Source of the DNA: a virus
Taxonomy: Duplodnaviria; Caudoviricetes
Length of the DNA: 33,662 nucleotides
Reading direction: 5' to 3' (one strand)
IMG/VR virus record: IMGVR_UViG_3300006802_000284
Coordinates: 1 to 33,662 of that record
The notes below the pieces were generated by a model. The model saw nothing but the letters and a program-made list of their open reading frames with translations. It made no database searches and was not told the DNA's origin. The position numbers and the translations under genes were made by a program. Positions 1-33,662 of the stretch are shown piece after piece. Numbering within the stretch: the first letter of the stretch is position 1; the number at the start of each line of letters is the position of its first letter.

Positions 1-1691
1 AACTCCAGCATGGAGTACGTGCCAGTAGAACCATAGCTCTGTGCTGAATCATCCCATATGAAGTACTGGAAGCTAAGAGAACCCGAGGTACTCATAGCAT
101 CGACGATGGGATAACCGGCAGTTGTAATCGTTACAGAATAAGAAGTAGTGGTGCCATTTTGAGTGGCCCACTCTGAGAAGATTACAATATCCCCTGTTAC
201 AAGGGTCGGAGAGAGGCTGTATCCAATGTTGTACGTATTGGATACTTCTGGATCAGAAAGAACAGTAAACTTATATCCTGGCGGTACAGTAGCGGATACC
301 GAGAAAGAAGCAGTACTCTCTGCTCCTGTTGTTACCGAGAATGTACCGAATGCAAGATCAGATGCCTTACCAACAACAGAGAGTGTTAGATCGCCTGCAC
401 TGAGAGTCGGAACTCCAAAAGCTGCTTCGCTTGTCAGCCCGTTAACAAGAACTGTATACCGAGAGAGTACTTGCAGAGTACCGTATGCTTCGCCAGAAGC
501 CAGCCCGTTAAGGGATACAGTGGTACGCGCAAAAAGAGAAGCCGTACCGAAGGCTTCGTCTGTAGTCTTGCCTGACGGCGTTACCGTGTTTCTTGCTTGA
601 AGTACAAGCGTACCAAAAGCAAGATCAGAAGCCTTGCCTACAGCGGATACAGTTGTGGATGTTACAGGGTTCTGAATTACGGCAAAGGTGCGAGTTGTGC
701 CGTACAGGGATGTCTCTTCGTCCCAGAGGAAGTACTCGACTGTGTACGAGGAAGAATCAGAACCAGAGTTAACAAATACTCGGCCATTGGTGCTGATGGT
801 TACGCTATGGGTAGCAGTGGTTCCATCTCGGAATGCGAACTTCTTAAAGACAACGATATCCGAGGTAGATAGCGTACTTCCGTAAGAGCTTCCTATTGAC
901 CAATCAGCAACGAGTTCCGGGTTATCAAGGACAGTGTATTTGTAGCCCGGAGGAACAGACGCAGAGAGGGAGAACTCTATATCTTGGTAAAGCGTAATAG
1001 AACCAAAAGCTAAACCAGATGTAAGACCGTTTGCTGAAAGGGTAGTTGCTGGGATTACTTCTTCAATAGCAACATAAACAGCGGCTACGTCATCTGCTGC
1101 CGCTGAAAAACCAACTGTTCTCTTTCCCGAAGTCTCAGTAGTTTCTCGTACTACTCTAGCAGCATAGGCTCCGTAATCAATATCAAAAACAGTAGTGCTG
1201 TTTGAACCTGCCGCAGGAGGCGTGGATCCTCCATAATAAGTTCCAGCAAGGAGAACACCAACATTTACCGTACTGAGAGTGTGTTCAGCAAGAGCTTGGT
1301 TATTCTCTTCAACGGCAAACTGAGAGATAACCGTATCAAAAGACGCAGAAACAGTGAAACCGACGCCCCATTTTCCGCTGGTAGTGGATGCATCAAGAAG
1401 GACATTGAAAGCTTGTGTCCCGGTAGGAACATTGGAACCTAAGTACCAGAACTCGGTTGTTCCCGCTTCTCCAGCACCATCTCTAGCAGTAGCAACTTGT
1501 GAAAGAGCAATTCCGCCGTAAGTAACAGCGGATACAACTGTAGTAGTTGTTGTCGGTACAACAATAAAAACACCAACACCGCGAGGGGTGCTGGTAACTG
1601 GAATGTGATTCCAGCTTAGGGTAAGAGTATTACTTTCACCCGCTGACTGAGTTGTTGGAAACTCTGTTGCAGCATCAAAACCTACAGCCAC
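1..1691 (-). CDS. Ser/Thr-rich repeat-containing virion fibre/appendage protein (runs off the window's left edge, >563 aa; absent from the ORF track)
   Basis: GTG at 1691-1689 preceded by GGAAGGGG. Reads MAVGFDAATEFPTTQSAGES... and ends ...FQYFIWDDSAQSYGSTGTYSMLE in the same frame at the edge. Contains ~22-aa repeats (GxxSxxAFG) and two copies of a ~100-aa domain (VPPGYKxTVL...YFxWD). Lies in the late operon. Confidence 0.8.
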   Translation of the reverse strand, partial: MAVGFDAATEFPTTQSAGESNTLTLSWNHIPVTSTPRGVGVFIVVPTTTTTVVSAVTYGGIALSQVATARDGAGEAGTTEFWYLGSNVPTGTQAFNVLLDASTTSGKWGVGFTVSASFDTVISQFAVEENNQALAEHTLSTVNVGVLLAGTYYGGSTPPAAGSNSTTVFDIDYGAYAARVVRETTETSGKRTVGFSAAADDVAAVYVAIEEVIPATTLSANGLTSGLAFGSITLYQDIEFSLSASVPPGYKYTVLDNPELVADWSIGSSYGSTLSTSDIVVFKKFAFRDGTTATHSVTISTNGRVFVNSGSDSSSYTVEYFLWDEETSLYGTTRTFAVIQNPVTSTTVSAVGKASDLAFGTLVLQARNTVTPSGKTTDEAFGTASLFARTTVSLNGLASGEAYGTLQVLSRYTVLVNGLTSEAAFGVPTLSAGDLTLSVVGKASDLAFGTFSVTTGAESTASFSVSATVPPGYKFTVLSDPEVSNTYNIGYSLSPTLVTGDIVIFSEWATQNGTTTSYSVTITTAGYPIVDAMSTSGSLSFQYFIWDDSAQSYGSTGTYSMLE

Positions 1692-1755
1692 AAGCTACCC
1701 CTTCCTATAGACGAAGTAATAGCTACGCAGTTGCAGCGCACACAGACTTGCATAG

Positions 1756-1778
1756 AAAAAACTCCCTACTACGGGGAG
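1756..1778 (-). terminator. Intrinsic terminator
   Basis: Minus strand CTCCC-CGTAGTA-GGGAG followed by TTTTTT, overlapping the stop of the 63-aa ORF. Confidence 0.65.
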
Positions 1779-1960
1779 CCTTTCTTTTTAATGTTCTTTG
1801 CTTCCAGTCGGAGTTTTTCGTACTCCTCTGTAAGCGACAGAGCATCAAACTCAAGCCTGCGTTTTTTTGCTGTGATCTTTATGATCTCTTTTTGAATCAT
1901 GCTCATGCGCCGAGTACGCTTAACGAGCGGATCCGTAATGAGGAAAGCCATAATATCCAT
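1769..1960 (-). CDS. Small hypothetical protein, probably coiled-coil
   Basis: GAGGTGG RBS before ATG, tightly packed in the operon. Confidence 0.65.
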   Translation of the reverse strand: MDIMAFLITDPLVKRTRRMSMIQKEIIKITAKKRRLEFDALSLTEEYEKLRLEAKNIKKKGSP

Positions 1961-1968
1961 AGGCCACC

Positions 1969-2373
1969 TCAGAGCTTAAAGATTTTGTTAGCGCCGTTAT
2001 CCCAAGAGATAATAATGTCACCGCCGTTAGGCGTAACAGGGAGTTGCGAAGCAGAATCCAAGTACACCATCAGAGTGCTGGAGGCAGAAGTACCTGCTTC
2101 AGTGTAAACAATAAGCGCAGCAATAGCACTGCCAGCCGCTACCGCAGTAAGCGTGGTATCGTCAGCATCGAATACACCAGCAGTTGCCGTCTTACTGGTA
2201 AGAGCAGGGGAGGTGTGAACTCGGTTAGCCGCAGCAATATCATCGATAGAAGTATGTGCCGCGCTGAACGTATATCCCGAGGTAACGCCCACTACTTTAA
2301 TTGTTTCACTAAGAGGAGTTCGCGTACCTTTCAGTGCTTCCTCTCGGTAGTTGTCATACATTGCATCAGCCAT
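1969..2373 (-). CDS. Conserved phage virion structural protein (minor tail/fibre-associated)
   Basis: AGGAGG RBS. Sequence MADAMYDNYREEALKG...GVFDADD...LPVTPNGGDIIISWDNGANKIFKL is typical of small structural proteins found upstream of fibre genes. Confidence 0.7.
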   Translation of the reverse strand: MADAMYDNYREEALKGTRTPLSETIKVVGVTSGYTFSAAHTSIDDIAAANRVHTSPALTSKTATAGVFDADDTTLTAVAAGSAIAALIVYTEAGTSASSTLMVYLDSASQLPVTPNGGDIIISWDNGANKIFKL

Positions 2374-2390
2374 TTATTCCTCCTTTAGAA

Positions 2391-3086
2391 TTAAGTTAGA
2401 CCGTCTTTGACGTATTTCATTTTATTGAATGCAGTCCAGAATTCTTCTGCATACTGGGAGTCAGCGTAGTCCGAGAAGTACGGGCCACCTTCCGTATAAT
2501 GGACAGCTTTGGCATCTTTAATATGCCGGTACAAACCGACAAGCCAATTCCATTCTAACGGCAAAGAACCAATATCTTCTTCATTGCACCATTTGAATTG
2601 ATGCAAATCCAAACCATTGGCTCTATCGACGTAGCCTGGTGTTAATCTCTCGCACGCTACGTGTTCGCAATTAAACAGCATTAAAGAGGACCAGCACTTC
2701 TTTTCGTATACGGTTTGTTCCGTACCCAAGAACTTTGTGCCCGCCTTGAATACATCCGGGTTGTGCTTGCAAACTTGCACTGCGTACTGTTTATCTCTGA
2801 GATACCAGAGGTTCGCAATATCATCCAGAAACACGAAGTCGCAATCTACGAATATACCATAACCACGGTAATTTTGCAAGTAAGGAACTAGCCAACGAGT
2901 AAAGGCGAACTCGTTGGATTGCTTAGGATGTCGGGGTCTGGTAAGAGGCAGTTGGCTGCGTTTTAGCGGTATAATCTCGACAGGCACAGAAGAGGTTTCT
3001 AGCAGGCTAGAAGCACAGGTCCAGAAGGCTCCAGCTTCTACAGGATCGTATCCAATATAAACAGGGATTTTCTCTGCTTTATTCAT
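2391..3086 (-). CDS. GT-A fold glycosyltransferase (GT8-like nucleotide-diphospho-sugar transferase)
   Basis: IPVYIGYD N-terminus, DxD motif (FVDCDF), WSSLMLFN, WNWLVG and HYTEGGP motifs. Confidence 0.85.
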   Translation of the reverse strand: MNKAEKIPVYIGYDPVEAGAFWTCASSLLETSSVPVEIIPLKRSQLPLTRPRHPKQSNEFAFTRWLVPYLQNYRGYGIFVDCDFVFLDDIANLWYLRDKQYAVQVCKHNPDVFKAGTKFLGTEQTVYEKKCWSSLMLFNCEHVACERLTPGYVDRANGLDLHQFKWCNEEDIGSLPLEWNWLVGLYRHIKDAKAVHYTEGGPYFSDYADSQYAEEFWTAFNKMKYVKDGLT

Positions 3087-3553
3087 TTAATGGCCTCTAC
3101 TCGCATATCTCTTGTTGGGATTTTAAACTGAGCAGTACCTTTTACTATATTTTTAAAGCCAGCCAGTTGGAGTTCGTATGCAAGCGTTTCTGGAGTGTAA
3201 CCCCAGTGGTGACAATGGAACTCATTCTTTAGGTCCGGGTTGCCGTAGAAAGCCCACATACCCATTTGTGGGGTTTCTTCCATGAGAAAATGGAAAGCCG
3301 CTTTCTTTAGATCCGGGCATTCAAGGATGATTTTACCTCCTGGTTCAAGCACCCGCCTCCATTCGTTCAGCATTGGCTGGACTTCCCATTTGTAGAAATG
3401 CTCTATAACGTGAATAGCTATGATCTCCTGTACGCTATTGTCTTCAGCAAAGCTCAGTTTACGGAGATCGCAAATGATATCCGCACCCGGAGCTAGGTCC
3501 ACTCCCGTGTAGCCCTCAAGGGGCCGATTGCCTGAACCTAGATTGAGCTTCAT
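3083..3553 (-). CDS. Class I SAM-dependent methyltransferase
   Basis: MKLNLGSG motif I, HVIEH, WRRVLEPGG. Start placed at the ATG (3553) that overlaps the upstream TGA (ATGA). Confidence 0.88.
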   Translation of the reverse strand: MKLNLGSGNRPLEGYTGVDLAPGADIICDLRKLSFAEDNSVQEIIAIHVIEHFYKWEVQPMLNEWRRVLEPGGKIILECPDLKKAAFHFLMEETPQMGMWAFYGNPDLKNEFHCHHWGYTPETLAYELQLAGFKNIVKGTAQFKIPTRDMRVEAIK

Positions 3554-4443
3554 GCAATCCCCCGAATTGCCGCCGCCCATTTTGCAGCAATAGTTTCTGG
3601 GCTGTATTTGATCTGGATCATTTTCTGAGCCTCCTGCATCTCTTCCGTAAAGTCGATACTTGCCATGTATTCCATAGCTTCAGCGTTGTCAAAGTCCTTT
3701 TCAAAGTACCGGATGCCAGCCCTCCCGAGGTCAACTACGGCAGGTATGGGATCAGTAATCACAGGGAGTCCGCACCAGAGCGCCTCAAGAACCCTGTTGG
3801 CACTCTTGGCATTCTTGCCCTGTCGGTACGGAAGAATAGCAAAGGAGTTCCTCTGAGAAGCCTCTCCCACGATTCCGGGGTGCCACGAACTAAGATGGAC
3901 TAGATTATTCTGGAAATGCTGCGGAAGCTCAATGTTTCCGGGCATAGCTACCTCTAGGGAGTAGTTGCCTGTGTACACTTGGTACAGCCCGTCGATATTC
4001 ATTACCTGTCCGTACCAGAGGAACGAAAGCGGCTTATCCTTCCTGTAAGCCTGCTGTCGGGATATAACCGGATCCTCAATAATAACTGAATCCTTGGCAG
4101 TGGCCTCCTTAATCCGAGCCTGCATTTCGGAGGAGTTGCAAACAATCAGGTCCGCAACACTGCACATACGACGGTAGTGCTCTCCCATCTTGGTGTCGAA
4201 GTGGTCATCGCACACATCAAAGATGACCTTCTGGCCCCGTTCTTTACAGAACCAAGCATAAGACCAATCGTTGTATGTCCAGTGCTTTGAGAATATAGTT
4301 ACGGCTGAATCCGGGCTGGCTATGCTATTAACAGAGCACTGAATCATGTGCTGACTCAGGAACTGACTAGGAGCCAACACCCGGTAACGGTACGAAGCAA
4401 TACCCTCATTTCCCCCTGTAACAAAAGAAACCTTTGGCATCAT
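3550..4443 (-). CDS. GT-B fold glycosyltransferase (GT4-like)
   Basis: ASYRYR N-terminal motif, FDVCDD, ADLIVCNS, and C-terminal KSANRVLEALWCGLPVIT (nucleotide-sugar-binding E...G.PV pattern). Confidence 0.75.
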   Translation of the reverse strand: MMPKVSFVTGGNEGIASYRYRVLAPSQFLSQHMIQCSVNSIASPDSAVTIFSKHWTYNDWSYAWFCKERGQKVIFDVCDDHFDTKMGEHYRRMCSVADLIVCNSSEMQARIKEATAKDSVIIEDPVISRQQAYRKDKPLSFLWYGQVMNIDGLYQVYTGNYSLEVAMPGNIELPQHFQNNLVHLSSWHPGIVGEASQRNSFAILPYRQGKNAKSANRVLEALWCGLPVITDPIPAVVDLGRAGIRYFEKDFDNAEAMEYMASIDFTEEMQEAQKMIQIKYSPETIAAKWAAAIRGIA

Positions 4444-5945
4444 TTGAACCTCCTTGCGTACTTAGCCAAATCCTTAGCCACCTTCTTGATGGCGTAATCC
4501 CACGGTTCCTCTTCGTTCTGATGGTACTGGGTAACTGAATTATAGAACGGATTCAGAGTATCCTTCTTGCCGTACCTCCATGCGTGCCCATGAGGCGTAA
4601 GTGTCCAACAGGGTGCGTCCATACTTCCTCGTACATGCACGATACTGGTGTTCACGCAGATAACCAGATCACAGGCTGCGGCCAGTGCCATACTGTGCTC
4701 GTAATCTTGGTTCTCCACTACATCCGGCCAGTGATGCACGTATATCCCGTGGTCCTTCAGAATCTTCCCTGTAGCTCCCTCCGCTCCTTTCCAGTACTCC
4801 AAGGAGACGAAAGTTACGTCCTGCTCAAGGATAGGGAGCCACGCATCCAGAGGAATGCTCCTGAGATCCGCTCGGGTTTTCTTTCTCCCTCCAGTCCAAG
4901 CAATGCCTACAATGGGCCTGCCTATCTGCCCGGATTGCTCCTGCATCTTGTGCAGGGTCTTCCTGTAGAACTCTGTTAGCTCAGAGTTAGGCTTCAGCCA
5001 TCCAGCGTTAATCCTGCGCTTGCTGTGGTACCATCGCGGAAGCGAGCCAATCCCGTCCTTGTAGTCCACAGGAATAGTTTCGTTCCACTCTGGGATGGTT
5101 TTGCTTTTGCGGGTAGGGAAGATATCTACGATATCCGGGAAGGATCTCTGGATAGCCGTGAATAGCCGGGGATGCACATCCAGTACAATTCGGGCAGTAG
5201 GGTACTGCTTTTGAATCTCTGGAACGAACTGGAGGAAAAGAAGCTCGTCGCCTATCCCCTGTTCCCCATGCAGTACAATGGTCTTTCCTGAGAGATCCTG
5301 TCCTTTCCAGAACGTAGCTTCCTCGCCCTTGGCATTCTTGTAGTACCGGATAATTCTTTCTCCAGTCTCGAAGCCATTAGCGTAGTGCTGGAATCCCTCC
5401 TCGTACTGCTTATCCTCCATCAGGAGAAGGCCGAGGTTCCATGACCCTTGGGGGTGACTTGGTAAGAGTCTCAGGCATTCCCTGCCGTAGGGAATACCCT
5501 TCTCTGGGTAACCCTCGTTAACCCATAGGGCACAGAGGTTAGCTAGTACATCGGGATGGTACTCTACCTTGAGAGCTTTCTCGAAGGCTGCCCGAGCCTC
5601 TGAGTTCATGTGCTCGTTGCGGTACGCAGCCCCTAAGTTGTTGAACCATTCCAGTACGGGCTTACGAGTACTCTGGATAAGGAACTCCAGCACATTGATG
5701 GCTAGACCGTTACGGTTAGTCTGCATGTACAGGGTAGCGAGTTGGTATCGAACGATACTATTTGAAGGGTTGCGATTAAGGAGTTCAGCGTAAATGCTTT
5801 CTGCTCTTTCAACGCATTGGGCGGCTTGTTTGGGATCGAACTGCCCCTTGCGGGCAGTCATTTGGATAAACGATTGATGGTAGTGCGAGGCTTCAATCAA
5901 ACCTTGTTTGTATTCATCATCCATTCCCTGGATATCTTCTTCCAC
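4440..5945 (-). CDS. TPR-repeat glycosyltransferase (TPR plus GT9-like catalytic domain)
   Basis: N-terminal TPRs (WFNNLGAAY, ANLCALW, WNLGLLL), then EQGIGD, SLPR, VGIAWTGG, RSIPL and CDLVICVNTSIVH. Confidence 0.85.
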   Translation of the reverse strand: MEEDIQGMDDEYKQGLIEASHYHQSFIQMTARKGQFDPKQAAQCVERAESIYAELLNRNPSNSIVRYQLATLYMQTNRNGLAINVLEFLIQSTRKPVLEWFNNLGAAYRNEHMNSEARAAFEKALKVEYHPDVLANLCALWVNEGYPEKGIPYGRECLRLLPSHPQGSWNLGLLLMEDKQYEEGFQHYANGFETGERIIRYYKNAKGEEATFWKGQDLSGKTIVLHGEQGIGDELLFLQFVPEIQKQYPTARIVLDVHPRLFTAIQRSFPDIVDIFPTRKSKTIPEWNETIPVDYKDGIGSLPRWYHSKRRINAGWLKPNSELTEFYRKTLHKMQEQSGQIGRPIVGIAWTGGRKKTRADLRSIPLDAWLPILEQDVTFVSLEYWKGAEGATGKILKDHGIYVHHWPDVVENQDYEHSMALAAACDLVICVNTSIVHVRGSMDAPCWTLTPHGHAWRYGKKDTLNPFYNSVTQYHQNEEEPWDYAIKKVAKDLAKYARRFK

Positions 5946-5953
5946 GTATTACC

Positions 5954-6349
5954 TCATTTCTTCGATAGATTAAGCCCCAGATTGGATAGTGCTCGCTCAC
6001 CGTACCAGAAACCAAGCGAGATAAGGTTTAACTGAAAGAGTCCTTGCATACCTTCTGGCGTAAAGGTGCCGGGATGTAGAAAACCCCAACCATAAAAACC
6101 AGCGAGTAGGTACGTCAGGACTGGACGGACTGATCCTCTGAGGAATTGTAGAGAAGGGGATACACTCGCACCTTCTCCTTCGTACTCTACTACGAACTTC
6201 CGAAAGCTGTCAACTTCGTCCTGATCTTGTTTAGCTACAAGAAGGGCGTACTCTGCCTTAGCCTTCTCAGCTTGAGCTTTATCAGGTATGACTCGATCCA
6301 GTACTTTGGATACTAGATCGAGTGCTGGTTGGAGTAGAAGCGGATTCAC
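5954..6349 (-). CDS. Holin (GTA 3TM holin-like)
   Basis: LDLVSKVLDRVIPDKAQAEKAK N-terminus, conserved VRP, two hydrophobic helices and FWYGER. Confidence 0.75.
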   Translation of the reverse strand: MNPLLLQPALDLVSKVLDRVIPDKAQAEKAKAEYALLVAKQDQDEVDSFRKFVVEYEGEGASVSPSLQFLRGSVRPVLTYLLAGFYGWGFLHPGTFTPEGMQGLFQLNLISLGFWYGERALSNLGLNLSKK

Positions 6350-6474
6350 TTCTTCTTTGCCTTCTTGAGTTTTCCTTGCTTCTGGAGAGCAGAGGTTGCA
6401 ATGGCATAAGCCGAGGACTTGGACTTACCTGTCTTCTGGATCTTCTTCCTAAGGTCTTCTAGAATCTTTGGCAT
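6346..6474 (-). CDS. Small very basic protein (42 aa)
   Basis: ATG at 6474 just after the previous stop. MPKILEDLRKKIQKTGKSKSSAYAIATSALQKQGKLKKAKKK; its stop overlaps the holin GTG. Confidence 0.65.
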   Translation of the reverse strand: MPKILEDLRKKIQKTGKSKSSAYAIATSALQKQGKLKKAKKK

Positions 6475-6475
6475 A

Positions 6476-7369
6476 CTATTTCTTTCCGCTAGGATATTTA
6501 TGCTTGCCAGTTTCCATGTAAGTCCGAACTGCGTTGTTTTGGGGCAAGCCAATGAAATTGGCTAGTTCAGCACCAGACATAGCTTTGCCCCTGCTCTTGG
6601 ATGCCCCTGTAGCTTTCTGTAAGGGCTTAGGAGCCATTTTCGGAGCAGGAGAGCTAGTAGGGGTGCTGGTGGACTGCATAACGGGCTTAGGAGGCACGCT
6701 AGGCGTTGAAGGCGCTGGAGCAGCAGTAGTCTTCCGAGGAGATACTTTCATGCTCATGGATCCCATAGCGGCTCGCTCTTTGGCAGCCAGACCAGTGAGC
6801 GATGCTGCTGCATTGGTGACAGCACCTTGCGCTTTACGGGCAAGCGAAGTATCTTTGACTGCTTCTCCCAGTGCCCATCCAATACCCACAGGCCCAGCCA
6901 AGCGACCGAGGACACCAGCGGCCAACTTTCCAAGTCCACGTTTGCCCACGGTGCTTGCTGCTGCACGAGCCACGGGAGCAGGTGCGGGTTTAGGCGTAGG
7001 GGTAACTTTAGGGTTGACTCTGGACTGTTTGAGACTTTTGGATTCAAAGTCCTTGCGTTCACTAGGCGTCAGAGTCGGTTTATTGGTTGGTTTGTTAGTT
7101 CCGCCTCTGGCACGATTCAAAGAACGGGATTCAAAATCCTTGGCTTCCGATGGAGTCATCGTTGCCTGACCTTTAGGTTTAACCGTACCGCCTCGTGCTT
7201 GACTCAATGAACGAACCTCGAAGCTCTTGGCTTCTGCCGGAGTAACGGTTCCCCTGTATTTTGAGTACTCGAAGTCAGCTCGCTCCGAAGGAGTCAGAAC
7301 ATTCCTGCGAACAATTTGAGGACGATTTACCGGCCCTGGTGATCTTGCGTTTTTTGGTTTACGTGCCAC
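6476..7369 (-). CDS. Basic, Ala/Pro/Lys-rich protein with internal TPxExxxFE repeats
   Basis: GGAGG RBS before GTG, first gene of the leftward operon, four repeat units in the N-terminal third. Confidence 0.75.
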   Translation of the reverse strand: MARKPKNARSPGPVNRPQIVRRNVLTPSERADFEYSKYRGTVTPAEAKSFEVRSLSQARGGTVKPKGQATMTPSEAKDFESRSLNRARGGTNKPTNKPTLTPSERKDFESKSLKQSRVNPKVTPTPKPAPAPVARAAASTVGKRGLGKLAAGVLGRLAGPVGIGWALGEAVKDTSLARKAQGAVTNAAASLTGLAAKERAAMGSMSMKVSPRKTTAAPAPSTPSVPPKPVMQSTSTPTSSPAPKMAPKPLQKATGASKSRGKAMSGAELANFIGLPQNNAVRTYMETGKHKYPSGKK

Positions 7370-7409
7370 TTTGGCCCTCCGTTATTGTTTTACGCTACCG
7401 AAAGGATTG

Positions 7410-7418
7410 ATTATATCA
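7410..7418 (-). promoter_or_regulatory. Extended -10 sigma70-type promoter for the leftward (late) operon
   Basis: Minus strand TGATATAAT (TGnTATAAT) about 40 nt upstream of the 7369 start, within an AT-rich tract. Confidence 0.65.
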
Positions 7419-7553
7419 AGTTTTATTTACTTAGTATATATGTATTTCATACAGTCCAGAATGGACATTACAGTCAGACAAGTGACTTACGTTTAGTTAC
7501 TTAAACAAACCCCTCTGGTTTGTTACGCTACGAGAGAATGAATCACTGAGTAC

Positions 7554-7717
7554 CATTCAGTCCGGAATGAAATGGAGGACAGTACTAGTACTTAGTACTT
7601 AGTAGTACTTACTAGTACTAGAGTATAAACCTAAAGGTTTAAGTACTTGTACTAGTACTAGTACTAAGTACTGTAATAGTACTAAGTACTAAGATACGTA
7701 AAGACATTCAGTCCGGA
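7554..7717. repeat. AGTACT/ACTAGT palindrome array with central TAAACCT-AA-AGGTTTA inverted repeat, flanked by 13-bp direct repeats CATTCAGTCCGGA
   Basis: Array ~7581-7693, inverted repeat 7626-7641, direct repeats 7554-7566 and 7705-7717. Confidence 0.85.
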
Positions 7718-7853
7718 TCACGGATTGTCAAAAAATATGCCAGAAATTGTGAAGGTGTAATGCACTATACAAAGCGCACCCGCACCCCCGGGATACCAGG
7801 TAGGCCCTAGCCTGTGACCTGCGAGTCACACCGAGCGTAACCTTTGAGTCACA

Positions 7854-8209
7854 TGGCACGATTGCTGCATGGCAAGAGCAATTGGCATCACTCGTGCATG
7901 ATTGCAAGTACCGTGCCTGTGCATGATGTGGCATGATCGCTGCATATCGTTACATCTGCCTGCACGAACGCTGCATCTGACTAACTCGTTGATCCGTCAA
8001 CCATTATTAGGCCAATGGCCCACTATTCACGCCATGAATACCCACGAGATGCGAACCATTCTCATTAGTGCGCTAGCAGTCTACCCGCTGCATGGGTAGC
8101 ACCTAGCCTAAACTCGCTTGTACGCCCTTCTCAGGCGATTCTAGAGGCATGTACATCTGTACATCTGGATATTTATACAGTAGTCCAGGTTCTTGGCATG
8201 ATAGTTGCT
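7854..8209. promoter_or_regulatory. Cluster of sigma54-type (-24/-12, GG-N10-GC) motifs
   Basis: TGGCACGATTGCTGCA 7854-7869(+), TGGCATCACTCGTGCA 7883-7898(+), AGGCACGGTACTTGCA 7918-7903(-), TGGCATGATCGCTGCA 7929-7944(+), TGGCATGATAGTTGCT 8194-8209(+). Confidence 0.65.
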
Positions 8210-8303
8210 ACGCGTGCGCGTGCGTGTTCATCCATGCAATCGACCGACCGAATAGGTGAGCAGAATTGGTCAAAATATTTCAGCATTCCCGATACTGTAT
8301 CGC

Positions 8304-8331
8304 TTGCATTCCGTCCGGATTCAACTAGTCT
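8304..8331 (+). promoter_or_regulatory. Putative sigma70 early promoter
   Basis: TTGCAT (8304-8309), 16-nt spacer, TAGTCT (8326-8331), about 50 nt upstream of the first early gene. Confidence 0.45.
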
Positions 8332-8381
8332 ACTGGTCATGGCGTTGCCAAGGTGGCAAGGCAAAAGGGAGAACTAAACCG

Positions 8382-9143
8382 ATGATAATCTATAATGGTC
8401 CTTCGTTGATTGATGGCGCGCCCATAGTGGTAATTGCCATCGCGAAAAAATCGAAAAACGCCAAGACCGGACCGATGGTTCAGACTTACATTCTCCGCGC
8501 CGATATCGACCCGCGCGACGCCAGCAAAACCGGCGCGGATTATTCGATATGTGGGGCTTGTCCTCATCGTGGCACGCCAACCGATGACCCGGCGCGCAAG
8601 CTTGCGAAAAATCGCGCGTGCTATGTGACCATCGGACAGGGTCCGCTCATCGTGTGGCGCGCATTCCATCGCGGCGCGTATGGCGTGGCCGCTGACGCTG
8701 ACGCTATCGCAAATATCGGAGCCGCGCGTATGGTGCGGCTCGGCACATATGGCGATCCGTCCGCCGTTCCCTCGCATGTGTGGCGCGCGTTGCTATCGCG
8801 TGCTGTGGGGCATACGGGCTACTCGCATCAACGCGCGATGTTGGGCGCAGATTTTGCGCCGGATCTTGTCATGGTGTCGGCTGATTCTATGGCGGACGCG
8901 CGCGACGCGTGGCGCGATGGCGCGCGGACATTCCGAATTATTCCGCGCGCAGATTGGAAAGCGCGGGGGCGCGATACGCTGGAAAAAGGGCGCGAGGTTT
9001 TGTGTCCTGCATCAGCGGAAGCCGGCTTCCGTTCGACGTGCGCGGATTGCGGGTTGTGTGCAGGCACCAGTAGCAAGAGCGCGCGCAGTGTCGCAATCGT
9101 GGCGCACGGTGCCGGCGCGAACATGATCGCGAGGGCTATCTAA
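8382..9143 (+). CDS. Cys-rich conserved phage protein (possibly Fe-S/radical-SAM-like or Gp88-like)
   Basis: AAGGGAGA RBS before ATG 8382. Motifs NAKTG, ICGACPHR...CYV, RLGTYGDP, GYSH, CPA...TCADCGLC. Confidence 0.75.
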   Translation: MIIYNGPSLIDGAPIVVIAIAKKSKNAKTGPMVQTYILRADIDPRDASKTGADYSICGACPHRGTPTDDPARKLAKNRACYVTIGQGPLIVWRAFHRGAYGVAADADAIANIGAARMVRLGTYGDPSAVPSHVWRALLSRAVGHTGYSHQRAMLGADFAPDLVMVSADSMADARDAWRDGARTFRIIPRADWKARGRDTLEKGREVLCPASAEAGFRSTCADCGLCAGTSSKSARSVAIVAHGAGANMIARAI

Positions 9144-9418
9144 TGGGTGCATTCAAGGGCTTTGACATTCTGACCGGTCAACTAGTGGAAAACCCGCGCG
9201 CGGGTTGGATATGTGCGCGCATCTCGCCCACGGCGGATTGTGTGGCGCTGGCGGATCTGTACGCGCGCCTCGCGTCGCATGTGTGCGATGAAACGGACTA
9301 CATGCTCGCGATAGAGCACCACGTCCGGCACATGGCCGTAGCAAGATTCGACCGTGACGACGTGCTAGCAGGGTGCGCCATGATCGACGCCACACAATCG
9401 GCAAAAGGTGGAGTTTAA
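9143..9418 (+). CDS. Hypothetical early protein
   Basis: TAATG coupling to the upstream gene, GAGG RBS. Confidence 0.65.
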   Translation: MGAFKGFDILTGQLVENPRAGWICARISPTADCVALADLYARLASHVCDETDYMLAIEHHVRHMAVARFDRDDVLAGCAMIDATQSAKGGV

Positions 9419-9618
9419 TGATGAACACGTACCACGAGACGAGACAGCCTTACGGCATAGAAGAAGTAACTCGACACGGGGCAGCTATCATCCTCAGGAA
9501 TTGGTGGTCGAATCCGCGGCAGTATCAGGTGGCGCGTGTGGCTAAGGGCCATTATATGGCGATCAATGCAGCGCGGGACTACTCCATTGAAATCCTCATT
9601 ATTGGGAGCAAAGCATGA
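9418..9618 (+). CDS. Hypothetical early protein
   Basis: GGAG RBS and TAATG overlap; MMNTYHETRQPYG... (start trimmed from the ORF track). Confidence 0.65.
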   Translation: MMNTYHETRQPYGIEEVTRHGAAIILRNWWSNPRQYQVARVAKGHYMAINAARDYSIEILIIGSKA

Positions 9619-9809
9619 AACCTTTGGCAAAGAGTCTTCATACGGTGACGGTATTGGTGGCGATTGCACGAGATCATGAGGCGCGTACAGGCCTGCCCGC
9701 CCATATATGGGGCATTGATCATGCTTTGGCTATCCTTGGGTACTCTGATGCGCGGGACGAGTACATGATCCGCGCACAGGCTATCGCTAAACTTAACAAG
9801 GGGAAATGA
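9615..9809 (+). CDS. Hypothetical early protein
   Basis: GGGAG RBS, ATGA overlap. Confidence 0.65.
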   Translation: MKPLAKSLHTVTVLVAIARDHEARTGLPAHIWGIDHALAILGYSDARDEYMIRAQAIAKLNKGK

Positions 9810-9812
9810 ATC

Positions 9813-10058
9813 ATGAAATACATATGTGAAGTCACAGATACTTTCGGGGGCGAGGCTAACTACTCGTGGGTGCGGCGCGGGGAATTTGTAGTGCCTGAGT
9901 TATGCACCAATTCTCTGTTAGTTCGCAGGGCAAAGAAAGCGATGGGATGGACTGGACGAACATATGCCGTAGATTTGGGGGACTACCTCATGGTCGCCCC
10001 TGAGAGGGCTAGTGCCTGCGTGGTCATGCATATCTACGTGTCGCACGAGGAGGTTTGA
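9813..10058 (+). CDS. Hypothetical early protein
   Basis: AAGGGG RBS; EVTDTFGGEANYSWVRR motif. Confidence 0.7.
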   Translation: MKYICEVTDTFGGEANYSWVRRGEFVVPELCTNSLLVRRAKKAMGWTGRTYAVDLGDYLMVAPERASACVVMHIYVSHEEV

Positions 10059-10061
10059 ATC

Positions 10062-10331
10062 ATGAACACCCAAGAATTGAAGACATTCATTCGATCCAAT
10101 GGATACGCGTGGCCGGGGGGCTATCCTTGTGCTCTGCTAATGGCGGACGGGGAATGCATAGATGCACAGGCAGCGCGAGAAAATTACCGCATGATCCTGC
10201 GTGCTATGAAACAAGACAGCAGGGATTGGAACGAATGGAAACCCTGCGGAGTGTTTATTCATTGGGAAGGCGATCCGATAATGTGCGCCCATTCGGGACG
10301 CGAGATTGCGCCTGCTTATTCTGACAATTGA
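10062..10331 (+). CDS. Hypothetical early protein
   Basis: GGAGG RBS; YAWPGGYP...DGECI...HWEG...CAH motif set. Confidence 0.75.
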   Translation: MNTQELKTFIRSNGYAWPGGYPCALLMADGECIDAQAARENYRMILRAMKQDSRDWNEWKPCGVFIHWEGDPIMCAHSGREIAPAYSDN

Positions 10332-10342
10332 AGAGGTGTACC

Positions 10343-10456
10343 ATGGAAACGATAGACCGTATCGCTAACGAGATTATATCGGGCATTGTGTATGCGACGA
10401 GTATCGCCTATACAATCCTTGTCCTTGTAGCCTGTTTTAAACTGATGGGAGCGTAA
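10343..10456 (+). CDS. Small single-pass membrane protein (37 aa; not in the ORF track)
   Basis: GAGGT RBS. METIDRIANEIISGIVYATSIAYTILVLVACFKLMGA fills the gap between neighbours. Confidence 0.65.
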   Translation: METIDRIANEIISGIVYATSIAYTILVLVACFKLMGA

Positions 10457-10460
10457 TGCC

Positions 10461-10811
10461 ATGTATCAGACCATCAACTTCAGCCAATTCGTAGATGCCT
10501 TCGTTGACATGGGGCGACAGTACAATTTCGCCACCCATGCGGAGAACAATGATCTCGTGGGATGGTACGACGGGCTGCGTGTCCTGTTCGACCATCTGGA
10601 AGAGGTGCATGACGGGGCATACGAGCTAGACGTGATCGCCTTGTGCTGCGAGTTCTCGCATGACACAGCACAGGAGATTGCGAACAATTACGGGTTAGAA
10701 TACGCAGGGAGAGATGAAGACGACGCGAACCTTGCCATGCGGGACTATCTGAACGGCGAGGGTATGTTGATTGGCGAGACTAAGTACGGTTTCGTTTATC
10801 GTCAACACTGA
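10461..10811 (+). CDS. Acidic hypothetical early protein
   Basis: GGGAG RBS; FVDAF..MGR..NF...LFDHLEE...ELDVIALCCEF. Confidence 0.75.
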   Translation: MYQTINFSQFVDAFVDMGRQYNFATHAENNDLVGWYDGLRVLFDHLEEVHDGAYELDVIALCCEFSHDTAQEIANNYGLEYAGRDEDDANLAMRDYLNGEGMLIGETKYGFVYRQH

Positions 10812-10865
10812 GGACGAAACGCCAGGTTTCTGGCGTCGGTACGTGATGCGTGCCCTGATGAGTCC
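10812..10865 (+). ncRNA. Hammerhead ribozyme, type II
   Basis: GGAC-GAA-ACGCCAG(GTTT)CTGGCGT-C-GGTACGT(GAT)GCGTGCC-CTGATGA-GTCC. All three stems pair and the core (CUGAUGA, GAAA, GUC) is intact. Predicted cleavage after C10837. Confidence 0.93.
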
Positions 10866-10879
10866 ACACGCTAGGGGGA

Positions 10880-11161
10880 ATGGAGATGTCTCACACTATG
10901 GCACATATGGCGATTGTTCTGGCTAGAAAGAATCTTGGCGCAGCTATTCAGGAATCGTCGGCTCGATTCTGCCTTGCCAATGCTGTACAGGCTTTTGACA
11001 ATGAGGATTTCGACATTGCCCATATGTGGGCGCGCAAGTCTTTGGCCTATTCTGTGGGGATATCCCATCCGGATTATGCCATCACTGCGCCTACCATCAC
11101 GCACAAGGGTCCATTGCATGAACATACCAATCTTACGGATTGGGAATCGGTAGCCACCTGA
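10880..11161 (+). CDS. Hypothetical early protein
   Basis: GGGGGA RBS (alternative start 10886); ARKSLAYSVGISHPDY motif. Confidence 0.7.
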   Translation: MEMSHTMAHMAIVLARKNLGAAIQESSARFCLANAVQAFDNEDFDIAHMWARKSLAYSVGISHPDYAITAPTITHKGPLHEHTNLTDWESVAT

Positions 11162-11179
11162 AATTGGAGGGAATGGGTT

Positions 11180-11386
11180 ATGAACATTAGAGTGGGCGAT
11201 AGGGTCAGATCAAAAAAAGGCGCCTTTACCAAAGTATACGGAACTGTAGTATCCATTAGTCCAGAATCCTGGGTTACGGGAAAGGATGGGGAACGGCACA
11301 AGTATCAGGAAACTGCGGCGTCGGTGTATGTAGGCAAGTATTACAGCCCATTGGTGCCTGTTTCTGATTTGGAAATTGCGGGGTGA
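11180..11386 (+). CDS. Hypothetical early protein (SH3/KOW-like beta fold possible)
   Basis: GGAGG RBS; IRVGDRV...GTVVSI. Confidence 0.7.
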   Translation: MNIRVGDRVRSKKGAFTKVYGTVVSISPESWVTGKDGERHKYQETAASVYVGKYYSPLVPVSDLEIAG

Positions 11387-11574
11387 AAGCAATGAACGAA
11401 CAAGACATTGAGCAGATGGTGGCGTGGTCTTTCGATAATCTGGACCGGCGGTATATGCGCGGGCAAGTATCGAACGAGGATTACGATAGGGAGGCTACGG
11501 CTATCGAAGCGTGGGCACATAGCCAACTATCATCCGTTCCATACCACGGAACCGGTTTCAATGTCAACCGCTAG
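11383..11574 (+). CDS. Hypothetical early protein
   Basis: GTGA overlap (or ATG 11392); acidic and probably helical. Confidence 0.6.
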   Translation: MKAMNEQDIEQMVAWSFDNLDRRYMRGQVSNEDYDREATAIEAWAHSQLSSVPYHGTGFNVNR

Positions 11575-11656
11575 AATATGGGGTGATGGCACCGATACTG
11601 GTAGTATTCACGATAACCTTATTGGATTTACGCACAGAACAGAGTATTTTTATCAC

Positions 11657-11720
11657 AGTACTAGTACTAGTAAGTACAAGTACTAACCTAAAGGTTTATC
11701 ACTAGTACTAAGTACTAGTA
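11657..11720. repeat. Second AGTACT/ACTAGT array with AACCTAAAGGTTTA core
   Basis: Core at 11685-11698 is identical to 7628-7641 and is flanked by AGTACT repeats. Confidence 0.85.
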
Positions 11721-11732
11721 AGGGGGATCACG

Positions 11733-11942
11733 ATGAAGATGACATTCAGGAATGAACAGGACGGCGTGGAATCCAGGATTCAGCAGATCGGAAACGGCAA
11801 GTACAGCGTGACACTGTGGGATCTGGATTCTGGAGAGTGTCTGCCCCATGCTCGACACTATCGTGAACTGAATGCAGCGATTGACACTGCGAAACTATGG
11901 GCTAATATCAGTCCGTCACCTACGATTACTTTGGAGGTGTGA
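11733..11942 (+). CDS. Hypothetical protein
   Basis: AAGGGGG RBS. Confidence 0.7.
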   Translation: MKMTFRNEQDGVESRIQQIGNGKYSVTLWDLDSGECLPHARHYRELNAAIDTAKLWANISPSPTITLEV

Positions 11943-11943
11943 A

Positions 11944-12225
11944 ATGTGGAATGCGTACACGGCAGATGAACCTGATCCTTTTCCTGAAATGGAGGCTCGC
12001 ATGATCGAAGCAAGGATAGAAGATCTAATGGGGGATTTTGGCTGGGTTGAATCAGTCTTGGATTATGGCGGCTTGACTGATGACGCAATGATTAACGCAA
12101 TCACTGCGAGTTATGGGCCGGAATATCACTCGCGCATAGGTGGCTTGCTGGTAGACATTCTCATGCGTAAAGCGGAAGAAGAGGCAACCGAATGGGTACG
12201 AAACAAGGAGTATCTCGATGTTTAA
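11944..12225 (+). CDS. Acidic hypothetical protein
   Basis: GGAGG RBS before ATG 11944; D/E-rich. Confidence 0.7.
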   Translation: MWNAYTADEPDPFPEMEARMIEARIEDLMGDFGWVESVLDYGGLTDDAMINAITASYGPEYHSRIGGLLVDILMRKAEEEATEWVRNKEYLDV

Positions 12226-12415
12226 ATTATATCAAGTCGAAGCGGAGTTCACGCACGGTAATATGCGATTTAACGTGCTATTCAAAACTCGCGAGAGAGC
12301 AGAGCAACACGTTCAAGATTTGAACAAACCGTTCGTGTCCGTTCTGGATGGCAGGGAATACCCTCCGATGGGGATCGAAGCGTACAAAATCATTGAAGTG
12401 GGGGTCATCGAATGA
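12218..12415 (+). CDS. Hypothetical protein
   Basis: AAGGAG RBS. Confidence 0.7.
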   Translation: MFKLYQVEAEFTHGNMRFNVLFKTRERAEQHVQDLNKPFVSVLDGREYPPMGIEAYKIIEVGVIE

Positions 12416-12630
12416 GCAAGATGAGTGACTTCTCGATTTGGATTGAGGAAATCCTGGTTAATAGGGGATGGGATCTTGATGATCCCGAGGTCAACTACTG
12501 CATCAATCGGCATCAGGCGTACCTCATGTCAATGTACGCGGGAGATTGTCCCGAGGTTGAGGTGGCGAGGGCCTTCGCAGGCTTCTGGCACAGGTCGGTC
12601 GGTTTTCCCGCTGAGGTGTTCGAGCCATGA
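12412..12630 (+). CDS. Hypothetical protein
   Basis: ATGA overlap, GGGGG RBS. Confidence 0.65.
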   Translation: MSKMSDFSIWIEEILVNRGWDLDDPEVNYCINRHQAYLMSMYAGDCPEVEVARAFAGFWHRSVGFPAEVFEP

Positions 12631-12713
12631 ATGGGAACGATGTCTTGATGTTCCTTGGATTGTGTGCTCTCATTGCGGCTATTCACTGGTATGAACAGGA
12701 TCGCTGGCCATGA
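12627..12713 (+). CDS. Tiny membrane peptide (28 aa; not in the ORF track)
   Basis: GAGGT RBS, ATGA overlaps at both ends; MNGNDVLMFLGLCALIAAIHWYEQDRWP. Confidence 0.6.
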   Translation: MNGNDVLMFLGLCALIAAIHWYEQDRWP

Positions 12714-12961
12714 GGTGCAGGGCCTGTAACAGGAAAATGGAAGTTCTGCGCTCGAAACACGGCGGGTACGAGGACTTATGTTACTTGTGTCGAAGCTATG
12801 TAGCACGGGATATGCGTGCCAAGATGCAAGGAAGGGACGAGGAGTCCCTAAGCGAGGACATCGTGCTGGACATTGAACCGCAGGAACCAGAAGACGAGTG
12901 GTCAATACCAGAAAGGGGACGAGAGTGGGGATCAATATTGGAGAACTTCGATGAGCATTGA
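12710..12961 (+). CDS. Putative Zn-binding protein
   Basis: MRCRAC...LCYLC (two CxxC motifs) with an acidic tail. Confidence 0.7.
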   Translation: MRCRACNRKMEVLRSKHGGYEDLCYLCRSYVARDMRAKMQGRDEESLSEDIVLDIEPQEPEDEWSIPERGREWGSILENFDEH

Positions 12962-13097
12962 ATGGGACGTAGATTTTAGTGACGCGCAGCGTCGGTATAT
13001 TGTCATGGTCGATCTCGGGGACGATACGGTGACGTTTACCCGCGAGATGCTGGCCGAAATGTTGAACGCATTGGATGACGCAGAGGCGTCAGTGTGA
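12951..13097 (+). CDS. Hypothetical protein
   Basis: GGAGA RBS before ATG 12951 (MSIEWDVDF...). Confidence 0.6.
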   Translation: MSIEWDVDFSDAQRRYIVMVDLGDDTVTFTREMLAEMLNALDDAEASV

Positions 13098-13103
13098 GGC
13101 GAT

Positions 13104-14783
13104 ATGAAGACAAGGTGTCCGAAGTGTGAGGCCGAAGGAAGGGATCAGCGTGGAAACAATGCCACGATTTACCCTGACGGCGGTATGTTCTGCCATGCTG
13201 GTCACGGTAAGATAACCGGATCAGCGAGCGAGGTGACACGGATGGAAAGCAAGGTATCGATTCAGGATTGCCTATCCGAACCAGAAGGACATGATCCTGA
13301 GCGTAAGATCAGCGAGGAGATCGTTAAGAAGTACGGCATACGGTGCGTGTACGATACCGCGACAGGGAAACCCAAGCGAACCTATTATCCCTATGCAGAT
13401 CGGGATGGAAAGATCACGGGATTCAAGGTCCGGAACATCCAGATCAAAGAGTTTTTTGTTGTCGGTAAACTAAATGGTTTATGGGGCAAACAAGTCGCAC
13501 ACAAAGTGCCGCATGGCGCACTCATTATCACAGAGGGAGAGGAAGATGCACTTGCCATCGCTGAAATGCTACGAAATAGTCCTGGCTCTGTCCATGACTG
13601 TGTTTCCATTCCTAATGGCGCTAACAGTGACGGTCGAGTCGATGCCTCCGTCCAAGCCGACATTGACTTCATCCGCAGATACCAAAAGGTTTACCTGTGT
13701 CTGGACTCAGACGAGTCCGGCAAATCAACAGCAAAGAAACTTGCTGGATGGCTCTCAGGTTTCGTGCCGGATGTACGCCTAGTCGATGTACCGCACAAGG
13801 ATGCGAGTGCTTGCCTAGTTGGTGGCTTTAAGGCTGAGTTCGCTCAGGCAGTGAAGGCTACGCCACAGTTCCGGCCAGAGGGTATCGTGCATGGATCGGA
13901 GATCAGCATTCAGGATCTCATGCGCTCCGTTCCCGAAGGCTTTGACACTCCGTTCCCCGGTCTGAACAACAAACTGCACGGTCTACGGAAAGGCGAGATT
14001 CTGACAGTCTGTGCAGGCTCAGGCATTGGCAAGTCCACGCTAGTCAAGGAGATCGGGTATGACTTGGTTGTACGGCATGGCCTGAAGGTATGCCACATTG
14101 CACTGGAAGATGTTGTCGAAGCAACAGCAGCGAGCTATGTAGCGATGGACAACAATGTACCGAGTAGTAAGTTCCGCACGGATCCGGGTTGCATACCTAT
14201 GCGCCTCGTTGAAAGTTCGATGGACCGCACGGTACGCAAGATGTACTTCTTCAATCACTTCGGCAGTATCGATAGCAGTTCGTTCAAAGAGAAGCTGTTC
14301 TACTACGCCAGATCAGGCGTGGACTTCATCATCCTTGACCACTTGAGCATGGTCATCTCTGGCTCAGATGTGCAGAATGAACGCAAAGAGATCGACAAGA
14401 TTATGACGGATCTCGCACAGATGGTAGTGTCTACCGGCGTTGGTCTTATCAACGTAGTGCATCTCAAGCGCAGGGAATCCCGTGATGCAGGCAAGTCGCT
14501 GAACGAGGGAGGGAATGTCTCGCTCACGGATCTGCGTGGCAGTGCTGCATTGGAGCAACTAAGCTGGGGTGTGCTTGCAATGGAGCGGAACCAGCAAGCC
14601 GAGGATGGATCGGAAGACTTCGTATCCTTGCGTGTACTCAAGAACAGGACTTGGGGCTACACTGGTCAGGCTGGACGGTGTAAGTACGTGCATAACAGTG
14701 GTCGCATGATTCCAGTGGATGAGGAGATCCCTGAGAGTACGCCGCAATCGATGGATGAGTATTTGGAAGCTGAATATAGTTAG
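13104..14783 (+). CDS. DNA primase-helicase (T7 gp4-like)
   Basis: Zn finger CPKC..CH, TOPRIM TEGEEDA/DSD, Walker A AGSGIGKST, DHLS, LRGSAALEQLS, KNR. Confidence 0.96.
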   Translation: MKTRCPKCEAEGRDQRGNNATIYPDGGMFCHAGHGKITGSASEVTRMESKVSIQDCLSEPEGHDPERKISEEIVKKYGIRCVYDTATGKPKRTYYPYADRDGKITGFKVRNIQIKEFFVVGKLNGLWGKQVAHKVPHGALIITEGEEDALAIAEMLRNSPGSVHDCVSIPNGANSDGRVDASVQADIDFIRRYQKVYLCLDSDESGKSTAKKLAGWLSGFVPDVRLVDVPHKDASACLVGGFKAEFAQAVKATPQFRPEGIVHGSEISIQDLMRSVPEGFDTPFPGLNNKLHGLRKGEILTVCAGSGIGKSTLVKEIGYDLVVRHGLKVCHIALEDVVEATAASYVAMDNNVPSSKFRTDPGCIPMRLVESSMDRTVRKMYFFNHFGSIDSSSFKEKLFYYARSGVDFIILDHLSMVISGSDVQNERKEIDKIMTDLAQMVVSTGVGLINVVHLKRRESRDAGKSLNEGGNVSLTDLRGSAALEQLSWGVLAMERNQQAEDGSEDFVSLRVLKNRTWGYTGQAGRCKYVHNSGRMIPVDEEIPESTPQSMDEYLEAEYS

Positions 14784-14793
14784 GAGATGGCGC

Positions 14794-15033
14794 ATGAACA
14801 AACTAATTGAACAAATGATGCTGGATGCCACCAAAGATATGCCTCATGGTTACTATGTACCTCCTCAATATTGGGAAAAGTTCGCCGAGTTGATTGTCAA
14901 GAAAACTATTTCTGAGATCTCTCATCAGATGTTTCATCATGGTATAGATGAATCAAATAATCCACGCTTTTATAAAGCAATAGACGAAACCGAAAAATCT
15001 TTTGGACTCGCATGTTCAAGGGGTGACGCATGA
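14794..15033 (+). CDS. Hypothetical protein
   Basis: AGGAG RBS; EKFAELIV motif; visibly more AT-rich than its flanks. Confidence 0.65.
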   Translation: MNKLIEQMMLDATKDMPHGYYVPPQYWEKFAELIVKKTISEISHQMFHHGIDESNNPRFYKAIDETEKSFGLACSRGDA

Positions 15034-16943
15034 TGATCGTGTATCTGGACCTTGAGACTAACTTCCCTGAGCAGAAGGCATTTCAGGATCTTGGTCAGAT
15101 GGCCGTTGATCGTGTTACTTGCATGGTCTTCAGTGTGAATGACCACGGCGATGAGTACACCGAGGTTATTACGGATGTCGGACCGGATAACTTTGCTTTC
15201 TTTCGGTACTGCACAGAGAAGGAAGATGTTGTCTTCGTTGGGCACAACATCTGTCGCTTTGATGCGCCTGTAATCAAGCGCCTGTTTGGCATGGATCTGT
15301 ACGAGCATGGCAAGGTTCACGATACTCTGATCATGTCCAAGATCATGTACCCTGAGCGCACAAGCCATAGTCTGGATTCATGGTACAAAGATTTCTGCTT
15401 GGTAAAGCGCCCTCTTTCTGAAGGATTAGGGGACATGGTGGCTCGCTGTAGGGAAGACGTACAAGTAACCCGTTATCTGTACGAGCAGATGATCTCTGAT
15501 GCCATGAACAACAAGATTCCCGAGCAAGTGTGGGACATCGAGACTCAGGTGGCACGCATCGTGGCTGGACAGCACGAGCGAGGTGTAACCTTTAACGTGA
15601 CAGCGGCCAAGGAACTGCATGAAACTTTAACTGCTCGCATGAATAGCCTAGCCAAGGGAGTAGCGGAAGGCGCAGGGCTTCTTCCAGTGCCCGAGAACAA
15701 GCTGGATATGCCTCCGAAGCAACAGTTCAAGAAGGATGGAAGACCTAGCGTAGCGATTACCAAGTACATCGAGCGTAATGGCTGGGAATTAGTGCGAGAG
15801 GATTGCTGGAAGGCCCGCAAGAACTCTCTGATGAGTTATCCGCTGCCTCTGGCTCAGGCGCTGAACCGACACAGGCATCTGGACATAGGATCTAGTGACG
15901 AGGTGAAGGAATACCTTCTTGCTTTGGGTTGGAAGCCTACAATCTGGAATTACAAGGTGGATCCCGAGACACGCAAGAAGACCAAGACCTCCCCGAAGCT
16001 ACACGGAGATGACGGTGCTATGTGCCCCGGTCTGGATGCGATTCCTGGTGCTGCGGATCAGGTAGCTAAGATCAAGGAGTACCTGACGATCCGTAACCGT
16101 CGCAATGTCCTTGCCTCTGACTCAGGATCAGGCTGGCTGAACCATACTAGGGTGAAACGTGATGGCCTGATTGGATCTGATGCGGACACAGTAGGGGCTG
16201 TCACTGGAAGATTCACGCATCGGGTTATAGCCAACATTCCAAGGGCATCCAGCGCCTACGGAGAGGAGATCAGAGGGCTGTTCACTGCGCGGGAGGGCTA
16301 CGTCATGGTTGGATGGGATGCCAGTTCCCTAGAGGCCCGCATGGAGGCGCACTATACCTTCCCTATCGACGGCGGAGCCTACGGCGAGGAACTTCTGGCT
16401 GGTGACATACACACCAAGAACCAGATGGCTCTGGGACTGCCTACGAGGGCACAGGCTAAGACCTTCAAGTACGCTGTCACCTATGGCGCAAGCCCTAACA
16501 AGCTGGCTAGTCAGTTCGGCTGGTCCAAGGCTCATGCAGAGGATGTATTCCAAGCGTACTGGAACGCAAACCCGGCACTGAAGGAACTGCATCGCAGGGT
16601 TCAGGTAGCAGCCAACCGTGGGTATCTAGTCGCCATAGATCGCAGGCGTATCCCCGTGGAATCCATGCACTCGGCTCTGAACCGGCTGTTTCAATCGGCA
16701 GGGGCGATCACGATGAAGTATGCTATGGTCATTGCCGACAAGACGATCAAGGGCAAGGGGCTGGATGCCTATGGACTTATCCGGTATCACGATGAGGAAC
16801 AATGGGAGGCACGCCAAGATGTAGCCGAGGAAGTAGGGCAGCTTGGGATACAGTCCATCGTATCCGCAGGCAAGATGTTAAAACTAAACGTACCCTTGAC
16901 AGGGGAATACAAGATCGGTCAGAATTGGTCTGAAACTCACTGA
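15030..16943 (+). CDS. DNA polymerase family A with 3'-5' exonuclease
   Basis: ExoI DLET, ExoII GHNICRFD, motif A WDASSLEAR, motif B RAQAKTFKYAVTYG, motif C YHDE. Confidence 0.97.
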   Translation: MMIVYLDLETNFPEQKAFQDLGQMAVDRVTCMVFSVNDHGDEYTEVITDVGPDNFAFFRYCTEKEDVVFVGHNICRFDAPVIKRLFGMDLYEHGKVHDTLIMSKIMYPERTSHSLDSWYKDFCLVKRPLSEGLGDMVARCREDVQVTRYLYEQMISDAMNNKIPEQVWDIETQVARIVAGQHERGVTFNVTAAKELHETLTARMNSLAKGVAEGAGLLPVPENKLDMPPKQQFKKDGRPSVAITKYIERNGWELVREDCWKARKNSLMSYPLPLAQALNRHRHLDIGSSDEVKEYLLALGWKPTIWNYKVDPETRKKTKTSPKLHGDDGAMCPGLDAIPGAADQVAKIKEYLTIRNRRNVLASDSGSGWLNHTRVKRDGLIGSDADTVGAVTGRFTHRVIANIPRASSAYGEEIRGLFTAREGYVMVGWDASSLEARMEAHYTFPIDGGAYGEELLAGDIHTKNQMALGLPTRAQAKTFKYAVTYGASPNKLASQFGWSKAHAEDVFQAYWNANPALKELHRRVQVAANRGYLVAIDRRRIPVESMHSALNRLFQSAGAITMKYAMVIADKTIKGKGLDAYGLIRYHDEEQWEARQDVAEEVGQLGIQSIVSAGKMLKLNVPLTGEYKIGQNWSETH

Positions 16944-16959
16944 TCCAAAGGAGGATCAC

Positions 16960-17424
16960 ATGGCAGCATTGACAGGTACTGTAGCATCCAAGGCACGTAA
17001 CGGATCTTCGATCAAGATCGGGGAAGATTGGTACGGTGCATTCAAAGGCAAGGGACTGGAGAACATCGAGCAGGGGCACACAGTCCAGATCGAGTGGGAC
17101 TTTGACAAGACGGGCAAGTACCGGAACATCAAGTCCGTGATGGTAGTGGGAGGCGCTGCTCGCGCTCCTGCCCAAGCCTCCGGTGGAAGCTCAGGCGGCG
17201 GATACTCCAACCTTGGAGTGGAACTGGGCCATGCTTCCAAGCTGGCGATGGATCTTGTGTTGAATATGCACGATCCTCGCAACGTAGGAGATGATGACTT
17301 CTACGCCGATTGGGCGAAGCACACCAAGAAGGTGTACAAGACCATGCAGGCGCTGCGTGCCGAGTTCAGCAAGCCCACGGAAGCGGCTCCTGCTGCAACT
17401 ACGGAAGAAGAGAGCATCTTCTGA
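16960..17424 (+). CDS. Probable single-stranded DNA-binding protein
   Basis: OB-like N-terminus, Gly-rich linker, acidic/aromatic tail EEESIF; lies between polymerase and exonuclease. Confidence 0.6.
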   Translation: MAALTGTVASKARNGSSIKIGEDWYGAFKGKGLENIEQGHTVQIEWDFDKTGKYRNIKSVMVVGGAARAPAQASGGSSGGGYSNLGVELGHASKLAMDLVLNMHDPRNVGDDDFYADWAKHTKKVYKTMQALRAEFSKPTEAAPAATTEEESIF

Positions 17425-18266
17425 TGTTCCACCGCATAGTGGTAGATGCGGACTCCCTGCTGTACCGTTGTGGATTTGCAGCGGAAGGGGAGCCTGTATC
17501 CCACGCTTGTCACAACTTGAAGCTCCAGATCCAATCGATCAAGGAAGCTCTAGGCACTGACAATGCAGAACTGTACATAAAAGGGAAAGGCAACTTCAGA
17601 AAAGATATTGCCGTATCGTGTACATACAAGGGCACCAGAACCATGAGGGTACCCACGCATTACCCTGCGCTTAGGGACTACATCAAAGAAGTCCATGGCG
17701 CAAAGGAAGTGGATGGCATGGAAGCCGACGATATTTGTTCCGCTATCCTGTTCGAGTACAGCGATAGGGAATCCGGAGTTGTTGTAGCTGCAATGGATAA
17801 GGATCTATGGAACACGCCGGGCTGGCACTTTAACTATGACCCAAGAAAATGGACTACGAGCTACGTTACGATTGCGGAAGCCGACTACAATTTCCTCTTC
17901 CAGTTGGTCGTTGGCGATAGGTCAGACAATGTTCCTGGATTGCCGAGATTGGCACAAGCCAGCGTTGAGCGGTTGGGAGTTGAAGGTGTACGGTCAGGAG
18001 GAGTCGCAGAAACCAAAGCCAAGCGAATCCTGAACTCTCTGAATACCAATCAGGAACGCCTTGAGGAGATATGGACGTTGTACCAAGAGTACGGTAAGGA
18101 AGTCGAATGGAGCGAAAGCGACGTACAGGATTACTTCGTCGAACAAGGAAGGCTCCTGTGGATGACAAGAAGGATGCACGCAGACGGAAGCCCAGTACTG
18201 TGGGAGCCACCCGAGGGCCTGCTCTCAAAGCGACTGAGATCCGAGGATACAGGGAGCAGCAACTAA
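17424..18266 (+). CDS. 5'-3' exonuclease (T7 gp6/FEN-like)
   Basis: DADSLLY, NFR, YKGTR, EADD, DKDL, GDRSDNVPG; TGATG coupling gives the start at 17424. Confidence 0.93.
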   Translation: MFHRIVVDADSLLYRCGFAAEGEPVSHACHNLKLQIQSIKEALGTDNAELYIKGKGNFRKDIAVSCTYKGTRTMRVPTHYPALRDYIKEVHGAKEVDGMEADDICSAILFEYSDRESGVVVAAMDKDLWNTPGWHFNYDPRKWTTSYVTIAEADYNFLFQLVVGDRSDNVPGLPRLAQASVERLGVEGVRSGGVAETKAKRILNSLNTNQERLEEIWTLYQEYGKEVEWSESDVQDYFVEQGRLLWMTRRMHADGSPVLWEPPEGLLSKRLRSEDTGSSN

Positions 18267-18535
18267 AGAATCAGGAGTACTTGTGCCCTCTGTGCAAAAG
18301 GATGATAGCTCTCGATGATGCGGCACTGGACCACTGCCATAAGACTGGAATGATACGGTACGTTCTGCACAGATGGTGCAATGCAGTGCTAGGACGAGTT
18401 GAGAACTGGGCTGGTAGGAGCGGGATCGATAAGATTCAATTCCTCAAAGCGGTAGTACACTACTTGGAGGCTCCACAGACAACTGTGATGCATCCGAGTC
18501 ATGGGAAGAAGCGGAAACGCAGGAGACGCAAATGA
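18107..18535 (+). CDS. Recombination endonuclease VII (true start probably downstream, e.g. GTG 18200)
   Basis: CPLC...LDHCHKTGMIRYVLHRWCNAVLG. Confidence 0.9.
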   Translation: MERKRRTGLLRRTRKAPVDDKKDARRRKPSTVGATRGPALKATEIRGYREQQLKNQEYLCPLCKRMIALDDAALDHCHKTGMIRYVLHRWCNAVLGRVENWAGRSGIDKIQFLKAVVHYLEAPQTTVMHPSHGKKRKRRRRK

Positions 18536-18711
18536 AAGTGTACATTGTGGAGACCAAGGATACGATATTCTGGTCAGATCGTAAGATGGATGCAACGTAT
18601 AAGCACGTTGAGTTCCTGTACGGTCAGGCTAGATTTGGTGAGATGAACAAAGATGATCTCACCAAGAAGGGAAAGCGTCTTGTCCAAATCCAACTTGAGG
18701 AGCAATTCTGA
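18532..18711 (+). CDS. Hypothetical protein (59 aa; not in the ORF track)
   Basis: AGGAG RBS, ATGA overlap; MKVYIVETKDTIFWSDRK...EEQF. Confidence 0.65.
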   Translation: MKVYIVETKDTIFWSDRKMDATYKHVEFLYGQARFGEMNKDDLTKKGKRLVQIQLEEQF

Positions 18712-18917
18712 TGAAAGCTGATGAATACCAGGTTCTTATCATGGCAGTGGAAGAAGGCGTAGCTCAGGGCTTTAACGAACTCCGTCGCATGGATGACGAT
18801 GATGCTTACCTGTACGAGGACTCGAAAGCTGAAGCCAAGATGATTAACGCTGTAATCGACAGCATCCTTTCTTGGTTCCACATCGAGCGTCCTTGGATCA
18901 AAGAAGCAGATGTCTGA
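18711..18917 (+). CDS. Hypothetical protein
   Basis: GAGGAG RBS; AVEEGV..G motif. Confidence 0.7.
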   Translation: MKADEYQVLIMAVEEGVAQGFNELRRMDDDDAYLYEDSKAEAKMINAVIDSILSWFHIERPWIKEADV

Positions 18918-19101
18918 TCTGGAACTGTACGCTAAGTCACTAAATGCCCGAGTGAAGGTAGAGAATGAACTATGGCAAGTAGCTATAGGCGCTGCTGAGT
19001 TACCTACCCGAGAGAAGTGCAGGGAATGGGCACAGAGGCTTGGTATACCAGAGGATGCACTACAACAGTTCAAGCAACTGTTTGGAGATAAATATGCCTG
19101 A
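18910..19101 (+). CDS. Hypothetical protein
   Basis: Overlapping operon gene; LPTREKCREWAQRLG. Confidence 0.65.
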   Translation: MSDLELYAKSLNARVKVENELWQVAIGAAELPTREKCREWAQRLGIPEDALQQFKQLFGDKYA

Positions 19102-19273
19102 TATATGCATGTGTTCTGGAGAAGGCTGTCCTCTTAGATACAAGTGCTACCGAGCACTGGCTAGCTCACATGAGTTAAGACAAGCGTACTTTGAAATGCC
19201 TCCTTATGACGATGAAGAGGGGGTTTGTCTGTACTTCTGGAATCTCGACAAGGACAAAGAGTCATGCGAATAA
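19094..19273 (+). CDS. Small Cys-rich protein
   Basis: GGAG RBS; MPDICMCSGEGCPLRYKCYR...QAYF...CLYFW. Confidence 0.7.
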   Translation: MPDICMCSGEGCPLRYKCYRALASSHELRQAYFEMPPYDDEEGVCLYFWNLDKDKESCE

Positions 19274-20031
19274 TCGTGATACCAGATACCCAAGTCAAAG
19301 CGGATGTACCCTTGACACATCTCAGTGCGCTAGGTAACTACATCTTGGACAAGAAGCCAGAGGTTATCGTGCATATAGGCGATCACTTCGATATGCCATC
19401 CTTGGGTCAGCATAATTCCAAGGGGCACATTGTTTACGAGGGAGCACGGATGCTCTCTGACTTGGAGGCTGGATGGGAGGGAATGGAAGCTCTCCTATCT
19501 CCTGTAAATCGCTACAACGATCAACAGATCAAGAGCAAACACAGACCTTATCGACCGAGGAAGGTATTCTGCTATGGCAATCACGAAAATCGAAGGGACC
19601 GACTCATTGCCCAAGAGCCTTTTTTGCAGGGGGCCTTGCCAGATTACAATCTCAGTAGATACTTCGGCTGGGAGGAACATGCTTTTCTTAGCCCTGTCCG
19701 AATCAACGGAGTTAATTTCTGTCACTATGCACAAGGAGGGAGCATGGGAAGACCTATCTCCCGAGCGCACCTGATCGCTACCAAGAAGCATGAATCCTGG
19801 ATAGTTGGTCACCAGCAGACCTTTGATTACTACATCTCTCCTCATGTAAAGACCGACGGGTCTCGCGTACAGTGCATCATTGCTGGAGCGTTCTACCAGC
19901 ACGAAGAAGACTATATGCAGTTCCAAGGGAATCAGCATTGGCGCGGCGCTCTGATGTTGACAGAGGTACAGAACGGCTCCTACGATATCGTTACTCTTTC
20001 TCTTGATTATCTTTTGAGGAATTGGCTATGA
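19264..20031 (+). CDS. Calcineurin-like metallophosphoesterase
   Basis: IPDTQ, HIGDHFD, GNHE, GHQQ; start at ATG 19264. Confidence 0.9.
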   Translation: MRIIVIPDTQVKADVPLTHLSALGNYILDKKPEVIVHIGDHFDMPSLGQHNSKGHIVYEGARMLSDLEAGWEGMEALLSPVNRYNDQQIKSKHRPYRPRKVFCYGNHENRRDRLIAQEPFLQGALPDYNLSRYFGWEEHAFLSPVRINGVNFCHYAQGGSMGRPISRAHLIATKKHESWIVGHQQTFDYYISPHVKTDGSRVQCIIAGAFYQHEEDYMQFQGNQHWRGALMLTEVQNGSYDIVTLSLDYLLRNWL

Positions 20032-20117
20032 GAGTTCTGGTAGCTTGCGAGTACAGCGGCAGAGTTCGGGATGCCTTTACCGGCATAGCTCAAGCAATGG
20101 CAGATCAATGGGGATGA
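20028..20117 (+). pseudogene. Internally deleted remnant of a phage DNA-cytosine-methylase-like gene (29 aa)
   Basis: GAGGA RBS. MRVLVACEYSGRVRDAF joined to TGIAQAMADQWG matches the recalled N- and C-termini of a much longer family. Confidence 0.75.
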
Positions 20118-20118
20118 C

Positions 20119-20367
20119 ATGGACGATTCCGAAATCGACTTCAATCTCAGCGACTACACAGGAGATAATGTAAACCATCCTAGACACTACACTCAGCATC
20201 CTTCCGGCATTGAAGCCATCGAAGTAACGGAACACTTTAATTTTTGCGTTGGTAATGCAATCAAATATCTCTGGAGGGCAGGACTAAAGGACGATACAAT
20301 ACAAGACCTACAGAAAGCTCTGTGGTATGTCCAACGTGAAATTGAAAGGAGACAACGGCATGACTGA
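20119..20367 (+). CDS. DUF3310 family protein (T7 gp1.7/SaV-like)
   Basis: DNVNHPRHYT...IEAIEV...GNAIKYLWRAG.K...DLQKALWY. Confidence 0.88.
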   Translation: MDDSEIDFNLSDYTGDNVNHPRHYTQHPSGIEAIEVTEHFNFCVGNAIKYLWRAGLKDDTIQDLQKALWYVQREIERRQRHD

Positions 20368-21988
20368 GTTCCGGAACAGCTTCGGTGAGAATGTATTCAA
20401 GAACAAGTACGCTCTGCGCCCAGAGCAGACATGGGCTGAGAAGGCCCACGATATTGTACAAGATGTGACCACTAATCTCTTTGCCAAGGATCATCAAGAC
20501 GCCTTGGAGAAGTTCATCGCCTCGTTCAAGTTCATTCCTGGAGGTCGGTATGTTTACTATGCAGGGCGTCAGGCAAGATTCTACAACAACTGTTACCTTC
20601 TCAGGGGAGAAGAAGATACCCGCGAAGAATGGGGTAGGCTCCTTAAAAGGGCCAGCGATTGCCTTATGTCTGGGGGCGGGATTGGCGTGGATTATTCTGT
20701 CTTCCGTCCTCATGGGGCAAATCTGGGCCGTACTGGAGGTCGCGCAAGCGGGCCTATCCCTCTCATGCACTCTATCAACGAAGTCGGACGAAATGTTATG
20801 CAAGGTGGCTCTAGACGCTCTGCCATCTACGCCAGCATCAATTGGCGACACGGGGACGCAGAAGCCTTCCTGAAGGTAAAGAACTGGAAGGACATGCCTA
20901 TCCATGCAGGGTACTCTTTGCACGATGCCAAGAACGACAACTTCAACTTCCCTGCTCCGCTAGATATGACCAACATCTCTCTGAACTACGACGATGCATT
21001 CCTTGATGCAGTCCAGCAAGGATACATTCCGTCGGTATTTATTGATAATTGCCGACAAGCTATGTCAACAGGAGAACCAGGATTCTCGTTCAACTTCGGA
21101 GACAAAGAGAATGAAACTCTTCGTAATGCGTGTACTGAGGTTACTTCCGCTGATGATTCTGATGTGTGTAACCTTGGTAGTATTAACATTGGCCGGATTG
21201 ATACACTACAAGAGTTCAGGGAAGTCGTTCGGCTTGCGTCTGGCTTTCTGGTATGCGGAACTATTACGGCGGACCTTCCCTACAAAAAGGTATACGAAGT
21301 TCGCAAGAAGAACCGCCGATTGGGTCTTGGACTCATGGGAATACATGAATGGCTTCTGAAGCGGAACTACAAGTACGAGATGGTTCCTGAGCTTCGACAG
21401 TGGATGGAGGTGTATCGTGAAGAGTCTGAACGAGCAGCTAATAGTCTTTGTGATCGTCTCAGTATTAGTCGCCCTGTCGCTTATAGGGCAATCGCACCCA
21501 CTGGGTCAATTGGTATACTGGCTGGTACTACTACTGGCATTGAGCCTTTGTTTGCGGTGGCTTACAAAAGACGATACCTAGTAGACGGGGACAAGTGGAA
21601 GTACGAGTACGTAGTGGATGCTACTGCGGACGCACTTATCCGTGAAGGCATTGATCCTAACAAGATCGAGACTGCAATTGACCTCGTTCCTGACTGGGAA
21701 CGCCGAGTGAGGTTCCAAGCCGATGTCCAGGATTATGTCGATATGTCTATCTCTAGTACTATTAATCTCCCCTCTTGGGGTAGCGATCTCAATAATGATG
21801 ATCGCGTTGGGGAGTTCTCCAATATACTGGCTAAGTACGCTCACCGTCTTCGCGGCTTTACTTGCTATCCCGACGGCGCTAGAGGCGGACAACCGCTAGA
21901 AGCTGTATCCTACAAGGAAGCTATGAAGCACAAAGGAGTTGTGTACGAAGAAAATGACGCGTGTAAAGGAGGCGTCTGTGGACTCTGA
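20360..21988 (+). CDS. nrdJ: Ribonucleotide reductase, class II (adenosylcobalamin-dependent)
   Basis: PGGR, NNC, GGGIG, RNACTE (NxCxE), VCNLGSIN, IAPTGSI, C-terminal CKGGVC. No small-subunit gene nearby. AAGGAG RBS before 20360. Confidence 0.9.
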   Translation: MTEFRNSFGENVFKNKYALRPEQTWAEKAHDIVQDVTTNLFAKDHQDALEKFIASFKFIPGGRYVYYAGRQARFYNNCYLLRGEEDTREEWGRLLKRASDCLMSGGGIGVDYSVFRPHGANLGRTGGRASGPIPLMHSINEVGRNVMQGGSRRSAIYASINWRHGDAEAFLKVKNWKDMPIHAGYSLHDAKNDNFNFPAPLDMTNISLNYDDAFLDAVQQGYIPSVFIDNCRQAMSTGEPGFSFNFGDKENETLRNACTEVTSADDSDVCNLGSINIGRIDTLQEFREVVRLASGFLVCGTITADLPYKKVYEVRKKNRRLGLGLMGIHEWLLKRNYKYEMVPELRQWMEVYREESERAANSLCDRLSISRPVAYRAIAPTGSIGILAGTTTGIEPLFAVAYKRRYLVDGDKWKYEYVVDATADALIREGIDPNKIETAIDLVPDWERRVRFQADVQDYVDMSISSTINLPSWGSDLNNDDRVGEFSNILAKYAHRLRGFTCYPDGARGGQPLEAVSYKEAMKHKGVVYEENDACKGGVCGL

Positions 21989-22211
21989 TAAACCGGACTC
22001 AAAGGTAAAGAACTTCCCGAAACCAAAGAGGCTGACTCCTGACGATCTGGAGGCCTTGCCATTAGCTCACGTATGTTCTGCGGATGACAATATCCAATCC
22101 TTCCGATGGAATATCCACATGAAAGGAGATGGCCTGTGGTTTATCTGCTGTAACTGCGGACTAGGAATGGATCTCCAGAGCGTACTAGAGTGCTACGAGG
22201 ATACAGAATGA
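21978..22211 (+). CDS. Hypothetical protein, possible Zn ribbon
   Basis: AAGGAGG RBS before GTG 21978; HVC...CCNCG. Confidence 0.6.
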   Translation: MDSDKPDSKVKNFPKPKRLTPDDLEALPLAHVCSADDNIQSFRWNIHMKGDGLWFICCNCGLGMDLQSVLECYEDTE

Positions 22212-22253
22212 GAAACGCCCCCGAAGGGGCGTCAAGCTAGAGATGCTATCTCT
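22212..22253. terminator. Terminator between the convergent arms
   Basis: ACGCCCC-CGAA-GGGGCGT (cUUCGg loop followed by TTTCT on the minus strand) at 22215-22232, plus a second hairpin AGAGAT-GCT-ATCTCT at 22239-22253. Confidence 0.75.
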
Positions 22254-22262
22254 TCGCAAAAG

Positions 22263-22598
22263 TCACTTGAACCCATCATGCTCAAGGGAGTAATGGTTGG
22301 CATCCTTGAATCGTCCACCCCAGGATCCACCCATTGACTCCCACTTCTCTCCCAGAGGCTTGTGTGCCTCTCCATCCGTAACGTACTTGCCGTTGACGAA
22401 CAGATTGAGATCCATTGCGAGTCTCAACTTATGGCAAGAGTTCCTAGCTCCGTACCCCATCTTGACTCCCAGTTCTCCGTGCAAGCGTGGATCCCTGTAG
22501 GCATCCCCTAGAGTGATCTCGTAGCCTTTCTCGTATGCCCAGAGAATCAACTCTGCAATCATCTTGGAGAACAGCTTCTGCTTCTGGGAGAGTGTCAT
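22263..22598 (-). CDS. Endolysin, M15 family (L-Ala-D-Glu-type) peptidase
   Basis: AYR, SCHKLRLAMD (SxHxxxxAxD), WGGRF.DANH. Confidence 0.9.
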   Translation of the reverse strand: MTLSQKQKLFSKMIAELILWAYEKGYEITLGDAYRDPRLHGELGVKMGYGARNSCHKLRLAMDLNLFVNGKYVTDGEAHKPLGEKWESMGGSWGGRFKDANHYSLEHDGFK

Positions 22599-24397
22599 TG
22601 ATCTGCCTCGACTTGGGCAGGAGCAGTACCAATGTTCACGTTGAAGAACTTCTTAGCCAATTCATCCCTTGATCCGTATCGGATAGTACCGTGCTTATCA
22701 ACTATTTCGAGAACACCCATTACTCCGTTAAGAGCAGCAGCAGTATTGTTAGCCCTTTGATCCGTAGATACAAACACTCCGTCCTTCCCGTATCTAAGGT
22801 TTCCGATTAGAGGCCCTATATCTCTTTGAAGATCCTCTATCTGCTGTTGTGCAACCTTACGGATATTCTCGGTAGCTGTTTCCGGATTAGGAAGATTCCC
22901 TACAACGTTTGCAATTTCAGGGCGTACAATTTTTAAGTACGCTTTTGGTCGTTCGTTTCGATTAATTAGAGATACCTCTCCAGCTACTTGACTGAGAAAA
23001 TTCTGGAAGACTTGAGGATCTTGCATAGCAATAGCTGGATCAATTCCTGCAATTGACGCAGCAGTGGCAACATTGTTGAGAGCAGGATCTACCGGATTTC
23101 CTTGCATAACAGAAGAAATTGCTTGTGCTTTATCATTTGTTGTAAGCAATCCACGAATAGATTTTTTGAGTTCAGGCATATCGTTTTCAGTTAATCTCAA
23201 CGAAGCAACAATGCTTTCTTGTATTCCAAAAGGATAACTAAAAATTTTTCCAAGAACAGGATCTTTCAGTATATCTAGATTGTACCTATCTTTTAGAGCT
23301 TTTGCTTGAGAAGCAACTACATCAGCATTGGATCCTTTGCCGTAAAAAGATTCTCTGTACCTGTCAACTTGATCCACCAATCTTCTATAAGTATCGTCAA
23401 TCGATTTCCTATCAAGAAATACAGGCTGGCCTGTATTAGGATCAATAATAGGTTTGTTAAGTTCTGTTAGGATATTTGCAAGAATTCGAGTGCTTCCCGC
23501 ATTAAATTGGTTTTGCGCTTCTGCTGGGTTAGTGGTAAGCAATCCGCTGTCAATAAAAGAATACAACGTATCAGTCAGTTTTTGAGAGTAGTACGCTTCT
23601 CTCCCTGCCATTACGTTATTGTTAAACGTAGCAAACGCTTCTCTTCCCCTATCGGTTTGACCGGCTTGGAATTCATCCCTGCTGAATCCTAGGCGTTCTT
23701 CCGCTCTTTCATCTGCTCGAACGGCTCTTTCTTCTCTTTTGGTTGCTCGGTACTCGTCAAGATGAGCTAGTTCTGATGTCTTTAGAAGAGCCTGTTGATC
23801 TGCTGCTATTAACTCTTGTTCATCCATAAGATCAATAGGTTTAGTAAAAGATATACCAGCTGCTGCTGCATGTGTGTAAACACTTTCTCTTTTCTTGGCA
23901 AGTATTTTCTCCGCCTCAGACATATTAGCCGCAGCCCTTGCTGCTGCTGCATCCAACAACTGGAGTGTCTGAGCGTACTCTTCGTTGATCTGTCCAGCGG
24001 CTCTTTTGTACCGCTCTGCAAACCAAGGTTCTTTCGCAATCTTTGCCCTAGCTCTTGCAGCAAGAACAAGCGCAGCGTTATCTCCGACACCCATAACGCC
24101 CATTTGAGAGGCACGATCCGCTAGTTGATCCAATTCCTTTTCACCAGGACTTTTTGGTTCGTACTGCTGCCCAAGAGGATCCGCAGTGTATCCAAGATTC
24201 ATGCGGAACTCTTTCTCTGCCTCTCTTTTGAAGTCCTGTTCTTTGACAGTGCCATAGAGTTCTACTGCTGGGCCAATTGCACCAGCAATAGCTTTTCCTA
24301 TAATAGCTCCAGACTGATCCACTGCCCCGGCTTGTGGAGTAACAGCGTTCTGTACGGGACTAATCTGAGTAGCTTGAATGCTAAAATCTGTCGCCAT
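22595..24397 (-). CDS. Internal virion (ejection) protein
   Basis: 600 aa, helical and Ala/Gln-rich, GAGG RBS; follows the large internal protein. Confidence 0.6.
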   Translation of the reverse strand: MATDFSIQATQISPVQNAVTPQAGAVDQSGAIIGKAIAGAIGPAVELYGTVKEQDFKREAEKEFRMNLGYTADPLGQQYEPKSPGEKELDQLADRASQMGVMGVGDNAALVLAARARAKIAKEPWFAERYKRAAGQINEEYAQTLQLLDAAAARAAANMSEAEKILAKKRESVYTHAAAAGISFTKPIDLMDEQELIAADQQALLKTSELAHLDEYRATKREERAVRADERAEERLGFSRDEFQAGQTDRGREAFATFNNNVMAGREAYYSQKLTDTLYSFIDSGLLTTNPAEAQNQFNAGSTRILANILTELNKPIIDPNTGQPVFLDRKSIDDTYRRLVDQVDRYRESFYGKGSNADVVASQAKALKDRYNLDILKDPVLGKIFSYPFGIQESIVASLRLTENDMPELKKSIRGLLTTNDKAQAISSVMQGNPVDPALNNVATAASIAGIDPAIAMQDPQVFQNFLSQVAGEVSLINRNERPKAYLKIVRPEIANVVGNLPNPETATENIRKVAQQQIEDLQRDIGPLIGNLRYGKDGVFVSTDQRANNTAAALNGVMGVLEIVDKHGTIRYGSRDELAKKFFNVNIGTAPAQVEADQ

Positions 24398-24406
24398 GTT
24401 TTCCTC

Positions 24407-27400
24407 TTATTTAGAAATGAAACCTTGTTTCTTTGCTTCTTCCAGTCTCTTTTGAGTAGTTGGATTTCGCATAATCGAAGCAGCCTTGCTATCTACTTCT
24501 CCTTGAATACTGTCAGGAATAGTATCCAATAGAACCTGCATGGATACTTTTGCTTGGTTCATTCGAGACACACTGCCATCCCGCAAAGCCGCCTCGTATC
24601 GTATTTCTAGCTCTACAATACTACTGGCGTAATCCCACATCATTTGCTGTTTATTTTTATCCCACTCATTTACTCTGAAAGCAATAGTCTCGTCGCCACT
24701 AGCTATTCCAAGCCATCGCAAGAAATTAGGGTAAGCCTCTGCATTATAATTAGTAATCGCATTTCTTTTTCTATTGATCTCAAATCCCAGTTTCTCTGCA
24801 AAATATGCCTTGGATGCAGTATTCCAACTTGAAGTAAGGCCAGCTAATTCGCTAAAAATAAGATCACCTGCATCAAAAACACCTCCCCAATCTACTTCTT
24901 CGGATTGAGCTTGTCGCAAACTTGCCGCAGCAAAAATCTCTCCAAGGGCAGGGAATACATTGTATACATCCATAACGGTCGAACTAGATACGCCACCATA
25001 AGCTGCAAGAACACTTTGCTTTGTTTCAAGAAAATCTGTGTACAATGTACTTAACAAAGTTCCGTTACCCATTCTAGAAGAGAACGCCGAGTCTATTCCC
25101 AACATTCTGGAAAGAGCATCCACGCCGCCCAAATAAACTTTTTTCATGGCCTCCATGCTGGGAGGCTCTTCTCCAGTTTTTTCCGCTCTTTCAGCCGCTT
25201 GCTTGAAGTAATAATCAGCGATAGCTGTACCACCAGGAAAACCATTAGCGCCCCACAGTCCAATGGACGCGGCAATAAAACGAAGTCTTTCTGCTCCAGT
25301 TAAACTCCGATCAAGGAATAAAAGACTTTCGGTTTGTTTCCATGACCAGTTAAGCATCTGCATCGTTAGCGCAGTAGCATCGTTTCTTTGCCACCAAAAA
25401 CTGTTTCCACTTCGTACATTGTTTTGAAGTTCATTGCTTCTTCCTTGGATCCAAGCAATGTATTCGTCGCTTCCTTGTTTGAACTGACCTTTCTTGGAAA
25501 GATCAATTGCTTCTCTTCGAGCAATACCAAAAGAGGTAGCATTTACGAACTTCTCGCCTTCAAAGGTAGGTATAAGCCCGAACTCAGTTGTTTTGGAGAA
25601 AGCTCTGGAAATAGGACCAGTTAGGTTACCTATGTCCGCAATTGTGTCCAGCGTACCTTCCGTCTTCCCTATCTCTTTAAGATTGGTTCGTTGCCAATCA
25701 TAAAGCATTTTAGTGAAATCGCCTTTCTTATATCCAAGAGCAAGAGAAGCCTCAGTGTCCAGAATTTTAACAACTCTATTATTAAAATCACTAGCACTTG
25801 CCATTAGAATAAACGGAGCATCCTTAAAAGCAGGAATACCGTTAAGCCCGCCTCTTGCCACTGCTAACAAAGCAGAAGATCCTTGCAGCAAAAACTGGCC
25901 TGGATAAATAAAACCCATGTATCTTATATAGTTCAGGGCTTTAAGAAAATTAACAGCATCGTTGTCAGTTACAATAGTTCCTCTTTTGACGGCCTTTGGG
26001 ATCCACTTAGCAAATGACTTATCCCCCAAAGAGTTAGCCATTGCTTTCGCTATATTAGTTTTAGTTTCTAAAACTTTTTTATTGAATCCACTTATGTGCC
26101 CAACCTCTCTAAGGATATGCATCCTTTGAGCTTCTGCTATTGTTTTCTTTTCTAAAGAAAGATTTATACTCGGCCTCCATGTCCCATCGCGGAATCTTTG
26201 TTCCGGACTAGGGAAACGGATATTAGGATCTTTCAGTTCAAGAAACTTTCCGTACTTCGCCATCCAGGAATTAATTTCCTTAATAGCAAAATCATTGAAG
26301 CCTGCCATCCTTGAGGCGTGCGCTATCTGATCTCCAAGAGCCTCGAACGGCGAAATTAAATCAGCGTATTGCTCAAGGTATCCATTAGTAAGATGCTCTC
26401 CCCGAGGACTGTAATACAATCCACCTCTGTACTGATAGGACTGGAGATTAGGATCTCCAAGAATGCCCTCACGAGGCATTGCTTCTCTATCGTACAAATG
26501 CACGAACTCGCTATCAGGATTAAATCTTCCGCGAAGTACTTCGTCCTCTACTCGCTGCAATGTATATCCATCGTGAGCCGCTTGTATGGCAGCATCGTGT
26601 TGTCTACGCAATGCGTTAACCGCCTGAGCATTAGCACCAGGGCCAAGTTTCTGTACAGCAGCTTTGTAATCCTTAAATTCTTTAGAAACAGCTTCCATCC
26701 TCGCTGCATGTTCAAGGGCTTTCTTTCGGCTAGGAAAGATTGCGTGAGTAATCAAATTCCCGTCTATGCCGTCTTGTTTAACCAAATGAGTTTCTGCGTA
26801 CCGGCGCGGCCCGCCTTCAGTATAACCAAGAACGTACTTATTAACGCCAGAAGAAGCTACATCGTTCCGGTTATGAATAATGTGGGTAATCTCATCATCA
26901 CCCCAAGTCATCCTACCGTATACACTAACAACCACATTGTCTTTATTCGCTATGCTGGCGGCGGCAGCAGTCTTATCTACTACTTGCCCATTAGGCAGAA
27001 GAAACTTGGCGTCCTTGGCAATTGGCCCAGTATTCTCTACGATCTTTCCAATGACAGGCTCAGTAAGATTCTTTAAACCGTTAAACTTAATGTGGTTATA
27101 TCCATTAGCTACTATCCAATCTCTTTTAGCTTTGTTCATCAAAACATAATCAAGATCAGAAGCCATACGATAAGCGTAATACGCATCCTTTTCTACAAAG
27201 GTCGCTGGACGCTGATAAATATCAATGAATGCTTGGTTAAGTTCTGATTCAGTCTCAAACCATTTTCCCAGCGTCCTTCCGCTAGGATCTGTTGGATGCG
27301 GAGTACGCATACCTTTAAGAATAACATTCGCTACACTTTTTGCATCTTCTCTGGAAAGTTTAGAGAATTTCTCTAGCAAAGGATCGTACAGTTTTAAGTA

Positions 27401-29080
27401 TCCGGTAGTCTTGAGAGCGCCAGTACCTCCCCCAAACCTTTGACTGCGAGTCCCCGTTACGTTTGTTGAATATCCGTATTTGCCTGCTCCAAAGAGGGTT
27501 CTTATAAAACTTTCATCATCCGGAATCACTGGATCCATCAATTTAGATTCATCAATGGATCTTTTTACTTGGATAAGGAATCCATTACCCCTGGCATTAG
27601 GCACTACTTCGAAGTCAGTGAACCCCCTTGCAGTAGCAGCTTTCCTTGCGCTGTCTTCACTAAAGAAAGGATTGCCAGAACGCGCTTGAAGGTAAACCCC
27701 GATGAACTGGTTGTTCTGTTCCGGAAGATGTTCAAAATAAGCCAAGTCTTTTCCAGAGAATTCTGTGCGCTGGATTCTTGCTTGCTCTGCCGCAATCTGC
27801 ATAGGACTTGCTTCTACCCTGAGCGGCTCAATTGTACGCTCAATACCGCTTTCAATAGTATCTATGTTTCTCTGAACACTAGAAAGAAGTTCGGGATCTT
27901 GGATTCCACGAGGGTAATTCATCTGAGTTAGAGAACGCCAATTAGCCGCAGTAACCTTTCCTGTCTTTATTTGGTTAGCAAGAATTTTAGCGGCAGTGGT
28001 ACTCCCGTATACAGTTTTAACTAGGTCTATTCCAGAAAGCGCAAAAGGAATATCTAAAACAGGGTTATCAATTATATTTTGAAAAGTAGGTTCCATCAGT
28101 ACGCCCATAACTTTACTTTCTGGATCCAAAACCTTGCCAAGCAAATTTTCTTGCTTCCTACCTTCCTCGTCAATTACTGTTTTAATCTCTGCAAGTTCTT
28201 TAAATGCAGGATTATCCAACTGGCCCGTGCCGAGACTGTCGATCAAAAGATTAGTTGCTGCCAAAGGATTGTTTTTAAAGTCATCGCTCAGATAATAATT
28301 TCGAACATTGTCCCTGACAACATTAAGCCTTTTAATAAATTCTTCATCAGAAATACTTGGGTCGAACAATTCAGAAGAAGTAATTTTGGATTGACTTCCC
28401 GGAAAAAAGAATGAAACACCAATACCAGATTTAGCAAAAGAATAAATACTGTTGACATATGTCATCAGCAAATCTTTCCCCATTTTAGCAGCTTTAGGTT
28501 GCGCCGCTGCCGCAAAAGGTGCGCCCATAGGAGCAAGAGCGCCCCCAGCAATTGCCATTGCCTGAGAGTATTGCTGCATCTCTTCTTCGTTTATTCCGTA
28601 AGCCCTGTCATATTCTGACATAACCTCGTTCAAGGCATTATTCAATGCAAGAAGACGAGCATTCTTCTGCGTATCCAAACCCAAATCTTCTGGGGTAGTT
28701 ACTTGACTAAAATCAGAATCTTTAATTACTGCCGCATAATCCGCAGCAAGATTATGGACAACCATATCAGGAATTTCTTGCGGTACTCCGCCTCTAACAA
28801 CTCCTTCTGCTAGATCTACATTTCCTTCTCTTAAAGCAGAGTCAAGGATATTCCCAGAAATTTGTTTGTTACCTTGGTTAGCTTTCTGAACCAACTCTTC
28901 TTTCATAAACGGTTCATCGCCGTTCTTTAATCGAAGACGATTAAGTTCCATTGCATTCTCTGACAGATTTCCTTGAGCTGTACTAAACTGCAAAGCCAAA
29001 GAATCCAAATGCTCAGGAGTGTACAACTCCTTTTGCCTAGGAGGCGTAATAGAATACGTTTGCTCCAGTTCTATAGCCAT
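24407..29080 (-). CDS. Large internal virion (ejection) protein
   Basis: 1557 aa; position matches the podovirus ejection module; no catalytic motif recognised. Confidence 0.65.
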   Translation of the reverse strand: MAIELEQTYSITPPRQKELYTPEHLDSLALQFSTAQGNLSENAMELNRLRLKNGDEPFMKEELVQKANQGNKQISGNILDSALREGNVDLAEGVVRGGVPQEIPDMVVHNLAADYAAVIKDSDFSQVTTPEDLGLDTQKNARLLALNNALNEVMSEYDRAYGINEEEMQQYSQAMAIAGGALAPMGAPFAAAAQPKAAKMGKDLLMTYVNSIYSFAKSGIGVSFFFPGSQSKITSSELFDPSISDEEFIKRLNVVRDNVRNYYLSDDFKNNPLAATNLLIDSLGTGQLDNPAFKELAEIKTVIDEEGRKQENLLGKVLDPESKVMGVLMEPTFQNIIDNPVLDIPFALSGIDLVKTVYGSTTAAKILANQIKTGKVTAANWRSLTQMNYPRGIQDPELLSSVQRNIDTIESGIERTIEPLRVEASPMQIAAEQARIQRTEFSGKDLAYFEHLPEQNNQFIGVYLQARSGNPFFSEDSARKAATARGFTDFEVVPNARGNGFLIQVKRSIDESKLMDPVIPDDESFIRTLFGAGKYGYSTNVTGTRSQRFGGGTGALKTTGYLKLYDPLLEKFSKLSREDAKSVANVILKGMRTPHPTDPSGRTLGKWFETESELNQAFIDIYQRPATFVEKDAYYAYRMASDLDYVLMNKAKRDWIVANGYNHIKFNGLKNLTEPVIGKIVENTGPIAKDAKFLLPNGQVVDKTAAAASIANKDNVVVSVYGRMTWGDDEITHIIHNRNDVASSGVNKYVLGYTEGGPRRYAETHLVKQDGIDGNLITHAIFPSRKKALEHAARMEAVSKEFKDYKAAVQKLGPGANAQAVNALRRQHDAAIQAAHDGYTLQRVEDEVLRGRFNPDSEFVHLYDREAMPREGILGDPNLQSYQYRGGLYYSPRGEHLTNGYLEQYADLISPFEALGDQIAHASRMAGFNDFAIKEINSWMAKYGKFLELKDPNIRFPSPEQRFRDGTWRPSINLSLEKKTIAEAQRMHILREVGHISGFNKKVLETKTNIAKAMANSLGDKSFAKWIPKAVKRGTIVTDNDAVNFLKALNYIRYMGFIYPGQFLLQGSSALLAVARGGLNGIPAFKDAPFILMASASDFNNRVVKILDTEASLALGYKKGDFTKMLYDWQRTNLKEIGKTEGTLDTIADIGNLTGPISRAFSKTTEFGLIPTFEGEKFVNATSFGIARREAIDLSKKGQFKQGSDEYIAWIQGRSNELQNNVRSGNSFWWQRNDATALTMQMLNWSWKQTESLLFLDRSLTGAERLRFIAASIGLWGANGFPGGTAIADYYFKQAAERAEKTGEEPPSMEAMKKVYLGGVDALSRMLGIDSAFSSRMGNGTLLSTLYTDFLETKQSVLAAYGGVSSSTVMDVYNVFPALGEIFAAASLRQAQSEEVDWGGVFDAGDLIFSELAGLTSSWNTASKAYFAEKLGFEINRKRNAITNYNAEAYPNFLRWLGIASGDETIAFRVNEWDKNKQQMMWDYASSIVELEIRYEAALRDGSVSRMNQAKVSMQVLLDTIPDSIQGEVDSKAASIMRNPTTQKRLEEAKKQGFISK

Positions 29081-29514
29081 TAGAGCCTTCCCTGTTTCGC
29101 CGCGAGTCCGAAATTAGCAAGCTGACCAAAAATATCCGACGCTGCTCCATATGTACCAGCACGGCCTTGCGATCTAGCGGCATTAGCCAAGAACTGTGTT
29201 TGGTTCATTGCTGCTTGCTGCTGCATACCCTGGAATCCAAGAGCAGCCCCTGCTTGGCTTTGAATGCTGCCGATAGCGCCAGCTTGTCCTGATCCCATAG
29301 CTCCGGTGTTGGTAGCGGATTGCTGTACCATAGCGGAACGGATACGAGCCTCTCTAATTGCCTGCACAGCACTCTTTCGGTTCTGCTCCATCTGGATGGC
29401 AGTCTCTACTTTCTGTGCCCTACGCTGCTCCTTAGCTGCGTCCTTGGCTTCTTTTGCAGCCATGACTTGAGAGCCTACACTCCCTACTAGACTTGCAATA
29501 ATTGCAACACCCAT
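29080..29514 (-). CDS. Small internal virion protein (T7 gp14-like)
   Basis: Hydrophobic Gly/Ala-rich N-terminus and Gln/Ala-rich body; GAGGT RBS. Confidence 0.7.
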   Translation of the reverse strand: MGVAIIASLVGSVGSQVMAAKEAKDAAKEQRRAQKVETAIQMEQNRKSAVQAIREARIRSAMVQQSATNTGAMGSGQAGAIGSIQSQAGAALGFQGMQQQAAMNQTQFLANAARSQGRAGTYGAASDIFGQLANFGLAAKQGRL

Positions 29515-29805
29515 TTAATGTACCTCGAACTTAAACAATTGATAAACATTCTGATCTATTCCTACCATGTATTTCTCGGTAGGATAGAATCCCAGCATAG
29601 CCATGAACTTCTCTTGCTTCTCCGATACCCAAGGAGCATACAAGGGTTCTTTAATCATCATCTGCAACTGACAGACTTGGCCCATCAAGCACTTGTATAC
29701 GGTGTGAGTCCACCTCTTTATTGTGCAGTGCAGGATAACTTCACCAGTAGGCGCTCGATCTCCCGAGATCCTCCAGTACAGATTCTCATCCAGTACGGAC
29801 ATCAT
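29515..29805 (-). CDS. Hypothetical protein at the T7 gp13-like position (possible degenerate GNAT fold)
   Basis: ATGA overlap with the nozzle C-fragment; KFMAMLGF motif; start uncertain. Confidence 0.55.
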   Translation of the reverse strand: MMSVLDENLYWRISGDRAPTGEVILHCTIKRWTHTVYKCLMGQVCQLQMMIKEPLYAPWVSEKQEKFMAMLGFYPTEKYMVGIDQNVYQLFKFEVH

Positions 29806-30089
29806 ACTTCGCGGTTCCATCCTAGTTCCACGCTCCAACCTAGAAGCTGGCAGTCCTTCCCTGGTTCTGTCCTGAATCGAAAAGACAACGCTCTACCTTT
29901 ACCGCGTATCTTGTTACGAGTAGTAATAACAGATAGTCCGTCGCTAAGGCTGCTGTTAGTTTCCTCAACAAATAAAGGTTGCCTAAAACGATAGGCTTGG
30001 AACTCGCTTCCCCAACGATTAGAGTCTTCGGAGGTTGTCCATTCCCATCGAGCCTGTACTAGACATGATGATTGATTCTGTAGTGCCAT
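29802..30089 (-). CDS. Tail tubular/nozzle protein, separately encoded C-terminal fragment
   Basis: NQSSCLVQARWEWT..S.RWG..FQAYRF...VITTRNKIRGKGRALSFRF..EPGKDCQLLGW is the characteristic C-terminus of this protein family; TAAGGT RBS. Confidence 0.8.
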   Translation of the reverse strand: MALQNQSSCLVQARWEWTTSEDSNRWGSEFQAYRFRQPLFVEETNSSLSDGLSVITTRNKIRGKGRALSFRFRTEPGKDCQLLGWSVELGWNREV

Positions 30090-30098
30090 GTTATTACC

Positions 30099-31805
30099 TT
30101 AAACAGGAGTTCCGTCTGGGAATGCAGCAGATGGAGGAGTAAAATTGCTAGTATATCTAGCCACACCTTTAGTTATTCGCATCTCTTCCATCCATCCATT
30201 AAAGCTATAACCAATCACATCAAATGTTTCATGGGCTGCGCTATCTGCTCCCCAACGAAATCTTCCAGTTGTATACGAATACGTATCGGTCAACTCTAAT
30301 CCAGTTTTTTGACCATCTATATACATTTTGACAAGATTATTGGATTTAACAACAGCAACATGATACCAGACGCTTGTTGATAGTGTAAAAGAAGAGCTTA
30401 GATACGTTGAATTTACATTATAGGCAAGAACACCAGCAGGAGAAAGTCTTAGTTGGTTATGCCTAGCATAAAAGTTAATAGGACAAGAATCAAAAATAAT
30501 AGCTAGGTTTGTAGATTTTTGTTTAATATTCAACCAAGTTTCAATAGTCCAATCATCAGAACCAAGCATCATTTCTGTAGTGCCTGGGTTTTCAATACAA
30601 GCGCCTCCACCAGTGGCGACACCAGTTCCAGCAAAACGAACAGAACTTATTCCAAATTTTTTCTCTGATGTGTCTATATAGGCTTTATTAGTTACAGTCA
30701 CAGGCCAATTATATTTACTGCTATCTTGTATATTGACAGAAGAAAGAGTACCTTCTCCGTGTATAAGCCAGACTACATTATCAAAATAAGGATCCGAGCT
30801 TGTGTACGCAACACTTGCGGTAGTGAAATCGGAACTTCCAGTAATACCTATTTCCCACATCCTACGAATTTGGTGCGGAGTAATCTCGTCAAAATGAACA
30901 AAAGGCTCATCAATTACGTTATTATGCCAATAAATTTTTTGTGTCCCCGGAAACCCTACGCCACTAAGTCCAACACTATTAGTTAAAGTTGACCAAGCAA
31001 CGGCTTGGTATGCTGAGTCTCCAAAATACCCGCCAGCAACAGAACCTATTCCTCCGTTTCTATGGTATGGAATTTGCCTTCCATTTGCGTACAATTTAAA
31101 TACAGGACAGAGGGATGCTTCAGCCGTTTGATAGCTGGTTGGATCACAGTAAACTGCTACAAATTGTACAGTATCGTTTTCAACACAACTAAAGTCTGTT
31201 TCAAAAGAAATTCTGTTAGTGTATGAGTTTCCTCGCCCATTTCCAAATTGCGCCCAAATTTTACCGTTGACTAATTCAACCCATAGCCCGCGATAAACAT
31301 TGTAGCTGCTAGCATCAAGTTTATCCGCAGGAGATCCAAGATTGGATTGAAATAACAAAGCGGTTCCTTGGTTTTGAACCTTCGGTCTTACCCATATACC
31401 AGCAGTAAAAGGTTGCGTACCGTTAATTTCAACATTAGGCGCATAAATAACAGTTCTATCGGCACTCCCTGCTGGAACAAGAGCAGAAGAGTCTTCTGTT
31501 CCTAATGTTACTGCAAAAGTCTTACTCATTGAATTTCTATCGCTGCTATACAGAATAGCTGTGCCGCCAGTTCCTCTATTAGTTTGCGATATAGAGGATG
31601 TTGCTGTAACATCCAACCGCATCTTCCACCAGTACTGAAGTGTAGGTCCGCCTGACCAACCACTTACGTAATCATCATACGGATATCTCCCGCCTGATGG
31701 CGGGCCAAACGGATCCACAGGAGAATCAGCAGAAATGCTTTCAGTCTTGTTGAAATGCACAACAAGCCACGGAGAGTACTTCTGTCGAGATGCACCTATA
31801 CGCAT
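30099..31805 (-). CDS. Two-LamG (concanavalin-like) domain tail module with an N-terminal nozzle-derived peptide
   Basis: SRQKYSPWLVVHFNKTE; LamG1 (FTAGIWV...LYANG...IDE); LamG2 (DPYFDNV...DWTIETW...WYHVAVV...MYIDG...EMRITKGVARYTSNFTPP). Confidence 0.8.
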   Translation of the reverse strand: MRIGASRQKYSPWLVVHFNKTESISADSPVDPFGPPSGGRYPYDDYVSGWSGGPTLQYWWKMRLDVTATSSISQTNRGTGGTAILYSSDRNSMSKTFAVTLGTEDSSALVPAGSADRTVIYAPNVEINGTQPFTAGIWVRPKVQNQGTALLFQSNLGSPADKLDASSYNVYRGLWVELVNGKIWAQFGNGRGNSYTNRISFETDFSCVENDTVQFVAVYCDPTSYQTAEASLCPVFKLYANGRQIPYHRNGGIGSVAGGYFGDSAYQAVAWSTLTNSVGLSGVGFPGTQKIYWHNNVIDEPFVHFDEITPHQIRRMWEIGITGSSDFTTASVAYTSSDPYFDNVVWLIHGEGTLSSVNIQDSSKYNWPVTVTNKAYIDTSEKKFGISSVRFAGTGVATGGGACIENPGTTEMMLGSDDWTIETWLNIKQKSTNLAIIFDSCPINFYARHNQLRLSPAGVLAYNVNSTYLSSSFTLSTSVWYHVAVVKSNNLVKMYIDGQKTGLELTDTYSYTTGRFRWGADSAAHETFDVIGYSFNGWMEEMRITKGVARYTSNFTPPSAAFPDGTPV

Positions 31806-32807
31806 TTAAAATTTACCCAAATCCCACATTGTTTCAATTTCAGTCTGAGTTAACCATCTATTTATATGGCCTATTTGATCTATTTTTCCTACTAAAGAAT
31901 AATTTACAGCGGTTGGTTGTGCACCTGTATTAGCCCCGTATACTCCAAAATTTGTGTTATCGCCAGACGGCCACGAAGTTGTAGTTGCAGTTCCACTAGT
32001 ATAAGCCATACTAATTTTTACACCATTAACCCAAACCTCGAAAACATTATTTGCAGCAACTGTACTTGGAGTACAGTTCACTACTATAAATGTAGGTGTA
32101 TCCAAACTTACTACAGAGACAGGAGATTCGTAAGTTCTTCTATTAGGGAGATCAGGTAATCCTCCATTTCCAAACTCTAATCTCGCTTTTAATGCAGAAG
32201 TTATATAAAATTGTAGTCCACGATAATACATCGTATTATGGGTTCTAAATATATAATTTGTTTTGGCCTTCTCTAAAATAAACCAACCATGCAATGAAAA
32301 AGGAGAAGCAGTCGTAAAACCGGAACCAAGTGCAGTAGATGTTACTAATCCAAATGGTACGTTTGAAGAAGATATCGAAAGATCTTTAATATCTAAAAAT
32401 CTTATGGATTTTTTATCGTAAGTTCCGTTAGTTACTGTACTTACTTGAGATTCGTACCCAAGCCCTATTGTACTTGAACCTGATCTTGTTATTGGGTAAA
32501 TTTGAGTACCAGAATTTATTCCACTGGTGTCAGGATAGTCGAAAGCCTCTGATAATTTCCACCAGTTATCTAAATTTAAAGTAGAAACATAATCATCATA
32601 CGGTTCTCCACCCCCTCCTCCTCCATTATCAGGAGATTCCCAAGGTTGTACCGCAAGATCAGGAACAATTATTTCCGTTCTGTTAAAATACGCGGTTAGG
32701 TAAGGAGCCATTTTATATCTAGATGGAGATATAAAACTTGATTGGCCATCTTGTTGATTTTGAAAATTTTGTGTATTCCAAGATTGTATCCTACGAATAG
32801 GTTTCAC
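31806..32807 (-). CDS. Single-LamG tail module with an N-terminal nozzle-derived peptide
   Basis: SRYKMAPYLTAYFNRTE, Gly linker, LamG (FSLHGWF...VWVNG...GKIDQI...LTQTEI); GTGA overlap with the upstream stop. Confidence 0.78.
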   Translation of the reverse strand: MKPIRRIQSWNTQNFQNQQDGQSSFISPSRYKMAPYLTAYFNRTEIIVPDLAVQPWESPDNGGGGGGEPYDDYVSTLNLDNWWKLSEAFDYPDTSGINSGTQIYPITRSGSSTIGLGYESQVSTVTNGTYDKKSIRFLDIKDLSISSSNVPFGLVTSTALGSGFTTASPFSLHGWFILEKAKTNYIFRTHNTMYYRGLQFYITSALKARLEFGNGGLPDLPNRRTYESPVSVVSLDTPTFIVVNCTPSTVAANNVFEVWVNGVKISMAYTSGTATTTSWPSGDNTNFGVYGANTGAQPTAVNYSLVGKIDQIGHINRWLTQTEIETMWDLGKF

Positions 32808-33662
32808 AGAAGATACCCCGTTATAAGATAGGCGGCTGCGTCTACTGCTGACCAGTCCTCAAAGTTTTCATTATTGTAATAGAATAAAGACATTGAGTAC
32901 GTATGAGAATCCTGTTCTTCAAGCCCTGTATATCGGAAATCAGAGCCAACTACGTTTCTATATGCTACTGGCGTCGTTAAATATCCTGTTACTCTAGGAG
33001 TAGCGATAAAAGTAACTGAAAGATCGTAAAACTTGAAGCGACTCCATGCAGGCATAGAGAGATCCAGGATCAATTCATGCGTGAACTTTTGAGGCGCATC
33101 CGCATTGTATTCTTGCTGGTACAACCAACGGCAGCGATACGATGCGTCATCGTATATACCGATAGCGTTGTTCTTGCAGTTGTACGGAATAGCGTTATAT
33201 AGACGCTGAATCGTGTACTCAGTCAAGGATTGGAATTCAATACCTGTCTGCCCTACGCCCAGAGCAAAGATACCGTTACGGCTCCAGTACAGCACTGCAT
33301 CCGGCGTGACAACAATACTGTCGGTAGACAAAGCCCCATTGTTCGTGAGGAACTTTGACTGGTATTCGGTAGCCGTAAAGCCCCTATCTCCCCCAGCAAT
33401 AGACCATACGCCATTGTCCGCAAAGACAAGAAGCTCGCTTTTAAAAGGTATCAGTGCTTTGATGTTTACTGCATCAGGAAGCTGTATGTATCCTCCATCT
33501 GTATCAATCATATCCGAGATATCTTCGGCAGTAGGATCCGCTTCTTGATAGCACTTCCCGAGATCCTGGATTGAGTCCACCAATTTAGAGAACAGCACGA
33601 ATGTGCCAATATGGGGACTCTTGGAGTCTCCTCCAGTTTCCCCAGCAGAACAGGCATAGAAG
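32804..33662 (-). CDS. Tail tubular protein B/nozzle, N-terminal part (5' end outside the window)
   Basis: Frame is open to the window edge (FYACSAG...). CYQEADPTAE..SD.IDTDGG.I..P, LLVFADNGVWSI.G, YWSRNGIF; ends early at AYLITGYLL. Confidence 0.85.
   Translation of the reverse strand, partial: FYACSAGETGGDSKSPHIGTFVLFSKLVDSIQDLGKCYQEADPTAEDISDMIDTDGGYIQLPDAVNIKALIPFKSELLVFADNGVWSIAGGDRGFTATEYQSKFLTNNGALSTDSIVVTPDAVLYWSRNGIFALGVGQTGIEFQSLTEYTIQRLYNAIPYNCKNNAIGIYDDASYRCRWLYQQEYNADAPQKFTHELILDLSMPAWSRFKFYDLSVTFIATPRVTGYLTTPVAYRNVVGSDFRYTGLEEQDSHTYSMSLFYYNNENFEDWSAVDAAAYLITGYLL

What the first reader, a model, noticed from the sequence alone, without database searches (positions are those of the whole stretch)
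29802..33662. Split tail nozzle with a duplicated internal peptide heading two interchangeable LamG modules
Seen in sequence: four adjacent ORFs. The nozzle-like protein stops at ...AAAYLITGYLL (32804). The next two ORFs each begin with the same motif, SRYKMAPYLTAYFNRTE (32723-32673) and SRQKYSPWLVVHFNKTE (31790-31740), followed by a Pro/Gly linker and LamG domains. The fourth ORF starts MALQNQSSCLVQARWEW. Recalled family knowledge: in SIO1/VpV262-type tail tubular proteins these segments form one continuous chain, ...TGY..GD..RxKxAPYxxxxFxRTE-loop-NQSSCLxQxxWxW.... So the gene has been cut on both sides of one conserved beta-segment, and that segment survives in two copies, each fused to a different lectin-like domain. 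Inference: the nozzle assembles from the N-piece, the C-piece and a donated strand (strand complementation). Either LamG protein could then plug into each nozzle subunit, giving a modular or mixed receptor-binding display. I am not aware of this arrangement being described.
Basis: partly seen in the sequence, partly recalled or inferred. Interest (0 to 1): 0.92.

Follow-up and report, generated by a model that had tools for sequence, protein, structure and literature searches.

The report
Three-piece phage nozzle with plug-in strands
In a small group of uncultured phages the tail-nozzle gene is cut on both sides of one short strand, which survives as the head of two lectin-like proteins that are predicted to plug back into the nozzle, likely letting the phage swap or mix surface adhesins.

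Summary
Both outer ORFs match one nozzle family (phrog_8094). The peptide lies in register with the segment that joins them in intact homologues. Contigs from four runs span the junctions with no indels. The N|A|B|C layout recurs in five locus types with swapped passengers and purifying selection.

A complex model places head A as a central strand inside the C-piece sheet (score 0.66, best control 0.37; partner pLDDT about 47). The donated strand therefore completes the C-piece, not the N-piece.

The split is less unprecedented than first thought. Cultured VpV262-like phages have the same free C-piece but keep the strand on the N-piece, and split nozzles are published for RIO-1 and A1002. Not found in nine literature searches: the second cut, and a free strand duplicated onto exchangeable passengers (LamG, one FG-GAP propeller, or none).

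Interchangeability is plausible but not shown. Every locus keeps one long-head and one short-head copy, and head B was not modelled. One relative fuses the short head to C yet carries an in-register internal start, which favours one shared slot.

Verdict: new variant of a known kind.

The parts
32804..33662 (-). Nozzle N-piece, 3' part (gene runs off the window; 625 aa in near-identical L005): propeller and body, ending in the strand AYLITG
   Evidence: phrog_8094 E 3e-76; full ORF in L005; intact sister folds as a nozzle
32804..32807 (-). Upstream cut: GTGA overlap of the N stop and the A start
   Evidence: Same overlap in L001, L003-L006 and L071; pattern scan found 6 contigs, all of this group
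31806..32807 (-). ORF A, 333 aa: 28-residue leader, strand copy 1, Pro/Gly linker, one LamG-like passenger
   Evidence: GC 35.9% against 45.6% in N
32724..32807 (-). A-type N-terminal extension (residues 1-28), basic start conserved; role unexplained
   Evidence: Alignment A1; no confident contact for residues 1-32 in the monomer model
32661..32723 (-). Strand copy 1 (A residues 29-49); residues 33-49 predicted to insert into the C-piece
30099..31805 (-). ORF B, 568 aa: short head, strand copy 2, linker, two LamG-like domains
   Evidence: PF13385 E 5.5e-16, 2 stretches; heads aligned
31740..31790 (-). Strand copy 2 (B residues 6-22); not modelled, homologous to copy 1
   Evidence: 36 of 60 nt identical to copy 1
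29802..30089 (-). Nozzle C-piece, 95 aa: rest of the platform beta-sandwich, lacking one central strand
   Evidence: phrog_8094 E 1e-31; 40-50 synonymous against 9-10 replacement codons versus L003/L004; model contacts at residues 1-7, 53-64, 79-90
22595..29805 (-). Context only: small gene and internal-virion-protein block that follows the nozzle
   Evidence: phrog_8168, phrog_12003; same order in the intact sister L055/L057

Best explanation
The nozzle gene of this phage is cut into an N-piece and a 95-residue C-piece, and the strand that joined them is encoded twice, as the heads of two lectin-like proteins that are predicted to complete the C-piece sheet in trans and so likely hang their passengers on the tail. 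Shown: the cuts, the duplication, the conservation, the passenger swapping. Predicted: the head is a central strand of the platform sandwich, between C strands 53-64 and 79-90, and its end pairs with C residues 1-7, so the passenger would leave from the tip of a variable hairpin. Inferred: each C-piece folds with one head, A or B; N closes the sandwich; six such units form the nozzle; virions therefore carry a mix of A and B. The passengers are likely accessory adhesins, since a fibre-like ORF is also present.
For: Collinearity and invariant K/E. The segment is strand 626-632 of the C-terminal beta-domain in the intact sister model (pLDDT 85.7), which matches T7 gp12 and P22 gp10.

Complex N+C+head A: score 0.66, best of 3 controls 0.37. 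The mark was reached by 116 of 157 solved and 2 of 215 mismatched pairs, only roughly applicable here. Contact agreement at least 61%, partner pLDDT at least 47.

Layout kept in window/L005, L001, L002/3, L004, L006 with different passengers. 18 of 20 profile hits carry the head at the N-terminus, on LamG, FG-GAP or no passenger. The complete intact sister genome has one copy only and no passenger homologue.

L071 fuses the short head to C, has a long-head lectin gene downstream, and has an in-frame GTG exactly at the C start with a strong SD (-9.3 kcal/mol; background 1 of 465 and 1 of 3572 codons). Cultured VpV262, 1.139.A and 1.070.O have a free 95-99 aa C-piece at the same cut, so that cut occurs in propagating phages. 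A1002 shows by cryo-EM that nozzle pieces complement by beta-strands (PMC13730344).
Against: The model is of pieces of a split gene, with alignments that included intact homologues, so it can pass by likeness to the intact fold; it shows no affinity. Partner pLDDT is under 50. Head B, A and B together, and the hexamer were not modelled.

One long-head plus one short-head copy in 6 of 6 locus types, and head-only ORFs that are all long-head (4 of 4), suggest non-equivalent roles. The L071 internal start is one sequence, noticed after the fact. No RNA, protein or virion data. Sugar binding and the host are unknown.
Confidence: 0.66

Rival explanations
1. The heads are not equivalent. The short head (B) is the working donor for C, while the long head (A) takes a fixed subset of positions or a second site that exists only in the hexamer or at the adaptor, using its basic extension. 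Display would be ordered, not mixed.
For: One long plus one short head in 6 of 6 locus types. B type is the one fused to C in L071. A type persists with no passenger in L001, P0021, P0032, P0033. The extension is conserved but unplaced in the monomer model.
Against: Head A itself models into the native slot. P0023 joins an A-like extension to a B-type head. The L071 internal start would make a strand-less C for the long head. The six locus types share ancestry, so the 6 of 6 is not six independent events.
Confidence: 0.22
2. Recoding or RNA processing rejoins the pieces, for example a -1 shift at GTGA making an N-A fusion like VpV262 gp54, so the strand is partly supplied in cis.
For: A lies in the -1 frame and overlaps the N stop in all split loci. 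VpV262 gp54 is an N-strand-passenger fusion.
Against: No slippery heptamer is visible and the codons before the stop vary. GTGA is an ordinary coupling overlap (general knowledge). In L071 the long-head gene is not next to N. No Rfam family at gathering score. B and C have their own conserved ATG. Even so, C would still need its strand in trans.
Confidence: 0.06
3. Only one head matters. The other is a leftover of gene duplication that serves only translational coupling, and its passenger is not on the virion.
For: L001 A has lost its passenger. A heads diverge faster than N (63% against 97%).
Against: Both heads keep the invariant K, P and E and show more synonymous than replacement changes. 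Passengers on both are replaced by other full-length domains rather than decaying.
Confidence: 0.05
4. Assembly error, or a dead nozzle gene broken by an inserted cassette.
For: Passenger genes have lower GC than the nozzle pieces. All split loci are uncultured.
Against: Junctions covered without indels in independent contigs. Same cuts in lineages with 74-94% identical pieces. Strong purifying selection on C.
Confidence: 0.01

Closest known systems
Vibrio phage VpV262 gp54/gp53/gp52 (Zobellviridae; PMC4819975), and Vibrio phages 1.139.A and 1.070.O
   Same: Same nozzle family. Free 95-99 aa C-piece starting at the same place (profile positions 669-671). In VpV262 about 220 extra residues follow the strand, and the paper notes gp52 and suggests it may anchor a fibre.
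   Different: The strand stays on the end of the N-piece (profile to 651-653 in VpV262 and 1.139.A; in 1.070.O by eye). No upstream cut. No second copy detected in VpV262 gp53 or, by the full nozzle profile, in the 1.139.A inserted gene.
Pseudoalteromonas phage RIO-1 gp44/gp40 (PMC4819975)
   Same: Nozzle split into two polypeptides, both found in virions, with inserted genes between them, two of which are structural.
   Different: Cut is far upstream (320 | 393 aa), the strand is in cis in gp40, and the inserted genes carry no copy of it.
Pseudomonas phage A1002 nozzle-rope gp39 / nozzle-base gp42 (PMC13730344)
   Same: Cryo-EM proof that nozzle pieces rebuild the platform and propeller by beta-strand complementation, with one piece carrying an appendage for host-binding parts.
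   Different: Two fixed partners and whole half-domains. No single free strand, no duplicated or alternative donors.
T7 gp12 / P22 gp10 nozzle (PMC6702177)
   Same: Same fold for the intact sister. The platform jelly roll is already built from N- and C-terminal strands.
   Different: One polypeptide.
Klebsiella phage branched RBP systems, conserved docking peptide (PMC13352976, abstract only)
   Same: A short conserved N-terminal peptide anchors exchangeable receptor-binding domains.
   Different: There the peptide docks on a branching domain of another RBP; here it is a former part of the nozzle core.
Donor-strand complementation in chaperone-usher pili (recalled, not read here)
   Same: An N-terminal extension completes a partner's beta-sandwich.
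   Different: Ig fold, polymer growth and a chaperone there; a jelly-roll-like nozzle platform and no polymer here.

Membership tests
Podophage nozzle (tubular tail B; T7 gp12 / P22 gp10 / phrog_8094) | Sequence match to the family | tested here: met
   Both pieces hit phrog_8094, collinear
Podophage nozzle (tubular tail B; T7 gp12 / P22 gp10 / phrog_8094) | Propeller plus platform fold | tested here: met
   Shown for the intact sister L055 (69% to the N-piece): pLDDT 85.7, top 32 Foldseek hits are phage tail complexes
Podophage nozzle (tubular tail B; T7 gp12 / P22 gp10 / phrog_8094) | Single polypeptide | tested here: not met
   Stops and new starts at both cuts
Podophage nozzle (tubular tail B; T7 gp12 / P22 gp10 / phrog_8094) | Hexamer in the virion | not testable with these tools
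   No virion data; hexamer exceeds the complex tool's size limit
VpV262-type split nozzle | Free C-piece of about 95 aa starting just before the SSC motif | tested here: met
VpV262-type split nozzle | Strand kept on the N-piece | tested here: not met
   N stops before the strand; two copies head A and B
RIO-1 / A1002 two-piece nozzle | One cut within the body, platform C-half intact | tested here: not met
   RIO-1 cut at profile 289|337; A1002 domain borders from PMC13730344 section 9
LamG / ConA-like (PF13385) | Profile match, ORF B | tested here: met
   59.5 bits against cut-off 27.6, 2 stretches
LamG / ConA-like (PF13385) | Profile or fold match, ORF A | tested here: inconclusive
   No Pfam hit; fold failed, pLDDT 34.7; Atlas 0.98 to PF13385 clusters; 28% to B domain 1
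LamG / ConA-like (PF13385) | Carbohydrate or receptor binding | not testable with these tools
   No ligand or host data
Chaperone-usher donor-strand systems (recalled) | Ig-fold pilin with chaperone and usher | tested here: not met
   Acceptor is a phage nozzle platform; it works alike but is not a member
Zobellviridae | Formal placement by whole-genome or marker phylogeny | not tested
   Best cultured nozzle matches include CVT22, PA11, ICP2, CW02 at 37% or less; gene order is similar

The most novel reading that the evidence does not exclude
A roughly 20-residue piece of the nozzle core has become a portable plug. Any domain fused to it (LamG, FG-GAP propeller, or nothing) is built into one of six nozzle slots, and two co-expressed plugs compete, so one genotype makes virions with different adhesin mixtures. 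L071 would tune the mix with an internal start that makes a strand-less C-piece.
Probability: 0.45. Interest if true: 0.85.

Novelty: new variant of a known kind. Interest (0 to 1): 0.7.

Why it matters
It would be a third way to attach host-binding domains to a podophage tail, besides fibre anchors and RBP branching peptides, and one where the anchor is needed to finish the nozzle itself. It gives a testable role to the free C-piece that Hardies et al. noted in VpV262. It also suggests a stepwise route: free C-piece, passenger after the strand, strand freed and duplicated. If the slots are shared, virion-to-virion variation in adhesins arises without any DNA change, and the short head is a candidate display tag for phage tails.

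Tried and rejected
- Fold of ORF A failed (pLDDT 34.7, 5 sequences) and was not searched further.
- Sequence search of solved structures with the intact sister: 0 hits.
- No RNA holder listed; no evidence either way.
- Rfam: 0 matches.
- Repeat search: only a 30-nt, 80% pair in the A/B linkers and short chance pairs; no terminal repeats of a mobile element.
- Genome-contig scan: no relative. DNA pattern for L071-like heads: 0.
- Cultured phages: head B gave 3 weak hits (E 8-10), all in nozzle genes; two checked are split elsewhere, 231 | 683 aa. Head A gave only chance hits.
- Earlier scan notes: nothing.
- Two of 20 head-profile hits (P0029, P0031) were dropped as repeat-driven false matches. 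P0012 was set aside as a likely fragment of an intact gene.
- Trees do not settle the order of events. The five N|A|B|C rows form a clade (100/100). L071 is unresolved; one origin of all cuts is not rejected (AU p 0.44). A weak C-piece tree nests the intact sisters among free C-pieces (support 84-90). One search gave only a quick tree.
- A homologue search with B residues 1-45 found 2 proteins.
- The last step (short self-match of the strand to the 1.139.A inserted gene) did not run.
Full report
OBSERVATION. The window is a virus record with a T7-like replication block; the five runs holding half or more of its sampled words are freshwater metagenomes. N (285 aa visible) and C (95 aa) match the two ends of phrog_8094. 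In intact homologues the N and C matches lie about 91-130 nt apart in one frame, and the gap is the same K..P[YW].....F.RTE segment followed by a variable loop. K and E of the segment are invariant in 43 intact nozzles. Contigs from 4 of 4 runs laid show no insertion or deletion; two runs span all three junctions. A carries 28 residues before the motif, B five. B has two PF13385 stretches. A has no Pfam hit, is 28% identical to B domain 1, and looks LamG-like to the Atlas.

DISTRIBUTION. Of 50 viral loci found with N, 6 stop at the same place with the same GTGA overlap, 43 read through both sites, and 1 ends inside the junction. One search added 11 contigs, all intact, including sisters L055-L058 at about 67%. 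One search gave 8 metagenome loci: 3 N|A|B|C (same lineages), 1 partial, 3 intact, and L071. A further 17 loci were all intact with one copy (one repeats L011). The split forms fall into five locus types, with pieces 74-94% identical to the window apart from the near-identical L005. Passengers are swapped while heads stay: L003 A has two LamG domains, L004 A one, L001 A none (60 aa, head only). Contigs in the same runs keep the C start or the B head but continue with other sequence (loose ends). Against L003 and L004, C shows 40-50 synonymous and 9-10 replacement codons, the B head 9-10 and 4, the A core 10 and 3-4. A profile of the heads found 20 proteins among 1.84 billion; 18 carry it at the N-terminus and 2 are false. 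Ten of the 18 match PF13385 at E 0.01 or better (3 below the curated cut-off), one is an FG-GAP propeller, three are head only, four have no Pfam match. Ten of 12 short C homologues start with Met just before the SSC motif; only 1 of 29 correctly anchored intact genes has a start codon in that register. The complete intact sister genome has one copy of the segment and no passenger homologue.

STRUCTURE. The intact sister folds well (pLDDT 85.7) and the segment is strand 626-632 of the C-terminal beta-domain, followed by a hairpin. The model matches nozzles of A4, Pa223, T7 and P22. In T7 this platform is a jelly roll that binds the adaptor (PMC6702177, passages). The complex of N (from L005), C and A residues 1-55 scored 0.66 against a best control of 0.37; the mark was reached by 116 of 157 solved and 2 of 215 mismatched pairs, roughly applicable; runs agree in at least 61% of contacts; partner pLDDT is at least 47. 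Residues 33-49 lie between C 53-64 and 79-90 and touch C 1-7; N contributes residues 50 and 52. The 0.37 control is the one with N replaced, where the head still had 101 confident contacts, which fits binding to C. Unrelated partners scored 0.00. Pieces of a split gene can pass by likeness, and my alignments included intact homologues, so this shows fit, not binding. Head B was not modelled.

L071. Here N stops at the same GTGA, the short head is fused to C (123 aa; cluster of 3 from 3 sources), and a long-head lectin-like gene follows. Inside the fused gene an in-frame GTG sits exactly at the usual C start with an SD of -9.3 kcal/mol; as strong a start plus SD occurs at 1 of 465 other codons of that contig and 1 of 3572 nozzle codons. 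If used, it makes a strand-less C for the long head. It is one sequence, noticed after the fact.

MECHANISM. Shown: cuts, duplication, conservation, passenger exchange. Predicted: the head is a central strand of C. Inferred: the four closely packed genes are co-translated; each C folds with one head; N supplies the remaining platform strands; passengers project from the hairpin tip; six slots are shared between A and B. A fibre-like ORF with a conventional-looking N-terminus (judged by eye) in the near-identical G005 suggests the passengers are accessory. Against full interchangeability: one long and one short head in 6 of 6 locus types, only long heads without passengers (4 of 4), and a conserved extension with no place in the monomer model. 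For it: A models into the native slot, P0023 is a hybrid head, and the L071 start.

COMPARISON WITH KNOWN SYSTEMS. PMC4819975 (passages) reports the RIO-1 nozzle as two virion polypeptides with three inserted genes, and notes that VpV262 encodes the nozzle C-terminus in gp52. I checked the records: VpV262 gp52 (98 aa), 1.139.A (95 aa) and 1.070.O (99 aa) start at the same downstream cut, with the strand left on the N-piece; VpV262 gp54 adds about 220 residues after it. RIO-1, KZY1, 1.253.O, 1.235.O and L039 are cut elsewhere. PMC13730344 (abstract, sections 9 and 12) shows a two-piece nozzle rebuilt by strand complementation. PMC13352976 (abstract) shows peptide-anchored secondary RBPs. PMC9022992 (one term search) gave nothing relevant. 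Pilus donor-strand complementation is recalled, not read. Hardies 2013 was not read and no supplements were opened. Nine searches of an open-access library did not turn up the upstream cut or a duplicated free strand; most subscription papers are outside that library.

VERDICT. Real, conserved and under selection. It works like donor-strand complementation in a nozzle family already known to split. The new part is that a single strand has been freed at both ends and duplicated as an exchangeable anchor. Best explanation 0.66; ordered, non-equivalent heads 0.22. New variant of a known kind; interest 0.70.

Noticed in passing
window 1969-5945 (minus strand): Cassette of a TPR protein, two weak glycosyltransferase-like genes and a methyltransferase next to a holin; could modify virion proteins.
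   Followed up: no
L039:3780-6027: Nozzle split at another site (331 | 416 aa), like RIO-1 but with no inserted genes.
   Followed up: partly
L035:5089-8424: 1112-aa nozzle with an insert of roughly 370 aa before the platform, no Pfam match.
   Followed up: partly
L134:2096-4851 and L135 (Vibrio phages 1.253.O, 1.235.O): Cultured phages with the nozzle split at a further site (231 | 683 aa), the larger piece annotated as hypothetical.
   Followed up: partly
L129 (VpV262) 31595-35712; L131:4968-9930; L132:4959-7357: Free C-piece with the strand left on N; VpV262 and 1.139.A have an unrelated gene between the pieces. Cultured models for testing strand donation.
   Followed up: partly
L071:567-569: In-frame GTG with strong SD at the exact C-piece start inside the head-C fusion gene.
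   Followed up: partly
P0026; P0023; P0021, P0032, P0033: Head fused to an FG-GAP propeller; a hybrid long-extension/short head; head-only proteins of 56-61 aa. Gene context not available.
   Followed up: no
L055:2616-3559: Major capsid gene appears in two frames in L055 but whole in L057; possibly an assembly error.
   Followed up: no
run X3 record 18 on window 29704-33553: A relative with an intact-length nozzle occurs in the same run as the split form.
   Followed up: no
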